This document shows, one piece after another, positions 1 through 64,000 of a stretch of DNA of 64,000 bases (positions within the stretch are counted from its first letter, which is position 1; every line of letters begins with the position of its first letter). The notes under the pieces were generated by a model that was given only the letters and a program-made list of their open reading frames with translations, searched no databases and had not been told where the DNA came from. The DNA comes from Dehalococcoidia bacterium (GTDB taxonomy: Bacteria > Chloroflexota > Dehalococcoidia > Plut-88900). The stretch covers positions 352,001-416,000 of the forward strand of contig CBDFLQ010000005.1 in NCBI GenBank assembly GCA_965249275.1. The letters are read 5' to 3'. Position numbers and translations under genes: made by a program.

Positions 1-343
1 AGGTCGGTGACTCTTGGGCAGGGGCGGGAGGCCAACCTGCGATGACCCCACGTGTCTTTTAGCTAGGCGGACGAGGTGAGTGGGGTGTTCTCGTCCACAA
101 GACGCTTGGCTCGACCATTCGGAGGAATGGGAGCACGAACCCGCTGCCGTCGTCTACCGAACGGAACTCTCGGATGGTGACGACGGTGGAGTCCCATAAG
201 GGCTCGATGGCCCTTAGCAAGCCCTGCATAGGCGGGCTGTTATATTTCGCTGAGCTATGCGCATAGCTTAGACTCGAACGCGCCGGGTGAAGGGTGCGTC
301 GAGTAGGCCGGTCTCGCAAGCCTACATGCTGCTTAGAGTCGAT

Positions 344-600
344 GGACCTCCCATCGCCTGATGGGTGGGGGAAGGTTGAGCCGGGGCCTTAGGTATGAGG
401 AGATGGCGGCTTTCGCTTGAGCCGTGGGGCGGTGTGGGCCGCCCTTTGGGATGGGCTGGGACGTTGAGTCCTCGTGTGGGCCGGGGATGGTGTTCCCCCT
501 GGGTTGTGGTTCCTCCTTGGGTTTTGGGTGAGTGACGGGCCAGTCGAGGATGAATATAGTACATGTGTACAAGTCTGGTCAAGGGGTTGGTGTCACTTTC
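344..600 (-). repeat. ~260-bp dispersed non-coding element, copy 1 (diverged copy 2 at ~19768-20022), carrying a leftward promoter
   Basis: Long colinear similarity with 19768-20022, e.g. GGTATGAGGAGATGGCGGC and TGTGGTTCCTCCTTGGGTTT; minus-strand TTGACC-18nt-TATATT with GTAC-N4-GTAC in the spacer. Confidence 0.8.
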
Positions 601-691
601 GGGCCTCACTCAGCTATGACGTCTATTGGCCTGGACGCACTGAGGCTCCTACAATGAAGGCCGAGCGGCAGTATCCTGACTGCATCAGATC

Positions 692-1489
692 ATGATTGCT
701 TCCAATCTTCAAAGGGTTGTCCACAACGCGCTTGGCCCGGAACCCGACTCACGGGTCGGCAAAGTCCTATCGGTGTCCCTGACTGCCCTAATTGTCTTGA
801 ACATCACCGCTCTGGTTTTCGAAACAGTCGATGAGATTCACGACCTATCGCCGCGGGCCTTTGGGGTCTTCGAGGCCGTGTCAGTGGGCGTGTTCACAAT
901 CGAGTATCTGCTGCGGGTTTGGAGCTGTGTCGCCGACCCAAGATATTCCCACCCGATATCAGGACGATTGAGATTCATCGCATCTCCCCTAGCCCTCGTA
1001 GACTTGATAGCCATACTCCCTTTCTACGCAGCCCTACTCAACCTTTTTGGGCTGGACTTCAGAGTATTGCGGGCAGCCCGACTCATGGGACGCGCAGCTA
1101 GGTTGGGGCAATATTCCTCCGGTCTACGAACCCTTGGACGAGTCGTGCAAGCCAAGAGAACCGAACTGGTAACGGTAATAATGGTGCTATCGCTTCTCCT
1201 GCTGCTGTCATCCTCCTTGATGTTCTACGCCGAAAATGACGCTCAACCTGACGTCTTCTCCAGCATACCGGAGACCATGTGGTCGGGAATCATTACTCTG
1301 ACTACAGTCGGCTATGGCGACGCATACCCGATAACGGCGGTGGGACGTACGCTAGCGGGGTTGATGGCGGTCTTGGGAATAGGTCTTTTCGCCCTACCCG
1401 CCGGTATCCTGGGGTCGGGCTTCATTGAAGAGGTGCAGCATCGGGTGGGGCGGGGTAAGACGTGCCCTCATTGTGGGGAGCAACTATAA
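692..1489 (+). CDS. Voltage-gated potassium channel / ion transporter
   Basis: Six-TM pattern, Arg-rich S4 (FRVLRAARLMGRAAR), pore signature TTVGYGD, C-terminal CPHCG. Confidence 0.92.
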   Translation: MIASNLQRVVHNALGPEPDSRVGKVLSVSLTALIVLNITALVFETVDEIHDLSPRAFGVFEAVSVGVFTIEYLLRVWSCVADPRYSHPISGRLRFIASPLALVDLIAILPFYAALLNLFGLDFRVLRAARLMGRAARLGQYSSGLRTLGRVVQAKRTELVTVIMVLSLLLLLSSSLMFYAENDAQPDVFSSIPETMWSGIITLTTVGYGDAYPITAVGRTLAGLMAVLGIGLFALPAGILGSGFIEEVQHRVGRGKTCPHCGEQL

Positions 1490-1581
1490 CGAATAATCCC
1501 ACGAAATCTAAGCAATGAGGGACGGGGACCAAAATCAAGTAGAGGCGACCGTTCAACCTCTGTGCGGAAGGATACAGAGTA

Positions 1582-2070
1582 ATGGTATTTAAGTGGATCA
1601 AAGATATATTTGTAGGCGACTCTGGTGACGAGCCCACAAAAAGGGGTAGCTCTCAACGCATGAACATCGACATAGCATCCTTTAGCCGGGGCGATTATGT
1701 GGTTGACATTGTTGGGGAGTCTCACTACGTTGATGCACTTAAACGCGCCAAACAAGGAGCAGAAAAGGACGGGAGCAAGAACGTTGTCACCACTGTCCTT
1801 GTGCGAGAGCCCGACAACAAGTTCGATAAGAACGCGATACAAGTATGTGCAGTTGTGAACGAAGAAATGGAACCTGTAGGATATCTGAGTCGCAACACAG
1901 CTCGGGACTACCGCAAGGCCGTAGACCTGTGGCAAAGAAAGGGATACTTCGTCAGCTGCAAGGCTGCATTATTCAGCAGTGAGGGAAGGAAGGCCAATAT
2001 AGGCGTTTGGCTGGACTTACCCACCCCCGATGAGATCGAAAAGGACTATGCTCAGCAATTCCCTGGCTAA
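1582..2070 (+). CDS. HIRAN domain-containing protein
   Basis: IVGESHY...LVREPDNKFDKNAIQV...VGYLSR matches the HIRAN motif. Confidence 0.8.
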   Translation: MVFKWIKDIFVGDSGDEPTKRGSSQRMNIDIASFSRGDYVVDIVGESHYVDALKRAKQGAEKDGSKNVVTTVLVREPDNKFDKNAIQVCAVVNEEMEPVGYLSRNTARDYRKAVDLWQRKGYFVSCKAALFSSEGRKANIGVWLDLPTPDEIEKDYAQQFPG

Positions 2071-2314
2071 ACTAAGGCATCCAGCGACAGCTCTCTGCCT
2101 ATTGATAGAAGAATTCCTTTGGGACTTTGGCCGCGTCTAGCGAAGGAAGGCGACCAGCCGGTCACCCCTACGTGGAAGGAAGCCATTCCAATTGGACAAT
2201 GCTTCGACGGAATCAGGATGCGTGGCCCCTTGGCTTGGACTCACGCCAGCACAGCGTCTTCGGCAGGGTCGGGGATGATGGGGAGGGTGTAATGAGAGAC
2301 GTGTGTGGGCAAGT

Positions 2315-2575
2315 CCTAGATTCCTCGCGGGACCTCGGAATGACAGGGGAGAATAGGGTGGGGTGGCGTCGGGCGGACGCGACTGATTGGCAGCGCGGGG
2401 CCTCCCCCCGCTCGACCCTTCGATCCGCCTCGGCGGACTTTCAGCTAGCTCAGGGTGAGCGGCCCCACCCAGGGCAACAACGAGGGTTTGCCCCTACGGG
2501 GGAGGGGATGGATTCCGGCTCGGGGGCCGGAATGATCCACCTAAGGCGGACAGGCTCCCCTAGGATGGAATGGGG
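2315..2575. repeat. Cluster of REP-like palindromes (families C, B with nested E, and D)
   Basis: CCTAGATTCCTCGCGGGACCTCGGAATGACA, CCGCTCGACCCTTCG...CTCAGGGTGAGCGG and GGATTCCGGCTCGGGGGCCGGAATGA all recur elsewhere in the window. Confidence 0.75.
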
Positions 2576-2578
2576 GGG

Positions 2579-4054
2579 TTAGGGGTAGAAGAGTTTTTCG
2601 GCGGCTTTGGTTAGGTCTGGGCGGAAGTTGGGGTGGGCGATGTTGATTAGCTCTCGGGCGCGTTCTCTGTTGGACTTGCCTAAAAGCTGAGCAACGCCGT
2701 ACTCGGTGATGATGGTGTCGGCGAAGGTGCGGGGTACGCTGACTATGGTGCCTTCCTCGTGCTGGGGGACGATTCTCGAGGATATGCCACCCAGGGCCGT
2801 AGACCTGAGCAGGGTGATGCCTCGGCCACCCCTGGACATAACCGCTCCCATCTGGAAGTCGAACTGACCGCCGGTGCCGCTCATCAGTCGACCCCCGAAA
2901 ACGGTCTCGGCGTTAATCTGGCCGGTCAGGTCGACGGAGAGGGCGTTGTTTATGGAGACCATGTTGTCGTTGAGGGCGGCGGTGGTGGCTTTAGCGACGT
3001 AGTCGACATCAAGCTGCTCGATGAGGGGGTTCTCGTGAGCGTAGTCCAGCTCTTTGTAGGTGGACCCGAGCAGTGCCCCGAATATGGCCTTGTCCTTGTG
3101 GAGCGTCTTGCGGGCCCCGGTGATCACGCCCCGCCTTATCAGGTCGATCACACCCGGAATGCCCATTTCAGAGTGCCAGCCCAGGTCTTTCCTGTCGTCG
3201 AAGGCGCCGACAGTGGCGAGGAAGCGGCTCGGGGTTCCGGTACCGATCTGCAGGGTGGTTCCGTCTTTCACGAGCTCCGAAACGTAACCAGCGATTGTCT
3301 TGGCGTCCTCTGAGGGCTCGATCCAGCACTGGTACGCAGCGAAACGCTGGATCTGCTTCACGTCTCTCGACACCAGGTGAGGGAGGTGTTCGGAACGGTC
3401 TCGGGGGTCCATGTTGGGGACGAACTCGTCCAGGAGCGCACGCACATCTTCGTCTTCCACCGAGGCCAGCAAGTCCGAAGCCTGGGCATCGGACAGCTGA
3501 ACGGGCGTGTTCTCGACGAACTTGTCTATCTCCGAGACGTGGACGTAGTTGTGCCCGTAGGTCCGAATCTGCGAGCTATCTACCTGGGCGATGACCTTCT
3601 TCGAACGCCTGACAAAGCCACGCTTGTTCCAGAGGTGCCCGCCGAAGCTGCAGTAGCCGTTGGCGTCGGGGGGAGAGGTGACGACCATGAAGACGTCCAT
3701 GGGGGGCACGTCGCCGAAGTCGGTCGAATAGCGCTGGAACTGGGTGGAGAAGATCATGGGGATGTAGTCGACGATGCGGCGGTCGAGGGCGGAGCGGCCC
3801 ATCTCTCCGAGGATCTGCTCGATGGTCACGGTGAAAGAGTCGCTCCAGCTGGGGTCGAACCAGCCGGGGTCTTCGATGGGAGCGTCGCAGGTTATCAGGA
3901 TGTCCTTAAGCTCGTCGCGGCGCGCGGCAAGGGCGTGGATTAGGGAGTCGGGGTGTGGGTAGATGGGGATGTAGACCCGGTCGCCGGAGTTGACGAGTTG
4001 GACGGCCTCCTCGGGGGAGACTAGGTTGCGGTTATAGTGGTCTTGCCAGGTCAC
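2579..4054 (-). CDS. Acetyl-CoA hydrolase / 4-hydroxybutyrate CoA-transferase family protein
   Basis: Motifs TLQIGTG, HSEM, INNALSVDLTGQ, SGTGGQFDF, ITEYGVAQLLGK. Confidence 0.9.
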   Translation of the reverse strand: MTWQDHYNRNLVSPEEAVQLVNSGDRVYIPIYPHPDSLIHALAARRDELKDILITCDAPIEDPGWFDPSWSDSFTVTIEQILGEMGRSALDRRIVDYIPMIFSTQFQRYSTDFGDVPPMDVFMVVTSPPDANGYCSFGGHLWNKRGFVRRSKKVIAQVDSSQIRTYGHNYVHVSEIDKFVENTPVQLSDAQASDLLASVEDEDVRALLDEFVPNMDPRDRSEHLPHLVSRDVKQIQRFAAYQCWIEPSEDAKTIAGYVSELVKDGTTLQIGTGTPSRFLATVGAFDDRKDLGWHSEMGIPGVIDLIRRGVITGARKTLHKDKAIFGALLGSTYKELDYAHENPLIEQLDVDYVAKATTAALNDNMVSINNALSVDLTGQINAETVFGGRLMSGTGGQFDFQMGAVMSRGGRGITLLRSTALGGISSRIVPQHEEGTIVSVPRTFADTIITEYGVAQLLGKSNRERARELINIAHPNFRPDLTKAAEKLFYP

Positions 4055-4120
4055 GGGAGTCTAACTTTCTTGGTGGGCCGTTTAGCTAACTTCGTAGGCT
4101 GCTCATTTGAAGCCCAGTTT

Positions 4121-4166
4121 CACCCTCACCCTAGCCCTCTCCCGTCGAGGGAGAGGGGACAGGACC
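4121..4166. repeat. REP-like palindrome family A (IS481 target)
   Basis: CACCCTCACCCTAGCCCTCTCCC(A/G)TCGAGGGAGAGGGGA; also at ~10672, 15964/17274, 24397, 39058 and 47321. Confidence 0.85.
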
Positions 4167-5467
4167 GGTACAGACCGGGCAGAAAGGTAACACATAAACC
4201 GGGGACATGGGTAACACATCGTGGGATTGTATTAGGCAATCCCAGAGGAGGAAGATGTGTTGCCTTGGAAAGACACGAGCATAGAATCGGAGCGGTTGCA
4301 GTTCATCGAGCGTCACACTGCGGGAGAGGAGACTATTGCTGAGCTGTGCCGCCGGTCCGGGATCAGCCGCAAGACGGGCTACAAGATAATCGGCCGATAC
4401 GAGGCGTATGGTGAGGACGGTCTACTTGACCTAAGCCGGGCTCCTCACAGCCATCCCAACGCCACTTCCATAGAGGTGGCTAAGCGTATCATCGAGGCGA
4501 AGCGCACCCATCCCACATGGGGCCCGAAGAAGATCGTCGCCTGGTTGCATTCCATCGAGCCCTACGTGCCCTGGCCTTCCTCCAGTACTGCGGGCGCCAT
4601 ACTGGACCGTGTGGGTCTGGTGAGGCGGCGCAAGCGGCGGCGCAGGGCTACACGCTGGGGCGAGCCCTTCGCCCACGCCCGGCACCCCAATGACGTGTGG
4701 GCCATCGACCTGAAGGGCTGGTTCCGCACGGATGACGGAATGCGGATAGACCCCCTTACAGCCCAGGACGCCATGTCCCGCTACTTACTGGTATGCGACC
4801 CTCTCGACCGCCCTGCCGGCCCGGAAGTCAAGCGCTCTCTGGAGAGAACCTTCCGAGAGTACGGCATCCCTCGGGCCATACGCACCGACAATGGTCCGCC
4901 CTTCGCCAGTGTGGGTCTGGGCAGCCTCTCACCACTCTCAGCATGGTGGGTCAAGCTCGGGATCGTACCCGAACGCATAGAGCCCGGTCACCCCGAACAG
5001 AATGGACGCATCGAGCGCCTTCACCGGACCCTCAAGGCCGAGACCGCAACACCTCCAAAGGCCAACTGGAGACGACAACGCAGAGCCCTCGAACGCTTCA
5101 GACACACCTACAACTTCGAGAGGCCACATGAGGCCCTGGGGCAGCAACCACCAAGCCGGCTGTACACGCCCTCGATCAGACCCTATCCCACACGTATCAG
5201 CTCGCCCGAGTACAACGCCGGTGTCACCGTACGTAGTGTCCGCAGCAACGGACAGATCAAGTGGAAGGGAGATATGCTCTACGTGAGCGAGTCCCTCAAG
5301 GGCGAACCCATCGGCCTGGTCCAGATAGACGAACGAACCTGGTCCATACAGTTCGGGCCACTCATCATCGGACTCCTTGATGACCCCACCAGAAGGGTCG
5401 ACAAAACCCCAGTCAAAGTGTTACCTATGTCCTCGGTCTAACTGTTACCCATGTCCCCGGTCGTACA
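4167..5467 (+). mobile_element. IS481-family insertion sequence, copy 1 (1301 bp)
   Basis: Ends GGTACAGACCGGG... and ...CCCCGGTCGTACA; repeated subterminal GGTAACA motifs; flanking GACC duplication; matches 15973-17273 in reverse orientation. Confidence 0.93.
4257..5441 (+). CDS. IS481-family DDE transposase
   Basis: N-terminal HTH; WAIDLKG, IRTDNGPPF and PEQNGRIERLHRTLK rve core. Confidence 0.95.
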   Translation: MLPWKDTSIESERLQFIERHTAGEETIAELCRRSGISRKTGYKIIGRYEAYGEDGLLDLSRAPHSHPNATSIEVAKRIIEAKRTHPTWGPKKIVAWLHSIEPYVPWPSSSTAGAILDRVGLVRRRKRRRRATRWGEPFAHARHPNDVWAIDLKGWFRTDDGMRIDPLTAQDAMSRYLLVCDPLDRPAGPEVKRSLERTFREYGIPRAIRTDNGPPFASVGLGSLSPLSAWWVKLGIVPERIEPGHPEQNGRIERLHRTLKAETATPPKANWRRQRRALERFRHTYNFERPHEALGQQPPSRLYTPSIRPYPTRISSPEYNAGVTVRSVRSNGQIKWKGDMLYVSESLKGEPIGLVQIDERTWSIQFGPLIIGLLDDPTRRVDKTPVKVLPMSSV

Positions 5468-5582
5468 GACCCCCCGCTCATACTTCGAGTGCCTCAGCAC
5501 GAGCGGCCCAGGCCCCACCATGAGAAGTTAGGCAAAGGTTACGCCTCGGCGCATCTGCGACTCATTGAGCAAGGAGGGGATG

Positions 5583-6221
5583 CTAGTAGCGGACTCGGCC
5601 GGGGAAGGTTAGGTTCCAGAAGGTGGCGGTGGGCTTGACCTCGAAGAGGTGCCAGAAGTTCTTGATGTTGTTGGGGTAGACTTCGCGCTCGAAGCGCTCC
5701 CAGTCTTCCTTGGAGTCCCAGCCCGTGACCTGAGAGCCGACCCTATCCTCCTCGGTCGAAAGGAGGACGCATACGAACCGGTTCCCGGGGGCTGCCACCA
5801 GTGGAGCCATGACCTCTCCCCTGTAGTGGCCGGCCACCGTTTCCACCTGCCCCTCGTGGAGCTTGAAGCGGCTGGTCCTGACGTACATAGGCGAGGGGTT
5901 GGCGAGGGAGTTTTCGTTGATCTGGAGGGTGCCGGGCCACCTGGTCTCCCAGTAATTCACCTCGAAAGGCCCGTCGAAACCGTCCTTCCATCGGGCGTAG
6001 AGGGTGGGACGCACCTCGCTTTCGAAGTGGTCGCAGTCTTCCTTGGATTCCCACGCGCTGACGAACAACCCGTTCTGCTCATCATCGGGCGAGGTCATGA
6101 CGGCGAAGAGTCGGTTGCCGGGGGCTGCGGTAATGGGGCCCATCATCTGTTCACGGATGCCGGATTTTAGGTCGGCGAGGCCCTCGGGGGTCAGGCGGTA
6201 CCTGCTGGTGCGTACGTACAT
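5583..6221 (-). CDS. Tandem ABM (antibiotic biosynthesis monooxygenase)-like dimeric alpha/beta barrel protein
   Basis: Two internal ~100-aa repeats MYVRTSR...APGNR...W(E/D)SKED. Confidence 0.7.
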   Translation of the reverse strand: MYVRTSRYRLTPEGLADLKSGIREQMMGPITAAPGNRLFAVMTSPDDEQNGLFVSAWESKEDCDHFESEVRPTLYARWKDGFDGPFEVNYWETRWPGTLQINENSLANPSPMYVRTSRFKLHEGQVETVAGHYRGEVMAPLVAAPGNRFVCVLLSTEEDRVGSQVTGWDSKEDWERFEREVYPNNIKNFWHLFEVKPTATFWNLTFPGRVRY

Positions 6222-6243
6222 GGCTCTCCGTCCAGTCTTTCGA

Positions 6244-6879
6244 TTAGAAATTGGCGATCACGGGAAACTTGATGGTCCAGAAGGTGGCTACAGGAGGCTC
6301 TTCGAAGACGTGCTCCACCTTTCCGAAGATCTCCGGGAACACGTTGTTGAGATAGTTGTCGCAGGCCTCCTTGGAGTCCCATCCCGAAACCTGGGACCCG
6401 ACCCTTTCCTCCTCCGCCGAATGGAGCACGAAGAGGAATCGGCTGCCCGGCTGGGTCACCACGGGCTGAACAACTTCCTCATCGAAGTTGTTATATACGT
6501 GAGAGACGCCCTCGGGCTTGAACTTGAAGCGGCTGGTGCGGAGGTAGCAGTTCGGGCCGGCGGCCTGCAGCGGGTTGAACTCGAGCCTGCCGGGCCAGTT
6601 AATCTCCCAGAATTTCGGGGTGGGGGGCTCGTCGAAGACCCACTTCCACTCCTCCCACACGGCGGGGTAAACCTCGTTCAGGTAGCGGTCGCAGGCTTCC
6701 CTCGAGTCCCAGCCGCTCATTTGCCGGACTTCGAGAGGGTTGTCGGCGTTCATGAGGACGGCGCAGAAGCGGCCGCCGGGGCTGTCGAGTATCGGGCCGG
6801 CCACGTTGGTCTGATAGCCCTTTTCTACGGAGGGAATGGACTCCGCCTTAAGTAAGGCCCGTCTATCCATAACGAACAT
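6244..6879 (-). CDS. Tandem ABM-like protein, paralog of 5583-6221
   Basis: Two repeats with PGxRF...SGWDS(R/K)EACD; shares EEDRVGSQVTGWDSKE-like segment with its neighbour. Confidence 0.7.
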   Translation of the reverse strand: MFVMDRRALLKAESIPSVEKGYQTNVAGPILDSPGGRFCAVLMNADNPLEVRQMSGWDSREACDRYLNEVYPAVWEEWKWVFDEPPTPKFWEINWPGRLEFNPLQAAGPNCYLRTSRFKFKPEGVSHVYNNFDEEVVQPVVTQPGSRFLFVLHSAEEERVGSQVSGWDSKEACDNYLNNVFPEIFGKVEHVFEEPPVATFWTIKFPVIANF

Positions 6880-6944
6880 ATTAAGCTCCCTGGCGCCTGA
6901 GTCTCGGGATTAGAATGGCGGGGTCATTGTAGCACGGGGGTTGG

Positions 6945-8609
6945 TTAGCCGGGCCCCGGCTCCGGGGCCGCTTCCTTAGCGAAATGGTGCCTCTTACGCA
7001 GCGGTATCTCCTTCAACCCAACCAGGACTACGGCACCGAGCACCGCAAACACCGCCGCCACGATGAAAACCTCCTGAATCGACGATGCCAGGCTCTCTCT
7101 CATGGCCTCCACCACCGACTCCAGAACTGCGCTCTCGCCGAGCCCTTCCAGCCGCTCCTCCAGCATGGTGCGGGCCTCAGGGCTGATGAGGGCGTTGGGG
7201 TCACCGAGGTCTTCGGTCAGCGCTGTGCCCATCAGCTCACGGGTCTCGGGGGAGAGGTTGGCGGCGAGGTGGGTCGAGAGCCGTGAGGCCAGCAGCGAGC
7301 CCATCACCGCCACGCCCAGTGAACCGCCGATACTCCTGAAGAACTGGACGAAGGCGGTGACCAGCCCCATGAGTCCGTAGGGAAACGCATTTTGCACCAC
7401 TATGGTGAACAGGGGGAAGGTTATTCCCAGTCCCGCGCCCACTATCACCATGTTCCTGGCCATCACGCCGCTGGACGTGGTGCTGTCCATCGTCGCCAGC
7501 AGAATCACCCCTGTCGTCATCACGCCCATGCCGAGCAGGGCGAGGTATCTATAGCGGCTCCAACGGGACAGGGCCAGCCCTGCCAAGGTGCTGCTGACAA
7601 CCGCGCCGAGCATCATCGGCGTGAGCACCAGCCCCGAGTTGGTGGCGGAGTCACCGAGTACACCCTGCCCGAAGAGGGGGACGAATATGATGATCCCGAA
7701 CATAGTCATTCCGCTGAAGAACGTTGACACTGCGACCACGGTGAATATCCGGTTCTTAAAGAGCGAGAGGGGGAGGAGCGGTTCCGGGGCGCGGGTCTCG
7801 ATTAATAGGAACATCAGGAGCATCGCGGCTCCAAAAGCCAGCGACACAATGACCTGAGGCGAGCCCCACGGGTATTGCTGCCCGGCCAGGGAGACGCCCA
7901 GCATCAACGGGAGCAGCCCACCGATCAGTGCTGCAGCGCCCCAGTAGTCGACCTTCTGGTTTATACCTGTCCGGGACATCGCTGGCATGGCGGCGATGAG
8001 GGCAATCAGCGCTGCGCCGCCCACGGGCAGGTTTATGTAGAAAATCCAACGCCAGCTGAGGGTGTCGGTGAGGTAACCGCCGACGAGGGGGCCGACGATG
8101 CTGGCTATCCCAAAGACGGCGCCGATTAACCCCTGCCACTTTCCTCGCTCGGCGGGAGGGAAGATGTCACCGATGACGGTGAAGGTGTTGGACATCAAGA
8201 CAGCCGCCCCGGCCCCCTGAACTCCCCGGAAGATGATGAGCTGCAGCATGTTCTGGGATACGCCAGCCAAGGCCGAGCCCAACAGGAACACCGCTATCCC
8301 GATAATGAACAGCAGCCTTCGGCCGTAGATGTCCGACATCCGGCCCACAACCGGCACCAGGGAAGTCGACATTACGAGGTACGCGGCAACAACCCACGAT
8401 ATCTGACTGATGCCACCGAGGTCGGTGACGATTCGCGGCAAGGCCGTCGCCACGATGGTCATGTCGAGGGCGGCGAGGAACAGGCACATCATCGTGCCGA
8501 GGAGGATGAAGACGATGCGGGTTCTACTGAGTCTTCCGACAGAGGACAAGGCCGACGTCGCGTCTGACTGCTCGGTGGGTCCAGTCTTTTGCGCGTCCGA
8601 CTTGTTCAT
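6945..8609 (-). CDS. MFS transporter, DHA2 (EmrB/QacA) family
   Basis: [36 protein letters not shown]; about 14 TM; start placed at MNKSD. Confidence 0.92.
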
Positions 8610-8720
8610 ATCTCTCCGGCTGCTGAAGCGGGTAAGGGCCACAGCGATGCTACGACGCCGGGGTCGGCAAGTCAAAATCCGAATTGCCGGTGCTATCATG
8701 CGGCCAAAGTCAGCCACATT

Positions 8721-8852
8721 GAGACCTTTGCATAATTACGTATTGCTTCTGTTGTACTATCCAGATCACACGACTTCCACCCCCCGCTCATACTTCGAGA
8801 GCCTCAGCACGAGCGGCCCCGGCCCCTCCAACACTAGTTATGAAAAGGTGTC
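8721..8852. mobile_element. Putative MITE with GAGACCTTTGCATAA-type termini containing a family B REP
   Basis: Left end GAGACCTTTGCATAA, right end TTATGAAAAGGTGTC; related elements at 10699-10829 and 47389-47508. Confidence 0.6.
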
Positions 8853-8859
8853 CGACGGG

Positions 8860-10425
8860 ATGCAGAGTCTCTTCAAAGAAATTCCGAGGCTGGTACTGCA
8901 TAACGCTAACGTGATAACCCTGAACCCGAGCGCGCCGCGGGCCACGGGGGTTGTGTGCGAGGGCGGGGTGATCACATCAACATCGGACGTGGACGTACGA
9001 CTGGCACTCCGATCCGGGGAGTACGATGAGATTGACTGTGAGGGGCGTACAGCGCTTCCCGGTTTCATCGATGCTCACGTGCATTTTTTGGCCTATGCCT
9101 CGTCTCTGACCAGTGTCGACTGTTCGCCCCAGGCTGTAGCCTCCATCCTCGACATCACAGCCGCCCTCAGCGAGCGTGCCAAGAGAACCCCGGAGGGCGA
9201 ATGGGTGCGGGGGGCGGGTTATGACGAGTTCCGGCTCCGAGAGAAGCGGCATCCGACCCGTTGGGACCTCGATCCTTGCCTTCCCGACCATCCCGTCAAG
9301 CTCGGGCATAGGTCGGGGCACGGGACGGTGTTGAACAGCCGGGCTTTGGACTTGGCCGGGATCAGTATTGAGACACCCGAACCAATCGCCGGTTTTATAG
9401 ACCGGGACATCAACACGGGAGAGCCCACGGGCCTGTTCATAGATTTAGACGACTGGCTGGACGAGCGGCTCGGGCCCCAGCCTCGGGGCGAGGAGATGGA
9501 ACCTGCCGCCCGTCAAGCCGCCGAGGTCTTCCTATCCAAGGGAATCACTTCCTTTCACGACGCATCTCCGTGCAACTCCCTCAAACGGTGGAGCTTCTTT
9601 CAGTCGTTGGTCTCGGGCCCCGGGCCTTTCCCCCGTGCAACCATCATGCCCGGCTTCCAGCACTTGAGGGAGTTCGTCGGGGCGGGGCTAGGGTTTGGGG
9701 AGGGGGATGACAGGCTGCGGGTCGGGCATTGCAAGATCGTGCTATCACAGGCGGGTGGGACACTGCAACCTTCGCCTCTGGAGCTCAGGGAGGCCGTGCG
9801 GGAGGCGGCGGCGGTCGGGTTCCCGGTGGCAATTCACGCCGTGGAGGAGGCGGAGGTAGAGGCCGCCATCAAGGCCATTGAGTCCATCGATGCTCCCGGC
9901 CTGGCTCACCGGATTGAGCATGCGTCCATCTGTCCCCCGTCCCTCATAGCGAGGATGAAGGCGAGGAACGTAACCGTCGTGACCCAACCCGCCTTCGTCT
10001 ACCACAGTGGGGACAGGTACCTTGCCGAGCTGCCCGAAAGAGACATCGCCAACCTCTATCCGCTAAGGGCATGGTTGGACTCGGGGCTCAGTGTTGCAGC
10101 CTCGTCGGATGCTCCGGTGACGCCACCCGACCCGCTTCTCGGGATCCAGGCCGCAGTATTGCGCAGGGCTCGCACGGGCCAACCGGTCTCCCGAGAGCAA
10201 GGGGTATCCATAGCTGAGGCGATGGCCCTTCACGGTGGCACGGCATCTCATTACGGGGGTCTCGGGGGCCGGGTTGGTGTGGTCAGGAGGGGCGATTTGG
10301 CAGATTTTGTCGTGCTGGACCGGGACCCGATGAGTGTTCCGGCTGAGGAGATCGGTGGGATAGGGGTGTGGGTGACGGTTGTCGGGGGGTGGGGTGGCCT
10401 TCGGGGCCCGGTAGGGGAGGGGTGA
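8860..10425 (+). CDS. Amidohydrolase family 3 (YtcJ-like) metallo-hydrolase
   Basis: LPGFIDAHVH, SGHG, AIHA, HRIEH, SSDAPV, G.LADFVVLDRDP; start placed at MQSLF. Confidence 0.9.
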   Translation: MQSLFKEIPRLVLHNANVITLNPSAPRATGVVCEGGVITSTSDVDVRLALRSGEYDEIDCEGRTALPGFIDAHVHFLAYASSLTSVDCSPQAVASILDITAALSERAKRTPEGEWVRGAGYDEFRLREKRHPTRWDLDPCLPDHPVKLGHRSGHGTVLNSRALDLAGISIETPEPIAGFIDRDINTGEPTGLFIDLDDWLDERLGPQPRGEEMEPAARQAAEVFLSKGITSFHDASPCNSLKRWSFFQSLVSGPGPFPRATIMPGFQHLREFVGAGLGFGEGDDRLRVGHCKIVLSQAGGTLQPSPLELREAVREAAAVGFPVAIHAVEEAEVEAAIKAIESIDAPGLAHRIEHASICPPSLIARMKARNVTVVTQPAFVYHSGDRYLAELPERDIANLYPLRAWLDSGLSVAASSDAPVTPPDPLLGIQAAVLRRARTGQPVSREQGVSIAEAMALHGGTASHYGGLGGRVGVVRRGDLADFVVLDRDPMSVPAEEIGGIGVWVTVVGGWGGLRGPVGEG

Positions 10426-10698
10426 GGCAGGGCCAAGGGTACAAATTGAAGGTGGTACTTTCAAATTGTACTGCGGTCGTCCGATGGCTATCAGAGAATC
10501 TGCGCCCATGTCTCCAAAATCTACCTGATTAGTCCCAAAACCAAGGTCGATTGGGGGGCAAGCGCCCTAGATTCCTCGCGGGGCCTCGGAATGACAGGTA
10601 AATGGGTAGGCTCTACCCTTTAGAGGGACTTTTGGCTTGTGTGGTAAGAAAAAACGCCGATGTTTCGGAACACCCTCACCCTAGCCCTCTCCCATCGA

Positions 10699-10829
10699 GA
10701 GCCCTTTGCGTAACTGGGGTTTGCAGCTTCTCTACCAGCCAGATCGCCTAATCTCCACCCCCGCTCATACTTCGAGAGCCTCAGCACGAGCGGCCCCGGC
10801 CCCTCCAGCACAGGTTATGCAGAGGTCTC
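10699..10829. mobile_element. Putative MITE inserted in the centre of a family A REP
   Basis: GAGCCCTTTGCGTAACT...GGTTATGCAGAGGTCTC, flanked by ATCGA/ATCAA within CCCTCTCCCATCGA|GGAGAGGGGA. Confidence 0.65.
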
Positions 10830-10907
10830 ATCAATGGAGAGGGGATGGGACGCCTCTCAATGTGCCTTTTGGAGGACTACGAAAAGGTGGAGCAAGGCCG
10901 GATATCT

Positions 10908-11882
10908 CTAGTTCTTCCTGATGAGAACGTAGGGCGGGAGCTCCATGAGGGCTTTGCGGTATTGGGTGTCGGGGAGGGGGGAGAGGGCATCCTCGGCTTT
11001 GCGGCAGAAGTCGGTGGCGATGGCGTAGGAATCCTCGATAACCGAGGAGTTGTTGATCATCTCCAAGGCTCGTTGCAGGGGCTTGTCGTCCCCCGGGGCC
11101 TGGAAGATTGCCTTCACCGGGTCCTCGTCGGGGTACCTTTCCTGGAGCAGCAGAGCCGGCAGGGTGAGTACACCATGGGCCAGGTCTGCCCCAACGGGTT
11201 TGCCGACTTCCTTTTCCGTCCCCTGGAAGTCGAGAATGTCGTCGATTATCTGGAAGGCCATGCCCAGGCAGTAGCCGAAGGTGTGGAACCTTTCGACCGT
11301 GTCTTCGGGAGCGCCGCTCAGTATGGCCCCGGACTCCGCCGCAGTGGTGAAGAGCGACGCTGTCTTCTGACGGATCCTCTCATAGTAGTCGTCCCTCCCG
11401 GTCGTCCAGTCGAAGGCGCCTAGTCGTTCCTGAAGCTCGCCGCGGGAGAGGTACATTATCGTCTCGGAAAAGAGGCGTATGACCCTGACGTTCTCGGTGG
11501 CGCAGACGAACGTCGCAGACTTGGCGAAGAGGTAGTCACCGACCAGAACCGCAGCGTTGTCTCCCCAGAGGTTGCTGATGGTCGGCTTTCCGCGTCGGAT
11601 GGCCGCCTTGTCTATGGTGTCGTCGTGGACAAGGGTGGCGATGTGGAGAAGCTCGACGGCGCAGGCCATGAGCCGGGGTGAGGCGGGATCGTGGTCATGG
11701 AACTTGGAGGAGAGGATGGTGATGGCGGGCCTCGTGCCCTTGCCTATGCTCTTCAGAGCGTGAGCGAGCATAGCCGCCAGGCCGGGAAAGTCCTCTTCGG
11801 CGATGGCAACCAAGTCTGACCTGACCAGGTTAAGCTCTTCCCTGATCGGTTTGTAGATAGACAGCGACTTGGCAGAGGGCAT
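10908..11882 (-). CDS. Polyprenyl diphosphate synthase (IspB/HepT family)
   Basis: FARM LVHDDTIDKAAIRRGK and SARM FQIIDDILD; GKPVGADL. Confidence 0.93.
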   Translation of the reverse strand: MPSAKSLSIYKPIREELNLVRSDLVAIAEEDFPGLAAMLAHALKSIGKGTRPAITILSSKFHDHDPASPRLMACAVELLHIATLVHDDTIDKAAIRRGKPTISNLWGDNAAVLVGDYLFAKSATFVCATENVRVIRLFSETIMYLSRGELQERLGAFDWTTGRDDYYERIRQKTASLFTTAAESGAILSGAPEDTVERFHTFGYCLGMAFQIIDDILDFQGTEKEVGKPVGADLAHGVLTLPALLLQERYPDEDPVKAIFQAPGDDKPLQRALEMINNSSVIEDSYAIATDFCRKAEDALSPLPDTQYRKALMELPPYVLIRKN

Positions 11883-11897
11883 GGGCAGACGTTGTCC

Positions 11898-13568
11898 TTA
11901 GCCCGAGACCTGTTCCAGCCTGGCGGTCTCCACCTCGGCCACTTCGTCTTCCAGCTTGGTGAACAGGGGTGAAGGCTTCTGAAGCTCGCGTCCAGGGACG
12001 GGGGCCTCGATCTTCCACTCAGAGCGCTCGTCCAACTCACCCAGGCCCAGGTAGCCGTGCAGCATCCGGGAACTGAAGGGCAAGAACGGATAGAGCATGG
12101 TCTTCAGGGCCGTGACAACGGAGATAGCACACCAGAGAGTCGTGGCGGCGGCGTCCTTGTCTTCCTTGACCTGCCGCCACGGAGCCTTACGGTCGAGGTA
12201 GCGGTTCGCCTCCTGGGCCAGGCCTACTGCCTGCCTGATGGCCTCCTTGAAACGGCACCGGTATAGAAGATCGTCAACTTCGGCGAAAGTCTGGTTGATC
12301 TTGTCGAGCATATCCGTTTCGTCGGAAGAGAGGGGTCCGGGCGACGGGACCTTGCCATCGAAGTTCCGGTAGGTAATTGTCAGCACCCGGTGCACGAGAT
12401 TGCCGTAGGTGCCGACAAGCTCGCCGTTGTTCCTACGCACGAACTCACCCCATGTAAAGTCGGAGTCCGAGGTGTCGGGCATGTTGGCCGAGAGGTAGTA
12501 CCTCATTAGGTCGGGGGGGAAGTTGTCCAGGTAGTCGTTGAGCCAAACGGCCCAGTTACGGCTGGTGGAAAGCTGCCTGCCGTCGATGTTCAGGAACTCG
12601 TTGGCGGGGACGTCATAGGGGATAGCCCGGCCGCCGTAGCCGAGCAGGATCGCCGGCCAGATGATCGTGTGGAAGGGGATGTTGTCCTTGCCGATGAAAT
12701 AGTATGTCTTCGCGTCATCTCCCCAGAAGTCCCGCCACTTCTCGGGCGTGCCGCGGTTTTTGGCCCACTCTATGCTCGCCGAAAGGTAGCCGATTACCGC
12801 TTCGAACCAGACGTATATTCTTTTGTCGTCGAGACCCGGCAAGGGAATTGGGATTCCCCAGTCAATGTCCCGGGTGATGGCCCTGTCTTTCAACCCGTCC
12901 TTGAGCATCTGGAGGGTGAAGTTCTGCACGTTGGTGCGCCAGTGGTCCTGGGTCTCGACCCATTCGATAAGCCGGTCCTGAAAGGCGCTCAGCTTAAGGA
13001 AGTGGTGCTCCGACCTGCGAATCTCCGGCGTAGCGCCACAGACCCGGCACTTCAGGTCCAGGAGGTCGGTGGGATTGAGAGGTTTGCCGCAGGCATCACA
13101 CTGGTCGCCGCGGGCCCCGGTGTTGGCGCAATAGGGACACGTGCCTTCCACGTAGCGGTCGGGGAGGTAGCGGTTGCAGCTGGGGCAGTGGGGGAGCATC
13201 ATCCCATCTTTGTAGATGTACTCCTTGGAAAGAAGGTCCAGGAAGATATCCTGCACGACCTCCTGGTGGTTCTTAGTCCGGGTAGTGGTGAATAGGTCGA
13301 AGGAGATGCCCATCCGGTCCCAGGACTCGAGGAACAGGGCTTGGAACTTGTCCACGATCTCCTGGGGGGATACGCCTTCTTTCTCAGCGCGGAGGGTAAT
13401 TGGGGTGCCGTGCTGGTCGCTGCCCGAGACCATCAGGACCTCGTTGCCCTTGGCGCGATGGTATCGGGCGAAGATGTCTGCGGGGAGGTAGGCCCCGGCC
13501 AAGTGGCCCAAGTGTAAAGGGCCGTTGGCGTAGGGCCAAGCGACTGCTACTAAGATGCGTTCGGACAA
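11898..13568 (-). CDS. metG: Methionine--tRNA ligase
   Basis: AWPYANGPLHLGH, zinc knuckles, YVWFEAVIGY, GKDNIPFH, QLSTS (KMSKS-like). Confidence 0.97.
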   Translation of the reverse strand: MSERILVAVAWPYANGPLHLGHLAGAYLPADIFARYHRAKGNEVLMVSGSDQHGTPITLRAEKEGVSPQEIVDKFQALFLESWDRMGISFDLFTTTRTKNHQEVVQDIFLDLLSKEYIYKDGMMLPHCPSCNRYLPDRYVEGTCPYCANTGARGDQCDACGKPLNPTDLLDLKCRVCGATPEIRRSEHHFLKLSAFQDRLIEWVETQDHWRTNVQNFTLQMLKDGLKDRAITRDIDWGIPIPLPGLDDKRIYVWFEAVIGYLSASIEWAKNRGTPEKWRDFWGDDAKTYYFIGKDNIPFHTIIWPAILLGYGGRAIPYDVPANEFLNIDGRQLSTSRNWAVWLNDYLDNFPPDLMRYYLSANMPDTSDSDFTWGEFVRRNNGELVGTYGNLVHRVLTITYRNFDGKVPSPGPLSSDETDMLDKINQTFAEVDDLLYRCRFKEAIRQAVGLAQEANRYLDRKAPWRQVKEDKDAAATTLWCAISVVTALKTMLYPFLPFSSRMLHGYLGLGELDERSEWKIEAPVPGRELQKPSPLFTKLEDEVAEVETARLEQVSG

Positions 13569-13646
13569 TGCATAAGCCCTCGGGGGAACAGGATGATTCT
13601 AGCACGGGGTGGGGGGAGGGGCAATTCTCAGACCACCGTTGCTGCT

Positions 13647-13775
13647 CTCAGCAATCAGCAGCGTACGTCACTATCCCCGCTCATACTTCGAGAGCCTCAG
13701 CACGAGCGGCCCCACCCCAGGGATGGATTCACGCCTCGGCGCATCTTCGACCGGCTCCGGGGCCGGAATGACGGA
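13647..13775. repeat. Composite REP direct repeat, left of higBA
   Basis: Near-identical to 14464-14593 in the same orientation. Confidence 0.85.
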
Positions 13776-13791
13776 CCTCTGACCGTGTGGG

Positions 13792-13824
13792 GGTGATGCA
13801 TGACGATTGACGTCATGCATCACC
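13792..13824 (+). promoter_or_regulatory. Probable HigA operator overlapping the higBA -35 element
   Basis: Perfect 14-bp inverted repeat GGTGATGCATGACG-attga-CGTCATGCATCACC containing TTGACG, with TATATT downstream. Confidence 0.65.
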
Positions 13825-13844
13825 GTATTGTATATTGAGTCGGC

Positions 13845-14129
13845 ATGATTCTTGGATACAGTGACAGCAGGACCCGGCGGTTTGCAGAGGGATTGTTCGT
13901 TCCTGCGTTCCAAGGTTTTGAGAAGCAAGCGGCAAAGCGGTTATCCATTTTGAACGCGGCACCGTTCCTGGACACCTTGAGAAAATTGCCAAGCAATCGT
14001 ATAGAGGCCCTAAGGGGAGCGAGAGACGGGCAATATTCGATCAGGATTAACCAGCAATGGCGCATCTGTTTCACATGGGCGGGAGGTGATGAAGGGCCTT
14101 ATGACGTTGAAATCGTGGACTATCACTAG
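13845..14129 (+). CDS. higB: HigB (RelE/ParE-family) toxin
   Basis: PSNRIEALRGARDGQYSIRINQQWRICF...VEIVDYH. Confidence 0.93.
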   Translation: MILGYSDSRTRRFAEGLFVPAFQGFEKQAAKRLSILNAAPFLDTLRKLPSNRIEALRGARDGQYSIRINQQWRICFTWAGGDEGPYDVEIVDYH

Positions 14130-14146
14130 AAGGGGAGAATAGGGAC

Positions 14147-14434
14147 ATGTTTAGTCGGTCGGTTCATCCGGGAGAAATACTCAAGGACGAATTGGAGGAG
14201 TTCGGCGTGAGCCAGGCGGCTTTCGCCCGCCAGATCGACGTGCCGCCGAATCGGGTCAGTCAGATAATCACCGGGAAGAGGTCGGTAACTGGGGATACGG
14301 CGTTGCGGTTCGGGCACTGGTTCGGGATCGAGCCTCAGTTCTGGCTAAATCTCCAAAGCCAGTTTGACTTGGCTACGGCAGAACGTAGAGCTGGGGCAGA
14401 AATCAAGGCTCTACCCAAGGCGACTCGGGAATAA
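14147..14434 (+). CDS. higA: HigA antitoxin (HTH_3)
   Basis: VHPGEILKDE...RSVTGDTALR...PQFWLNLQ. Confidence 0.93.
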   Translation: MFSRSVHPGEILKDELEEFGVSQAAFARQIDVPPNRVSQIITGKRSVTGDTALRFGHWFGIEPQFWLNLQSQFDLATAERRAGAEIKALPKATRE

Positions 14435-14463
14435 CGGAGGGGCGGGAGGGGATGGGAGGTCTC

Positions 14464-14593
14464 CTCAGCATCAGCGGCGAATGTTACCCCCTCCCCGCTC
14501 ATACTTCGACGGGCTCAGCACGAGCGGCCCCACCCCAGGGATGGATTCACGCCTCGGCGCATCTTCGACCGGCTCGGGGGGCGGAATGACGGA
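14464..14593. repeat. Composite REP direct repeat, right of higBA
   Basis: Near-identical to 13647-13775. Confidence 0.85.
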
Positions 14594-14687
14594 ACGTGGA
14601 TGTGAGATATAAAGAGGACGTTGCGCAACCCCATTTGCCCACCTTCCCTTGCGGCGTTATCCTTGCCTCCGACCCAGGGAGGCCCCT

Positions 14688-15995
14688 TTGCCAAGCAATA
14701 CACGCTACCGTTCAGTTAGAGGCACGGAAGACATCCTGCCCGACGCCCAGCCAAGATGGCGCAGTGTCCGGGACACTATGGTTTCCGTCTGCGAGCGGTA
14801 TTCGTACGGCCAGATAGATACGCCGATCTTCGAGGACTACAACCTTTTTGTGCGGGGAGTCGGGGAGGTGACGGATATCGTGGAGAAGGAGATGTACCTG
14901 ATCCCCGACAGATCGGGCAGCGACACCCTGGCCCTCCGCCCTGAGGCCACCGCCGCCGTCTGCCGCGCCTACCTCCAGCACGGTCTCCACACCCGGCCTC
15001 AGCCCATACGCCTATACACGGTCATGGCCCCGATGTTCCGCTACTCCAGGCCGCAGTCGGGGCGGCTCAGGCAGTTCCACCAGCTGAACGTCGAGGCGAT
15101 AGGAGACCCTGACGCGACTGTCGACGCGGAGATTCTTGGGCTCTGCTGGCAGGTGTTCGCAGAGCTGGGCCTGACGGGCCTCACCCTCCAGCTGAACAGC
15201 ATCGGCGATGCCGCGTGCCGTCCCGCATACGTGCAGGCGCTCAAGTCTTACTACGGAGAACGGGTCGAGCAGCTGTGCCGGGACTGCACGGCGCGGCTGG
15301 ACAGGGCGCCACTACGGCTGCTCGACTGCAAGGAAGAGAGATGTCAGCCATTTATCGAAGGGGCGCCCCGCAGCCGCGACCTTCTCTGCGCCGAGTGCGA
15401 GGCCCATTTCGCCGACCTGGTCGGCTTTCTGGAAGCGATGGACGTGCCCTTTGTGCTCGACCACCGGCTGGTCCGGGGGCTGGACTACTACACCCGCACG
15501 GTATTCGAGGTACAGACTGAGGCAGAAGGGGGTCAAAACGCACTCGGGGGTGGGGGGAGGTACGACGGGTTGATAGAGGAGATTGGCGGTAAGCCTACGC
15601 CGGGTGTCGGGTTTGCGATGGGCATCGAGCGGATAATTCTCAACCTGGAGAAGCAGGCCGTGGCGGCTCCCGAGCCACAATTGCCCTCGGTCTTCGTGGC
15701 CTACGTCGGGCAGAAGGCAAGGGAGCGGGCGGTCGTGCTGTCCGCGGAGCTGGTTAGGGCGGGTGTTGCGAACGTGCTCGGTCCTGCATCGAAGAGTCTG
15801 AAGGCGCAACTGCGGCAGGCGGGGGGGATGGGGGTGCCTTACGTGGCGATCATCGGAGAGGATGAGGCGGAGCGGGGGGTGGTGACGCTGCGGAATATGT
15901 CGGAGAGGACGCAGGAGGAGGTTGGGGTGGGGGGGCTTGTCTCCGCGCTGCATCACTCGGGATCACCCTCACTGTACGACCGGGGACATGGGTAA
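14688..15995 (+). CDS. hisS: Histidine--tRNA ligase (last few codons supplied by IS481)
   Basis: RGTEDILP, LRPEATA, GRLRQFHQ, LVRGLDYYTRTVFE, GGGRYDGL; TTG start after GGGAGG. Confidence 0.96.
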   Translation: MPSNTRYRSVRGTEDILPDAQPRWRSVRDTMVSVCERYSYGQIDTPIFEDYNLFVRGVGEVTDIVEKEMYLIPDRSGSDTLALRPEATAAVCRAYLQHGLHTRPQPIRLYTVMAPMFRYSRPQSGRLRQFHQLNVEAIGDPDATVDAEILGLCWQVFAELGLTGLTLQLNSIGDAACRPAYVQALKSYYGERVEQLCRDCTARLDRAPLRLLDCKEERCQPFIEGAPRSRDLLCAECEAHFADLVGFLEAMDVPFVLDHRLVRGLDYYTRTVFEVQTEAEGGQNALGGGGRYDGLIEEIGGKPTPGVGFAMGIERIILNLEKQAVAAPEPQLPSVFVAYVGQKARERAVVLSAELVRAGVANVLGPASKSLKAQLRQAGGMGVPYVAIIGEDEAERGVVTLRNMSERTQEEVGVGGLVSALHHSGSPSLYDRGHG

Positions 15996-17273
15996 CAGTT
16001 AGACCGAGGACATAGGTAACACTTTGACTGGGGTTTTGTCGACCCTTCTGGTGGGGTCATCAAGGAGTCCGATGATGAGTGGCCCGAACTGTATGGACCA
16101 GGTTCGTTCGTCTATCTGGACCAGGCCGATGGGTTCGCCCTTGAGGGACTCGCTCACGTAGAGCATATCTCCCTTCCACTTGATCTGTCCGTTGCTGCGG
16201 ACACTACGTACGGTGACACCGGCGTTGTACTCGGGCGAGCTGATACGTGTGGGATAGGGTCTGATCGAGGGCGTGTACAGCCGGCTTGGTGGTTGCTGCC
16301 CCAGGGCCTCATGTGGCCTCTCGAAGTTGTAGGTGTGTCTGAAGCGTTCGAGGGCTCTGCGTTGTCGTCTCCAGTTGGCCTTTGGAGGTGTTGCGGTCTC
16401 GGCCTTGAGGGTCCGGTGAAGGCGCTCGATGCGTCCATTCTGTTCGGGGTGACCGGGCTCTATGCGTTCGGGTACGATCCCGAGCTTGACCCACCATGCT
16501 GAGAGTGGTGAGAGGCTGCCCAGACCCACACTGGCGAAGGGCGGACCATTGTCGGTGCGTATGGCCCGAGGGATGCCGTACTCTCGGAAGGTTCTCTCCA
16601 GAGAGCGCTTGACTTCCGGGCCGGCAGGGCGGTCGAGAGGGTCGCATACCAGTAAGTAGCGGGACATGGCGTCCTGGGCTGTAAGGGGGTCTATCCGCAT
16701 TCCGTCATCCGTGCGGAACCAGCCCTTCAGGTCGATGGCCCACACGTCATTGGGGTGCCGGGCGTGGGCGAAGGGCTCGCCCCAGCGTGTAGCCCTGCGC
16801 CGCCGCTTGCGCCGCCTCACCAGACCCACACGGTCCAGTATGGCGCCCGCAGTACTGGAGGAAGGCCAGGGCACGTAGGGCTCGATGGAATGCAACCAGG
16901 CGACGATCTTCTTCGGGCCCCATGTGGGATGGGTGCGCTTCGCCTCGATGATACGCTTAGCCACCTCTATGGAAGTGGCGTTGGGATGGCTGTGAGGAGC
17001 CCGGCTTAGGTCAAGTAGACCGTCCTCACCATACGCCTCGTATCGGCCGATTATCTTGTAGCCCGTCTTGCGGCTGATCCCGGACCGGCGGCACAGCTCA
17101 GCAATAGTCTCCTCTCCCGCAGTGTGACGCTCGATGAACTGCAACCGCTCCGATTCTATGCTCGTGTCTTTCCAAGGCAACACATCTTCCTCCTCTGGGA
17201 TTGCCTAATACAATCCCACGATGTGTTACCCATGTCCCCGGTTTATGTGTTACCTTTCTGCCCGGTCTGTACC
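15973..17273 (-). mobile_element. IS481-family insertion sequence, copy 2 (1301 bp)
   Basis: Reverse complement of 4167-5467; flanked by CAC duplication inside a family A REP. Confidence 0.93.
15999..17183 (-). CDS. IS481-family DDE transposase
   Basis: Protein identical to that of 4257-5441. Confidence 0.95.
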   Translation of the reverse strand: MLPWKDTSIESERLQFIERHTAGEETIAELCRRSGISRKTGYKIIGRYEAYGEDGLLDLSRAPHSHPNATSIEVAKRIIEAKRTHPTWGPKKIVAWLHSIEPYVPWPSSSTAGAILDRVGLVRRRKRRRRATRWGEPFAHARHPNDVWAIDLKGWFRTDDGMRIDPLTAQDAMSRYLLVCDPLDRPAGPEVKRSLERTFREYGIPRAIRTDNGPPFASVGLGSLSPLSAWWVKLGIVPERIEPGHPEQNGRIERLHRTLKAETATPPKANWRRQRRALERFRHTYNFERPHEALGQQPPSRLYTPSIRPYPTRISSPEYNAGVTVRSVRSNGQIKWKGDMLYVSESLKGEPIGLVQIDERTWSIQFGPLIIGLLDDPTRRVDKTPVKVLPMSSV

Positions 17274-17621
17274 CACCCTAGCCCTCTCCCATCGAGGGAG
17301 AGGGGATAAGACCCGCCCCAATTCCGCTCTTGAGACCCTTCGACTCTGCTCAGGGCGAGCGGAATACCCCTACCCTAGGAATGGAAACGCCGTACTTCGT
17401 GTGCCGGTCCAAAGGCCGGGATGACGGGTAGGGACCACGAGGGACGGTTCTGAAGAGAGGTTAGTGGATGGGCAAGTCCTAGATCCCTCGCGGGGCCGCG
17501 GGATGAGAAGGGGTTGGGGGTGGTTTCTTCGGGACGCACTCCGTACCGGTTAGCGTGGAGGACTTGGGGGCGTGCTATACTCTAGCCTCGCCGGAGGAGC
17601 CGGCCCTCGCCTCGTTGAGCC

Positions 17622-19247
17622 ATGACTAAACTCCGAGCAGCTCTCGCCCAGATCAACACCACCGTCGGCGACCTGCGAGGCAACACGGCCAAGATTCTCG
17701 AGTATATCGACCGGGCCCGGGCCGAGGGCGCCGATCTCGTAACCTTCCCCGAGTTGACTATCACGGGCTACCCCCCCGAAGACCTGCTCTATAAGCACAA
17801 CCTTATTCGCGATAACCGCGAGCGTCTCGACGAGGTTATCGAGCATTCGGTGGGGATTGCCGTGGTAGTCGGGTTCGTCGATAGGGATGGGGAGCTTTTC
17901 AACGCCGCAGCGGTGATACAGGACCGGCGGCTTCTCGGCATCTATCACAAGATCCACCTGCCCAACTACAGCGTCTTCGACGAAAAGCGGTATTTCCAGT
18001 CGGGCAGTGAATGTCCGGTCTTCGACATCAACGGGACGTGCGTCGGGGTGAACGTGTGTGAGGACATCTGGTTCGAGTCGGGGCCGACCAACGTCCAGAG
18101 CAAGGCCGGGGCGCGGATCATCATGAACATCAACGGCTCGCCCTATCACCGGGGCAAGGGCCGGTTCAGGGAGCAGATGCTGGCCGACCGGGCACGGGAC
18201 AACGGGGTCTACGTCTTCTACACCAACCTGGTCGGGGGGCAGGACGAGCTGGTATTCGACGGAGGAAGCTGCGTCTTCTCTCCGTCGGGGGATGTGCTGG
18301 CGCGAGGCAAGCAGTTCGAAGAGCACCTGCTTATGGTGGATATCGATCCCGACGCCACTCACCCCGCCGTCGACCCTGCACCCGAGCCCGCTCTCGCCGA
18401 CCTGGAAGAGGTCTACGAGGCACTGACAATCGGGACGCGGGACTACGTTCGAAAGAACGGCTTCGAGAAGGTCGTAATCGGGCTGTCGGGGGGGATCGAT
18501 TCCACATTGACGGCAACCATCGCAGCGGACGCCCTTGGGCCTGAGAACGTGGTCGTCGTGACAATGCCGTCCCGGTACTCGTCGGAAGGGTCGATCGCAG
18601 ATTCTGACATCCTGGCGAAGAATCTCGGAGTGAAGCTGTGGAACATCTCGATTGAGGACATGTTTCAGTCGAGCCTCGACTCGCTGGACCCGCTGTTTGC
18701 GGGCACGGGGTCGGGCGTCGCGGAGGAGAACCTGCAGGCCCGGATGCGGGGCAACCTGCTGATGGCGATCTCCAACAAGTTCGGGTGGCTGGTGCTGACC
18801 ACGGGCAACAAGAGCGAGATGGCGATGGGCTACGGCACGCTGTACGGCGATATGGCCGGGGGGTTTGCGGTGATCAAGGACGTGCCCAAGGTGCTGGTCT
18901 ACGAGCTGGCCGAGACCCGCAACGCCCGGGGCCCGAGCCCGGTTATCCCTCAGAGCGTTATCGACAAGGAGCCCAGCGCAGAGCTGCGCCCCGACCAGAA
19001 GGACACCGACAGCCTGCCTCCCTACAGCGTTCTTGACCCGGTGCTGGAGGCCTACGTGGAGCAGGACAAGTCTCCGGCGGACATCATAGGCATGGGGTTC
19101 GACGAGGAGATGGTGAAGCGGGTGATCAAGGCGGTGGACCGGAACGAGTACAAGCGTCGGCAGGCGGCGCCTGGGGTGAAGATCACGCCGAGGAACTTCG
19201 GGCGGGACCGCCGGATGCCGATTGTGAATTGGTATCGGGGGTTTTGA
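17622..19247 (+). CDS. nadE: Glutamine-dependent NAD+ synthetase
   Basis: CN-hydrolase domain (FPEL, K, CEDIW) fused to SGGIDS, ENLQAR, TTGNKSE, PSAELRPDQKD, EYKRRQ. Confidence 0.96.
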   Translation: MTKLRAALAQINTTVGDLRGNTAKILEYIDRARAEGADLVTFPELTITGYPPEDLLYKHNLIRDNRERLDEVIEHSVGIAVVVGFVDRDGELFNAAAVIQDRRLLGIYHKIHLPNYSVFDEKRYFQSGSECPVFDINGTCVGVNVCEDIWFESGPTNVQSKAGARIIMNINGSPYHRGKGRFREQMLADRARDNGVYVFYTNLVGGQDELVFDGGSCVFSPSGDVLARGKQFEEHLLMVDIDPDATHPAVDPAPEPALADLEEVYEALTIGTRDYVRKNGFEKVVIGLSGGIDSTLTATIAADALGPENVVVVTMPSRYSSEGSIADSDILAKNLGVKLWNISIEDMFQSSLDSLDPLFAGTGSGVAEENLQARMRGNLLMAISNKFGWLVLTTGNKSEMAMGYGTLYGDMAGGFAVIKDVPKVLVYELAETRNARGPSPVIPQSVIDKEPSAELRPDQKDTDSLPPYSVLDPVLEAYVEQDKSPADIIGMGFDEEMVKRVIKAVDRNEYKRRQAAPGVKITPRNFGRDRRMPIVNWYRGF

Positions 19248-19767
19248 GGGGAGGGGGTGATTCGCGATTGAGCGGAATTCCCCGCCCCAGATCCCTCGTG
19301 GAGCCTCGGGATGACATGGGGGCAAGCCCGCTGAGATATTGAGTTGTGGTGGGAGCTTGGTTTTGGTTGTTGGGAGGGGGCAGGCGATGGAAGGTCCGTG
19401 ACTAGAAACCAGGCCGGGGGTTGCTGCCGAGCCGTCGGCACCGGGCTGGATTATCCCCACACGTTGCCGGCTGTGGTCAGGGTTGTGTGGGGCAGATCCC
19501 AAATCGTGAGCGGCACATGACCGGACCGCTGACGTGGAAGATGCCGCCTGAGGCGGTCTTTCAGAACCGGCGTCCCGGTGCATCCGCCGGGTAGACGGGT
19601 GGCAGGGACGGCGGGACAAACAAGGACACGAGGGCCTTGCTAAACCGGTGGTCGGTTGACCTACCGGGAAAACCGGCACGCAATGGGCCGGGGTAAACGC
19701 ACCCGATGATGGGGGGCGTTGAATCGGCAGGGGCGTCGTTGGACGGGGCCTGCCGAGCATAGTCTGT

Positions 19768-20022
19768 GGATCTTCCATCGCCTGGGTTGCGGGGGAAGGT
19801 GAGCCTGGGCCTTTGGTATGAGGAGATGGCGGCGTTTGCTTGAGCCGGGCACTGCTGATGCAGAGCCACGGGATGGGCTTAGACGTTGAGTCCTCCGGTG
19901 GGCCGGGGCTGTGGTTCCCCCTGGGCTGTGGTTCCTCCTTGGGTTTAGGGTGAGTGATTGGCCAATCGGGGGTGAATATAGTACAGATGTACAATTCGGG
20001 TCAAGGGGTTCGTGTCACTTTT
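19768..20022 (-). repeat. ~260-bp dispersed non-coding element, copy 2
   Basis: Colinear with 344-600; TTGACC-18nt-TATATT and GTACAGATGTAC. Confidence 0.8.
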
Positions 20023-20074
20023 GGGGGGGAGGGGTTATCCTAATCCATCAAGGGATAGGGGAGAGGACAGATAA

Positions 20075-23000
20075 TTGAAGGACAGCACACACGAACAAAC
20101 GCTAAACGTCGCACTGGGCGAAGTTCTCAATGAACTACGGCGAAGCTGGAATGCCCGTAGCGAACGGACGGGGAACGTGCTAGTAGAAGGTGGCCGCCCC
20201 GACATCCTAGTGGAAGAGGCGAGCGGATGGCCTATCGTCATTGAGGCTGAACGCAGCAATCATACAGAAGCAGAGGCTGACGCCAAGGCGCGGTTAGGGC
20301 TTACGGTCGCCAATACCGGAAGGCAGATAGAAACAGCGATCGCCCTTGTCTACCCCTCCGAACTTCACACGCTTGACGGTTCCGCACTGCGCAAAGAGAT
20401 AGGCCAAACCCAAGAGTTGGAATATGCACTGTACACCCGCCGAGCTGAAGAAGAACCGGAGCGTTTACCCACGCAAGGATGGATAAAGGGTGGGGTGCGG
20501 GACCTGGCGATGCTGGTACAGCGGGCGGCGGTGCCTCCACCCAGGATCGAGGCTCTGGCTACTGAACTAGAGAATGGAGTGCGGATTGCAGGGGACGAAT
20601 TTACGCGGAGGCACAAATACGGAGGTGAATTGGGAGCGCGAGCAGCTAAGGTTCTGGGTCAGGATGATGATGCCGAAGGCCAGACACGCAGAATGGTTAT
20701 GACCGTTATAGCTAATGCACTAGTTTTCCATGAGTCCCTGGCAGAGGCCGAATTCCTAATTGAAGAGAGCGAGGGAGGCCCTGAACGCGCAGTGCGACCC
20801 GTCGCCCACTTCCGTCCCGGAGGTTTGTTTGCCCACGCTGACCTTTGCTTGGAATGGGAACGCATCCTGCGCATCAACTACTGGCCCATTTTCTGGTCCG
20901 CCAAAGAGATGCTGGGCCTAATGCCCACCCACACGGCCCACGCAGTGCTAGACCGGCTCTGGCATACCGGACAGAAGCTGGTTGCGGGCGGTGTAACACG
21001 GTCTCACGATCTGACGGGGATAATCTTCCAAAGGCTCATTGCCGACCGCAAGTTTCTTGCGACCTACTATACCCGGCCTGAAGCAGCGGCGCTCCTGGCG
21101 GCTCTGGCTTTGCCCGCGGACAACCCACTGGGCGGGGCAAACTGGGGAGACGAGGAGACACTAGCCAGTGCACAAATTGGAGACTTTACCTGTGGGACGG
21201 GAACCCTGCTCTCGATGGCGTACCAGAGGATGACTTTGCTCCACGAATTGCACGGCGGTGACCCTCGCAAGCTTCACAGGCCGATGATGCGGCACGGGCT
21301 GGTAGGCCTAGACGTCCTTAACATCGGCGTTCACTTGACGGCGGCTATGCTGGCGGGAAGCCATCCCGATACTCCGTTCGATGGGGAATGCCTATTGACA
21401 ATGCCCTATGGCAAGCAAGGCGACAAAAGTGTTGCTATAGGGTCCCTGGAATTGCTGGCACCATTTGTACAATCGTCGTTTATTGACACTGCAACGGCGG
21501 TGTCGGCAGGGGGCAGGTCTCCTGAAGCTGTTCAAGACATAGTGGATCGGACAGGGAATGGGAAGTTCGATCTGGTAATTATGAACCCACCCTTTGTGCG
21601 GTCCACTGGAATGGAAGGTGAGAAGCTAGCCAAAGGCAATTCGGCATTCGCAGGCCTAAAGAATGACAAGCCCACACAAAAGAAGATGCAAAAGCGCCTA
21701 GTCTCCCTTAGGGGGAGTGCGCCACTTGGTACTGGGAACGCGGGGCTTGCAGCAGATTTCTTGGATGTTGCATTGCGCAAAGCCAGGCAAGACGGGATCA
21801 TTGCTCTGGTGCTACCGCTCAGCGCAATTAGTGGTGTGGTATGGGAGATGGCTCGCAAGACAATCTTCAAGGAATGCACGGATATCGTCACAGTAACCAT
21901 AGCAGGTGCTCGTTCTGATGAGTCCTCTTTCTCTGCCGATACAGGCATGGCCGATTGCTTATTGATTGCTCGCAAGGGTGGGGAAGACGATGAGAAAAGG
22001 GGTATTTTCGTAGTGCTGCACAAAAGCCCGAGGTCAGCAGTTGAAGCCGAATTACTTGCAGCTGAGATCGCGAGAGTTCGACAACCCGGCCGCATGGCGA
22101 CGGTGGAGCACATGGATGGTGAAAGCACAATTATCATAGGAGGGCAAGAATACGGAGTGGTTCTTGATGCTCCACTTCCTGAGTCCGGGCCGTGGCCTTT
22201 GGTGGGGATTCGGGATGCGGAGGTCGCCCATGTAGCTTGGACTCTCGAGCGAGGGGCTTTGGTGCAACTTGGGCGGCCTGGACACGAGTCTTTGAAGTTG
22301 CCAATCGTTGCCGTCGGAAAGATTGGTGGACGAGGGCCCTATCATGCAGACATCTACTGGAGTCAATCAGATGGAACTCCACGCGGCCCTTTTGAGTTGA
22401 TTAGACCGGCGGTCAACCCTGTTCCAACATATCCAATGCTATGGGCTCACGACGCCAAGAAGGAGCGAAGACTGGTTTTGAAACCTGACTCCGAGGGGCG
22501 AATAAAGCCAGCATCGGGAAAGATGACTGAGGATCGAATCACGGATAAGGCTGCACAAATTTGGGTGACAGCGACACGGGCTCATTACAATCGAGACTTG
22601 CAGTTCAATTCGCAATCTTTGATTGTGGCGATGACTAACCGGCCTTGCATCGGAGGACGGGCTTGGCCATCGGTCATCTTTCAGGACCCGGAGTATGAAT
22701 ATGCATTTGCATTGTGGTGCAACTCTACGTTGGGCTTACTGATGCACTGGTGGGCAACCAACAAGACGCAATCGGGGCGTGGGACTACTACAGTCACGGG
22801 CATCCCTAACATTCCTACGGTAGATGTGCGAACGCTGACAAAGAAGCAGTTGGGCGAGGCAAAAGACGCTTTCAATGTGATGAAAGGGTTGCGCTTCCTT
22901 CCCTTCGACCAGATAGACGGGGATCCGGCTCGTGCAGAGTTGGACCGACGCCTGCTGGTGGACGTGTTAGGTCTGCCGGAATCGCTAGTGGTTGCTGGAG

Positions 23001-23119
23001 GACCAATAGACTTGTTGAGGCGCAAGCTAGCCCGCGAGCCACAGATTCATGGGGGTAAGAAGTCGCGGGTTGTGTTTCAAGATGATGGGGAACGGTCAGA
23101 GCAACGTACGGACCGTTGA
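20075..23119 (+). CDS. Type IIG-like restriction-modification fusion (PD-(D/E)xK-like N-terminus, N6-adenine MTase, probable TRD)
   Basis: RPDILV...VIEAE; YYTRP; motif I DFTCGTGTLL; motif IV MNPPF; 1014 aa. Confidence 0.82.
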   Translation: MKDSTHEQTLNVALGEVLNELRRSWNARSERTGNVLVEGGRPDILVEEASGWPIVIEAERSNHTEAEADAKARLGLTVANTGRQIETAIALVYPSELHTLDGSALRKEIGQTQELEYALYTRRAEEEPERLPTQGWIKGGVRDLAMLVQRAAVPPPRIEALATELENGVRIAGDEFTRRHKYGGELGARAAKVLGQDDDAEGQTRRMVMTVIANALVFHESLAEAEFLIEESEGGPERAVRPVAHFRPGGLFAHADLCLEWERILRINYWPIFWSAKEMLGLMPTHTAHAVLDRLWHTGQKLVAGGVTRSHDLTGIIFQRLIADRKFLATYYTRPEAAALLAALALPADNPLGGANWGDEETLASAQIGDFTCGTGTLLSMAYQRMTLLHELHGGDPRKLHRPMMRHGLVGLDVLNIGVHLTAAMLAGSHPDTPFDGECLLTMPYGKQGDKSVAIGSLELLAPFVQSSFIDTATAVSAGGRSPEAVQDIVDRTGNGKFDLVIMNPPFVRSTGMEGEKLAKGNSAFAGLKNDKPTQKKMQKRLVSLRGSAPLGTGNAGLAADFLDVALRKARQDGIIALVLPLSAISGVVWEMARKTIFKECTDIVTVTIAGARSDESSFSADTGMADCLLIARKGGEDDEKRGIFVVLHKSPRSAVEAELLAAEIARVRQPGRMATVEHMDGESTIIIGGQEYGVVLDAPLPESGPWPLVGIRDAEVAHVAWTLERGALVQLGRPGHESLKLPIVAVGKIGGRGPYHADIYWSQSDGTPRGPFELIRPAVNPVPTYPMLWAHDAKKERRLVLKPDSEGRIKPASGKMTEDRITDKAAQIWVTATRAHYNRDLQFNSQSLIVAMTNRPCIGGRAWPSVIFQDPEYEYAFALWCNSTLGLLMHWWATNKTQSGRGTTTVTGIPNIPTVDVRTLTKKQLGEAKDAFNVMKGLRFLPFDQIDGDPARAELDRRLLVDVLGLPESLVVAGGPIDLLRRKLAREPQIHGGKKSRVVFQDDGERSEQRTDR

Positions 23120-23218
23120 GCAAGAAGGGAGAGCGGCCCCCCGCCCTCTGGATTCCTGATCGGGGTCGGGAATGACGGAGTGGAGCGGAATGCTCCATAC
23201 CCTTGGCAAGGCTAGCGG

Positions 23219-23247
23219 TTGACACGATGGTGTAGAACACATATCCT
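23219..23247 (+). promoter_or_regulatory. recA promoter with possible LexA (GAAC-N4-GTTC-type) box
   Basis: TTGACA-17nt-TATCCT; AGAACACATATCCT overlaps the -10 (two mismatches to consensus). Confidence 0.5.
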
Positions 23248-23303
23248 AACGGCAGGTCGCAAGTAATTGTCCATGGGAAAGGGCGCGTGCTATTATCGCT
23301 ACC

Positions 23304-24344
23304 ATGACGACGGAAAAGACAAAGGCCCTGGATTTGGCCCTTGGGCAGATTGAAAAGCAGTTTGGACAGGGGTCTATCATGCGGCTGGGGGACGCCCGCA
23401 GCGGCATGGAGGTCGAGGCGATACCAACGGGATCCCTGGGTCTCGACATTGCCCTCGGGATCGGGGGGGTGCCCAAGGGGCGGATCTGCGAGGTATTCGG
23501 CGCGGAGTCGGCAGGGAAGTCTACTCTCGGTCAGCACCTGATGGCCCAGTCACAGGCCTCGGGCGGCATGGCGGCCTATATCGACGCCGAGCATGCTATG
23601 GACCCGTCCTACGCCGCCAAGTGCGGCATCATTGTCGACGAGCTCCTCATCTCACAGCCCGACACCGGTGAACAGGCCCTGGAAATCGCCGAGGCCCTGA
23701 TTCGCTCTAACGCGGTGGACATTGTCGTGGTGGACTCGGTGGCGGCGCTGGTGCCGAGGGCGGAGATAGAGGGGGAGATGGGCGACACGCACGTCGGGCT
23801 GCAGGCTCGGCTGATGTCGCAGGCGCTACGAAAGCTTACCGCCGCCACGAGCCGCTCGAATTGCGCCGTGGTCTTCATCAACCAGCTTCGGGAGAAGGTC
23901 GGGGTCATGTTCGGGAGCCCGGAGGTGACGCCGGGGGGTCGGGCGCTGAAGTTCTATAGCTCGGTGCGGATAGACCTGCGGCGGATTGAGTCGATAAAGC
24001 ATCAATCGGCGATAGTCGGGAACCGGGTGCGGGCCAAGGTGGTGAAGAACAAGGTGGCGGCGCCCTTCCGGGTGGCGGAGTTCGACATCATGTTCAATGA
24101 GGGGATCAGCCGGGTAGCCGACCTGGTGGACCTGGGCGTGCTGTACGGGATACTCAAAAAAAGCGGGGCATTTTACTCGTGGGACGGGACTCGGCTGGGG
24201 CAGGGTCGGGAGAACTCGAAGGACTTTCTCAGGGAAAACAAGTCTATGGCTTTATCCCTCGAGAACCTCATCCGGGAGGCTGCGGAGTTGCCCTTGCTAC
24301 CAGTGCCGGCGTCGGTGAATGGGGCGGAGGGGGAGATGTTTTAG
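23304..24344 (+). CDS. recA: Recombinase RecA
   Basis: [41 protein letters not shown]. Confidence 0.99.
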
Positions 24345-24396
24345 GGGTGTCCGCGATAGGACCTTCGCGTACCTATACTGTAGGCTTTCCGGAATC

Positions 24397-24555
24397 ACCC
24401 TCACCCTAGCCCTCTCCCATCGAGGGAGAGGGGATAAGACCCTCCGCTCATACTTCGAGAGCCTCCCGCCTCGGCGGATCTATGACAGCACGAGCGGCCC
24501 CGCGCCCCCCAACACAGGCAATGCAGAGGTTACGCCTTAGTGCATCTGCGACTCG
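24397..24555. repeat. Composite REP cluster (A+B+E plus MITE end)
   Basis: Intact A-B junction GGGGATAAGACCCTCCGCTCATAC; equivalent to the empty IS481 site at 4167. Confidence 0.8.
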
Positions 24556-24570
24556 TCACGAGAGGGGGAA

Positions 24571-26142
24571 TTACCCCACTACACCCTCACGGAGGTCTCT
24601 TATGGCCTCGTGGGCGGCGTTGTGGCCGGGGGCGCCTCGGACGGTGCCTCCAGGGTGTGTGCCTGCTCCGCAGAGGTAGTAGCCGGAGACCGGGGTACGG
24701 TAGTCGCTCATGCCACGTATCGGGCGGGCATTGAAGAGCTGGGCGAGGGCGTTCTCGGTGTGGAACATGTGCCCGTGGGTCAGGTAGAGCTTCTCCTCCA
24801 GGTCCTTGGGCGACAGGAACTGATAGTCGATGATGGCATCCGGGATGTTGGGGGCGTACTGGGCCAGGGTGTCGATACAGCGTTTGCCGAAGATGTCGCG
24901 CTCCGTTTCCCAGTCGGTGTCTCGGAGGTGGTAAGGAGCGTACTGCACGAAAACCCCCATGCTGTGCTTGCCCTCCGGCACGATGGTCGAGTCAGTCGCT
25001 GAGTGGATGACGCAGTACATGTAGGGCTCTCGGGACGTCTTCCCGAACTTGGCGTCGTCCCAGGCGCGTTCGAGATAGTCTACAGAGGGGCAGATCTTGA
25101 AAGGACCGATGTGCTGGGGCCCGAGCTCCTTGCCGGGGATGGCGGTGAAGTCGGGAAGCTCGCTGAGGGCGAGGTTGATCTTGAATACGATGCCCTCGCT
25201 TCTCACCGAGGACAACCTACGGCGGAAACTCTCGTCCAGGTGGTCGGGTTCCAGGAGGCCGAGGAGGCTGCGCTTGGGGTCGGCGTTGGATAGCACTACG
25301 CGGGCATTTAAGACCTCGCCGTTCAGCAGCTCCACCCCTGATGCCTTCTCATCACGAATGATTACTCGGGCTACCTCGGCTTCCGTGCGCACCTCGGCGC
25401 CGTGGCTGCGGGCACAACGGGCCAGGGACGCGGTTATCCCGCCCATGCCTCCGGGGACGGCGCCTATGGGGATGCCAAGCTCGGGCCAGTAGTGGAGCAT
25501 CATGTAGACGCTGCCCGGGGAGTAGGGCCCGGCCGCCAGACCTACCACCCCATTCGAGCAGATGCTGGCCTTGGCTTCCTCGGTCTCGAAGCGGGCGTCC
25601 AGGAAGTCTTTCATCGGACTCACCAATATTTCCTGGAAGAAGTAGGCGTCCTCGGGGTCCGAGAACTGCCGGGCGATCTCCTCGACGCTGAGCGGGGGTC
25701 TCAGTTCGAGGGGCTTGAGCACAGCGGCGAGCCTGTCCATGCGCTTACGCAGGTCCAGGAATGCCTGACCGTCCTTTCGGGAGAACTTTGCGAACTCATC
25801 GAGAGTCTTGACGGGGTCGCTCCACCAGAGCATGTAGCGGTTATCGGGGTAGAGCTGCAGGGCCACGGGGTCGTAGGGAACCAAGGGGCCGTAGCCGAAC
25901 TTGTGGAGCTCGAGGTCGGCGGCGATCTTGGGTTTAAGTAACCCCCCGACCATAGCAGCGGTCGAGATTCGGAAGCCGGGGAAGGTCTCCTCCGTCACCG
26001 AGGCCCCACCCACGACCTCCCTTCGCTCAAGGACCGCTACTTTCAGGCCAGCCTTCGCCATGTAGTAGGCAGCGACCAGCCCGTTGTGTCCACCGCCGAT
26101 TATTACTGCATCCCAATCGGTAGCCATAGCTCGTCCCTCCAA
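24571..26142 (-). CDS. Phytoene dehydrogenase-like NAD(P)/FAD-dependent oxidoreductase
   Basis: IIGGGHNGLVAA, GGMGGIT, YLCGAGTHPGG.V.GAPGHNAA; true start is probably MATDWD. Confidence 0.9.
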   Translation of the reverse strand: MEGRAMATDWDAVIIGGGHNGLVAAYYMAKAGLKVAVLERREVVGGASVTEETFPGFRISTAAMVGGLLKPKIAADLELHKFGYGPLVPYDPVALQLYPDNRYMLWWSDPVKTLDEFAKFSRKDGQAFLDLRKRMDRLAAVLKPLELRPPLSVEEIARQFSDPEDAYFFQEILVSPMKDFLDARFETEEAKASICSNGVVGLAAGPYSPGSVYMMLHYWPELGIPIGAVPGGMGGITASLARCARSHGAEVRTEAEVARVIIRDEKASGVELLNGEVLNARVVLSNADPKRSLLGLLEPDHLDESFRRRLSSVRSEGIVFKINLALSELPDFTAIPGKELGPQHIGPFKICPSVDYLERAWDDAKFGKTSREPYMYCVIHSATDSTIVPEGKHSMGVFVQYAPYHLRDTDWETERDIFGKRCIDTLAQYAPNIPDAIIDYQFLSPKDLEEKLYLTHGHMFHTENALAQLFNARPIRGMSDYRTPVSGYYLCGAGTHPGGTVRGAPGHNAAHEAIRDLREGVVG

Positions 26143-26295
26143 AGCCCGTGCCGGGCGGATGTGGTCGGGGGTAGGTTAGGAATGGGGGGAGTCGGGTGTC
26201 AAGCGGGGTTCCTTACTTCACCTTACATTTTGCAATTGCAAAGCTGAAGCTCTAGAATGAGGTTCAAATATTTACCTATTACGTAATGCGTTACA

Positions 26296-26574
26296 ATGAT
26301 TCAAAACTTCACTGATCGAGAATCGAGAAAATTCTTCGAGGGCTTTCGATTCAGGGCCTTCCAAGACTCTGAGTATCATGCATATCACAGGTTGACGATC
26401 TTGGACAATGCAGCTTTCCTGCGAGACTTGGCAGCTTTACGCAGCAATAAACTGGAGTCACTCTCCGGCATTCGGGAGGGACAATTCAGCATATGGGTCA
26501 ATCGAAAGTGGCGAATCTGTTTCCGTTGGGGAGATGAAGGGCCCTATGCAGTGGAAATAGTGGACTACCATTGA
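26296..26574 (+). CDS. higB: HigB toxin, second copy
   Basis: SNKLESLSGIREGQFSIWVNRKWRICFRW...VEIVDYH. Confidence 0.9.
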   Translation: MIQNFTDRESRKFFEGFRFRAFQDSEYHAYHRLTILDNAAFLRDLAALRSNKLESLSGIREGQFSIWVNRKWRICFRWGDEGPYAVEIVDYH

Positions 26575-26587
26575 AGAGGTTTCTGGA

Positions 26588-26920
26588 ATGAGCATGACCA
26601 TATCGAACCGTATGCGGCCCGTGCATCCGGGCGAGATTCTCAAGGAGGAGCTACAGGAGATAGGCATGTCCGCCAACGCCTTGGCCAAGGCTCTTTGGGT
26701 TCCCGCCAACCGCATCACCTCAATACTCAATGGCAGCCGAGCTGTGACCGCCGACACCTCTCTCCGACTCTCCCGTTACCTGGGCACGAGCCCCGAATTC
26801 TGGCTGAATCTCCAGAAAACGTTCGAACTGCGCACCGCTCAAATTGCGTCGGAAATGCGCATCAACACGATGATCCAGCCACGCCAAGAAAGTCCGTTAC
26901 CTACAGCTTCCTCAGATTAG
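26588..26920 (+). CDS. higA: HigA antitoxin, second copy
   Basis: MRPVHPGEILKEE...RAVTADTSLRL...PEFWLNLQ. Confidence 0.92.
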   Translation: MSMTISNRMRPVHPGEILKEELQEIGMSANALAKALWVPANRITSILNGSRAVTADTSLRLSRYLGTSPEFWLNLQKTFELRTAQIASEMRINTMIQPRQESPLPTASSD

Positions 26921-26927
26921 CTCTCCA

Positions 26928-27566
26928 ATGCCCCAGATCACCGATATCCGAGCCCAGAAAAACCGGCGGGACCGAGTCAACGTGTTTATTGATGGGCGCT
27001 ATGCCTTCGCGCTGGACCAGATATCCATGTTCGACGCCCGACTCGAGATCGGACAGGATGTTTCGGAGGAACGTCTTGAAGAGCTAGTCGACAAGGCGGG
27101 GCTTGACTCTGCAATGTCGGTGGCGCTCCGATATCTCACCACTCGGCCCCGGAGTGAACGCGAGCTGCGTGACCGGCTCCGGCGTCGGCAGATTGGAGAG
27201 GTGGTTATAGACCGCACAGTGGAGCAGCTTAGGGCTAAGGGGCTGCTCGACGACTTCACATTCGCACAGTATTGGGTCGACCAGCGGGTAACTTTCAGGC
27301 CTCGCAGCCGGAGGATGCTGGAGATGGAACTGAGGCAGAAGGGTGTCGACGGCGAGGCCATAGAGGGCGTGACCCTGGACATGGACGATGAGGCTGAGGC
27401 CTACCGGGCCGCTCAGCGAAGGGCCCGCTCGCTGCCCGCCGATGACTTCGACGCCTTCTTCAAGAAGCTTGTCGCTCATTTGAAGCGTCGTGGGTTTGGG
27501 TATGGCACGGCTGCGAAGACTGCGAGGGGGTTGTGGGCAGAGGTGACCTCCTCGGGGGAGTGCTGA
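26928..27566 (+). CDS. recX: Regulatory protein RecX
   Basis: RVNVFIDG.YAF, RPRSERELRDRL, LLDDFTFA, ELRQKGV, LKRRGFGY. Confidence 0.92.
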   Translation: MPQITDIRAQKNRRDRVNVFIDGRYAFALDQISMFDARLEIGQDVSEERLEELVDKAGLDSAMSVALRYLTTRPRSERELRDRLRRRQIGEVVIDRTVEQLRAKGLLDDFTFAQYWVDQRVTFRPRSRRMLEMELRQKGVDGEAIEGVTLDMDDEAEAYRAAQRRARSLPADDFDAFFKKLVAHLKRRGFGYGTAAKTARGLWAEVTSSGEC

Positions 27567-27736
27567 AACGGCCTGGCCCCTTGAGGCATTCATGGTAACA
27601 GCCACTGCGCCCGGAGATAGGGATCCCGGCGCGGGGTCTCCGGATGACGATTCAATCGGCATGTCTGCGGGGGAACCCTCTCCCCCTTGGTCCCCCTCTC
27701 CCTTAGGGCCATAAAGGGAGAGGGGGAGGGATGAAC

Positions 27737-27777
27737 AGAGGCAGACGCCTGTGCGTTAGCACAGGCGTCTGCCTCTA
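27737..27777. terminator. Strong hairpin between convergent recX and LLM genes
   Basis: AGAGGCAGACGCCTGTGC-gtta-GCACAGGCGTCTGCCTCT perfect inverted repeat; no U-tract. Confidence 0.5.
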
Positions 27778-27810
27778 GTTCGGTACTTGGGCGGGGGGAC
27801 AGGAGAAGTA

Positions 27811-28944
27811 CTAGTTGAAGTGGGGAATGACTTCTGAGGCGAAGAGGTCTAGGCTGCGCATTACCTGCTTGAAGGTCAGGGCCGGGAAATTCAGGAACAG
27901 GGCGAGATGCCGGCAGCCCGTCTCTGATATCAGCTCCTCGATCTGCTCCCTTACCGTCTCAGGAGACCCAACGAGGATCAGGTCGTGCTTTAGGTTGAAG
28001 TCGAAGTAGCTGAGGTTGTAGTCGTCGTCGGTTAGCTCGTGCTCGAAGGCCATACGGGTGCGGACCTTGCGGGGGTCGTGCTTGGCCCACTCGCCGAACA
28101 TGTTGAACCCGTCACGCACGTCATTCACCGCCTCTTCGTAGGTCTCGGCGATGTAGGTGGGACGCATTACGGCCACCTTCTCGCCTGGCTGGAGGTCCTG
28201 GCCCTCGGTCTCCAAGGAGACTTCGTTGTAAATGCCCCACGCTTCCCTGATCTTCTCATACGACAGTGCCAGGCATATGTTCCCCATTCCCCTGCTTGCG
28301 GCGAACCGGTGGGAGGGTATGGAGTCGCCCATCTGCCACATGGGGGGATGGGGCTTCTGGTAGGGTTTCGGGTGTACTCCGAGGGCAATCAACTCTCCGT
28401 CGGGGGAGTGGAATCGGGTGTCGCGGGTGGAAGTCGAGGGCTCTATCCATCCCGGCTCAGGGAAGCGGTAGAACTCGCCCGAGTAGGTGAATGCATCCTC
28501 AGTCCAGGCCTTCTTGACGATGTCGAGGGACTCTGCGAAGAGGGCGTAGCTGCGGTCGTGGTCTCGGCGGTCGGCGTCGGGGTGGAACTGGATTGAAGCC
28601 CGGCTGTTCAATCCCCGGGCCACGCCGAAGTCGACGCGGCCCTTGGAAAAATGGTCCAGCAGAGCGACGTCCTCTGCGACACGGAGGGGGTGCCAGTCGG
28701 GCAGGATGACACCGCATTGGCCTATGCGAAGGGTGTCGGTGTGGGCGGCGAGGTCTTGCCCGAGCATCAGCGGGTTCGGCGAAGTCCCGAGCCAGCCATC
28801 CCATGCGAAATGGTGCTCGGCGATCCAGACCCCCGTGAAGCCGCCCTGTTCCAGCAGCCGGGCCTCGTCCCGCATCTCGTCGACCATTTTGTCCCACGGG
28901 TAGACGCTGCCGAGGTGGTAGTAAGGCGTGCTATCGAATCTCAT
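27811..28944 (-). CDS. LLM-class flavin-dependent oxidoreductase (luciferase-like monooxygenase)
   Basis: WIAEHHF, HPLRVAEDVALLDHFSKGRVDFGVARG, PKPYQKPHPP, VGSPETV; start placed at MRFDST. Confidence 0.93.
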   Translation of the reverse strand: MRFDSTPYYHLGSVYPWDKMVDEMRDEARLLEQGGFTGVWIAEHHFAWDGWLGTSPNPLMLGQDLAAHTDTLRIGQCGVILPDWHPLRVAEDVALLDHFSKGRVDFGVARGLNSRASIQFHPDADRRDHDRSYALFAESLDIVKKAWTEDAFTYSGEFYRFPEPGWIEPSTSTRDTRFHSPDGELIALGVHPKPYQKPHPPMWQMGDSIPSHRFAASRGMGNICLALSYEKIREAWGIYNEVSLETEGQDLQPGEKVAVMRPTYIAETYEEAVNDVRDGFNMFGEWAKHDPRKVRTRMAFEHELTDDDYNLSYFDFNLKHDLILVGSPETVREQIEELISETGCRHLALFLNFPALTFKQVMRSLDLFASEVIPHFN

Positions 28945-29043
28945 GGGGCCTTCCTTCGCTGCTCTCTTAGGCTCGGGACCTAGGGGTCGAATGTTACCAC
29001 CAAGGGGGGAGGGGTGGGGCAATCAGCGGGAGGGTTAAGTAGC

Positions 29044-29400
29044 CTAGTAGAAGATGGAACGGGTGGGGACTAGTCGCCATTGCACCGGGTCGGCTGCAAG
29101 GCGCAGGCCTTCAAGGGTGTAGGCCCCCAGGAGGGGTGGGGTGCCGTCTTCGCCGAATATCACCAATGAGACCTCACTGGCCCCGTCTATGGTGACCCAG
29201 ACCCGTCCCATCTCCAGCTCAACGATTCGACCGTCCGCCAGTTCGAATTCGGCTTTGCCGATTGATGCGACGCCCAACCGGCGCAACATACCGTATGGCA
29301 ACATGGTATAGGTTGCCCCGGTGTCCACCGTTGCCTCGATGTCCAGCACCTCTCCGCCGTCCATGCTGGTAATTTGTAACGGCGAGCTAAAAACTCCCAT
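29044..29400 (-). CDS. Clan AA retropepsin-like aspartyl protease
   Basis: ATVDTGATYT, LADGR, LLGAYTLEGL. Confidence 0.85.
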   Translation of the reverse strand: MGVFSSPLQITSMDGGEVLDIEATVDTGATYTMLPYGMLRRLGVASIGKAEFELADGRIVELEMGRVWVTIDGASEVSLVIFGEDGTPPLLGAYTLEGLRLAADPVQWRLVPTRSIFY

Positions 29401-29546
29401 ATTGGGAACCTCTTTCTAAGCTATGTCGCCTGGCTATGTCACCTGATGGCTGGAACTCAATCCAAACCTTACCAAAAGCTGCAGCAAGTTTGCCACACAT
29501 CTCAATCCCTGTGGTATTTTGAGCATGCCCAACGGCTCAACTGGAG

Positions 29547-30104
29547 ATGCTTGCCTTGAACATGACAAATGCCGACCAATCCTTTATCCGAAGGATGTAC
29601 ACCGCCGACAACCTACCTGTCTTGCAACGACTCCCCGACGCATCAGTCGACCTCATCTACCTGGACCCGCCCTTCAATTCCAACCGGGACTACGCTGCGC
29701 CTATAACGGTTAAGAACCCCAAGACCGGCAAGCGGGAAAAGCACCTGGCCGAGTTCAAGGACACTTGGACTTTCACTGATGACGACGCCGAGTGGTTATA
29801 TGTTATTAGGTCTGACTATCCCACCGTCTATGCAGTGATCGAGTCAGTCAAAACAGCCCACAGCTTCCGCATGGCGGGCTACTTGTGCATGATGGCTGTC
29901 CGGTTACTCGAAATGCAACGCATTCTCAAGCATAGCGGGGCGATATATCTACACTGCGATCCTACCGCATCTCACTATCTGAAACTGCTCATGGACACAG
30001 TATTCGGCCCGTCAAACTTCAAGGCTGACATTACTTGGAGGCGAACTAGCAGCCATAACGACGTAAGGCGGAATTACGGTGCATTGGGAGACAACTTATT
30101 CTTT
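29547..30104 (+). pseudogene. 5' fragment of a DNA methyltransferase-HNH gene interrupted by the IS1595 element
   Basis: VDLIYLDPPFNS, IYLHCDPTASHYLK; joins in frame to 33913 when the element and one TSD are removed (DNLFF|YTKSTNF...MPYSKEH). Confidence 0.9.
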
Positions 30105-30152
30105 GGGAATTATATACAATAAGGCATCAGGAATTGGCCTGATAAACCATAC

Positions 30153-30554
30153 CTATCGTGGACGACGGCCCAACGTCGAGGTTGTGTGACCTGTTGCCGT
30201 GTTATTTTCCGCCGACCACTCCCAATTTCGGGTCAACTCTTTCAGCCATTGGGCACCTTCGGCAGCATCAAAATCACTCGCACCGCAATCGGGCCAATTG
30301 GGGCGACCAGAATAGTTCATCTTCACTCCCTGCGCCGATGCAATGAACCAGACCGAATCAGCGTCTGTTCGCTCCTTAGAATTATCACGACCCCATTCAA
30401 CGTACATTGAAAAGGGAGACACATTTACATTCGTCGGCCAAACAAAATCGTTCGGAAGATGCTCCAACAGCGCCTCCAGCGCCTGCGTCATCTGATGCAT
30501 GCTGTCTACCACCCCGTACATGGACCCGCATCCCGAAGAACCTTCAATCGTCAT
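30153..30554 (-). CDS. Hypothetical protein (transposon cargo)
   Basis: 133-aa ORF with AAGGAG RBS upstream of ATG; no recognised motif. Confidence 0.6.
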   Translation of the reverse strand: MTIEGSSGCGSMYGVVDSMHQMTQALEALLEHLPNDFVWPTNVNVSPFSMYVEWGRDNSKERTDADSVWFIASAQGVKMNYSGRPNWPDCGASDFDAAEGAQWLKELTRNWEWSAENNTATGHTTSTLGRRPR

Positions 30555-30658
30555 AATACTCCTTGCTTACGAACATCTTAGCTATCCAACTGTCTCTTTT
30601 TCCCGCGTCTCGCCGTAGGTCTTTACTACTCTCTCGGGGTTTGAGAACGTGGGTTGGT

Positions 30659-30747
30659 GGGTAAGTGCCGGAACCGGCAGACGGGCTATCCTGCCAAGAT
30701 AGTGGCCCTTCGTGGTCGTAGGGGTTCGATCCCCCTCTTACCCACCA
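30659..30747 (+). tRNA. Class II tRNA with Leu-type body and GCC (Gly) anticodon
   Basis: Acceptor GGGTAAG/CTTACCC + A73 + CCA; D arm CCG-GAACCGGCAGA-CGG; anticodon arm CTATC-CTGCCAA-GATAG; long variable arm; T arm AGGGG-TTCGATC-CCCCT. Confidence 0.9.
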
Positions 30748-30757
30748 ACCCCTCTAA

Positions 30758-30985
30758 TTATCCTCGAGGCGGGAAGGGATCGTTGCCGTAGCTGTCCTTC
30801 TCCCTGATCTTCCCGTCCTTGCCATGTAAGTAATACTCGGCGTCATGGTTTCGAGCAACCTGCCGGCCGTAAGAATCTGCCTCGGCCTGGGTATCGAAGG
30901 ACTTCGTAATCCTCGATGCTCCGCCCTTCCGCACAGCCCACTTATCCCCATAGGGAACGGTGTGTTGAGTTTCTTTGCGTGCCAT
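30758..30985 (-). CDS. DUF2188-family small protein
   Basis: QHTVPYGDKWAVRKGGASRIT..FDTQAEA...LHGKDGKIREKDSYGNDPFPPRG. Confidence 0.8.
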   Translation of the reverse strand: MARKETQHTVPYGDKWAVRKGGASRITKSFDTQAEADSYGRQVARNHDAEYYLHGKDGKIREKDSYGNDPFPPRG

Positions 30986-31002
30986 TACATTACCTCTGTT
31001 AT

Positions 31003-31152
31003 CTAAGGTGCTACCTCTTTATGGTCCTTCCCGTCGTCCTGCTCCTCACCCTTCTTGGGATTCGGCCCCTTCACCACCGCCCGTAGCACATCCTCAAACG
31101 TGTCGGGTATGTGGAGCCTCTCAAACGGGCTTCTGTCTTCGCTCTTTTTCAT
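31003..31152 (-). CDS. Small hypothetical protein (LHIPDTFEDVLRAVVK type)
   Basis: 49-aa ORF co-oriented with the transposase and DUF2188 gene. Confidence 0.5.
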   Translation of the reverse strand: MKKSEDRSPFERLHIPDTFEDVLRAVVKGPNPKKGEEQDDGKDHKEVAP

Positions 31153-31322
31153 CTTATATAGATTATACCCCCACTTGCCTGAGATTGAAACACCTGTGCG
31201 GTATGGCACTATAGAAACTAAGGGGGGGTAAGTAGACGGTAGACTTTACCCTCCCTACCTGTTGATAATTCCAATATAGAAGAAAGCCTTGGAGGTTAAT
31301 CACATCTCCAAGACTCTCATCA

Positions 31323-31411
31323 GCCGTAGTGGTGGAACTGGTAGACACGCCCGGCTTGCACCCGGGTGGACTAATCGTCCGTGCAGGGTTCGAATCCCGC
31401 CTACGGCACCA
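31323..31411 (+). tRNA. Class II tRNA with Leu-type body and TGC (Ala) anticodon
   Basis: Acceptor GCCGTAG/CTACGGC + A73 + CCA; Leu-like GTGGTGGAACTGGTAGACACGC; anticodon arm CCCGG-CTTGCAC-CCGGG; variable arm GGAC-TAATC-GTCC; T arm with one bulged A; no G3:U70. Confidence 0.9.
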
Positions 31412-31501
31412 CTCTTCTTGATCCCTATTTTCATTATAAACACCTCTTCACCTTCCTGTAAATTCGTTGACGTCTACCCCCTGTGGGTGTACCTTGTCCC
31501 C

Positions 31502-31592
31502 GCTTAGGTAGTCTACCCGTACGCTGAACGTTATTTGGGCATGGGGCCGCTCATGCCCCCTTGCCAGTGAAACGGGCCAGGACTGCCTAAGC
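31502..31592 (+). ncRNA. Putative long-hairpin RNA or leader behind its own promoter
   Basis: GCTTAGGTAGTC/GACTGCCTAAGC, CCCGT/ACGGG and GGGCATG/CATGCCC nested stems; TTGACG-17nt-TACCTT at ~31468-31496. Confidence 0.45.
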
Positions 31593-31627
31593 AACGGTCA
31601 CCAGCCTAGCTGCAAGGGGGTTCCAAT

Positions 31628-32173
31628 ATGACAAAAAGCCGAATCGGGTTTTGGCTACTCATCTCTCTAATCCCTATGGGATTACTCACCTTCCTCGGAT
31701 TCATCATAAGCATTGTTCTATTCATAGGGTCCAGTAGTGATGAACCAGAGGGAGCCGAAATAGCATGTACCTTTGTCTTCTTTGCTTCGCTCTTCTACTG
31801 GTGGGGTGCTCTCTTCACCGGCATCGGATTGAAGATATTGTCCAGGCGGGAAAATCAGCAGATGTTTGCTCAAGCTCAGCGATACGCCGAGGTACACGGA
31901 TGGCAACCCATCTCGCAGTCCGCATGGAGAGCACTTAAAGCAGACAGAGCTTCCCTTGCTGTAAGTCGAAGCATTCAGGGGACGATGTATACCCTCACTA
32001 TCGCATCAGGAGTGAACACCACCACTGTCACTAACTTCGCTACACCTCTATGGGCACTACAATTTGGTGACTGGTTATGGGAGAGAACGGGGGGCGAAAA
32101 CATCACCCCAGAGACAGCACAGGCTCAACGGCAAGAATGGTCTCAGAACTTGGCAATCATTCCCACCGTCTAG
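31628..32173 (+). CDS. Hypothetical membrane protein (two N-terminal TM helices; transposon cargo)
   Basis: 181-aa ORF with two hydrophobic segments and AAGGGGG RBS. Confidence 0.7.
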   Translation: MTKSRIGFWLLISLIPMGLLTFLGFIISIVLFIGSSSDEPEGAEIACTFVFFASLFYWWGALFTGIGLKILSRRENQQMFAQAQRYAEVHGWQPISQSAWRALKADRASLAVSRSIQGTMYTLTIASGVNTTTVTNFATPLWALQFGDWLWERTGGENITPETAQAQRQEWSQNLAIIPTV

Positions 32174-32188
32174 CCATCCATACGGTAA

Positions 32189-33106
32189 CTACACATTGGT
32201 AATTAAGTCGTCGTAGGTTAGTCGCTTGCCGTGCGTTCCCTTGATCAACCTCTTCATCTGGTCAAGGGTATCCATGGGCCGGTCGTTGTGCCGCCCAGCG
32301 AACTCGGTGGCATAGCGGCTCAAGTGTTTGGGAGAGACATGGTGGTAAGTACCCATAATCCCCCGCTTGAGCATGGCCCAGTGGCTCTCGATGCTGTTGG
32401 TCGTAACCTCACCCCTAACGTACTCCCCGGTGGCATGATCAACCGCTTCGTGCTTCAAGGGAATACCCCTGTAGGAGAGGTGTCCATCACTGTGCAAGGT
32501 AGCGTCCGGTTCAACGTTGTCGAGAACGAATCCTTGGAGAATGGGTTTCTTCGTAGAGGGAAGCACCTCGGCCTTGATCTGATTAGTTGGCTTATCCAAG
32601 AGCCCCGCCACGATGGCCTTACCTTTAGGCCCTCTCCCCATGCCTCTCCACTTCCCGCCAACGTAGGTCTCATCCACCTCGACAGGCCCTCCGAAGAGTC
32701 CCTGCTCTGACTCCCACGCCTTCCGTATCCTGTGCGCCAAGTGCCAAGCTGATTTTTGGGTAATGTTGAGGTCCCGATGCAATTTCATCGAGGAAACGCC
32801 CTTGAGGTTCGTGGTCATGAGGTAAATGGCGATACCCCACTTGGAGAGAGGAAGGTTGGAACCGTGCATGACGGTGCCAGTTTTGACGGAAAATTCCAGC
32901 TGGCAGTAGGTGCAGTGTAAGGGCTTTACCTTGCGGTTGGGGCGACGGGTGATCTCCATGCCGCCACAGCGGGGGCATGATATACCGCTGGGCCAACGAG
33001 ACTCGATGAATAACTGCTCAGCCTTTTCCTCGGTGGAGAATAATTTAGTGACCTCCAGAAGGGACAAACCCTTCCGATAATGCTTACCTGGGGCGTTCCG
33101 TGCCAT
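32189..33106 (-). CDS. IS1595-family transposase
   Basis: Zn ribbon CPRC...CTYC, KGVSSMKLHRDL, VEVDETYVGG, HSDG, TNSIESHW, HLSRY; start placed at MARNAPG after a TTTACA-17nt-TATAAT promoter. Confidence 0.95.
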   Translation of the reverse strand: MARNAPGKHYRKGLSLLEVTKLFSTEEKAEQLFIESRWPSGISCPRCGGMEITRRPNRKVKPLHCTYCQLEFSVKTGTVMHGSNLPLSKWGIAIYLMTTNLKGVSSMKLHRDLNITQKSAWHLAHRIRKAWESEQGLFGGPVEVDETYVGGKWRGMGRGPKGKAIVAGLLDKPTNQIKAEVLPSTKKPILQGFVLDNVEPDATLHSDGHLSYRGIPLKHEAVDHATGEYVRGEVTTNSIESHWAMLKRGIMGTYHHVSPKHLSRYATEFAGRHNDRPMDTLDQMKRLIKGTHGKRLTYDDLITNV

Positions 33107-33220
33107 GCGCTGATCTCCTACTTCGGCTATCCTTGTTGACATAACTATTATAACACATCTCCTAATTTGTGTAAACAATGCCCAAGCAATGGAGAAAACA
33201 TGGAAAATACTGCTAAAACT

Positions 33221-33250
33221 TGGACACAATTTCAGTGGAAATAGTATCAT
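33221..33250 (+). promoter_or_regulatory. Putative sigma70 promoter for the structured-RNA array
   Basis: TGGACA-18nt-TATCAT immediately upstream of the first structured unit, divergent from the transposase promoter. Confidence 0.5.
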
Positions 33251-33256
33251 ACGGAG

Positions 33257-33410
33257 GGCAGGGTACGCAAGGAATTTATGGCACCAGGAGGCACCAATGG
33301 TCCCCTATCGGGGAATGAAACTCAGCCGGCTCCACTTTGAATAGACGTTCTGCAAAAACGTCGTGGGGTTGGCTACAAGAAGGACATTTTAGACCCTTGC
33401 ATACCCTGCC
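33257..33410 (+). ncRNA. Structured RNA unit 1, with an anticodon-like stem-loop (GCA)
   Basis: Closing stem GGCAGGGTAcGCAAGG/CCTTGCaTACCCTGCC; inner AGCCGGCTCCAC/GTGGGGTTGGCT; hairpin GACGTT-CTGCAAA-AACGTC. Confidence 0.6.
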
Positions 33411-33419
33411 AATACAACG

Positions 33420-33516
33420 TGAGAGGACATGCCTGTTGGTGCAGGCCAGAATTTGCCAAACTCTTGAGAACGTTGGCATATCCAACGTTGCGGTTCGATT
33501 CCGATCCTCTCCGCCA
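33420..33516 (+). tRNA. Irregular (9/3-like, allo-tRNA-like) tRNA with GCC anticodon and G73
   Basis: GAGAGGA/TCCTCTC acceptor core ending GCCA; D arm GCCTG-TTGGTG-CAGGC; AGAAT-TTGCCAA-ACTCT; long extra arm AACGTTGG/CCAACGTT; 3-bp T stem CGG-TTCGATT-CCG. Confidence 0.7.
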
Positions 33517-33542
33517 TCAAATAATTTGTATTATCATATAGA

Positions 33543-33660
33543 TGAGGGGAGTAGTGGTAATCCGGTAGACTCTCGATGTTCCCAACATCGGCATTGCTTA
33601 GGTAGTGTGTGTCAGACGCTGGCACAGAGTTTTTACAGAGGAACCATCTACTCTCCTTCA
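33543..33660 (+). ncRNA. tRNA-like unit with CCC anticodon loop and no canonical T arm
   Basis: TGAGGGGAGTAGTGGT/ACCATCTACTCTCCTTCA stem; Leu-like GGTAGAC; CGATG-TTCCCAA-CATCG; extra arms GCATTGC/GTAGTGT and GTGTCAG/CTGGCAC. Confidence 0.55.
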
Positions 33661-33673
33661 AGATTATACATGT

Positions 33674-33743
33674 CGCAGTCCCTGGCTGTGTGACAGGAAC
33701 GCCTTGGTACCAGCGTTGGGCTTTCAACCTGACTGCGCCTCCA
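33674..33743 (+). ncRNA. Small cloverleaf-like unit
   Basis: CGCAGTC/GACTGCG acceptor-like stem followed by CCTCCA; arms CCTG/CAGG, AACGC/GCGTT and GGG-CTTTCAA-CCT. Confidence 0.4.
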
Positions 33744-33760
33744 TATCTCCTCAATTTGAA

Positions 33761-33874
33761 TGGGAAACAAGATGGACGACCAGACATATGTCACTGTTGG
33801 AGGTTTGGCAAGACCTCCTTGATGAATTAGCGCTCGTGTTCAGCGTCGCTTCATATCTGGTCGTCCATCTCCCA
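33761..33874 (+). ncRNA. Structured RNA unit with long closing stem and TTGGCAA loop
   Basis: AGATGGACGACCAGA/TCTGGTCGTCCATCT 15-bp stem ending CCCA; inner GGAGGT-TTGGCAAG-ACCTCC. Confidence 0.5.
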
Positions 33875-33912
33875 CTGCTTGATGCCTTATTGTATATAAT
33901 TCCCTATTCTTT

Positions 33913-34800
33913 TATACGAAGAGCACTAATTTCATATTTAATACTCAATACATGCCTTACTCCAAAGAGCACATGGAGAAATTTTACTCCCACATCGATA
34001 AAGACGGCAGAAAGTACAGCACTGACAATTTGAGAAGCCCTGCACCCAGACCTAATTTGACTTACGAGTACAAGGGATACAAACCTCACCCCAATGGGTG
34101 GACAGTGTCACTTGAGAGAATGAAGCGACTCGACGCAGAGGGGCGTCTTCATTTTCCGAAAAAGAAGGACGGTCGAATCCGCATAAAGAAATTCCTTGAT
34201 GAAATGCCCGGCGTGCCTATGGGCAATATATGGGATGACATCAGACCTATCTCATCTCACTCTGAAGAACGCCTAGGCTACCCTACCCAGAAACCCTTGG
34301 CCCTGCTAGAACGCGTAATTAGGGCATCCACCAACGAGGGCGATCTAGTTTTGGACCCCTTTGCGGGTTGCGCCACGGCCTGTGTCGCAGCGGAGAAACT
34401 GAAACGGCAGTGGATCGGCATTGACGTGAGCGACCTTGCAGTCAAGCACGTCTTGGAGCGCATCCAGGATGGTTACAACCAGGGCGACTTCCCGGATATC
34501 CTTGAAACAGGGTTCCATCCCGACAAGGTGGATCACTTAGTTATCAGTGGGGAGGCACGCGCCCCGCGCTACCAAGACCGCAAGCCGGAGCTATACGTAC
34601 ACCAGAACGGCAGGTGTGCGGGCTGCCACCTCGAACTCCCGGAGCGCCTTCTGGCCGTGGACCATATTAAGCCGAGATCCAAGGGGGGCGCCGACGCTAT
34701 CGAAAACCTTCAACTCCTCTGCACTGACTGCAACTCCCGCAAAGGCAACCGGGACATGAAATACCTGTTGGAGTCCCTAAAGAGGGACGGAATAATTTAG
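33913..34800 (+). pseudogene. 3' fragment of the DNA methyltransferase with C-terminal HNH nuclease domain
   Basis: GYPTQKPLALLERVI, VLDPFAGCAT (motif I), CAGC...VDHIKPRSKGG...NLQLLCTDCNSRKG; internal ATG at 33952. Confidence 0.9.
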
Positions 34801-34818
34801 AGGCGAGGGCTTTCCAAT

Positions 34819-35757
34819 ATGACCATAGACATTCACAACCACATCTGGACCCGGGAGTATCTTTCCGACCACTGGTGGGATATTTACGCAAACTTTTTCT
34901 CTAGCTATATCACCGACTCCCCATTCTCGGGGACGCCGGAGGAGATAGACCGGAACCTGTTTGCCAAATGCTTTGATCCCGACGGCTCGGAGTGCATAGT
35001 GGAGATGGATGAGGCGGGGATAGACGTGGCCGTGGTCACGGCCATCGACGGGTCATGCGCGCTGGGGGAGGCGCCCAAGTCGATAGAGGAGCAGAACCGG
35101 GAGCTCGCCGACATCTGCGCCGCCTACCCGGAACGCTACATCTTCTTCTCGTGCATCGACCCACGGGCCCCGGGGGCGCTGGAGTTCGTCGAGCGCTCCG
35201 TCGAGGAGTGGAATGCCAAGGGATTCAAGTTTCACCCCAACATGAGTGGGCTGTATCCGTGGCACGAGGCGGCATACCCGATCTACGAACGGCTCCAGGC
35301 TCTCGGGCTTCCCGTCTTGTTTCACACGGGCCAGATGTTCGAGCCTCTCGATCCCAAGTTCAGCCAGCCAAAGGAGCTCATCCAAGTCCTCACCGACTTT
35401 CCGGATTTGAAAGTCATTGCCGCTCATCTCGGCATTGCGTCATGGCGGGAGTTGATTGAAGTGGCGCGGGACAGGCCGAACCTGGTGACAGACTTCTCGG
35501 CGTTCCAGCATGAGGCGGCCAACAACTATGGGAGGTTCTGCATCGTGCTCAGACGGGTGATCGATGGCCTGGGCGTCGATCGCGTCCTATTCGGGTGCGA
35601 CGGCCCAGTGTGGACTCGATGGTATTCCCGCAAGTGGTGGGTAGACCTTGTGAGAAACATGCCTGACAACCCCACGGAGAAGGCGTCGTTTACTCATGAA
35701 GAGGTCGAGGCCATGCTTCACGGCAACGCGGTTCGGGTGTTGGGGCTCGGGGCCTGA
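34819..35757 (+). CDS. Amidohydrolase family 2 protein
   Basis: IDIHNH, GFKFHP, PVLFHTG, IAAHLG, RVLFGCDGP. Confidence 0.9.
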   Translation: MTIDIHNHIWTREYLSDHWWDIYANFFSSYITDSPFSGTPEEIDRNLFAKCFDPDGSECIVEMDEAGIDVAVVTAIDGSCALGEAPKSIEEQNRELADICAAYPERYIFFSCIDPRAPGALEFVERSVEEWNAKGFKFHPNMSGLYPWHEAAYPIYERLQALGLPVLFHTGQMFEPLDPKFSQPKELIQVLTDFPDLKVIAAHLGIASWRELIEVARDRPNLVTDFSAFQHEAANNYGRFCIVLRRVIDGLGVDRVLFGCDGPVWTRWYSRKWWVDLVRNMPDNPTEKASFTHEEVEAMLHGNAVRVLGLGA

Positions 35758-36095
35758 CACTGCAACCCCCACCCCAGCCCTGGATTCCTGCCTCCGCAGG
35801 AATGACGGCATAACGTGCGTTTCGCGTCGAGGCCATGCTGCACGGCAACGCGGTCCGGGTGTTGGGGCTGAAATCGTAGGCTTCTCTTACGCCCACGCGC
35901 CCTTCGGCCCGCTCGACCCTTCGAGAGCCTCCCGCTTCGGCGGATCTGCGACAGGATGAGCGGCGGGAGTGGTGAAACGGGGCAAATACGAGCGGTGGGA
36001 GTGTGAGATGGGGTCAGAGTGATTCTTCTCCTTTGTTGCCCGTTTACGCTATACGTATTACACTGGCCCGACACCAATCAGGGAGACCGAATGCC

Positions 36096-36671
36096 ATGAC
36101 GACCAAGCAACGAGCCACCTATGCCAGTATGGAGACCAGCACCCCCGAGGACTGGGCAATCATCAAAACCCATGGGTCCCAGCGGCGGGACAAGGTCTAT
36201 AACTCCCTGATGGCTATGTTGAAACAGATGGAGCTATCCGACGACGGCGGGCCTGTCACGGGCCTCGAGCACTCCCTGCAGTCGGCCACACGGGCATACG
36301 AGGACGGCGCCGACGATGAGACCGTCTTCATCGCACTGTTCCATGACATCGGGCAGATCGTTTCGCAGGACAATCACTCGGAGGTCGCTGCGGCCATTCT
36401 CAGGCCCTACATCTCGAAGAAGAACCACTGGATCGTCCAGCATCACGGGGAGTTCCAGGGCTACTACTTCTGGCACCACGTGGGCAAGGACCGCAACGCC
36501 CGGGACAAGTACCGGGACAATCCCTACTACCAAGCATGCGTCGACTGGTGCCACAAGTACGACCAGAACGCTTTCGACGCGAACTACCCGACCAAGCCAC
36601 TGGAGTTCTTCGAACCCATCGTGGAGAGGGTAATGTCCCGGGGGCCCTGGCAGGCGTACGAGACTGCGTAG
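36096..36671 (+). CDS. HD-domain metal-dependent phosphohydrolase/oxygenase (PhnZ-like)
   Basis: LEHSLQSATRA, ALFHDIG, NHSEVAA, QHHGEFQ, YDQNAFD. Confidence 0.85.
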   Translation: MTTKQRATYASMETSTPEDWAIIKTHGSQRRDKVYNSLMAMLKQMELSDDGGPVTGLEHSLQSATRAYEDGADDETVFIALFHDIGQIVSQDNHSEVAAAILRPYISKKNHWIVQHHGEFQGYYFWHHVGKDRNARDKYRDNPYYQACVDWCHKYDQNAFDANYPTKPLEFFEPIVERVMSRGPWQAYETA

Positions 36672-36812
36672 CCCCTCCTCCACTCATACTTCGAGAGCCT
36701 CAGCACGAGCGGCCCCACGCCCCCATCAATACTTCAACTGGCCCCTGTGTCCGCTGGAGGTCTATCCTCGACAGTATGAGCGGCCCCACATCCCTCCCTT
36801 AATTGGCGGGGG

Positions 36813-38075
36813 TCAACATGAGGGGCGTTGTGCCACCTCTGAGCCTCCCGGCATCACTGACCGGAATATCCCCGGCAATGTCCTTATACGCTCGCGGTCT
36901 ACGGCGAGGATTCCGACACTGAGGGCGACGTAGAGGGCGGCGAAGGCGAAGCGTGCTTCGTTGGAGCCTAAGAAGGCGAGAGATGTGAAGAGTTCTCCAA
37001 CAAGCTGCAACACCAGTTGCGCGGTGAACAGCACGAATAGAGCGATAGCTCCTCTCAGCGAGATTGACAACTTCAGAATCAGTACTATCGCGAATAGTGA
37101 CTGAGCCGCAGTCAAGAACACTTCTATCGCCTGCTGATTGTTCATCGCCAGCCCAACCACCTCCCACACCGATTGAGACTCAATCCAAGATATGTTGTAA
37201 GCAGTGGGCAGCGTAGCCACTAGCAGGGTCCACTGGTTCACCTTCGAGGACACCAGGATCCCAATCCCGTCCTCCCCTCTGTTCCTTAGCACGAATATGG
37301 CCGCGAGGAGCATCTCGGGGGCCTCCGAGGCCATAGGTGCGACCCACTGGATGAGCAGGAACTCACTAAGGCCGAGGCTGTGACCTGTCTCTTTAAGGCT
37401 TTCGACGAAAGGTTCGGCAACTATCAGAATTGTCCCTGCGGCTACGACAAATAAAGCTAATACCACGGTGCGGCGCTTTGCCGTAGGCAGTGCCCCTATC
37501 AGAGCCGAGGGGCCAACCAGCTCCGCCTCCACCACTTCCGACTTGAAGTTGGTCCAAACGAAGAGGCAGAAGAGGGCGCCGAGGACGAGGGTGTCGGCGA
37601 GGTGAAGCTGGCCCCTGAGAACGATAGTGAATGCGTACAGGGTGGCAATGAGCAGGATGGCCAGGGCAGGAGAGGCCCCGCCGCCGATGGACAGAGCCCT
37701 CTTGCGGGTCTTGAACCAGTAAATAAATACAACGAGGCTCCAGCCGATGCCAATGAGGAGTCGGTTGGCGCCGGTCATGTTGGCCGTGGCGAGGTTGGCG
37801 TTATCGGGGATGTAGGCGGCGGTCCAGGCCAGATAGACGTCGATGGCGTATTCGGGGAGGACGGCGACGATGGCGAGGACGGAGATGGCGAGGGCCTTGG
37901 GGATGTCGATCTCGGCGACTTCGGAGGCCCAGGACAAGAGGAATGCACTCCCGATTATGGCCAGCCCGAACAATGAAGCGGCTGCAACGTCCGGGAGGTG
38001 CGCCCCAGAGCTCCAAATAGCGAGGCCGGGGACTGTCGCGCCGATGGCAATCGGGATCCAGATGGCCTGTTTCAT
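36813..38075 (-). CDS. Sodium/calcium exchanger (CaCA) family antiporter
   Basis: Alpha repeats AVLPEYA...ANMTGAN and APMASEAPE...SSKVNQ. Confidence 0.88.
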   Translation of the reverse strand: MKQAIWIPIAIGATVPGLAIWSSGAHLPDVAAASLFGLAIIGSAFLLSWASEVAEIDIPKALAISVLAIVAVLPEYAIDVYLAWTAAYIPDNANLATANMTGANRLLIGIGWSLVVFIYWFKTRKRALSIGGGASPALAILLIATLYAFTIVLRGQLHLADTLVLGALFCLFVWTNFKSEVVEAELVGPSALIGALPTAKRRTVVLALFVVAAGTILIVAEPFVESLKETGHSLGLSEFLLIQWVAPMASEAPEMLLAAIFVLRNRGEDGIGILVSSKVNQWTLLVATLPTAYNISWIESQSVWEVVGLAMNNQQAIEVFLTAAQSLFAIVLILKLSISLRGAIALFVLFTAQLVLQLVGELFTSLAFLGSNEARFAFAALYVALSVGILAVDRERIRTLPGIFRSVMPGGSEVAQRPSC

Positions 38076-38159
38076 GGGGTGTGGGGGGTCGGGGGTGGGG
38101 GACTTGACATTATTTGAGTTTAAGGTAGCTGAAGTTCCGAGGGACTGATAGCACTTCCA

Positions 38160-39032
38160 TTACCGACGGTTAATCGCATGCTTCTTATCACACAACTGCA
38201 CTTGGCAAAAGCGATTATCGTCAGATTTAACACCTCCCCACTCGCCGAGTATGGGGAATTCCTTGAACCCGCGGCTTTCCATGTGGTCCTTAACCGCTTT
38301 GCGGACTTCCCGATTTTGAGTCTGAAGCGGATCGATGTAGTGATGGATGAGGTTGGTAAGCGTCGCGTGCATCAAATCCGTGGGTTCAACACTTACGAGT
38401 ACGGAAGCGATTCCATCTGAATACTCGGCGTGGGAAGGCTGATCTGAGTAAACAAAAGGCGTTTCCGCTTGCTCTCTGAGCGACCTTGGCATTGATATAT
38501 GTTCTCCTGGCTCTGGATGCGTGCCAAGAATCGGCTCACTGCCCTTGGTCGGCCTTCCGGCTGCCAAGGTTGGATGCCAGAGTAGCAGTAGTTTTAGTGC
38601 ACATTGATGAGCTGCTTCCTTGGATATCGTTACATCCAGAAGACGGCCATCTCGGCCTGAGAATGCAGCTGTTACATCCTCCAAAATCCATCGGTTGCCG
38701 TCTGTTAGGGCACCGTAGAAGAGCTTTTGGTCCCAGGTGTATTTGAAAACTTGATCTTGATGGGCTTCCAGTGGCTCGTTCAGTCGCTTGGCCTCAATGA
38801 AAGCCCTCGGTTTGCCGTCCAAGCCAAGTAGAGCGTAGTCGGCCCTGCCATTACCCGCCTGATATTCAGGAGTTACCAATGCGGGGTCTGAGGCATCCCA
38901 GCCGAGCGCGTTCAGTACAGGGTCAATAAGTGCAAGGCGCGTCCGATATTCGTTCTGGCTGAGGGTGTTGCCGTGCTCGCGAATACGTCCTTGAACGGTT
39001 TGGATTGCGGTTACGAGGTCGTCCAGCAACAT
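38160..39032 (-). CDS. HsdR_N-type restriction endonuclease domain protein
   Basis: NEYRTRLALIDPVLNALGWD, PEY, RADYAL, FIEAK, LTDG.RW. Confidence 0.8.
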   Translation of the reverse strand: MLLDDLVTAIQTVQGRIREHGNTLSQNEYRTRLALIDPVLNALGWDASDPALVTPEYQAGNGRADYALLGLDGKPRAFIEAKRLNEPLEAHQDQVFKYTWDQKLFYGALTDGNRWILEDVTAAFSGRDGRLLDVTISKEAAHQCALKLLLLWHPTLAAGRPTKGSEPILGTHPEPGEHISMPRSLREQAETPFVYSDQPSHAEYSDGIASVLVSVEPTDLMHATLTNLIHHYIDPLQTQNREVRKAVKDHMESRGFKEFPILGEWGGVKSDDNRFCQVQLCDKKHAINRR

Positions 39033-39358
39033 TATCTTGTTTTCACTCTTACCGTTTTCACCCTCACCCCCTCGGGGGACTCGGGGCAGGCTCTAGCCCT
39101 CTCCCATCGAGGGAGAGGGGACAGGATTCCTCCGCGAGGTGCCTGGGAGGATTGCGCAAAGGTATTATCGAAGGAGAAGGCACCGGGTTTCAAGAGCACT
39201 CCCGATCATGTACGCCCTAGCCGGTCAGGACTACCAGGGTTATCAGGAGGGCGATTTGGGTTGCGCCCATTGCCACTATTGCCAGAAACTGCCAGTCAAA
39301 CCGGCCATTGATTTCGCGTAGCCCGGCGGACAGCCTCTGGATGCCCACGGCCCGCCTC

Positions 39359-40159
39359 TCAGGACACGATTTCCAGTATCTTGAATTTCATCGCGCCAGC
39401 GGGGGCTACGACAACCACCTCATCCCCATTCGACCTGCCGAGCATCGCCTTGCCCACGGGGGAAGCTATGGATATCCTGCCCTCGGAGATCTTGGCTTCG
39501 CTGGGCGAGACCAGCTTGTACTGGACCTTGTTGCCGTTAGTCAGGTTCTCCAGTGCGACGGTGCGTCCTATGGCCACCCTGGAGTCTGCGCTCCGAATAT
39601 GGTCTTCGTTCAGCAGCTCCGCCGTTCGAACTAACGCTTCCAGCTCCAGGATCCGGGACTCTACCCGGCCCTGGTCTTCTCTAGCGGCATCCAGGGGAGC
39701 GTTCTCCCGGAAGTCCTTGTCCGCTGCAGCCTTCATTATCGCCTCGGCGAGGGCGCCCCGCCTCGACTTCAGCTCCTTAAGCTCGGTCTGGATCCTTTCG
39801 AAGCCTTCGGCGGTAAGCTGGGAGACTACCCGTGCGCGCTTCGGCCCTTCTTTGGAGGTGGTCTGGGACTTCCTGACCCTAAAACTTGGGGCAAGGCTTA
39901 TGCGGAAGGTGCCCTGCTTGTGGGCGAAATTCAAAAAAGCCCGCACGTGAGGCGAGCTTTCCGTTGCTGCCATTTTGCTCAGGTCCTGGGCATAACGCTC
40001 GACTTCCTGACCCGTGACGTTCACTGCCGGCCGGTCTTTGCCGCACCACCTCACAAATTTTGCCACGGCGGGTTCAATCTTCATGCGTTTCTTTTGCGTG
40101 AGGGTCTCAAGGTATTGGGTTGCCAGGTCATCAAGGGTCAGATCGGTCACACTATCCAT
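39359..40159 (-). CDS. greA: Transcription elongation factor GreA with N-terminal extension
   Basis: LTAEG...DFRENAPLDAAREDQ, ISIASPVGKAMLG, APAG. Confidence 0.88.
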   Translation of the reverse strand: MDSVTDLTLDDLATQYLETLTQKKRMKIEPAVAKFVRWCGKDRPAVNVTGQEVERYAQDLSKMAATESSPHVRAFLNFAHKQGTFRISLAPSFRVRKSQTTSKEGPKRARVVSQLTAEGFERIQTELKELKSRRGALAEAIMKAAADKDFRENAPLDAAREDQGRVESRILELEALVRTAELLNEDHIRSADSRVAIGRTVALENLTNGNKVQYKLVSPSEAKISEGRISIASPVGKAMLGRSNGDEVVVVAPAGAMKFKILEIVS

Positions 40160-40412
40160 TCTCAGTTCCCGCTCGCGTTGCTAAAGAAGGTCTACAATGA
40201 AGATCGTTCAAATCCACCTGCCAGAATAGCGGCCCACCCCTACCAACGCTTCACAAACTCAGCCGTACAGGGTCGGCTGCCAGGCTAACCACTTTCAAAC
40301 AAGTATATTACAGGCGAACAACCGGCACAAACGGACTCGTCTTCGACACTGTCCGTCTTTCATAATATAATGGCTTTGGAGGCATACAGGCGTACCGGGA
40401 AAGCCGCATGAC

Positions 40413-42356
40413 ATGAGAAGCAGTTTTATCTATCTCATCATAATCGTCGCGATCGTCGCGATTGTCTTCACGCTCTTCCAGCCATCCTACGGCACGGAGG
40501 ACATTGATCTGTCCGACGTCATATCCATGGCCAAGAGCAATCAGATCAAGGAGATAGAGGTCGACGGGGACAAGCTGACCATCACGGCTCTGGACAATCA
40601 GCGCTACGAGTCCCGAAAAGAGCCCGGCTCCAGCATAGTCGATACTCTGACTGACAACGGCGTCGATATCAGCGCCGGACCCAGCATCCGGGTCAAGGAG
40701 AGGAGCCAGCTCAGCAGCCTCTTCGGGCTCTTCCTCAATTTCCTGCCCCTGATCTTCTTTGGCGCGGTGCTTCTCTTCCTGCTCCGCCAGGCGCAAGGCG
40801 GCAGCAACCAGGCCATGGGCTTCGGCAGGAGCCGAGCCCGTATGTTTGTAGGCAGCAAGACGACCATCACGTTCATGGACGTCGCCGGTGTGGAGGAGGC
40901 GAAGCAGGACCTCCAGGAAGTAGTGGAGTTCCTCCGATTCCCAGAGAAGTTCGCTGCCCTCGGGGCAAAGGTGCCGAGGGGAGTACTGCTGGTCGGGTCC
41001 CCGGGCACGGGCAAGACCCTTCTGAGCCGAGCCGTTGCCGGAGAAGCGGGTGTCCCGTTCTTCTCCATAAGCGGCAGCGAATTTGTCGAGATGTTCGTCG
41101 GAGTGGGTGCATCCCGGGTGCGGGACCTGTTCGACCAGGCCAAGCGCAACGCTCCGTGCATAATATTTGTAGATGAGATAGACGCCGTGGGCCGACACCG
41201 GGGCGCGGGTCTCGGGGGTGGGCACGACGAGCGGGAGCAGACCCTCAACCAGATACTGGTCGAGATGGACGGCTTTGATTCGTCGACCAATGTCATAGTG
41301 CTGGCCGCCACCAACCGCCCCGACATCCTGGACCCCGCCCTGCTGCGTCCTGGCCGCTTCGACCGGCGCGTCGTCCTAGACCTGCCCGATATCAACGGCA
41401 GACGGGAAATCCTAACCGTTCACTCCAAAGGCAAGCCAATGGCCGATGACGTGGACCTTGAAGTGCTGGCCAAGCAGACCCCAGGTTTCAGCGGCGCCGA
41501 CCTTGCCAACCTGCTCAACGAGGCCGCTATCCTTGCAGCCCGCCACTCTCAGAAGACCATCACAACCCGGCAGGTCGAAGAGGCCATAGACCGGGTTATC
41601 GCAGGCCCGGAGCGCAGGAGCCGCCTTATCAGTGTCAAGGAGAAGGCAATCACCGCCTACCACGAGGTCGGGCACGCATTGGTGGCCCGAATGTTGGAGC
41701 ACTCCGACACCGTTCATAAAGTCTCTATCGTGGCTCGGGGTGGGATGGGGGGATACACGCGGCTCCTTCCCTCCGAAGACCGCTACCTCTACAGCCGCTC
41801 CCAGTTCAAGGCCATGTTGGCCACGGCACTCGGGGGGCGGGTCGCCGAGGATCTGACCTTCAACGAGATCACTACGGGCGCCTCCAACGATTTGGAACAC
41901 GCCACCAAGCTGGCCCGGCGCATGGTCACCGAGTACGGAATGAGCGACACCCTCGGGCCCCGGACTTTCGGGCACAAGGAAGAGCTGGTATTCCTGGGCA
42001 AAGAGCTGTCCGACTCGCGCAACTACAGTGAAAAGATCGCTGTCAGCATCGACCAGGAGATCCAGGACCTGATCCAATTTGCTGAGAACACCGCCCGCGA
42101 CATCCTTATCGCCAACAAGCTCAAGCTGGGCCAGCTAGCCGAGTACGTCATGCAAGTCGAGACCCTGGACGGAGACGACCTTGCCGCTGCCTTCGATGCG
42201 GATGCAACGGCTGATCTCACGGTTGTCGTGCCTGCGGTGGTGGCTGCCAAAGCCCCTCCGCCTGCCGTCGAGCCCGAGAAGGACACACCGGCGCCGGAAC
42301 AGCGCGCTCCCGCCTCGGACACCCCGTCCCTGGAGCCGGAGGCGGGCCGGACTTAG
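40413..42356 (+). CDS. ftsH: ATP-dependent zinc metalloprotease FtsH
   Basis: Two [25 protein letters not shown]. Confidence 0.98.
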
Positions 42357-42383
42357 GCGTCCGCCCATCCCTCCGTTTCTGTT

Positions 42384-42596
42384 CTACGCATCCTGAAACT
42401 CTCGCCAGTCGATTCCCAACTGCCTAATTGCTGAGCGCAGTGTTCCCATTTTCAGGTCTCGTCCTCCCCAGTCCGGCAGTGGGGCATTTTTTCGTGTTTC
42501 AGGGTTGAACCATCTTCTATGAGAACCTCCGCTTCTAGTCGGGACTTCGTGGCATCCCAGACTCGACAGCTTGCGGGTGACCTCCCGGTATCTCAC
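42384..42596 (-). CDS. hicA: HicA-family toxin
   Basis: GGSH..W, DLKMGTLRSAIRQLGI. Confidence 0.88.
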   Translation of the reverse strand: MRYREVTRKLSSLGCHEVPTRSGGSHRRWFNPETRKNAPLPDWGGRDLKMGTLRSAIRQLGIDWREFQDA

Positions 42597-42844
42597 GGCG
42601 CGGGAACGGTTATGACAGCCTCAATGGATAGCGAGCCGTTGGTCTCGTCCACCTGAATAATCGGCGGCAAGGCGCGCCCCTCGTCCTCGTAGATCTCCAA
42701 AACGACCGCAAAGGCGTCCTCTGCGTTGGCTAAACATTCCGGGATAGTCTCGCCTTCAGTAATAAGCTCCGGGAGCAGGGGAGAGGTAACTGTATATCCT
42801 CCTTCAGGCTGAGGCTCCAGTACCAGAGGTATTCTCGCTATCAT
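42593..42844 (-). CDS. hicB: HicB-family antitoxin
   Basis: EGGYTVTSPLLPELITEGETIPECLANAEDA; overlaps hicA (GTGA). Confidence 0.88.
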   Translation of the reverse strand: MIARIPLVLEPQPEGGYTVTSPLLPELITEGETIPECLANAEDAFAVVLEIYEDEGRALPPIIQVDETNGSLSIEAVITVPAP

Positions 42845-43067
42845 GGGGCAACTCCAAGAGCGGAGCAGATCACTTCTGCCGATTTTGAGGTTGTCATATT
42901 TTCAAACACCGGACGCACGGATTTCATTCGTCCATGCTGGAGAAAAAGAGTAGGTCTTCAGTAAAGCTATCCGAACCCCCTCACGCTGTCAAACTCCCCA
43001 CCCCGGATACCCCGTCTCTGGAGCCGGAAGCGGGTCGGACTTAGGATTCGGTCTCGGTGAGAGGGGG

Positions 43068-45662
43068 CTAGGGAGTGACCTCGTACTCCAGCTCCACGAG
43101 CTTTCGGCCCTCGTTGTAGACGTGGAGCCGGTATTCCCCAGGCGCCCAGAGATCCGATGGTGATTGCCCTACTTGCAACCACCATGACCATAAGCTGCCG
43201 TTGTGTCGGGCGTCTGCAGTGAACGTCACGGTGCGGCGCCCGAATTCAAATCCGTCTTCGTAGTAGTGCACCAGCTCCAGGGGGACCTCCGTATTCGAAC
43301 CGACGTTATAGTCCCAGCGTAGCAGGAGCCAGAGGTAGTCGTCCACGGCCTCGGCGGAGATGCTGGTTAATGGCGTTCCTTCCTGAGTTGCGGACAAGTA
43401 AGCCGTGTGGATGCGTCCGTTGATGGTGCGGAGAATGGGATTGGTTCGGCCGATCTCTTGGTCGGAAGGGGCATAGGGTTCGGTTCCGTCATACCAGCGG
43501 GCGGCTATTGTCTCGACTATGGAAACATCTTCATCCTCATCGCCCTTAAAGGCAGTCCTGACGTGCTCTATCCCGACCTCCGTGTCATCCTGCATCTCAA
43601 CCTCGTCTTCGATTTGAGAGAGCAGATAGAGGTCTCGCAACCCTTCTCGGAAGCTGTCTTCGTCCAGATTGCGGTACAGGTCTACGAAGAGGCGTTCGCC
43701 CAGCGCATAGTTGCAGGTGAATGCACTGTCAGTGCCATCCTCGCTTGTGACGTCCAAGTTTTCCAATTCGGCGATAGTGCGCACATAGCCACAGGGGTCA
43801 TTGGTAACCTCTATAGACCCACCGGTACGAGCGTTTTCGGAGGTGGATGCCATGAAATCCGAGGCACCTTCGTCAACCCAATTGCTGTTGCCGCTCCAAT
43901 AGTAATGGGCTACTTCGTGAGCAACTAGCGAGCCGGCAAACTCCGCCTCATGACTTCCGTCATCGACATCGTATTTGGGCAGGGTGACGATATGCGTACC
44001 GTAGTAGTTGCCACCGAACGTTGGGGTTACAGCATCACCGACGAGCCAACCAACATAGTTGGTAGGAAAGGGGACACCCATGAACTCCTCGGCATGGAGT
44101 ACGGAGTGTTCCAGCAGTTCCATGCTTCGGTCTGCGCCTGGGCCTGTGCGGATGATGGCAAGGTCGGTCTCCCCGGCCAGGGGCAATTCGATGACGCGCT
44201 CTTCCAAGGTGACCTGATCAGGATCGAGCAGGGTATCGATTAGTATCGGGTTGGTGTCGCTAACTCCGTAGAGAGAGGCGACAATCTTGGCCCAGTCGTC
44301 GGTGATGCCGTCGCTGAGGGTCGGGTGGGAGAGGACGCGCTGGTAATCAGCTTGTCTAAACCACGCCATATCGACAAGGGATTCCAGGGCCGATACATCT
44401 GGCGGTTCAAGGGTTTCTAGGAAGGGCATGTCGACAATGCGCGATGCCTGCCCCTCGTTCTTATGCGAGAGATATGAGAGTTCTTCAAGCGCCTGTGCCT
44501 CCTGCTCCCCTATGCCCTCCTGGACCCATTCCAAGGCAACGACTGACAAAGCGACCTCTGCATCATTGAAGCCGCTGAACCAGTCAATCGCTTCAGCCTC
44601 TACGCCCGTAATGCCATCCTGCACCCAGCCCAACTCAACGACTGACGACGCAAGCCCTGCGTCGTCATTAGCGATGTAGGACAACTCTTGGATCGTCTTG
44701 ACTTCTATCTCTTCAATGCCATCCTGCACCCAGCTCAGGGCCACGACTGATGACGCAACCTCCTCATCACCAAAATTGTTCATCCAGCGAACTGCTTCAG
44801 CCTCCAAGTCTTCAATACCGTCATGCATCCAATCCAAATCGACGATGGATGAAACGACTGGACGGCTTGTCACTGCGATATACAACAAGTCCTGGATCAC
44901 CTCTGACTCTCTGGCATCAAGGCCATCTATAACCCAAGGCAATGATTTGATCTCCCTTGCCAAAGCAGGGCTGCCCTGGTCCAGCCAACGGGAGTTTACA
45001 AATCCATTCCAGACGGCCGCGGAGAACGGTGTGGGCGAAGGCGTAGGGCTAGGTGTGGGCGATGGGTCCGGGGCCGGAGTAGGCACGGGTGTTGGTGTGG
45101 GCGAGGGGGTAGGGCTAGGCGTGGGCGAGGGGGTAGGGCTAGGCGTGGGCGAGGGGGTAGGGCTAGGCGTGGGCGAGGGGGTAGGGCTAGGCGTGGGCGA
45201 GGGGGTAGGGCTAGGCGTGGGCGAGGGGGTAGGGCTAGGCGTGGGCGAGGGGGTAGGGCTAGGCGTGGGCGGCGGGGTAGGGCTAGGCGTGGGCGAGGGG
45301 GTAGGGCTAGGCGTGGGCGGCGGGATAGGGCTAAGCGTAGGCGAGGGAGTGGGGCTAGGTGTGGGCGAGGGTGTCGGGATTGGCGTGGGTGAGAGTGTCG
45401 GGCTCGGTGTAGGTACCGGCTCAGGGGTGGGTGCGGGGACGGGTGTCGGCGTGGGATTGGGCGTAGATATCGGGATGGACGTAGGTTCGGGTGTAGAAGC
45501 CGAGGTCGGGCCAGCTTGCACCGTGGCTTCAGTGATTGGCGTCGCCATGGCCGTCGGGGGTAGGGTTTGGGGGATGGTGGGCACGGGAGTGGGCAGCGTA
45601 CTTCGACATCCCATCAAAGCCACAAAGCTGATAAGAATCAATATCGATATATACAGTTTCAT
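43068..45662 (-). CDS. Lipoprotein with Pro/Thr/Ser linker, helical repeats and gluzincin (HEXXH) peptidase domain
   Basis: Lipobox LMGC; (TPSP)n; repeated LxWVxDGIxxxE; AHEVAHYYW...WVDEG. Confidence 0.8.
45097..45360. repeat. 24-bp coding tandem repeat (~11 units)
   Basis: GTGGGCGAGGGGGTAGGGCTAGGC; seven consecutive perfect units from 45097, then variants. Confidence 0.95.
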
Positions 45663-45671
45663 ATTCCTCCC

Positions 45672-46508
45672 TCAACCTCGCGAGAACAAGCCCCTAGTTC
45701 GCGAGACTCCTGCCATACCCGTGAGTATCAGGAACCCCGCAACGAACCCGCCGATGTGCGCCCAGTAGGCCACTCCCTGCGAGAACTCGCCGCCCAGGGA
45801 GATGAACCCGCTGAAGAACTGGATGATCACCCATATACCGATGAGCATCCACGCGGGTATCGCTACCACGGTGATCAGAATCATGAAGACCACCGTTTGT
45901 ATCCGGGAGTGGGGGAAGAGGACAAGATAGCCACCCAACACACCCGCTATCGCTCCGCTGGCCCCGATGGTCGGTATTGCGGAGTCCATGTCTATGGCCA
46001 CCTGTGCCGCAGAGGCGAACAGCCCCGATATCAGATAGAACGCCAGGAACTTGACGCGGCCCATTCGGGCCTCCAAGTTATTTCCAAACACCCAGAGGAA
46101 GAGCATGTTCCCTATAAGGTGCATCCAGCCGCCGTGCATGAACATGGAGGTGAAGAGGGTTACCCAGGGGCCCGGGCCGCCATCGTAGACGTTTCGAATG
46201 TCCGTGAACTGCACCGTCCCGTCATTACCGATCCTCAGCGCGTGCCGGGCCAACGTCCCCGACACCCCCTCCACATCCAGCACAGACCTATCGCCTTGCT
46301 CCAACAGCGCCGTCACCTGCTCCCCCAGGTCTCCCCGCCCCGTGAGCTCGTATGGAAGAACGCCATAGTTGTTGTAGAAACGGGACAACCCGAAATCGTC
46401 CAGCAGCAGGATTTGATAAAGGAAGACGAGGATGCACACGGCCATGATGGCCACGTTTACTACGGGGATGCCCTGTCTGGGGTGATCGCGGTCTGATATG
46501 GGGAACAT
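45672..46508 (-). CDS. Rhomboid family intramembrane serine protease
   Basis: MFMHGGWMHLIGNM, GASG, VAYWAHIGG. Confidence 0.93.
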   Translation of the reverse strand: MFPISDRDHPRQGIPVVNVAIMAVCILVFLYQILLLDDFGLSRFYNNYGVLPYELTGRGDLGEQVTALLEQGDRSVLDVEGVSGTLARHALRIGNDGTVQFTDIRNVYDGGPGPWVTLFTSMFMHGGWMHLIGNMLFLWVFGNNLEARMGRVKFLAFYLISGLFASAAQVAIDMDSAIPTIGASGAIAGVLGGYLVLFPHSRIQTVVFMILITVVAIPAWMLIGIWVIIQFFSGFISLGGEFSQGVAYWAHIGGFVAGFLILTGMAGVSRTRGLFSRG

Positions 46509-46622
46509 TGATGTAGTAGAGGGTCCGGGCTTTCTCGGATGGTCTGATGACTACATTAGAGAGTCGGATTTGGGCTGTCAATCGAGCCACGGGACCTGCG
46601 CCAAGTGATAGAATAAGCCGCC

Positions 46623-47276
46623 ATGCCGACCCAACCAATCGAGGCCGTCATATTCGACATGGACGGCGTACTGGCAGACAGCGAACCCCTATATCACCTC
46701 TCCATGAACCAGGTGCTGCAGGCACACGGACACTCCCTGACCGACGAGGACAACCGTATCATCCTGGGCACGACGGTCATACACACCTGGCAGTGGCTCA
46801 AGGACCGCTTCGAGCTCGACGGGGAACTTGAAGAATGGATTGGGGTATATGACCGGATAATCCTGAAGAACCTCAAGGAAAATGTCGAGCCGTCTCCGGG
46901 GCTCTATGACCTTCTCGACACGCTCAAGTCCCGTGACCTGCCCATAGGGCTCGCCTCTTCCTCCCAGGCCAACTGGGTCGATACCGTGCTCACGACGCTC
47001 GACGTCAAGGACAGGTTCAGCGTCGTAGTCTCGGGCGACATGGTTACCAACGGCAAGCCCGCCCCCGAGATCTTCCTGAAGGCGGCGGGTGATCTCGGGG
47101 CTGAGCCTTCGCGGTGTCTTGTTTTTGAAGACTCGCCGCACGGGATTCAGGCTGGGAAGGCCGCAGGGATGACGGTGGTGGCGGTGTTGACCGACCTGAC
47201 TCGGGACCTGGACCTCTCGCTGGCCGACCGAAGGATCGAGTCTCTGTCGGACTTCGATTTCTCGCTGTTGGGGTGA
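46623..47276 (+). CDS. HAD-family phosphatase
   Basis: FDMDGVLADS, GKPAPEIF, VFEDS. Confidence 0.92.
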   Translation: MPTQPIEAVIFDMDGVLADSEPLYHLSMNQVLQAHGHSLTDEDNRIILGTTVIHTWQWLKDRFELDGELEEWIGVYDRIILKNLKENVEPSPGLYDLLDTLKSRDLPIGLASSSQANWVDTVLTTLDVKDRFSVVVSGDMVTNGKPAPEIFLKAAGDLGAEPSRCLVFEDSPHGIQAGKAAGMTVVAVLTDLTRDLDLSLADRRIESLSDFDFSLLG

Positions 47277-47320
47277 CTCCTGCCTAACTAGTACGTAAAA
47301 TTCTGGCAAGTTATGAGTCA

Positions 47321-47575
47321 CCCTCACTCTCCTCGGCGAGTCTTTGACACTAGCCCTCTCACGCCTCGGCGCATCTACGACCCATCGAGAGACATTTGCG
47401 TAACTCCCAGAGCGGGACCGAATTGGCTAGCTTTTTCATTCTAAACAATCGTGAATTCCCGACCCTGGATTCCCGTTTTCACGGGAAAGACGGTTATGCA
47501 GAGGTCTCATCGAGGTAGAGGGGATCGGACATCCCCCCGCTCATACTTAGACGTACTCAGCACGAGCGACCCCTC
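47321..47575. repeat. Nested REP/MITE cluster (A with E and MITE 47389-47508 inserted, then B)
   Basis: CCCATCGA|GAGACATTTGCGTAACT...GGTTATGCAGAGGTCTC|ATCGAGGTAGAGGGG. Confidence 0.75.
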
Positions 47576-47648
47576 CCCATCAGGGCAAATTGACGGTCAA
47601 TAGCGGCGCCCGCTACACTACGGCCACTTTCCTTGTGAGGATAAAACC

Positions 47649-48818
47649 ATGACCGAACCGACTCCCAAGACCCTCCTCGGCCCTGGCCCTAGCAACGTAC
47701 ATCCCCGCGTCTACTCCGCTATGTCGGGGCCCGTGCTGTCTCACATGGACCCCGACTTCTGGGCCATCATGGACGAAACCGTAGAGCTTCTGCGGGAAGT
47801 CTTCCAGACGGGCAACGGCCTGACGCTTCCCATATCGGGTAGCGGGTCTGCCGGGATGGAAGCCGCCTTATTTAACTCCCTCGAGCCGGGCGACACCGTG
47901 GTAGTCGGTGTAGCGGGGTTCTTTGCTTCCCGAATCGTCGAGATCGCGCAGCGCTGCGATGCCCATGTAGTCCCCGTCGAGGCTGAGTGGGGTAAGGCTG
48001 TTTCCGCCGCTGCCGTCGAGGAAGCCCTGGCCGCTCATCCAGAGACGAAGGTAGTGGCGCTGGTACATTGCGAAACGTCCACAGGAGTATTGCAGCCCCT
48101 GGAGGAGATCGGGCAGCTGGCTCGGGCCCACGGGGCACTGTTCCTAGTCGACAGTGTCGCCTCCCTCGGCGGGCAACGACTCCCGGTCGACGAACTGGGA
48201 ATCGACATCTGCTACAGCGGCAGTCAGAAGAGCCTGAGCTGCCCTCCGGGTCTCGCGCCCATCACCATGAGCCCTCGCGCTGTCGAAGCCATGAAATCGC
48301 GCAAGACCCCTTGCAGAAGCTGGTACCTTGACCTGTCCATGCTGGACGAGTACTGGATCAGCGGCCGGAAATATCATCACACCGCCCCCGCATCCATGAT
48401 CTACGCGTTGCGGGAGTCGCTCCGAATCCTGGTCGAAGAGGGACTGGAGAACAGTTTCGCACGGCACCAGTTGAACGCCGATGCACTACGGGCAGGTGTC
48501 GATGCCATGGGCCTGTCCATCGTGGCCGACGAAGAAGTACGCTCCAACACCGTGAACGGCGTCCGCATGCCCGATGGGGTGGATGCCAACGCCGTACGCA
48601 TGGCCTTGCTGAAGGAACACAACATCGAGACAGGGGGCGGACTCGGGCCGTTCGCGGGGAAAGTGGTAAGGGTCGGGCTGATGGGCTATTCGTCGCAGGA
48701 AACGAACGTACTCTTAGTACTCTCGGCCTTGGGACGGGTGCTAAACGGCTTGGGCTACGAGGTTGCGGCCTCGGCGGGAGTGGGTGCGGCGAGTCGGGTG
48801 TACGGCGGAGCGTCCTAG
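47649..48818 (+). CDS. Alanine/serine--glyoxylate aminotransferase (class V)
   Basis: LLGPGPSN, VHCETSTG, SGSQKSLSCPPG, YHHT. Confidence 0.93.
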   Translation: MTEPTPKTLLGPGPSNVHPRVYSAMSGPVLSHMDPDFWAIMDETVELLREVFQTGNGLTLPISGSGSAGMEAALFNSLEPGDTVVVGVAGFFASRIVEIAQRCDAHVVPVEAEWGKAVSAAAVEEALAAHPETKVVALVHCETSTGVLQPLEEIGQLARAHGALFLVDSVASLGGQRLPVDELGIDICYSGSQKSLSCPPGLAPITMSPRAVEAMKSRKTPCRSWYLDLSMLDEYWISGRKYHHTAPASMIYALRESLRILVEEGLENSFARHQLNADALRAGVDAMGLSIVADEEVRSNTVNGVRMPDGVDANAVRMALLKEHNIETGGGLGPFAGKVVRVGLMGYSSQETNVLLVLSALGRVLNGLGYEVAASAGVGAASRVYGGAS

Positions 48819-50137
48819 CCCGACTTCTCTTCCTGCCGGTACGCCTGGTCCAGCAGTTCAACCACGTGGTAAGACCGCGTCGTCTGGCCGTTCTTTCGCA
48901 ACCCCAAGTCGAGCTGCAGCATGCATCCGGGGTTGGCCGTGGTAACGAAGTCCGCATCAACTTCCATCACATCCCGCATCTTGCTGTCCAGAATCTGCAT
49001 CGAGAGATCGGGGTTGACGATGTTGTAGATGCCCGCCGCTCCGCAGCACTTGTCGGAGTTGCGCATCTCAGAAAACTCCACGCCGGGAATCGAAGACAGC
49101 AGCTTGCGCGGAGCCTCCTTTATTCTCTGGGCGTGGGCCAGATGGCACGAGTCCTGGTAGGTGACCCGCTTCTTGAAACCCGTCTGGGGGGGGACGAGGG
49201 GGAGGGCGGCGAGGAACTCGTTGACGTCCTTGACCTTTGAAGTGAACGTCTTAGCTTTCTCGGAGTACCGAGCATCGTGCTCCAGGAGCTCATCGTACTC
49301 CTTCAGCATGGCCCCGCACCCCGCTGCATTGACGACCACGGTGTCGGCGCTTTCAAAGGCGTCGATGTTCTTTCGGGCCATCTGCCGCGCCGCCTTCCGT
49401 TCGCCGCTGTGTACATTCAAAGCGCCACAGCAGCCTTGCGCACCCGGTATGTCGACCATACACCCGTTTTTGGAGAGAACATTCACCGTGGCCAGGTTCA
49501 CGGGCCCGAACACCAAGGGCATTATGCACCCCGAGAACAGCGCAACTCTTTGCTTCTGTTCTCCTTCTGCCGCCACACTCTTCGCTCTTCCACGGGGATA
49601 CGGGCTTAAGGCCAGCTTTGGCATCATAGATTCCATCTGTGAGAGGCGGGAGGGCAGCAGCGACAGTATCCGGGACTTCCGTACCAGCCATTGCACTCCC
49701 GATGCCTGATAGAGCGCTAGCATCTGAAAGGCCAAGCCGAGTCTGCGCTTGTGAGGAAACATGTGCCTGAAGACGAAGTTCTTGACAGTCCTTTCGATGA
49801 AGGGCTGGGAGGTCTGTTCCTGGATGCGGGCCCGGGTCTCGGTCATCAGGCTCCCGAAGGGCACCCCGGAAGGGCACGCTGCCTCGCAGGCGCGGCACAG
49901 GAGGCAAAGGTCCATGTGCTCCACCAGCTTGTCCGTGTACCCGAATCGACCCTCGGCCACCGCTTTCATAAGGGCAAGTCTGCCCCTTGGAGACTCGGTT
50001 TCCAGGCCGAGCTCCAGGTAAGTGGGGCATTCGTTCAGGCACAGGCCGCAGTGGACGCATCGGTAAAGCTCATCAGCGGTTACTCCGCCTACCGACAGGT
50101 CAAGGAGGTCAATTACCGATTGGTCTGCCCTCACCAA
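48815..50137 (-). CDS. glcF: Glycolate oxidase iron-sulfur subunit
   Basis: CVHCGLCLNECP, CLLCRACEAACPS, two CCG motifs, ANPGC. Confidence 0.9.
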   Translation of the reverse strand: MVRADQSVIDLLDLSVGGVTADELYRCVHCGLCLNECPTYLELGLETESPRGRLALMKAVAEGRFGYTDKLVEHMDLCLLCRACEAACPSGVPFGSLMTETRARIQEQTSQPFIERTVKNFVFRHMFPHKRRLGLAFQMLALYQASGVQWLVRKSRILSLLPSRLSQMESMMPKLALSPYPRGRAKSVAAEGEQKQRVALFSGCIMPLVFGPVNLATVNVLSKNGCMVDIPGAQGCCGALNVHSGERKAARQMARKNIDAFESADTVVVNAAGCGAMLKEYDELLEHDARYSEKAKTFTSKVKDVNEFLAALPLVPPQTGFKKRVTYQDSCHLAHAQRIKEAPRKLLSSIPGVEFSEMRNSDKCCGAAGIYNIVNPDLSMQILDSKMRDVMEVDADFVTTANPGCMLQLDLGLRKNGQTTRSYHVVELLDQAYRQEEKSG

Positions 50138-50141
50138 AGTC

Positions 50142-51449
50142 CTATATTCCCTTCACAAATCTGCCAGGGTTCAGTGTCCCGTTCGGGTCGAACTGCTCTT
50201 TAATCCGCTTCATCAGGTCGACCTGGGGCCCTTCGAAGCCCCACACGTCGATACGTTCCTTCAATTGTGCCGGGCAGACCTCGACGACGCAATGGCCGTT
50301 CAGCGCCCCGGTTATCTCCCGCATTCTCTTCACCCGGGTCTCAATCTCATCAATGGAGAGGCCCTCGTCCCACCAGTACCCGTAGACGACTCCGTTGACC
50401 ATGTTACAGGAAACCGCCCAGTTCTCGCCGGAAATCTGCTTAATGCGGTTCACGAGGGTCACGGCGTCGGAGGGCAGGCAGGTGGCCTTGATTATCATAG
50501 TTGCGGGGGACACGGGGCGTCGTCCCGCGTCCCGGACTCTCTGCCACACCTCTGCTGTTCCCTCGGCGTCCTTTCGGGTCACTCGCCAGCCATTCGAATC
50601 GCATAACTCTACGACGCTCCGGGCTTGACGCTCAACCGCGTCACTCATACCGCCTATCTGCAACACCACCGAGTATCCATCCGAAACCCCCACCCCCTCC
50701 CCACCGATTAGCTGAAGGGCCACGGGGGTTACACCGGCTTCGCGCAGACCCTTCACAAAGGCTCCGGCCTCCAGGGGGGTCTTGCACGTAACGACTTGGG
50801 TGCAGGTTTCCTTGAACAGCGGGGCCAGCTTGAAAGCCGCCTCCACGATGATGCCCAGGGTCCCCAACGCCCCGGTGTACAGCTTGTTCATGTCGTACCC
50901 CGAGACGTTCTTGACCACCTTACCGCCGCCCTTGGTCACGTCGCCGTTCGGGTTCACGACCTTTATGCCGATCAGCCTGTCTCTGATCGCGCCGAATTGC
51001 GCCCTAATCGGGCCGCTGGAGTTGGCAGAAAGGATACCTCCGATGGTCGCTCTGTCCGGCAGGGGCGGGTCGAGGGGCAAGAACTGGCCATTTTCCCCCA
51101 ACTCTTCCTGCAAAGACGCAAGGGTTATCCCCGCTTCTACTACCACCGTGAGGTCTGAGGGCTCGTAATCCAGGACCCGGTTCAGCCTTGAGGTGCTGAT
51201 AACGAGATCGTTGCCACGAGGCCGGTTGCCCAGCCCCATCGCCGTTCCTCCACCCCAGGGCACGACCACCTTCCCATCCCGGTCCGCCGCCGAGAGGAGA
51301 TTGCTCAACTCCTCGATGGTGTTGGGAAAGACGACCGCTTCCGGCTCTAGGCCATCCACAGCGTATCCTTTGACACCCTGCCCGTGAGTTATTTTACGGT
51401 TGCGGGGAATCCGGTCGATCTCCCATTGCAGGGTGTGGGGAATGGCCAT
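50142..51449 (-). CDS. glcE: Glycolate oxidase FAD-binding subunit
   Basis: GGKVVKNVSGYDM.KL, FDP.G.LNPG. Confidence 0.88.
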   Translation of the reverse strand: MAIPHTLQWEIDRIPRNRKITHGQGVKGYAVDGLEPEAVVFPNTIEELSNLLSAADRDGKVVVPWGGGTAMGLGNRPRGNDLVISTSRLNRVLDYEPSDLTVVVEAGITLASLQEELGENGQFLPLDPPLPDRATIGGILSANSSGPIRAQFGAIRDRLIGIKVVNPNGDVTKGGGKVVKNVSGYDMNKLYTGALGTLGIIVEAAFKLAPLFKETCTQVVTCKTPLEAGAFVKGLREAGVTPVALQLIGGEGVGVSDGYSVVLQIGGMSDAVERQARSVVELCDSNGWRVTRKDAEGTAEVWQRVRDAGRRPVSPATMIIKATCLPSDAVTLVNRIKQISGENWAVSCNMVNGVVYGYWWDEGLSIDEIETRVKRMREITGALNGHCVVEVCPAQLKERIDVWGFEGPQVDLMKRIKEQFDPNGTLNPGRFVKGI

Positions 51450-51479
51450 GACGCTCTAACGCAGGGTGTCGGGCTCGGC

Positions 51480-52394
51480 CTACGACCCGGACAGCCAATC
51501 CTTGAGCACCTGGATGTGGTCCGGGGTGGTACCGCAACACCCACCTATGATCCGCGCTCCTTGCCCGCGCCACTCCCTGGCGTATTCGAGGTACTGCGCA
51601 GGGTTCAGGGCGTGGTCCCTGCTTCTTGGGCTGCCGTGGCCGGGGAAATGGGCATACGCGCCGAACGTTCCCGCCCAATTCTTTTTGACTATTTCCAACC
51701 CGGGCCCGGTTTCGCCCACGGCGGTGTGCATCACAAACACAGCATCGATGTCTTTGTCCTTGATGGCGTCCATGGCTTCCTGAAGGGACACTCCCCCGCT
51801 TTTGCCCTCAATTCCAAGATACAGTTCGCCTTCAACCGGGACCACGGAGTATCCGATCCAGACTGGAAGCCCCAACTCCTTAGCGACATCGATCACAGCC
51901 AGGGCATCCGATATCCGAATCAGCATCTCCCCTACCGCGACGTCAGGGCCGCCCTTGGCCAGCTCGCCAAGCTGCTCACGGTAAGTTTCCACCGCTTTTT
52001 CGTAGGGCACCGGAATACTGGCTTCCAGTTTGGGGGACATGGTAGATACGGAAGCTGCAATGACAACCGAGTCCTCCGCGCCGGCGTTCTTCCTGGCCTG
52101 CACGGCCATGTCGATTGCCGACTTGTTGGCCTCGGCGACCTTGTGCTCGAGCCCGCCGGCAGCCAGCATGTCTCGGCCCGTGGAGAAGGAGTTGGTGATA
52201 ATAACTTCGGCGCCCGCTTTTATGTATTCCTCGTGGACTTCCCTGACCACCTCAGGGTGGGTGATCATCGGGCCACCCGACCATACTTTGGGGCTGGATA
52301 TTCCTCTTCTTTCGAACTCCGATCCCATCCCGCCGTCTATCAACACCGTTTCACCGGCCGCAAGCCGGGCCTGCATCTTTTCAAAGTTGTTCAT
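51480..52394 (-). CDS. Homocysteine S-methyltransferase family protein
   Basis: IDGGMGSE, HEEYIKAGA, IIGGCCGTTPDHI. Confidence 0.9.
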   Translation of the reverse strand: MNNFEKMQARLAAGETVLIDGGMGSEFERRGISSPKVWSGGPMITHPEVVREVHEEYIKAGAEVIITNSFSTGRDMLAAGGLEHKVAEANKSAIDMAVQARKNAGAEDSVVIAASVSTMSPKLEASIPVPYEKAVETYREQLGELAKGGPDVAVGEMLIRISDALAVIDVAKELGLPVWIGYSVVPVEGELYLGIEGKSGGVSLQEAMDAIKDKDIDAVFVMHTAVGETGPGLEIVKKNWAGTFGAYAHFPGHGSPRSRDHALNPAQYLEYAREWRGQGARIIGGCCGTTPDHIQVLKDWLSGS

Positions 52395-52439
52395 GTTCGC
52401 TTTCCTTGCAAAGTGCTTTAGTAGTTTAAGTCATGGCCT

Positions 52440-53882
52440 CTAGACATACATCCCCGAAACCTGGGGCACGGGTCTATGAAGCGCCGACTCTTGATGCGAA
52501 GGCGCTTCGTCGGGGAAGATCTTGCCAGGATTGAAGGTTGCCTTAGGGTTGAAGGCTGCTCGCAGGCGTTTCATGGCATCCATGTCCTCCTGGGTGAAGG
52601 CCCAGGGCATGTACATCTGCTTCTCCACTCCTATGCCATGTTCGCCCGTCAGCGCGCCTCCTACGTCGATGCAAGCCCTCATCACCTCTCCGCCCGCTTG
52701 TATCACTCTCTCCTTGACCCCCGCCTCGTGCTCGTCGAAAAGGATTATCGGGTGCAGGTTGCCGTCCCCGGCATGGAATACGTTGCCGGCCAGGACCTGG
52801 TAACGGCTGAATATCTCCTCTATTTTCTTCATCACTTCCGGCAGCTTGCTGCGGGGGACCACTCCGTCCACTATGTAATAGTTGGGGGCCACGCTTCCCA
52901 GGGCCCCGAAGGCGCTCTTACGCCCGGCCCACAGCCTTTCCCGCTCGGCGGGATCGTCGGCGGCGCGCACCAGGGTAGCTTTGTTGGCCTTGCAGATTTC
53001 CTCAATGGCCGAGGCTTCCTCCCTTGTCGACTCTTCCAGCCCCTCCACCTCTATGAGAAGCACGGCCCCGGCGTCCATTGGGAACCCTGCCTTTATCACC
53101 TTCTCCACGGCCCGGATTACCACGTCATCTATCATCTCAAGGGCTGCAGGAATTATGCCCGCCCCTATCACTGCCGAGACCGTGTTCGTTGCGTCGATAG
53201 GGTCGTCGTAGACTGCCAGCAGGGTCTTGACCGACTCGGGCTTGGCCATGAGCCGGACTATCACCTTGGTGACCACCACGAATGTCCCTTCTGATCCAAC
53301 GATGGCTCCCGTCAGGTCGTAACCCGGCACATCCCGCACCTTGCTCCCAACCCACATGAGGTCGCCGTTGTGCAGCACTACCTCAAGGCCCAAAACGTGG
53401 TTGGTCGTCACACCATAGGAGAGGCAATGAGGCCCTCCCGCATTCTCAGACACGTTTCCGCCGATGGTGCACGCCTTCTGACTGGAAGGGTCGGGGGCGT
53501 AGTAGAGCCCGAACTGGCTCACGGCAGCGCTCAGGTCCACGTTCACGAGGCCAGGCTCCACCACCGCAACGAGGTTCTCCGTATCGACCTCCAGGACTTT
53601 CTTCAGCCGGGTCAGCGGCAGAAGGAGACCGCCGGTCGAGGCCAGGGCGCCGCCGCTTATGCTGGTGCCCGCGCCCCGGGGCACGATGGGTATTCCCTCC
53701 CGGTGAGCGATTTTGACTGTTTTAGCCACTTCCTCGGCGGAGCCGGGTACGACCACTACTTCCGGATAGCCGGTTGCCTGGGAGCCGTCATATTCGAAGA
53801 CAATCAGGTCCTCGGGGGCGTACAGGACGTACCGCTCCCCTACCACACCGATGAGCTCTTCGATTATTTTCTGCGGGATCAT
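52440..53882 (-). CDS. glcD: Glycolate oxidase subunit GlcD
   Basis: PDPSS..CTIGGN..ENAGG.HC..YG, HAGDGNLHP, GEHGIG. Confidence 0.92.
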   Translation of the reverse strand: MIPQKIIEELIGVVGERYVLYAPEDLIVFEYDGSQATGYPEVVVVPGSAEEVAKTVKIAHREGIPIVPRGAGTSISGGALASTGGLLLPLTRLKKVLEVDTENLVAVVEPGLVNVDLSAAVSQFGLYYAPDPSSQKACTIGGNVSENAGGPHCLSYGVTTNHVLGLEVVLHNGDLMWVGSKVRDVPGYDLTGAIVGSEGTFVVVTKVIVRLMAKPESVKTLLAVYDDPIDATNTVSAVIGAGIIPAALEMIDDVVIRAVEKVIKAGFPMDAGAVLLIEVEGLEESTREEASAIEEICKANKATLVRAADDPAERERLWAGRKSAFGALGSVAPNYYIVDGVVPRSKLPEVMKKIEEIFSRYQVLAGNVFHAGDGNLHPIILFDEHEAGVKERVIQAGGEVMRACIDVGGALTGEHGIGVEKQMYMPWAFTQEDMDAMKRLRAAFNPKATFNPGKIFPDEAPSHQESALHRPVPQVSGMYV

Positions 53883-54060
53883 TTCGTCTGTTCCCTAGAA
53901 GTTGGCTCGTGCCCTAAGGGGCAAGGGCCTCAAGATTTCTAACAATCCTACCACCTGATGTATTATTAGGACATGGCAGAAGAACCGAGAGAAAACAGGG
54001 AGCCGTCTGCGCGCCCTAAACCGCCCAGCCCATTCGTACCTATGCAGAAGGGCTTCCCGC

Positions 54061-54567
54061 CTAAGAAGAAATAGGAAATGCTGCTCTGGTAAAAATCCAG
54101 ACTAGCAGAAATATTATTTCAAGCGCTGCTGCGGGAAGCGCCAATATGAACGCGGTGCCCTTGCTATCCAAGTGACGACGGTTATCATCCCACGCTGTTT
54201 GTACCCATTCGTAAATCTCCAACTTGAATGTATCTGCATCGAAATCCCAGTAAAATTTTCGAAGCAAGCCAGGACTTAATGTAGCCAAGGCATTGAAGTC
54301 CCTTGCTCGAAAACCTTGATACACCCAGAACCCCACCCACAGGAAAGCCCCTACTCCCAGATACAAAAACCAATTAGGCCAATAATGCCAAATCGTCAAT
54401 CCAGGTTCTCCTGGAACAATAGGCAAAAGGCCTACAACAATAATCGACACCGCAAGGGTGCCGATCAGTTTTGTGTCAATTGAAGAGGCCTCCCGACTTG
54501 ACGAGTCCAAAGCCTTGATCGCCAAGTTGTAAGCCGAATTTAGCGTCTTCGGTTCTACTGAACTCAT
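54061..54567 (-). CDS. Hypothetical membrane protein (AT-rich)
   Basis: 168-aa ORF with three hydrophobic segments. Confidence 0.65.
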   Translation of the reverse strand: MSSVEPKTLNSAYNLAIKALDSSSREASSIDTKLIGTLAVSIIVVGLLPIVPGEPGLTIWHYWPNWFLYLGVGAFLWVGFWVYQGFRARDFNALATLSPGLLRKFYWDFDADTFKLEIYEWVQTAWDDNRRHLDSKGTAFILALPAAALEIIFLLVWIFTRAAFPISS

Positions 54568-54657
54568 CCAGCCTCTAAGAGTTAACGTCCGTAGCGTATC
54601 AATCTAATTCGGGGCTTAGTCTATCACCCCACCCCTTCACCGACTATAATCCCCTTC

Positions 54658-55797
54658 ATGAAAATCGTCGTTGCGCCCCAGGCGTTCAAGGGGAGCCTCG
54701 GGGTGTTCCAGGTCTCCAATGCAATAGTCGCCGGCGTCCGTCGCGTCTTCCCCGATGCCGAAGTCCTCATCTCTGCTATGGCCGACGGCGGGGACGGCAC
54801 ACTTGAAGTCCTCATGCGAGGCACGGGCGGACGCACTTACGAGGACACTGTCACTGGGCCCCTCGGCGAGCCCGTCAAGGCCCTCTGGGGAGTACTGGGC
54901 AGCACTGATACCGCCGTCGTGGAGATGGCCAACGCCTCCGGGCTGGCCCTCGTCCCCAGGGACAGGCGCGACCCCCTAATTACGACAACTTACGGCACAG
55001 GAGAACTGATCCGACGAGCCCTCGACAACGGCTACCGCAAGTTCATCCTTGGTGTCGGGGGGAGCGCCACTTGCGACGGCGGTGCAGGCGTCGCCAAGGC
55101 CCTGGGCGTGAGGTTCCTGGATGAGTCCGGGGCCGAGCTTCCCTTTGGGGGTGGTCCCATGGCCCGGCTCGCAAAAATCGACGTCTCGGGTATCGATCCA
55201 CGGGCCATCGAGTCCATCTTCCAAGTCGCCACCGACGTCACCAATCCGCTCTGCGGCCCAGAGGGTACCGCTGCCATTTACGGCCCTCAGAAGGGAGCAA
55301 CTCCCACCATAATCGACCAGCTGGACGCCGCAATGGGAAACTTCGCAGACGTGGTGCGCCGGGACTTCGGCATCGACCAGAGGGACGATCCGGGGGCCGG
55401 AGCGGCGGGAGGGCTCGCCTACGGCATGAAGGTGTTCTTCCCGACAGAGCTCAGGGCGGGTGTAGAGGTGGTGGCCGACGCCGTCAAGTTCGTCGAGCAG
55501 CTTGAGGGCGCGGACCTGGTCATCACCGGCGAGGGGCAGATCGACGGGCAGTCATCCTACGGGAAGACGATCATGGGCGTCGCCTCAAGGGCCAAGGGAC
55601 TCAATATCCCGGTCATAGCCCTCGCAGGCAGCCTCGCTCCCGAGTACCGCTCCATCTACGAGCAGGGTGTTACTTCGGTTATGAGCATCGCGCCCGGTCC
55701 GATCGCTCTTGACGCCGCGATCCACGACGCCGATGCCCTCCTCACCGAGGCCACCGAGAGATCGCTCCGCATGGTGTCTATCGGAATGGGCCTCTGA
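54658..55797 (+). CDS. Glycerate kinase (GlxK/GarK family)
   Basis: APQAFKGSL, MADGGDGT, GGSAT.DGG, GPQKGA, TGEG. Confidence 0.94.
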   Translation: MKIVVAPQAFKGSLGVFQVSNAIVAGVRRVFPDAEVLISAMADGGDGTLEVLMRGTGGRTYEDTVTGPLGEPVKALWGVLGSTDTAVVEMANASGLALVPRDRRDPLITTTYGTGELIRRALDNGYRKFILGVGGSATCDGGAGVAKALGVRFLDESGAELPFGGGPMARLAKIDVSGIDPRAIESIFQVATDVTNPLCGPEGTAAIYGPQKGATPTIIDQLDAAMGNFADVVRRDFGIDQRDDPGAGAAGGLAYGMKVFFPTELRAGVEVVADAVKFVEQLEGADLVITGEGQIDGQSSYGKTIMGVASRAKGLNIPVIALAGSLAPEYRSIYEQGVTSVMSIAPGPIALDAAIHDADALLTEATERSLRMVSIGMGL

Positions 55798-55838
55798 GCC
55801 ACATTCAGACCAATAAGATCACGAAAATGGGGGCCTAG

Positions 55839-56540
55839 TTGGAAAATGTCACCGGCCCGGACGCCGAACTCAGGGGCTGCAAGTTCCCGGTCTTGGACAA
55901 GGGCTACGTTCACCTCCTCGACTACATAGGCGGCGACGAGCGGATCCTGGACGCGGCCCGGGTATCGACCGGCGCGAAGTCGGACCCCGAACGTGACCGC
56001 CGCCTCATCTTCTTCCTTATGGAGAACAAGCACGGCACTCCCTTCGAGCATGTTGTGTTCCAGTTCGTTATCAAGTGCCCCATATTTGTCGCACGTCAAT
56101 GGCTCCGTCACCGCATAGCCAGCTACAACGAGCGCTCGGCGCGCTACCGCATCTTCAAAGAAGAGTTCTATGTCCCATCCCTCGAGGACCTTCCCGGCAT
56201 CTTCGACGACGAAGACCTGAAGGAATACGAGGAGATGATGCACAGCGAGCACGAGTTCTATGAGCGTATGCTGGAGAAAGCCAAGCCTTTCAAGGAGCAT
56301 CGCAAGCGCACCAGGGAAGTGTTCCGGGGAGTGCTGGGTACGGCCTACTACACGGAGTTTTACTGGACGCTCAACTTCCGTGCACTTATGAACTTCCTGG
56401 AGTTACGGCTGGGAGAAGGCGCGCAGCCTGAGATCCGCGCCTACGCCCTAGCCATCGAGAAGATTGCCCAACGCGTCGCTCCTCTGGCATTCGAGGCCTT
56501 TGACGAGTTTTTCCTCAAGCCCGCAAGGGTCCATGGCTAG
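55839..56540 (+). CDS. thyX: FAD-dependent thymidylate synthase
   Basis: HGTPFEH, RQWLRHRIASYNERSARY, AQPEIR. Confidence 0.96.
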   Translation: MENVTGPDAELRGCKFPVLDKGYVHLLDYIGGDERILDAARVSTGAKSDPERDRRLIFFLMENKHGTPFEHVVFQFVIKCPIFVARQWLRHRIASYNERSARYRIFKEEFYVPSLEDLPGIFDDEDLKEYEEMMHSEHEFYERMLEKAKPFKEHRKRTREVFRGVLGTAYYTEFYWTLNFRALMNFLELRLGEGAQPEIRAYALAIEKIAQRVAPLAFEAFDEFFLKPARVHG

Positions 56541-57165
56541 CTCACCGCGACTTCCCGGCCTTTGCCTTGTCACCGATTCCTCGGTAGCTCTTCATGCGCC
56601 TTTAGAAGAAGTGGTGGCCGAGGCGGTGTCGGGTGGGGTGGGGATGGTGCAAGTCAGGGAGAAATCCCTGTCTACGGGCGAGCTCTGCGAACTTGCAGCG
56701 AAGCTGCGTCTAGTCACAAGGGGCAAGGCGCTTCTCATGGTTAACGACCGAGTTGACGTGGCCCTCGCCGTCGAAGCGGACGGTGTTCACCTTCCCTCCG
56801 AATCTCTGCCTGCCTGTTTCGTGAACAAGCTTGGTGGAGGGAGGCTGTTGGTTGGCAGGTCTGTGCACAGTGTTGAGGAGGCCCTGGTTGCCGAGAGCGA
56901 TGGCGCTGACTATCTAATACTCGGGACAATCTACGGCACTGCCTCCCATCCCGGCCGCCCGCCGTCGGGACCCGGGTTGATAGAGGCAGTCAAGACTCGG
57001 GTACGTACGCACGTCTATGCCATCGGCGGGATCAATGCCTCCAATGCTGGGGAGGTGATGAGCGCTGGGGCGGACGGCGTTGCCGTCATACGCTCAATTC
57101 TGGGAGCGCCCGATCCTCGCACTGCAGCTAGGGAGATTGCGGAGATAGTTGAAGGCCACAGATAA
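56533..57165 (+). CDS. thiE: Thiamine phosphate synthase
   Basis: VQVREK, VNDRVD, GRSVHS, TASH, AIGGI. Confidence 0.88.
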   Translation: MASSPRLPGLCLVTDSSVALHAPLEEVVAEAVSGGVGMVQVREKSLSTGELCELAAKLRLVTRGKALLMVNDRVDVALAVEADGVHLPSESLPACFVNKLGGGRLLVGRSVHSVEEALVAESDGADYLILGTIYGTASHPGRPPSGPGLIEAVKTRVRTHVYAIGGINASNAGEVMSAGADGVAVIRSILGAPDPRTAAREIAEIVEGHR

Positions 57166-57186
57166 ACTTTGGAAGAGAGGTCCCGG

Positions 57187-57954
57187 ATGCTCGATTTATC
57201 GGATAGTCACACACATTTGGAGGACTATGGGCCGCAGCTCCCGGAGGTCGTGCAACGGGCGCGGGATGTCGGGGTCAGGCGGATCATCACTGCCGGAAGC
57301 TCTCTGGAATCTTCCAGGGCCGCCGTACAGATAGCCGAGGAGTATCCCGACATCTATGCAGGTGTCGGCATTCATCCCCACGCCGCCCACCTAAACATCA
57401 CCGAGGCCACCTTCGATGAGCTTCGCAGTCTGGCCAAGTCCAGCGAGAAAGTGCTCATGATCTGCGAACCGGGTCTGGACTATTTCAAGAGCAAGGCGCC
57501 CAGGGAGGTGCAGCAGGACGTCTTCCGCCAGCACCTGCGCCTGGCCCGGGACCTGAGCCTGCCTGTCGTGTTCCACAGCCGGGAGGCCTATTGGGACTGC
57601 CTACGCATTCTTAAGGAGGAGCGGGTCTACGAGGTCGGGGCTATAATGCACTACTTCGTGGCCGACCAGCGAATCGCCGAGGAGTGCATGGACATGGGAA
57701 TCTATGTTTCCTTTTCGAAGACGCTCCTCAGCCTCCACCACCTCCATCCCATCGCCAAGTCCCTGCCCCTTGAGTACATGGTCATCGAGACCGACTCTTT
57801 CCCCCAGCCATGGAGAAAGAAGAACCCGTTGGAACCTGCCCAGCTGCTGCGCGTCGCCGAGAAGATCGCCGAGCTGCGCGGCATAACCGTCGAGGAAGTG
57901 GCCCGTCATACGACGGCCAACCTAAAGTACGTGGTCGGGGCTAAGTTACTATAG
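57187..57954 (+). CDS. TatD-family hydrolase
   Basis: DSHTH, GIHPH, GLDY, FHSR, IETD. Confidence 0.9.
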   Translation: MLDLSDSHTHLEDYGPQLPEVVQRARDVGVRRIITAGSSLESSRAAVQIAEEYPDIYAGVGIHPHAAHLNITEATFDELRSLAKSSEKVLMICEPGLDYFKSKAPREVQQDVFRQHLRLARDLSLPVVFHSREAYWDCLRILKEERVYEVGAIMHYFVADQRIAEECMDMGIYVSFSKTLLSLHHLHPIAKSLPLEYMVIETDSFPQPWRKKNPLEPAQLLRVAEKIAELRGITVEEVARHTTANLKYVVGAKLL

Positions 57955-58798
57955 GTGTGTCGTCCCGATTGGCCCACTCACCCATTGAACCGTCGTAGTT
58001 GCTGACGTTCTCGTAGCCGAGGAGTCGGAGGGCAAACATTACGTGCGCCGCACGTATTCCGCCTTGTCAGTAGGTGACTACCTTCTTTTCGGGAGTGATC
58101 CCCGCCGACTCGTAAAGCTGCCTTAGCTCTCTGGGCGGCAGGAAAGTCCTGAACTCGTCATCGGTGACGGCTTTCGTCCACTCGATATGGGTGGTGTCGG
58201 GTATGTGACCGCCGCGCTTGTTGCCCCGGGTCAGGACGCCCGTGTATTCGGCGTCGGTGCGGACGTCCAGGGTAACCCATGCAGAATCGTTGAGCCGATC
58301 CTTCAACTGGTCGAGGGTGCAGTTGTAGTCAGGCAGCAGGTTTGACGAAAATGTCGCAGGCCCGTGGGGAGACATAGGCTTGCCGCTGTGATACAGAGAC
58401 AGGGGCACGGCCTCGACGGGTCGACCCTCGCTTATCCATTTGTTCCAGCCACCGTTGAGCACCCGTACCTTCTCGTGACCGTGCATTCTCAATAGCCACC
58501 AGAGACGGCCGGCGTAGAGGCCACCCCAATCGTCGTAGGCGATCACGTCGTGCTCATCGCCGATGCCGACTGCGCTCATTGCCTCGGCGAACCGGTCGGG
58601 GCCCATGACCAGAACTCTGTTGTCCGGGTCCTTGAAGTAGTCGCGGTTCAGACCCATCGAGCCGGGGATGTGGGCTCGTTTATAGGCGTCGATAGGACCC
58701 ATGTCAACGATCCTCAGATTGGGATCATCCAGGTGCTCTGCGAGCCACTCTGTCTCGACCAGTAGGTCGGGCCTGTCGTGCTTGTTGTCGTTAGTCAT
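57941..58798 (-). CDS. Tandem-domain rhodanese/sulfurtransferase, probable selenoprotein (Sec at TGA 58067-58069)
   Basis: Read-through gives VVTY-U-QGGIRAAH...YDGSMGEWAN, completing the rhodanese signature; SECIS-like hairpin TACGTGC-GGC-GCACGTA just 3' of the TGA. Confidence 0.9.
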
Positions 58799-58814
58799 GG
58801 TGTGTCCTGTCTAT

Positions 58815-59174
58815 TCAACTCCCGCCGACTGCGTTTTCGAGCGCCGCAACATCGTAGCCCACCACGGGCGTCGACCCACCTACGACTATCGGCCTCTTTA
58901 GCAGTGCCGGTTCCTGGGTCATGAGGTCCAGCTTCTCGGCGTCAGAGAGGGCGTCGATGTCCAGGCCCAGCTTCTTCACTGCCCTGCTCTTGCGGGAGAA
59001 GAGCTTGTCCATCGGGATGAGCTCAAGCAAACCTTCGATCTCTTCCCGAGACAAAGGTTCCTTGAAGATATCCCTCTCTATGTGGTCGATCTCCTTCTGC
59101 GAAAGAAACTCTTTCGCTCTTCTGCAGGAAGTTCAGGAGCGTTTTGTGTACAGAGTGATCTCGGGTGCAGGCAT
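58815..59174 (-). CDS. ArsC/Spx-family protein, probable selenoprotein (UxxC; TGA 59133-59135)
   Basis: MPAPEITLYTKRS-U-TSCRRAKEFL...LLKRPIV; AGGAGG RBS; hairpin GCGAAAGA-GTT-TCTTTCGC after the TGA. Confidence 0.88.
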
Positions 59175-59391
59175 AATCTCCTCCTGATGCATATGATGCG
59201 GTTTATGAGGCCATTCTACGCGGCCCCTTCCCTCTAAGTCCAGAAGCCCATTCTCCCCCCAAATTGACACTCCCACCACCCGACTATAGAATAAGGGCCG
59301 CTTTCCGGGGGAATATTATCAACTTCGTTGCCTATGGACTGGGACACGCGCCCCTGTCATGGCACACCCCGTTAGTTACAGGAGGTCGATA

Positions 59392-60537
59392 ATGGCAGAT
59401 CTGTCCCGTATGGCCGCGATCGTCGGAGTGGATGAGTCCGACGAAATAGGCAAAGTACCCAACAAGTCCCGTCTCCAGCATGGCTCGGAGGCCGCCTTCA
59501 ACGCCCTGGACGACGCCGGTCTTTCTCTCTCGGATGTCGACGGTCTATTCGTCGCCGGCCCGTCCCCCTATAACATGGCCGAGTACATGGGCTTCACCCC
59601 CAAGTACACTGACGGCACCAACGTCGGCGGCTCCTCTTTCGTCATCTACGTGGAGCACGCCCTTGCCGCGATCAGTGCAGGGCTTATCGACGTAGCCCTC
59701 ATCGTGCACGGCGAAGCGGGACGGAGCACTCGGGCCTACGCGGGGGACGACCCCAACATGCCCATCGCACAGTATGAACACCCCTACGGCCTGGTCATCG
59801 AGCCTCACGCTTACTCCCTGGCCTGCACGCGCTACATGCACGAGTTCGGCGAGGAGCGCACTCGCAACGCCCTGGCAGAGATAGCCGTGTCTACCCGTAA
59901 GTGGGCGCAGCTCAACCCCAAGGCCTACATGCAGGACCCGATGTCCATCCAGGACTACCACGACTCCCGCTGGATATCCTGGCCCTTCCACCTCCCCGAC
60001 TGCTGCCTCGTCACCGATGGCGGCGGCGCAACGGTCATCACTTCGGCGGCGGTGGCCAAGAGCACTAAGAAGAGTCCCGTCTGGATCCTCGGGGCAGCCG
60101 AAGGTCACGACCACGGCGAGGGCATCCTGCAGCAGAATGACCTCGCTTCGACTATAGCCAGGGAGACCGGGCCTCGGGCCCTGGAGATGGCGGGTCTCAA
60201 ACACTCCGACATCGACCTCGCCATGATCTACGACTCTTTCACCTATACGGTCCTCATCACCCTCGAGTCCCTCGGCTTCTGCGGAAGGGGCGAGGGCCCC
60301 GACTTCGTCGCTAACCAGCGCACAGCTCCCGGCGGCGACTTCCCAATGAACACCAACGGCGGCGGACTTTCCTACTGCCACACCGGCATGTACGGCATGT
60401 TCCTCCTGCTGGAGGCCACGCGGCAGCTGAGAGGCGAGTGCGGAGATCGGCAAGTCGCGGGCGCCAAGACCAGCTTGGTCAACGGCACGGGCGGCACCCT
60501 GTCCTCCACCGGCACCATTGTCCTGGCCTCCGACTAG
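59392..60537 (+). CDS. Thiolase-like (SCP2/Ltp2-type) protein 1
   Basis: GGSS, WAQLNP, DCC..TDGG, IYDSFT, NTNGGGLS..H. Confidence 0.9.
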   Translation: MADLSRMAAIVGVDESDEIGKVPNKSRLQHGSEAAFNALDDAGLSLSDVDGLFVAGPSPYNMAEYMGFTPKYTDGTNVGGSSFVIYVEHALAAISAGLIDVALIVHGEAGRSTRAYAGDDPNMPIAQYEHPYGLVIEPHAYSLACTRYMHEFGEERTRNALAEIAVSTRKWAQLNPKAYMQDPMSIQDYHDSRWISWPFHLPDCCLVTDGGGATVITSAAVAKSTKKSPVWILGAAEGHDHGEGILQQNDLASTIARETGPRALEMAGLKHSDIDLAMIYDSFTYTVLITLESLGFCGRGEGPDFVANQRTAPGGDFPMNTNGGGLSYCHTGMYGMFLLLEATRQLRGECGDRQVAGAKTSLVNGTGGTLSSTGTIVLASD

Positions 60538-60575
60538 CAGGAACCGGCGAGCTACTTCGTAAGAGGAGAATAAAT

Positions 60576-60986
60576 ATGGCAGACTACAACCTTCCCGTCC
60601 CCGTTCCCCAGCCAGAGTCCGACTTCTACTGGGAGAAGGCCAAGGCCCACGAGCTGTGGTTCCGCAAGTGCAACGCCTGTGACAAGGCCTACTTCTACCC
60701 CCGGGACTTCTGCCCCACCTGTCACACCAAGGACGTTTCCTGGACGCAGAGCAGCGGCAAGGGCTCCATATACGCCTTCACCATCGTGCATCGGTCCCCG
60801 CCCCCGTTCCGCGAAGTGTGCCCTTACGTGGCCGCCCTTGTGGAGCTTGAAGACGGCGTACGAATCCCAACGAACATCGTTATCGACGACCCGACTCCCG
60901 AGAACGTCTCTATAGGGATGGCCGTAGAGATCGTCTTCGACGACATAACCGACGAGATCTCGCTGCCCAAGTTCAAGCCTGCCTAG
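60576..60986 (+). CDS. DUF35 Zn-ribbon/OB-fold protein
   Basis: C..C...YPR..CP.C, GKGSIYAFT, PY....VELEDG. Confidence 0.9.
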   Translation: MADYNLPVPVPQPESDFYWEKAKAHELWFRKCNACDKAYFYPRDFCPTCHTKDVSWTQSSGKGSIYAFTIVHRSPPPFREVCPYVAALVELEDGVRIPTNIVIDDPTPENVSIGMAVEIVFDDITDEISLPKFKPA

Positions 60987-61052
60987 CTCCCGCTGCCGGT
61001 TCCTTCTTGGAGTAGCGCAAACGGGGGCCCATCGAGGCCTGGGAGGTGTGAG

Positions 61053-61376
61053 ATGGCGACTCCGCCGTGGAAACGTAAGGCCAAGCGCATGGCTCGCGCC
61101 GGTAAGTCCATCTCGAAAATCGCAAAAGAGGTGGAGGTAGACTATTCGGATGTGTGGGGCTACGTGCGCAATGTCCAAGGCACTGAATTTGCTAGCTGGC
61201 AGGGCGCAAAGCGGATAGTAAATAACCGCCTCAAGGATCTTGTCGATGAAGAGGACCCGGGACAAAGAGAACATCTGACGAAAGATGTGATCCAATGCGT
61301 GAATTATCTATACAAAGAAGCAAGGCGTTTGAGTCGCAAGATTGAGGGTGCCAATAAGGCATCTGACCAAAAGTAG
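61053..61376 (+). CDS. Hypothetical protein, possible N-terminal HTH
   Basis: 107-aa ORF with GGAGG RBS; GKSISKIAKEVEVDYSDVWGYV. Confidence 0.55.
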   Translation: MATPPWKRKAKRMARAGKSISKIAKEVEVDYSDVWGYVRNVQGTEFASWQGAKRIVNNRLKDLVDEEDPGQREHLTKDVIQCVNYLYKEARRLSRKIEGANKASDQK

Positions 61377-61400
61377 CAGGCACAACTGAGGAGGTCCTTA

Positions 61401-62546
61401 ATGGCTGACCTTTCGAGAAAAGCCGCTATCGTCGGTGTGGACGAGTCGAACGAGATAGGCCGCGTCGCCAACAAATCACGCATGCAGCTCGGCTCTGAGG
61501 CTGCGTTCAATGCCCTTGACGACGCCGGGCTATCACTCTCGGATGTTGATGGACTGTTCATTGCTGGCCCATCTCCCTACTCGATGGCCGAGTACATGGG
61601 TTTCACTCCCAAGTACACGGACGGGACCAACGTGGGAGGCTCCTCCTTCATCATCCACGTAGAGCACGCCCTGTCCGCCATCAACTCCGGCCTCATGGAC
61701 GTGGCTATCATAATCCACGGAGAGGCGGGCCGAAGCACCCGGGCCTATCCGGGAGACGACCCCAACATGTCCGGGGCGCAGTACGAGGATCCCTACGGTT
61801 TCGTCATCGCGCCCCACGGCTATGCTACAGCCTGCTCCCGATACATGAACGAGTTCGGTGAGGACCGGACCCGAAACGCTTTGGCAGAGATCGCAGTCGC
61901 TACCCGGAAGTGGGCGCAGCTCAACCCCAAGGCCTTCATACAGGACCCCATGTCCTTCGAGGACTACCACGACTCCCGCTGGATTTCCTGGCCGTTCCAC
62001 CTCTTCGACTGCTGTCTCGTTACCGACGGCGGCGGCGCTACAGTCATCACCTCCGCGGCTGTGGCCAAGAACACCAAGAAGAAGCCCGTCTGGATCTTAG
62101 GTTCTGCAGAGGGGCACGATCACGGAGACGGCATTGGACAGCAGGCGGACCTCTGCTCGACCATCGCCCGGGAGACCGGGCCGCGAGCCCTTTCCATGGC
62201 AGGCCTCACCCACTCCGACATCGACCTCGCCATGATCTACGACTCCTTCACGTACACCGTCCTCATCACCCTGGAGTCTCTCGGCTTCTGCGGCCGGGGC
62301 GAGGGCCCCGATTTCGTTGCCAACCAGCGCACGGCTCCCGGCGGCGATTTCCCCATGAACACCAACGGAGGCGGGCTCTCCTACTGCCACACCGGCATGT
62401 ACGGCATGTTCCTGCTTCTGGAAGCAACCCGGCAGCTGAGGGGCGAGTGCGGAGACCGACAGGTGCCGAACGCCAAGACCTGCCTGGTCAACGGCACGGG
62501 AGGCACCCTATCCTCCACCGGCACCCTGGTGTTGGCCACCGACTAG
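61401..62546 (+). CDS. Thiolase-like protein 2 (close paralog of 59392-60537)
   Basis: Same motifs; long identical C-terminal segment. Confidence 0.9.
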   Translation: MADLSRKAAIVGVDESNEIGRVANKSRMQLGSEAAFNALDDAGLSLSDVDGLFIAGPSPYSMAEYMGFTPKYTDGTNVGGSSFIIHVEHALSAINSGLMDVAIIIHGEAGRSTRAYPGDDPNMSGAQYEDPYGFVIAPHGYATACSRYMNEFGEDRTRNALAEIAVATRKWAQLNPKAFIQDPMSFEDYHDSRWISWPFHLFDCCLVTDGGGATVITSAAVAKNTKKKPVWILGSAEGHDHGDGIGQQADLCSTIARETGPRALSMAGLTHSDIDLAMIYDSFTYTVLITLESLGFCGRGEGPDFVANQRTAPGGDFPMNTNGGGLSYCHTGMYGMFLLLEATRQLRGECGDRQVPNAKTCLVNGTGGTLSSTGTLVLATD

Positions 62547-62564
62547 CCTTTCCTACGAAAACAG

Positions 62565-62601
62565 AAACAGGGGAGTGCTCTAGAGCACTCCCCTGTTTTT
62601 T
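62565..62601 (+). terminator. Rho-independent terminator
   Basis: AAACAGGGGAGTGCTC-TA-GAGCACTCCCCTGTTTTTT. Confidence 0.8.
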
Positions 62602-62696
62602 ATATCGGAATATTCGTGGTTAGTTCAGGGAAAATCGGAGAATCAAGAGGTTCGGTGAATAGAGGGCGGGCCAACAGTGAAAACTGTCGTTCCCAT

Positions 62697-62906
62697 CTAA
62701 TCGATCAAACCTTGAATGAAGACCGCCAGCGTGGTGGCAATGGCTACGGAACTGATGACCATACCTACCATCCACCTAATTATGCGAGGCTCGATTTGGC
62801 CAATATCAGCCCTTAGGCGTGACTCAAGACGCGCGAGGTCTTCTTTGGTAGCAAGAGAGTCCAGACGTCCCTCAATATAGCTAACCCGCTCTTCAATAGT
62901 CATCAT
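62697..62906 (-). CDS. Small coiled-coil protein with C-terminal TM (DUF1640/CCDC90-like)
   Basis: LATKEDLARLESRL...IIRWMVG. Confidence 0.7.
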   Translation of the reverse strand: MMTIEERVSYIEGRLDSLATKEDLARLESRLRADIGQIEPRIIRWMVGMVISSVAIATTLAVFIQGLID

Positions 62907-63008
62907 TTTGTATTAGCTTGTGGCCGAGAATATAATCACCCTATAGCACATAAGCCCCACCCGTCAACTCTCTCGTTTGTTATGTCCAGACTTTCGTCGG
63001 CGCCCGGG

Positions 63009-63701
63009 TCAGTTCAGGGAGAATCGGGGGCGCTCCGAGGAGTCGTCCTTACGGCTGCCTCGAGCCTCTTTCTTCCTTCTCTCCGACAAGAAGAGCTCCA
63101 GGCTCAGGTTGGTGGACTGAAGGAGTTTTAGTTCTTCCTCCAGCCGCACTGTAGCGGACGAGGTCTCCAGAAGACCCTGCTTCTCACGCGTCCCGGTCAT
63201 CAGCTCCGCAGCAACGGTGTAAGACAGTCTCTCCGGGTCTTCATCCAGGTCAACCGTACCTTCTCCCATGCCTCGCAAGGAGGCCAACAGCGACCTGTAG
63301 GTCTTGAAGTGGCCCACCACCCGCGTGGTCAGCTCCTCGGGCGCCGACTCCTCCGTCCTCTCCAGCACCTCGATGCTTCCAACCATGTACGGCGTTATCT
63401 GTTGGATGTCTACGATGCGGAAGACCTCTTCTCCGACTGCGCTCACGAGCATACGGCCGCCGCCCTGCGGGACCACGTCCATGATTCTGGCAACCGTACC
63501 TATCTCAAAGGGCACGGCCGCTCCCCCCACTTCCTTCCCGGACTTGATCAGCACTACCCCGAATGTCATGTCCCCTTCCAGGCACTTGTTCATCATCTGC
63601 TTGTACCGCTCTTCGAATACTCGGAGAGGCAGTGACATGCCGGGATAGAGGACCACGTTGAGGGGGAATAGAGGCAGGTCTCGAGGACCGGAGTCGGGCA
63701 T
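63009..63701 (-). CDS. LON peptidase substrate-binding domain protein
   Basis: LPLFPLNVVLYPG..LPLRVFEERYK.M, IGTVARI. Confidence 0.9.
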   Translation of the reverse strand: MPDSGPRDLPLFPLNVVLYPGMSLPLRVFEERYKQMMNKCLEGDMTFGVVLIKSGKEVGGAAVPFEIGTVARIMDVVPQGGGRMLVSAVGEEVFRIVDIQQITPYMVGSIEVLERTEESAPEELTTRVVGHFKTYRSLLASLRGMGEGTVDLDEDPERLSYTVAAELMTGTREKQGLLETSSATVRLEEELKLLQSTNLSLELFLSERRKKEARGSRKDDSSERPRFSLN

Positions 63702-63704
63702 AAG

Positions 63705-64000
63705 CTATCCCTGGGCCGCGGAGTCTGAGGTCTCGCGCTCCGGCATTCGCTTGCTGATCTCGCCTTCTATGAAGGAGAAGTCCTCTTCGGAGAACAGGTG
63801 GACGTTGCCCTGAAAGGCCAGATGCCAGTGCTGCGGAGGCCATCTCTTCACGTATTCCAGGTGCGGTACTATCGTCTTGGCGTCCACGTACGTTCCCGGT
63901 TCGAGGATCAGCTCGGGCTTGATGCCGAACCGGAAGGGGTACTCCTCGCCCTTCTTCTTGCTGTTCCAGATCGGGGCGTGATCTTCGTAGTAGGGCGACG
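63705..64000 (-). CDS. EVE-domain protein (partial; runs off the window)
   Basis: Frame reads SPYYEDHAPIW...EEYPFRF..KPE...WHLAFQG. Confidence 0.65.
   Translation of the reverse strand, partial: SPYYEDHAPIWNSKKKGEEYPFRFGIKPELILEPGTYVDAKTIVPHLEYVKRWPPQHWHLAFQGNVHLFSEEDFSFIEGEISKRMPERETSDSAAQG

Follow-up and report, generated by a model that had tools for sequence, protein, structure and literature searches.

A transposon-borne cluster of predicted irregular tRNA-related RNAs in a Dehalococcoidia bacterium

The 64-kb window analysed here (the whole stretch of DNA under study) includes a 3.8-kb transposon whose right end carries an array of five stem-closed units. We read this array, with a probability of about 0.55, as a transposon-borne cluster of irregular tRNA-related RNAs with an RNA-level function on the + strand. 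The array is non-coding cargo, divergent from the transposase and grouped with two mismatched Leu-type tRNAs of the same element (Table 1). The original prediction had described an ORF-poor, promoter-preceded array of distinct closed-stem RNAs, and this description was borne out; its reading of the array as tRNA mimics gained partial support, at least units 2 and 4 being tRNA-derived or tRNA-shaped, and units 1, 3, 4 and 5 match no tRNA model. It had been unaware of the context in which the array lies: the transposon, the two mismatched Leu-type tRNAs, and the 8/4 allo-type tRNAs present on sister elements. Its proposal of a new ncRNA class overlooked the published polycistrons of irregular tRNAs (PMC5389517).

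Table 1 Features of the transposon and of its cargo. Positions refer to the 64-kb window.
Feature	Position	Strand	Evidence
IS1595-family transposon, 3.8 kb	30105-33904		Perfect 24-bp inverted repeats and 8-bp target duplication
Left terminal inverted repeat, 24 bp	30105..30128	+	Target duplication TATTCTTT at 30097-30104
Class II Leu-type tRNA, 89 nt, Gly anticodon (GCC), A73, CCA	30659..30747	+	ARAGORN
DUF2188 protein, 75 aa	30761..30985	-	PADLOC defence candidate PDC-S16, E 5e-32 full length; PF09954 4.8e-21
Leu-type tRNA body, 89 nt, Ala anticodon (UGC), A73, CCA	31323..31411	+	ARAGORN; RF00005 47.2 bits
IS1595-family DDE transposase, 305 aa from ATG at 33106	32192..33106	-	Pfam
Transposase promoter-like site TTTACA-17-TATAAT	33175-33147	-	Promoter scan
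Sigma-70-like promoter TGGACA-18-TATCAT	33221..33250	+	Consensus match 10/12
Unit 1, predicted 154-nt rod-and-head RNA	33257..33410	+	Folding; orphan
Unit 2, putative degenerate 8/4 allo-type (Ser-like) tRNA	33420..33516	+	tRNA-Sec model, model R1
Unit 3, predicted 118-nt RNA	33543..33660	+	Folding; orphan
Unit 4, predicted 72-nt four-way-junction RNA, U73 and CCA	33672..33743	+	One homolog, covariation
Unit 5, predicted 114-nt RNA	33761..33874	+	Folding; orphan
Right terminal inverted repeat, 24 bp	33881..33904	-	Target duplication TATTCTTT at 33905-33912

The carrier transposon and its sister elements

The carrier has the features of the IS1595 family, namely a Zn ribbon N-terminal to the DDE domain, inverted repeats and an 8-bp duplication; its transposase matches DDE_Tnp_IS1595 (PF12762, 2.3e-30) and Zn_ribbon_IS1595 (PF12760, 4e-08) in Pfam. 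The duplication is identical on either flank, the 24-mer of the transposon ends has two copies genome-wide (both at the ends of this element), and the three inverted repeats of at least 14 bp found in the window are all within the transposon. The element interrupts a DNA methylase-HNH gene, separating parts 1-94 and 132-216 of the methylase profile (Pfam), and its excision in silico, together with one duplicate, gave an uninterrupted 481-aa methylase-HNH frame. The GC content is 0.50-0.52 in the element region compared to mostly 0.56-0.63 elsewhere. The transposon is a recent insertion in this Dehalococcoidia genome. A single contig from a DNA sequencing run covers 29648-34600 with zero differences. 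Joints with a short side (side 21) within the inverted repeats were rejected as signs of excision, being most likely assembly effects caused by the repeats.

The two tRNA genes located between the left end and the transposase have bodies that disagree with their anticodons. The tRNA at 30659 is most similar to the host tRNA-Leu, and pairing of its leader with its trailer lengthens the acceptor stem to some 15 bp (30651-30672 with 30730-30751). The tRNA at 31323 shows 75-84% identity to the host tRNA-Leu genes, and 73% identity to a tRNA on a sister element (L072) that is also of Leu type and has the anticodon CUC. For Gly GCC, Gly CCC, Ala UGC and Cys GCA the host genome encodes tRNAs of its own.

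Relatives of the transposase were found in 115 of 401 Dehalococcoidia genomes. An inverted-repeat pair with a common GGGAATTATATAC core was present at 29 of 40 sister transposase loci (element sizes from 1448 to 6310 bp), 26 of these 29 elements being flanked by a perfect 8-bp duplication. The cargo of the sister elements is strongly variable and includes restriction-modification genes. ARAGORN detected 10 tRNA genes among 8 of 30 element sequences, a set that counts the window element and both copies of one duplicated element; nine of these 10 genes lie on the strand opposite to the transposase, like the array, and one element (L082) carries two tandem irregular tRNAs divergent from its transposase. 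Intact 8/4 allo-type tRNAs are encoded by three sister elements of other Dehalococcoidia (L050, L051, L062), folding as 8/4 cloverleaves in which 11 of the 29 pairs are compensatory. One 2776-bp element, which carries an 8/4 tRNA (GAU), is present in two copies in the same genome, with differing duplications (L051, L052). Long-stem units were not generally enriched among the sister elements (0.88 vs 0.54 per 10 kb).

Structure of the five-unit array

The five units tile 33257-33874, as originally described, and occupy exactly the space from the promoter to the inverted repeat. The promoter-like sequence, also found as described, is divergent from that of the transposase and ends 7 nt before unit 1; it is a consensus match, and the number of such sites in the element is not above chance (5 vs 3.9 +/- 2.1 in shuffles). 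The absence of a convincing ORF stood as well: there are three overlapping ORFs of 118-142 aa, none with a credible Pfam match, and the two searched against 5.8 billion protein clusters had no homolog, a protein-coding array being rejected on both results. The whole stretch folds on the + strand with -236.5 kcal/mol (z -6.75, none of 20 shuffles as good), answering the original call for a comparison with shuffled sequence; the z value of the - strand is -4.95. Evaluated one by one (300 shuffles per unit, both strands), the z values (+/-) were -5.0/-6.9 for unit 1, -2.1/-3.1 for unit 2, -5.7/-2.6 for unit 3, -0.6/-1.0 for unit 4 and -6.0/-6.0 for unit 5, that is, units 1, 3 and 5 are exceptional folders and units 2 and 4 are on par with ordinary tRNAs. 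Every unit is closed by a stem, as anticipated (16 bp in unit 1, 7 of 8 pairs in unit 2, 15 bp in unit 3, 9 bp in unit 4 and 18 bp in unit 5).

The anticodon-like loops noticed at the outset are all present: CTGCAAA (33350-33356), TTGCCAA (33453-33459), TTCCCAA (33579-33585) and TTGGCAAG (33805-33812). Hairpins with a Y-U-NNN-R-N loop (stem of at least 5 bp) number three on the + strand vs 0.32 expected (2000 shuffles, P(>=3) = 0.0055) and four on the - strand, indicating that this loop feature is not strand-informative. The count of three CCA ends was right for units 2 (33514-33516), 4 (33741-33743) and 5 (33872-33874) and missed a further one in unit 1 (33409-33411); in units 1 and 5 both C's of the CCA are inside the closing stem.

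The proposed Rfam scan (29500-35000, E <= 10) matched unit 2 to tRNA-Sec below the cut-off and returned no family, tRNA and 6S included, for units 1, 3, 4 and 5; the likeness of unit 1 to a 6S-like rod therefore gained no support, and ROOL/GOLLD-type RNAs and other Rfam families were rejected as identities of the array. None of the five units reached an Rfam gathering score or was found by ARAGORN at its default setting, and as canonical tRNAs they fail (RF00005, ARAGORN threshold). Searches of the array by BLAST in 61 relatives, 401 class genomes and 401 phylum genomes returned the copy of unit 4 in a same-genus genome (G005), T-loop matches to ordinary tRNAs and nothing else; phage and plasmid collections gave no match, and viral pattern scans one chance match in a coding region. 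No tandem repeats, nor direct repeats between units, were found in the array, on which ground a repeat array (type III toxin-antitoxin RNA or CRISPR-like) was rejected; MITE copies were rejected because the array is single-copy in the genome.

Unit 2 has a 6-bp D stem with a UGGU tetraloop, a variable arm with a stem of 8 bp, the T loop GGUUCGAUUCC and, at its 3' end, G73 and CCA, and its UUGCCAA loop places a GCC (Gly) anticodon at 33455-33457; the long variable arm, the long D stem with tetraloop and G73 are allo-tRNA traits. Its score against the Rfam tRNA-Sec model is 34.6 bits, below the cut-off of 47. Against model R1, built from the three intact sister 8/4 tRNAs alone with unit 2 left out, it scored 41.5 bits along its whole length, 26 of the 29 pairs being standard. 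R1 matches in other genomes, probably class II or Sec tRNAs of the ordinary kind, score 36-47 bits, a range that includes the value of unit 2. The three non-standard pairs are the first of the acceptor stem (U.C), the first of the T stem (G.A) and one in the anticodon stem (A.C); the R1 alignment gives unit 2 an 8/4 layout, of which only 7+3 pairs form. Among host genes unit 2 is most similar to the tRNA-Ser, and ARAGORN detects unit 2 solely at its 80% threshold. Judged from its sequence, unit 2 is a diverged and partly disrupted putative member of the 8/4 allo-type tRNA family of the sister elements, its three broken pairs fitting equally a pseudogene or a specialised RNA.

Unit 4 combines a 9-bp acceptor-like stem, three arms and an NCCA end with no linker nucleotides, and its 10-nt middle loop CUUGGUACCA contains the palindrome UGGUACCA, a motif that also occurs, unpaired, in a long-stem unit carried by sister element L062. 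Its one homolog, in G005, shares 88% identity, with 39 of 40 cells paired between the two copies. Eight of the 12 differences form four compensatory pairs and two change U.C to G.U, a covariation between two sequences that 33 of 500 column shuffles equal; sliding the pairing by 1-3 columns left no compensatory pair. The G005 copy is solitary, located behind TTGACA-17-TAGAGA and without any IS; the 181-aa ORF upstream of it showed by eye no likeness to the 181-aa ORF of the element, and a relation between the two was rejected. The loop pattern was found among genome contigs in the G005 genome only, a metagenome pattern scan gave three matches, all by chance and dissimilar beyond the pattern itself, and model R2 (unit 4) applied to 151 genomes and 40 loci returned nothing new. 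These comparisons suggest a small cloverleaf with an NCCA end that is maintained by compensatory change.

Units 1, 3 and 5 share near-perfect closing stems of 15-19 bp, lengths of 114-154 nt and the lack of any recognisable T or D arm. The stem of unit 1 (33257-33272 with 33395-33410) encloses a 12+6-bp hairpin with the loop CUGCAAA. That of unit 3 (33544-33558 with 33643-33658, one bulge) encloses three hairpins, one with a UUCCCAA loop that can shrink to 3 nt in the MFE fold; this unit is strand-specific (MFE -52.4 on the + strand vs -34.8 on the - strand). Unit 5 pairs 33770-33787 with 33853-33870 plus five outer pairs, has an inner 6-bp hairpin with the loop UUGGCAAG, and terminates in CCCA 6 nt short of the right inverted repeat. 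Because no homolog of the three units was found in the 61 relatives, the 401 class and 401 phylum genomes, the phage and plasmid collections or the sister loci, their structures are purely thermodynamic predictions. Unit 3 also contains an inner hairpin followed by a U run (33608-33626), a terminator-like element that counts against the reading as an RNA cluster.

Possible roles of the array

We propose that the array would be transcribed from the promoter at 33221-33250 as a single precursor, which RNase P together with RNase Z or exonucleases would cut at the tRNA-like units, and a double-strand RNase would probably cut at the long leader-trailer stems. The products would be tRNA look-alikes acting on proteins that handle tRNAs, for instance synthetases, the CCA enzyme, modification enzymes or tRNA-cutting toxins, either by binding or occupying them or by serving as substrates for modification. 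They would then complement, as a mobile accessory, the mismatched tRNAs and the defence-type genes carried by the transposon family. They are more likely such look-alikes than ordinary decoders, because pairs of unit 2 are broken and units 1, 3 and 5 have no T or D arms. A specific decoy or sponge role is put forward tentatively, and we regard it as doubtful. A broader version, which we consider clearly unlikely, is a hitherto undescribed mobile RNA toolkit in which the mismatched Leu-type tRNAs are accompanied by co-transcribed rod-and-head tRNA-derived RNAs, and the latter titrate or redirect tRNA-handling enzymes of the host or tRNA-cutting defence toxins; if true, each rod-and-head RNA would have its CCA end hidden by a leader-trailer helix and would present an exposed anticodon-arm-like hairpin, and Dehalococcoidia IS1595 transposons would spread a module of translation- or defence-manipulating RNAs rather than protein cargo.

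Several observations could also be accommodated at the DNA level, with hairpins that block or sequester read-through from outside, or serve transposition, and encode no stable RNAs. The inverted repeat and the transposase promoter are the exact borders of the hairpin-rich stretch, the folds of units 1 and 5 on the - strand, i.e. that of the transposase, match or surpass those on the + strand, and a sister element (L059) likewise has three long-stem units immediately inside its inverted repeat, upstream of the transposase. An insulating structure is nevertheless quite improbable: unit 3 strongly favours the + strand in folding, the tRNA homology of unit 2 runs in + orientation, unit 4 stands in G005 as a promoter-led gene without an IS, and many sister elements have less than 100 bp from the inverted repeat to the transposase and the family therefore does not need such a structure. 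The same solitary copy in G005, together with the tRNA homology and CCA end of unit 2 and the lack of any Rfam large-RNA family at E <= 10, makes a single multi-domain non-coding RNA of about 620 nt extremely improbable. ROOL, GOLLD and OLE are single large RNAs of this kind, often near tRNA genes on mobile elements, and the array does have a single promoter, no terminator between units other than the weak one in unit 3, and in the exposed palindromic loop of unit 4, UGGUACCA, a motif that would serve self-association and that is unpaired in the long-stem unit of L062 too.

The units could instead be decaying hitch-hikers, former tRNA genes that the transposon lineage had acquired and that are now functionless, with the two Leu-type tRNAs alone, if any, still working. 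We hold this unlikely while giving it real weight: three of the 29 pairs of unit 2 are broken vs its intact sisters, comparable to an allo-tRNA pseudogene described in PMC5389517, units 1, 3 and 5 are orphans, and the cargo of sister elements is highly variable; yet relics should lose pairing, and units 1, 3 and 5 retain near-perfect 15-19-bp stems, unit 4 shows compensatory change, and the units fill the promoter-to-inverted-repeat space exactly. At the opposite extreme, at least units 2 and 4 could be charged and act with the Leu-type tRNAs as ribosomal missense suppressors, i.e. a mobile code-misreading device. In E. coli, allo-tRNAs incorporate Ser at codons other than those for Ser (PMC5389517; PMC7609411, a review covering allo-tRNAs), unit 2 combines G73 and CCA with a long variable arm, and the tRNAs at 30659 and 31323, whose bodies are of Leu type, appear intact. 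Working decoders are still very improbable, given the mismatches of unit 2 at the first acceptor, T-stem and anticodon-stem pairs, the missing T and D arms and 114-154-nt lengths of units 1, 3 and 5, and the 10-nt middle loop and zero linker nucleotides of unit 4; moreover, allo-tRNA(UAU) variants of degenerate structure showed no activity in E. coli (PMC5389517).

Irregular tRNAs have been known since 2017. On the preferred reading, a transposon-borne cluster of irregular tRNA-related RNAs, the present locus adds a carrier that is exactly delimited and evidently mobile, namely an IS1595 element whose two ends are perfect and whose 8/4-tRNA-bearing relative is present twice in one genome, and a new phylum (Chloroflexota) for RNAs of the irregular tRNA type. 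The compact 3.8-kb element, with seven predicted RNA genes, can be tested as a unit. If the rod-closed units are stable RNAs, the range of transposon-carried tRNA-derived RNAs would be wider, and the choice between decoder, decoy and junk would become directly testable.

Comparison with known systems

The IS1595 family ('transporter IS', according to ISfinder) is known to carry passenger genes. The element described here shares with it a DDE_Tnp_IS1595 and Zn-ribbon transposase, terminal inverted repeats, the 8-bp duplication and extra genes inside, and differs in its cargo, which is mostly RNA (two mismatched tRNAs and the five-unit array); a literature search judged by title and abstract found no report of IS1595 elements with tRNA passengers. 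Phage tRNA clusters, read as replacements or decoys against anticodon nucleases, consist of canonical, anticodon-matched tRNAs. Common to both are a mobile carrier, extra tRNA-shaped RNAs duplicating host anticodons and defence-type neighbours (DUF2188/PDC-S16 here, restriction-modification on the sisters), whereas the RNAs of the element have an anticodon at odds with the body or fall outside the tRNAs altogether. Bacterial Y RNAs (YrlA type) are formed by a rod and a tRNA-like head and are bound by Ro/Rsr; units 1, 3 and 5 are like them in the rod built from 5' and 3' ends and in the branched head, but this identity was rejected, with no Rfam Y-RNA match and no TROVE/Ro protein (PF05731) in the 87%-complete genome. 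6S RNA and unit 1 are alike in being a long, mostly paired rod, the inner part of unit 1 being branched, however, and the unit itself single-copy transposon cargo.

The nearest precedent of the array is found in the polycistrons of irregular tRNAs described by Mukai et al. (Nucleic Acids Res 2017; PMC5389517), which were found in metatranscriptomes and combine allo-tRNA-like and other irregular tRNAs, five-stem junctions among the RNAs described. In that paper, irregular tRNAs are linked to transposable elements and toxin-antitoxin systems and come from Clostridia, Proteobacteria and Acidobacteria, compared to Dehalococcoidia (Chloroflexota) for the array, and Chloroflexi are mentioned for tRNA-Sec only; a literature search found no further paper naming both allo-tRNAs and Chloroflexi. 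Allo-tRNAs resemble unit 2 in the false-positive likeness to tRNA-Sec, the long D stem with tetraloop, the long variable arm and G73; of their 8/4 branch unit 2 has the layout with 7+3 formed pairs, and of their non-serine anticodon the GCC loop on a stem with an A.C mismatch. The polycistrons line up several irregular tRNA-like sequences on one strand, degenerate copies with broken pairs among them; in the array, units 2 and 4 qualify as tRNA-like and units 1, 3 and 5 match no tRNA model. Both systems are associated with transposable elements and with genes of the toxin-antitoxin or defence type. Units 1, 3 and 5, being 114-154-nt rods without recognisable T or D arm, differ from the allo-tRNAs, though they may be closer to the five-stem junctions, tRNA0, tRNA1 and tRNA2 of that work, and the array differs from the polycistrons documented there in its carrier, here exactly delimited as an IS1595-family transposon.

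The carrier transposon and its cargo

The array of five units is cargo at the right end of a 3.8-kb IS1595-family transposon (30105-33904) that inserted recently. This follows from the perfect 24-bp inverted repeats (junctions read; their 24-mer has only these two copies in the genome), the identical 8-bp target duplication on either side (TATTCTTT), the split of a DNA methylase gene (N6_N4), the frame restored by removal of the element and the drop in GC (0.50-0.52 in the element stretch vs mostly 0.56-0.63 elsewhere in the window). Deleting the element and one duplicate in silico (29547-30104 joined to 33913-34800) gives a continuous 481-aa methylase-HNH frame. The array fills the gap from the divergent transposase promoter (33175-33147) to the right inverted repeat, and every inverted repeat of 14 bp or more in the 64-kb window, three in number, lies within the element.

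The element also carries two class II tRNA genes, both of which look intact and whose bodies have tRNA-Leu as nearest host genes; normal tRNAs with the GCC and UGC anticodons are also encoded by the host itself. The leader and trailer of the tRNA at 30659 lengthen its acceptor stem to about 15 bp, pairing with the ACCA end, a layout shared with the long closing stems of u1 and u5. The gene for a DUF2188 protein ends 14 nt from this odd tRNA, and three further ORFs of the element had no family assignment. In run X4, from a different study, a 214-nt contig is identical to 30539-30752, the stretch with this tRNA; no cover of the array was seen in that run.

Coordinates of features in the window (window coordinates) and in sister IS1595 loci (L numbers, own coordinates).
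Feature	Location	Strand	Remarks
DNA methylase (N6_N4), N-terminal piece	29547-30122		Pfam profile 1-94
Left inverted repeat	30105-30128		24 bp
Class II tRNA, 89 nt, anticodon GCC (Gly)	30659-30747		ARAGORN; Leu-type body, A73, CCA, long variable arm
DUF2188 protein, 75 aa	30761-30985	-	full-length match to PADLOC defence candidate PDC-S16, E 5e-32
Class II tRNA, 89 nt, anticodon UGC (Ala)	31323-31411		ARAGORN; Leu-type body, A73, CCA, long variable arm
Transposase, IS1595 family	32189-33250	-	Pfam DDE_Tnp_IS1595, 2.3e-30, and Zn ribbon
u1	33257-33410	+	
u2	33420-33516	+	
u3	33543-33660	+	
u4	33672-33743	+	
u5	33761-33874	+	
Right inverted repeat	33881-33904		24 bp
C-terminal methylase piece fused to HNH nuclease	33952-34800		Pfam profile 132-216
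Clean 8/4 tRNAs, G73	L050, L051/L052, L062		anticodons GCG, GAU, CAG
8/5 tRNA	L066		anticodon AGA
Leu-type tRNA	L072		anticodon CUC; 73% identical to the window's UGC tRNA
Irregular tRNA 1	L082 6889-7008		120 nt, ~48-nt variable insertion; RF00005, 50.4 bits
Irregular tRNA 2	L082 7297-7381		Sec-like, 34.9 bits; loop AUUCAAA (UCA-type anticodon)
Long-stem units	L059, element coordinates 27-311		locus about 4130-4414

Folding, signals and ancestry of the units

The original prediction of a run of closed-stem RNAs at 33221-33880 holds for the content as described; the closing stems are real and the fold is exceptional against shuffles. For the 631 nt from 33250 to 33880 the folding energy is -236.5 kcal/mol with z -6.75 on + (equalled by 0/20 shuffles) and -233.5 kcal/mol with z -4.95 on -. 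When each unit was folded alone against 300 dinucleotide shuffles, u1, u3 and u5 were exceptional on the + strand (z -5.0, -5.7 and -6.0), and u2 (-2.1) and u4 (-0.6) were on a par with ordinary tRNAs. Between units 1-5 neither tandem nor direct repeats were found. The absence of a convincing ORF was borne out: the three ORFs overlapping the array (118-142 aa) had no credible Pfam match, and two of them, searched in a protein collection of 5.8 billion clusters, had no homolog. The promoter-like TGGACA-18-TATCAT is present at 33221-33250, 7 nt upstream of u1, but such sites are not in excess across the element (5 vs 3.9 +/- 2.1 in shuffles). The anticodon-like loops were confirmed as enriched on the + strand: 3 hairpins with a 7-nt Y-U-NNN-R-N loop and a stem of at least 5 bp vs 0.32 in 2000 shuffles (P(>=3) = 0.0055), an enrichment silent on the coding strand because the - strand has 4. 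A terminator-like hairpin (GUGUCAG-ACG-CUGGCAC, then a U run) lies inside u3 at 33608-33635; if it were used, transcripts would stop short of the 3' strand of the u3 closing stem.

The proposal that the units are tRNA mimics is partly supported: u2 has tRNA ancestry and u4 is tRNA-shaped, and no Rfam or model match was found for the other three. Against the Rfam tRNA-Sec model u2 scored 34.6 bits, under the cut-off of 47. Three tRNAs from sister elements form an 8/4 cloverleaf (compensatory pairs 11/29), and R1, the model built from these alone, matched u2 over its full length with 41.5 bits (E 2e-5 over 513 kb), a score to be read beside 36-47-bit matches in other genomes, where the matching genes are probably class II or Sec tRNAs of the ordinary kind. 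Ordinary tRNAs of the same loci reached at most 29 bits, and no tRNA of the host itself came to E 1e-3. Aligned to R1, u2 (G73, CCA, anticodon GCC) shows three non-standard pairs: U1.C72, an A.C in the anticodon stem and G.A as the basal T-stem pair. Judged from its sequence, by this score and these pairs, u2 is a diverged, partly disrupted allo-type tRNA.

A single homolog of u4 (88% identity) was found in a same-genus genome, G005, where the copy is solitary, behind TTGACA-17-TAGAGA and with no IS1595 end nearby. The layout comprises an acceptor-like stem of 9 bp, three arms, N73 and CCA, the helices have no linker nucleotides, and a 10-nt middle loop exposes the palindrome UGGUACCA (33704-33713), kept in G005. 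The structure is conserved: across both copies 39/40 cells are paired, 4 pairs are changed on both sides and, of the 12 differences, 10 preserve pairing or strengthen it; pairing-slid controls gave 0 compensatory pairs, and 33/500 column shuffles were as good (two sequences only). Unit u4 is tRNA-shaped, not a tRNA. Sister element L062 has the palindrome too, unpaired in an otherwise unrelated RNA with a long stem (element coordinates 2697-2805); this RNA folds to -66.7 kcal/mol opposite the transposase strand vs -43.9 on the other strand.

For u1, u3 and u5, no Rfam family was found at E <= 10, none matched R1 and no homolog was present in any collection searched; they are predicted structured RNAs on thermodynamic grounds.

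Sister IS1595 elements

Transposase relatives (<=61% identity) were present in 115/401 sampled genomes of the class, a tally that counts one unpublished genome (G243). Among 40 sister loci fetched with 5-kb flanks, 29 have an inverted-repeat pair with a common GGGAATTATATAC core, 26 of these with a perfect 8-bp duplication. Since the elements measure 1448 to 6310 bp, nearly all carry cargo. In a set of 81 cargo ORFs (95 aa or longer) the commonest families are N6_N4 methylases (10) and HNH (7), the type of the methylase-HNH split by the window's element; rarer cargo includes one each of, for example, BglII, type ISP, C5 methylase and KilA-N, and two SocA/Panacea proteins.

ARAGORN detected 10 tRNA genes across 8 of 30 element sequences (the window's element is included, and one element is counted in both its copies); nine of these genes are on the strand opposite the transposase, as is the array. 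The 2776-bp element with the 8/4 GAU tRNA occurs twice in genome G286 (L051 3505-6280, L052 3505-6280) with different 8-bp duplications, showing directly that the tRNA transposes with its element. L082 carries a tandem pair of irregular tRNAs that diverges from the transposase gene. In L059 the inverted repeat on the upstream side of the transposase is followed directly inward by three units with 12-16-bp closing stems; AAUACAAC and AUUAUACCAU motifs occur in the spacers, resembling those between the window's units. Overall, long-stem units were not enriched in sister elements (0.88 vs 0.54 per 10 kb).

Outside the window, a 73-aa IS1595-type transposase remnant (G000:C5:103106-103330; 44% identity, one internal TAG) has four clustered host tRNA genes (C5:102489-102900) some 200 bp away. 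A T-box leader (L044 2534-2828; 92.4 bits, cut-off 93) adjoins another IS1595 element.

Reading of the array and known irregular tRNAs

In the best reading, the array is a group of irregular tRNA-related RNA genes, all on the + strand, carried by a transposon. It would be transcribed as one RNA from the 33221-33250 promoter, the precursor would be processed at tRNA-like ends and at long stems, and the products would be look-alikes for tRNA-handling proteins rather than decoders. A decoy role, as put forward in the original prediction, is of low probability, the sole circumstantial pointer being the defence-type cargo.

The rival explanations are less probable. The array could consist of decaying pseudogenes; u2 is partly disrupted, and u4 keeps its pairing in a second genome. 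It could be a transcription-insulating or DNA-level structure; u1 and u5 fold equally well on both strands, and the fold of u3 is strand-specific (-52.4 kcal/mol on + vs -34.8 on -). The units could be working missense decoders; the element's two class II tRNAs (GCC, UGC), if charged by LeuRS, would misread GGC and GCA codons, and u4 is not a tRNA. The array could also be one large multi-domain RNA; the u4 copy in G005 is solitary.

The reading as irregular tRNA-related genes has its nearest precedent in Mukai et al. 2017 (PMC5389517). The allo-tRNAs described there have 8/4 or 9/3 branches; degenerate copies in which pairs are broken, five-stem-junction forms and polycistrons of irregular tRNAs are reported too, all from Clostridia, Proteobacteria and Acidobacteria (hosts repeated in the review PMC7609411). 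In the literature searched, 'allo-tRNA' and 'Chloroflex' occurred together only in PMC5389517, there regarding tRNA-Sec, and no relevant paper on IS1595 elements with tRNA passengers was recognised from titles and abstracts. The rod-closed units have no verifiable precedent, the comparison being with the text of PMC5389517. That work also suspected a tie of irregular tRNAs to transposable elements and toxin-antitoxin systems; new here are the host phylum and an exactly delimited IS1595 carrier. The locus is a compact, testable construct for asking what irregular tRNAs do.

Follow-up and report, generated by a model that had tools for sequence, protein, structure and literature searches.

The window, by which we mean the whole stretch of DNA that was analysed (64,000 nucleotides of a Dehalococcoidia genome), contains a tRNA-like gene, T3, which we read with a probability of roughly 60% as a diverged 8/4 allo-tRNA with the glycine anticodon GCC, most likely a weak or inactive copy that has been moved by an IS1595 transposon. 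Judged from its sequence, T3 belongs as a diverged member to the 8/4 allo-tRNAs, a family with a body like that of tRNA-Sec and with serine-type identity features, and its homology to them could be demonstrated; the same kind of evidence suggests at odds of about two to one that the copy is weak or inactive. Furthermore, IS1595-type transposons in one bacterial class repeatedly carry, and demonstrably copy, long-arm tRNAs with foreign anticodons. T3 is passenger DNA in a 3.8-kb IS1595-family transposon, which was probably inserted recently in a DNA methylase-HNH gene. If T3 were matured, charging by SerRS could be expected on account of G73 and the long extra arm, SerRS being blind to the anticodon (Mukai et al.), and GGC and GGU would then be read as serine.

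Table 1. Features of the T3-carrying element and of its insertion site, in window coordinates.
Feature	Position	Strand	Basis and remarks
N6/N4 DNA methylase-HNH gene, N-terminal half	29547..30104	+	profile positions 1-94; residues 1-182 of an intact homolog matched at 45% identity
Target-site duplication TATTCTTT, left copy, 8 bp	30097..30104	.	sequence read
Left terminal inverted repeat, terminus GGGAATTATATAC	30105..30137	+	33 nt, 91% complementary to 33872-33904; same terminus in relatives
orf133, may not be a gene	30153..30554	-	no family, no relatives found
T1, leucine-type long-arm tRNA, GCC anticodon, A73, CCA	30659..30747	+	ARAGORN
DUF2188 protein	30758..30985	-	PF09954, 4.8e-21; PADLOC defence candidate PDC-S16, 5e-32
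orf68, no known family	31003..31209	-	beside orf181 also in a same-genus genome, 62% identity (L214)
T2, leucine-type long-arm tRNA, UGC anticodon, A73, CCA	31323..31411	+	ARAGORN; Rfam tRNA 47.2 bits
orf181, no known family	31628..32173	+	52% and 49% identity in two same-genus genomes, beside transposase remnants
IS1595-family transposase, ORF of 353 aa	32189..33250	-	DDE_Tnp_IS1595, Zn_ribbon_IS1595, NF033547
T3, allo-tRNA-like gene	33419..33516	+	folds, covariance models, mismatch list, G at -1
Right terminal inverted repeat	33872..33904	-	pairs with the left repeat; terminus found in relatives
Target-site duplication TATTCTTT, right copy, 8 bp	33905..33912	.	sequence read
N6/N4 DNA methylase-HNH gene, C-terminal half	33913..34800	+	profile positions 132-216 and HNH

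The original prediction had placed the tRNA-like gene in an IS1595 context, and T3 was indeed found inside an IS1595-family transposon: the unit of 3,800 bp (30105-33904) is bounded by 33-nt inverted repeats and by the duplicated TATTCTTT, and it encodes a transposase with the DDE_Tnp_IS1595 domain (Table 1). Transposase domain, inverted repeats and direct target duplication all agree with membership in the IS1595 family. The transposase matched PF12762 (DDE_Tnp_IS1595, 2.3e-30) and PF12760 (Zn_ribbon_IS1595, 4e-8), and against NCBIfam NF033547 it scored 170.3 bits at a cut-off of 75; its start is probably near 33110, since relatives align from residue 47 on and a promoter-like site is present at 33175-33147. 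The N-terminal half of the interrupted methylase ends at 30104 on a codon boundary, and from 33913 onward the C-terminal half forms an open frame in register with it. Removal of the element together with one copy of the duplication restores the frame, and the joined halves recreate a motif that is continuous in the intact homolog. We regard the insertion in the methylase-HNH gene as clean and probably recent.

In the contigs of four DNA runs covering 29400-34900 no clean empty site was detected. A joint from 30117 to 33892 and a 15-nt filler between the transposon ends were observed, the sides of which extend over about 21 nt only; they may stem from different loci or from other organisms. The possibility that the methylase gene is enclosed by an outer transposon was also considered and was rejected, the matches to the terminus motif being at chance level (12 against 7.0 expected).

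Both the sequence and the MFE fold of T3 place the anticodon GCC in the middle of a 7-nt loop, UUGCCAA, and the discriminator G33513 (G73) is followed by an encoded CCA. The acceptor consists of seven uninterrupted pairs, G33421-A33427 with U33505-C33511 (again in sequence and MFE fold), and in the fold U33420 and C33512 on one side of them and C33428 and A33504 on the other are left unpaired. The D stem, which is preceded by a linker of 3 nt, has 6 bp (GCCUGU/GCAGGC, the last pair being U-G) and a 4-nt loop, UGGU; it had previously been taken for a 5-bp stem, and the long stem with a tetraloop is the D arm of 8/4 allo-tRNAs. Other elements of the original description could be recovered in the sequence and the fold, namely the 8-bp extra arm, which has a 5-nt loop, the GCCA end, and the T hairpin with a 3-bp stem (CGG/CCG) and the loop UUCGAUU. 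The long variable arm together with G73 corresponds to serine-type identity. An A-C mismatch, which the original description does not mention, is present in the anticodon stem, and this stem is absent from the MFE fold, the z-score of which was -2.1 to -3.0.

ARAGORN did not call T3, and in Rfam the only match was tRNA-Sec (RF01852) with 34.6 bits, below the cut-off of 47. Since the tRNA-Ser genes of the host score 44-48 bits on the same model, and thus above T3, this hit alone says just that T3 is a long-arm tRNA. T3 is located between the transposase gene and the transposon end and is divergent from the transposase. A promoter-like site (33221-33250) and a terminator-like site (33608-33626) were noticed on its strand, the counts of such sites in the scan being at the level of shuffled sequence. 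Two open reading frames that overlap T3 (33337-33693 on the plus strand and 33389-33787 on the minus strand) were rejected as genes, because they belong to no family and show no protein-level conservation beyond one 65-nt patch.

In order to relate T3 to the allo-tRNA family, a covariance model (R1) was built in the 8/4 structure from two relatives only (L034 with anticodon GCG and L037 with GAU), the candidate itself being left out. Both are long tRNAs found at relatives of the neighbouring transposase in genomes of the same class, and their 3' halves nearly match that of T3. On the 64-kb window R1 recognized 33420-33513 with 43.9 bits (E 9.7e-7), the sole other row having 11 bits (E 3), and in the whole 2.9-Mb host genome T3 was the only match at E <= 0.001. 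A second model (R2), derived from 85 relatives with T3 excluded, gave 47.8 bits. The description of T3 as a relative of the allo-tRNAs that has G73, a long extra arm and the anticodon GCC is supported.

An exact-pattern scan of 185,579 species genomes yielded 108 stretches, which were reduced to 80 loci, and R1 gave 90 matches in these and the earlier-found loci. Over 82 distinct relatives 94.1% of the cells of the 8/4 structure are paired, 21 of its 31 pairs show changes on both sides, and neither 500 shuffles nor slid registers came near this pairing; some of the conservation in the T-arm and 3' acceptor columns is by construction, since the T arm and a portion of the 3' acceptor strand were prescribed in the search pattern, which left the 5' strands free, and the sequences were aligned by fitting them to the model. 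In both its T arm and its D arm T3 matches the sequences of Dehalococcoidia allo-tRNAs, and the stretch UUGCGGUUCGAUUCCG together with the D-arm sequence matches allo-tRNAs carried on sister transposons in Dehalococcoidia. Even the nearest relatives are only 59-63% identical to T3, and in metagenomes a narrower exact pattern (D arm and T arm) retrieved three stretches, two intact allo-tRNAs and one weak match, with no close relative of T3 among them. Where T3 was compared by eye with published allo-tRNA rows, as far as these were available from their source, the architecture and several sequence blocks agreed.

The architecture was originally described as 9/3, with an acceptor of nine positions and mismatches at both ends. 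This label had to be abandoned: only seven of the nine acceptor positions pair, so that the 9-bp acceptor belonging with the 3-bp T stem is not there, all relatives found are 8/4, and in the family alignment T3 sits in the 8/4 register. The seven central pairs did prove to be intact, and the mismatch at position 1 is better understood as a nucleotide inserted after G1. Read in the 8/4 register, T3 has three non-standard pairs, U-C at 1:72, A-C at the fourth position of the anticodon stem and G-A at the first position of the T stem. Among the 82 family sequences 80 have G-C at 1:72, T3 and L062 being the two exceptions, and 80 have a standard pair at the first position of the T stem.

L062 comes from a genome of the same family, and a third diverged copy, L206, has a 1:72 pair like that of T3. 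The base preceding position 1 is G in all three of these genes, compared to 6 of 80 among the members that start with G, and the nucleotide inserted after G1 is U, A and U in T3, L062 and L206, respectively. When 33419-33516 was folded, G33419 was paired with C33512 and U33420 was bulged out, which would give T3 eight acceptor pairs and a T stem of three Watson-Crick pairs with a G-A mismatch at its first position. According to this predicted fold, G33419 probably pairs with C33512 and U33420 probably bulges, and since the extra nucleotide follows G1, the true start of T3 is probably 33419. The acceptor sequences of the three genes differ and yet their pairing is kept; because of this the insertion, which recurs in the diverged L062 and L206, may have been inherited within a small subfamily rather than being recent damage.

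T3 is not the only tRNA gene on the element. T1 is identical to the host tRNA-Leu UAG at 64 of 84 positions and matches tRNA-Leu UAG genes in genomes of the same class, and T2 is identical to the host tRNA-Leu GAG at 66 of 83 positions and has an imperfect T stem with one mismatch and a bulge. The host possesses its own canonical tRNA-Gly GCC and tRNA-Ala UGC, besides five genes for tRNA-Leu and four for tRNA-Ser. The place of T1 is taken in a same-genus genome by a serine-type tRNA (anticodon UAA), adjoining homologs of orf68 and orf181. For orf181 no family was found in Pfam, NCBIfam or PADLOC, an atlas search led to unnamed clusters with a best score of 0.80, and its single-sequence AlphaFold model (pLDDT 68.9) retrieved nothing from the PDB with Foldseek at E <= 0.001.

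The A-C and G-A mismatches and the extra nucleotide are the reasons why T3 is considered most likely a weak or inactive copy, kept moving by the transposon. By R1 score it ranks 87th of the 90 matches, and it is one of the eight among these 90 that have at least three non-standard stem pairs (three in T3, the habitual G-A at the end of the D stem being uncounted). The intact relative L175 folds as a perfect 8/4 cloverleaf (-42.1 kcal/mol, z -3.9), and the bulged genes L062 and L206 fold poorly (z -1.8 and -0.2). Against this reading, the transposon itself looks young and active, so that its cargo can have been idle at the present site for a short time only.

Among the other explanations the strongest, which we nevertheless consider unlikely, is that T3 is an active allo-tRNA, processed to a 5' end at G33419 with the U bulged, charged with serine by the host SerRS and inserting serine at the glycine codons GGC and GGU. 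T3, T1 (Gly to Leu) and T2 (Ala to Leu) would then make up a miscoding cassette that is mobile. Several signs of maintenance would fit with this. T3 encodes G73-CCA as do 12 of 12 host tRNAs compared, CCA is encoded by all three tRNA genes of the element, and it follows only 2 of the 82 distinct family members. The 6-bp D stem, the 8-bp extra arm and the seven acceptor pairs are all perfect, and the intact loop UUGCCAA, with U33 and A37, is found identically in nine other allo-tRNA-GCC genes, each with 0-1 mismatches. Moreover, T3, L062 and L206, all with the inserted nucleotide, maintain the acceptor helix although its sequence differs among them, the element is young, and both halves of its target gene are still open. 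A-C mismatches can be tolerated. In addition, according to the available part of Mukai et al. (PMC5389517), allo-tRNAs with leucine anticodons inserted serine in E. coli. On the other hand, the structure of T3 is irregular at three places, of which one is in the anticodon stem, its score is among the lowest of the family, the cloverleaf is not its predicted MFE structure, and the two other members with the inserted nucleotide are the poorly folding ones. A global replacement of glycine by serine should also be costly, and growth arrest on induction is described in the same part of that work. The weak or inactive copy remains for us the preferred description of T3.

The link between allo-tRNAs and IS1595 mobility was followed through the relatives of the transposase, which matched at E <= 1e-20 in 84 of 301 sampled genomes of the same class (the tally includes the host and one unpublished genome, which was used for no other result). 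Forty loci with transposases of 44-60% identity were fetched with 4-kb flanks, and in 24 of them the transposase is bracketed by inverted GGGAATTATATAC termini with up to 2 mismatches. Seven of these 24 bracketed elements have a tRNA-like gene inside: L175, L178, L199 and L201 contain an allo-tRNA, L188 a leucine-type tRNA (anticodon CUC), L182 a serine-type tRNA of 100 nt and L184 a tRNA-Ala GGC of 76 nt. R2 reached at least 40 bits in five of the 40 loci, the four allo-tRNA carriers and the degenerate copy L206, and a named Dehalococcoidia MAG record (L104) contains a further element of this kind, which carries an allo-tRNA GAG. Each of the eight related elements checked lies in an AT-rich target and has a perfect 8-bp duplication.

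It was clearly demonstrated by one pair of elements that such cargo is transposed: L178 and L199, located in one genome, agree at every position over 2,776 bp (100% identity), lie between unrelated flanks and have different target duplications, therefore the allo-tRNA was copied by transposition. Since elements with the same terminus carry allo-tRNAs, one of them in two identical copies with different target duplications, the proposed tie between allo-tRNAs and IS1595 mobility is real. The position and the orientation of the tRNA vary among the elements, and an IS1595-type transposase is found within 4 kb in only 7 of the 80 allo-tRNA loci of the scan (two close homologs and five distant ones), for which reason the allo-tRNA is to be regarded as cargo and not as part of the machinery.

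A wider and decidedly speculative reading goes beyond these observations. According to it, GGGAATTATATAC-ended IS1595 transposons would be the vehicles of Dehalococcoidia for functional identity-mismatched long-arm tRNAs, both serine-type allo-tRNAs and leucine-type tRNAs. The element of the window would be a cassette of three miscoding tRNAs (Gly to Ser, Gly to Leu and Ala to Leu) spread by transposition, which together with the PDC-S16-like gene might be retained as a device for addiction or abortive infection, and the insertion in T3 would be an activity-tuning trait of the subfamily.

We give still less credit, and in fact rather little, to the idea that T3 is transcribed and has a role outside translation, as a tRNA-like regulator or decoy connected with either the transposon or the neighbouring defence-candidate gene. 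Such a role was suggested for inactive allo-tRNAs by Mukai et al. in the portion of PMC5389517 available; it would be in line with the divergent placement of T3 between the transposase gene and the transposon end, which the allo-tRNA of L175 shares, with the PADLOC PDC-S16 match in the cargo, and with the promoter-like and terminator-like sites on the T3 strand. These sites, however, occur at chance level, and in other elements the place and orientation of the allo-tRNA relative to the transposase vary; furthermore 35 of the 40 transposase loci have no allo-tRNA match and 73 of the 80 allo-tRNA loci have no such transposase. Because of this variable placement and the frequent lack of the partner, T3 is not a fixed part of the transposition machinery, and we return to the weak or inactive passenger as the reading of choice.

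The nature of the tRNA body was examined further by R2. Compared to the 47.8 bits of T3, the four host tRNA-Ser genes scored 29.6-37.0, T1 22.4 and T2 14.6 bits, on the basis of which T3 has an allo/Sec body type. Two true tRNA-Sec genes of other genomes scored 42.9 and 51.4 bits, so that on R2, and likewise on R1, T3 is not separated from tRNA-Sec by the covariance scores; its assignment to the allo-tRNAs specifically is therefore made from the sequence, the GCC anticodon and the genomic company, and not from the score alone. That T3 is no allo-tRNA at all, being a decayed canonical host tRNA-Ser (7/5) or tRNA-Sec picked up by the transposon, is very improbable: its acceptor (GAGAGG / CCUCUCC) with G73-CCA does equal that of the host tRNA-Ser GGA and CGA, true tRNA-Sec scores as high on both models and tRNA-Sec is its best Rfam family, but its D arm with a 6-bp stem and tetraloop is unlike those of the host tRNA-Ser genes, all four of which R2 ranks below it, its anticodon is GCC and not UCA, its Rfam score stays below both the cut-off and the host tRNA-Ser genes, selC was not found in the host genome, and UUGCGGUUCGAUUCCG and the D arm match the Dehalococcoidia allo-tRNAs on sister transposons.

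Most matches of the exact-pattern scan are MAGs of Acidobacteriota; nine of the 80 loci belong to named Dehalococcoidia or Chloroflexota and one to Thermoleophilaceae. Named Dehalococcoidia records and same-class genomes are the sources of the nearest relatives of T3 and of the sister transposons. The hosts of allo-tRNAs named in the available parts of PMC5389517 and of the 2020 review PMC7609411 are Clostridia, Proteobacteria and Acidobacteria, and the present locus extends the family to Dehalococcoidia (Chloroflexota), a lineage that is not named in those parts. A limited literature search returned nothing on allo-tRNAs in Chloroflexi, on suppressor or mistranslating tRNAs in Dehalococcoidia, or on tRNA passengers of IS1595 elements. 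Allo-tRNAs are among the few natural tRNAs with an anticodon that does not match the amino acid accepted by the body; their host role and their spread are left unsettled in the same parts of PMC5389517 and PMC7609411, and on the spread the locus gives a concrete answer. It should be emphasized that T3 lies within a clearly bordered transposon, that its sister elements transport intact allo-tRNAs as well as leucine-type tRNAs whose anticodons are foreign to them, and that one of these elements was very recently duplicated within its genome. The copies, some intact, others bulged or mismatched, share one type of vehicle and provide a natural series in which the function of these RNAs can be tested.

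As described in the available part of Mukai et al. 2017 (NAR, PMC5389517), allo-tRNAs combine a 12-bp acceptor branch in 8/4 or 9/3 arrangement with a long, tetraloop-capped D stem and a long extra arm; their discriminator is mostly G73 or U73 and their anticodons are non-serine, and a table in that paper already lists 8/4 'major' allo-tRNAs with GCC. T3 resembles this 8/4 'major' type in the long D stem with tetraloop, the long extra arm, the discriminator (G73/U73) and the non-serine anticodon, and probably also in an acceptor strand of eight positions and a T strand of four. It differs from the published 8/4 molecules in the extra nucleotide after G1, the G-A first pair of the T stem, the A-C pair in the anticodon stem, the 3-nt linker before the D stem and the encoded CCA, and in having G73, whereas the published GCC rows compared have U73. 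With a 9/3 example from the same paper it shares the 3-bp T stem, the UUCGAUU loop, the 6-bp D stem with tetraloop and G73, whereas T3 would have C-A as its ninth and U-C as its first acceptor pair. A parallel in its circumstances is offered by destabilised allo-tRNA-UAU species, among them the allo-tRNA-UAU pseudogene of Edaphobacter strain C40, which has several base-pair disruptions and is tied to a transposon-related gene, and for which an association with transposable elements was proposed in the same paper. T3 likewise has disrupted base pairs and a linked transposon; unlike that pseudogene it is a separate gene within IS1595 inverted repeats and a target duplication, and its anticodon is GCC and not UAU.

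T3 also has the extended acceptor, the 6-bp D stem with tetraloop, the long extra arm and the G73 of bacterial tRNA-Sec (RF01852), and is distinguished from it by GCC in place of UCA, by a probable 8/4 in place of an 8/5 structure and by a score under the Rfam cut-off; as noted, selC was not detected in the host genome. Among mobile elements, some members of the IS1595 family carry passenger genes, as is known from the ISfinder literature. The element of the window is like this family in its transposase with DDE_Tnp_IS1595 and zinc-ribbon domains, its terminal inverted repeats and its 8-bp target duplication, and it is unlike in its passengers, which are long-arm tRNA genes with anticodons that mismatch their bodies. 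Natural bacterial tRNA genes in which the anticodon and the identity of the body are mismatched are represented also by the tRNA-ProA family, as presented in the accessible part of PMC10404621, which mentions no connection with transposons; T3 shares this mismatch with tRNA-ProA, and it combines it with a different body type and a different identity.

Beside the allo-tRNA-like gene T3, the IS1595-family transposon of the window carries two further unusual tRNA genes, T1 and T2, both of which have a leucine-type body. The T stem of T2 is imperfect, and canonical tRNAs for the codons that correspond to both anticodons are present in the host. In the general view LeuRS recognizes its tRNAs independently of the anticodon, so that T1 can be regarded as a candidate Gly-to-Leu miscoder and T2 as a candidate Ala-to-Leu miscoder.

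Unusual tRNA genes of the window and of loci from other genomes (L-numbers)
Gene	Location	Properties
T1	window 30659-30747	leucine-type body (A73, CCA, long arm); glycine GCC anticodon
T2	window 31323-31411	leucine-type body (A73, CCA, long arm); alanine UGC anticodon
Serine-type tRNA	L182:5065-5164 (= L041:2565-2664)	100 nt; Rfam tRNA, 51 bits; inside another IS1595-type element
tRNA at transposon end	L214:6009-6104	96 nt; G73, CCA; UAA (leucine-codon) anticodon; same-genus genome
Allo-tRNA	L112:3933-4026	named Dehalococcoidia MAG record
Allo-tRNA	L066:4000-4090	named Dehalococcoidia MAG record
Allo-tRNA	L090:4000-4084	named Dehalococcoidia MAG record
Allo-tRNA-like gene	L067:3941-4026	57.6 bits, 3 mismatches; Thermoleophilaceae (Actinomycetota) MAG

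Other IS1595-type elements are also associated with tRNA genes. The L214 tRNA adjoins a transposase remnant and homologs of the cargo genes orf68 and orf181, and this arrangement shows synteny with the window's element on its T1 side. The serine-type tRNA of L182 was missed by ARAGORN and has an apparent 9-nt anticodon loop. Furthermore, canonical tRNA genes were found just beyond the ends of several sister transposons, at distances of 50-1100 nt (L195, L186, L179, L201, L190), and this proximity could be a route by which tRNAs are picked up as cargo.

Unusual anticodons were recognized in the allo-tRNAs of the named Dehalococcoidia records as well. Two of the three have 8-nt anticodon loops in an otherwise perfect 8/4 fold (8-bp acceptor stem and 4-bp T stem), which ARAGORN reads as four-base anticodons; the third, because of its CUA anticodon, looks like an amber suppressor. 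In the actinomycetotal MAG, a distantly related transposase of the IS1595 type is encoded about 200 nt from the allo-tRNA-like gene.

The transposase ORF of the window, as listed, is about 45 N-terminal residues longer than all of its relatives (window 33110-33250), and a strong promoter-like site (11/12 matches, TG extension) lies inside this extension; translation probably starts close to position 33110. The region that separates T3 from the transposase start contains a 16-nt inverted repeat (33257-33272 / 33395-33410; 94% complementary, 122 nt spacing). On the other side of T3, before the right end of the transposon, a 65-nt patch (33680-33744) shows 88% identity to a site in a same-genus genome, with no transposase in the vicinity of that site. 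In contigs from DNA runs (X1-X3) the left terminus, represented by its first 13-17 nt, was joined to the final nucleotides of the right terminus (window 30117-33892), either directly or via a 15-nt palindromic filler. These joints resemble a footprint, or a miniature element made up of the two ends only; their sides measure only about 21 nt, and their origin is hence uncertain.

Regarding the protein-coding genes, a sister transposon in another genome (L175) has both an allo-tRNA and a methylase-HNH gene as cargo. The latter (L175:2501-3751) is of the type that was split in the window (29547-30104 and 33913-34800), with 41-45% identity; the kind of gene destroyed by one transposon is thus carried by its sister. 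Among the cargo of the window's element, a DUF2188 protein (30758-30985, minus strand) has a full-length match (5e-32) to PDC-S16, a phage-defence candidate of PADLOC.
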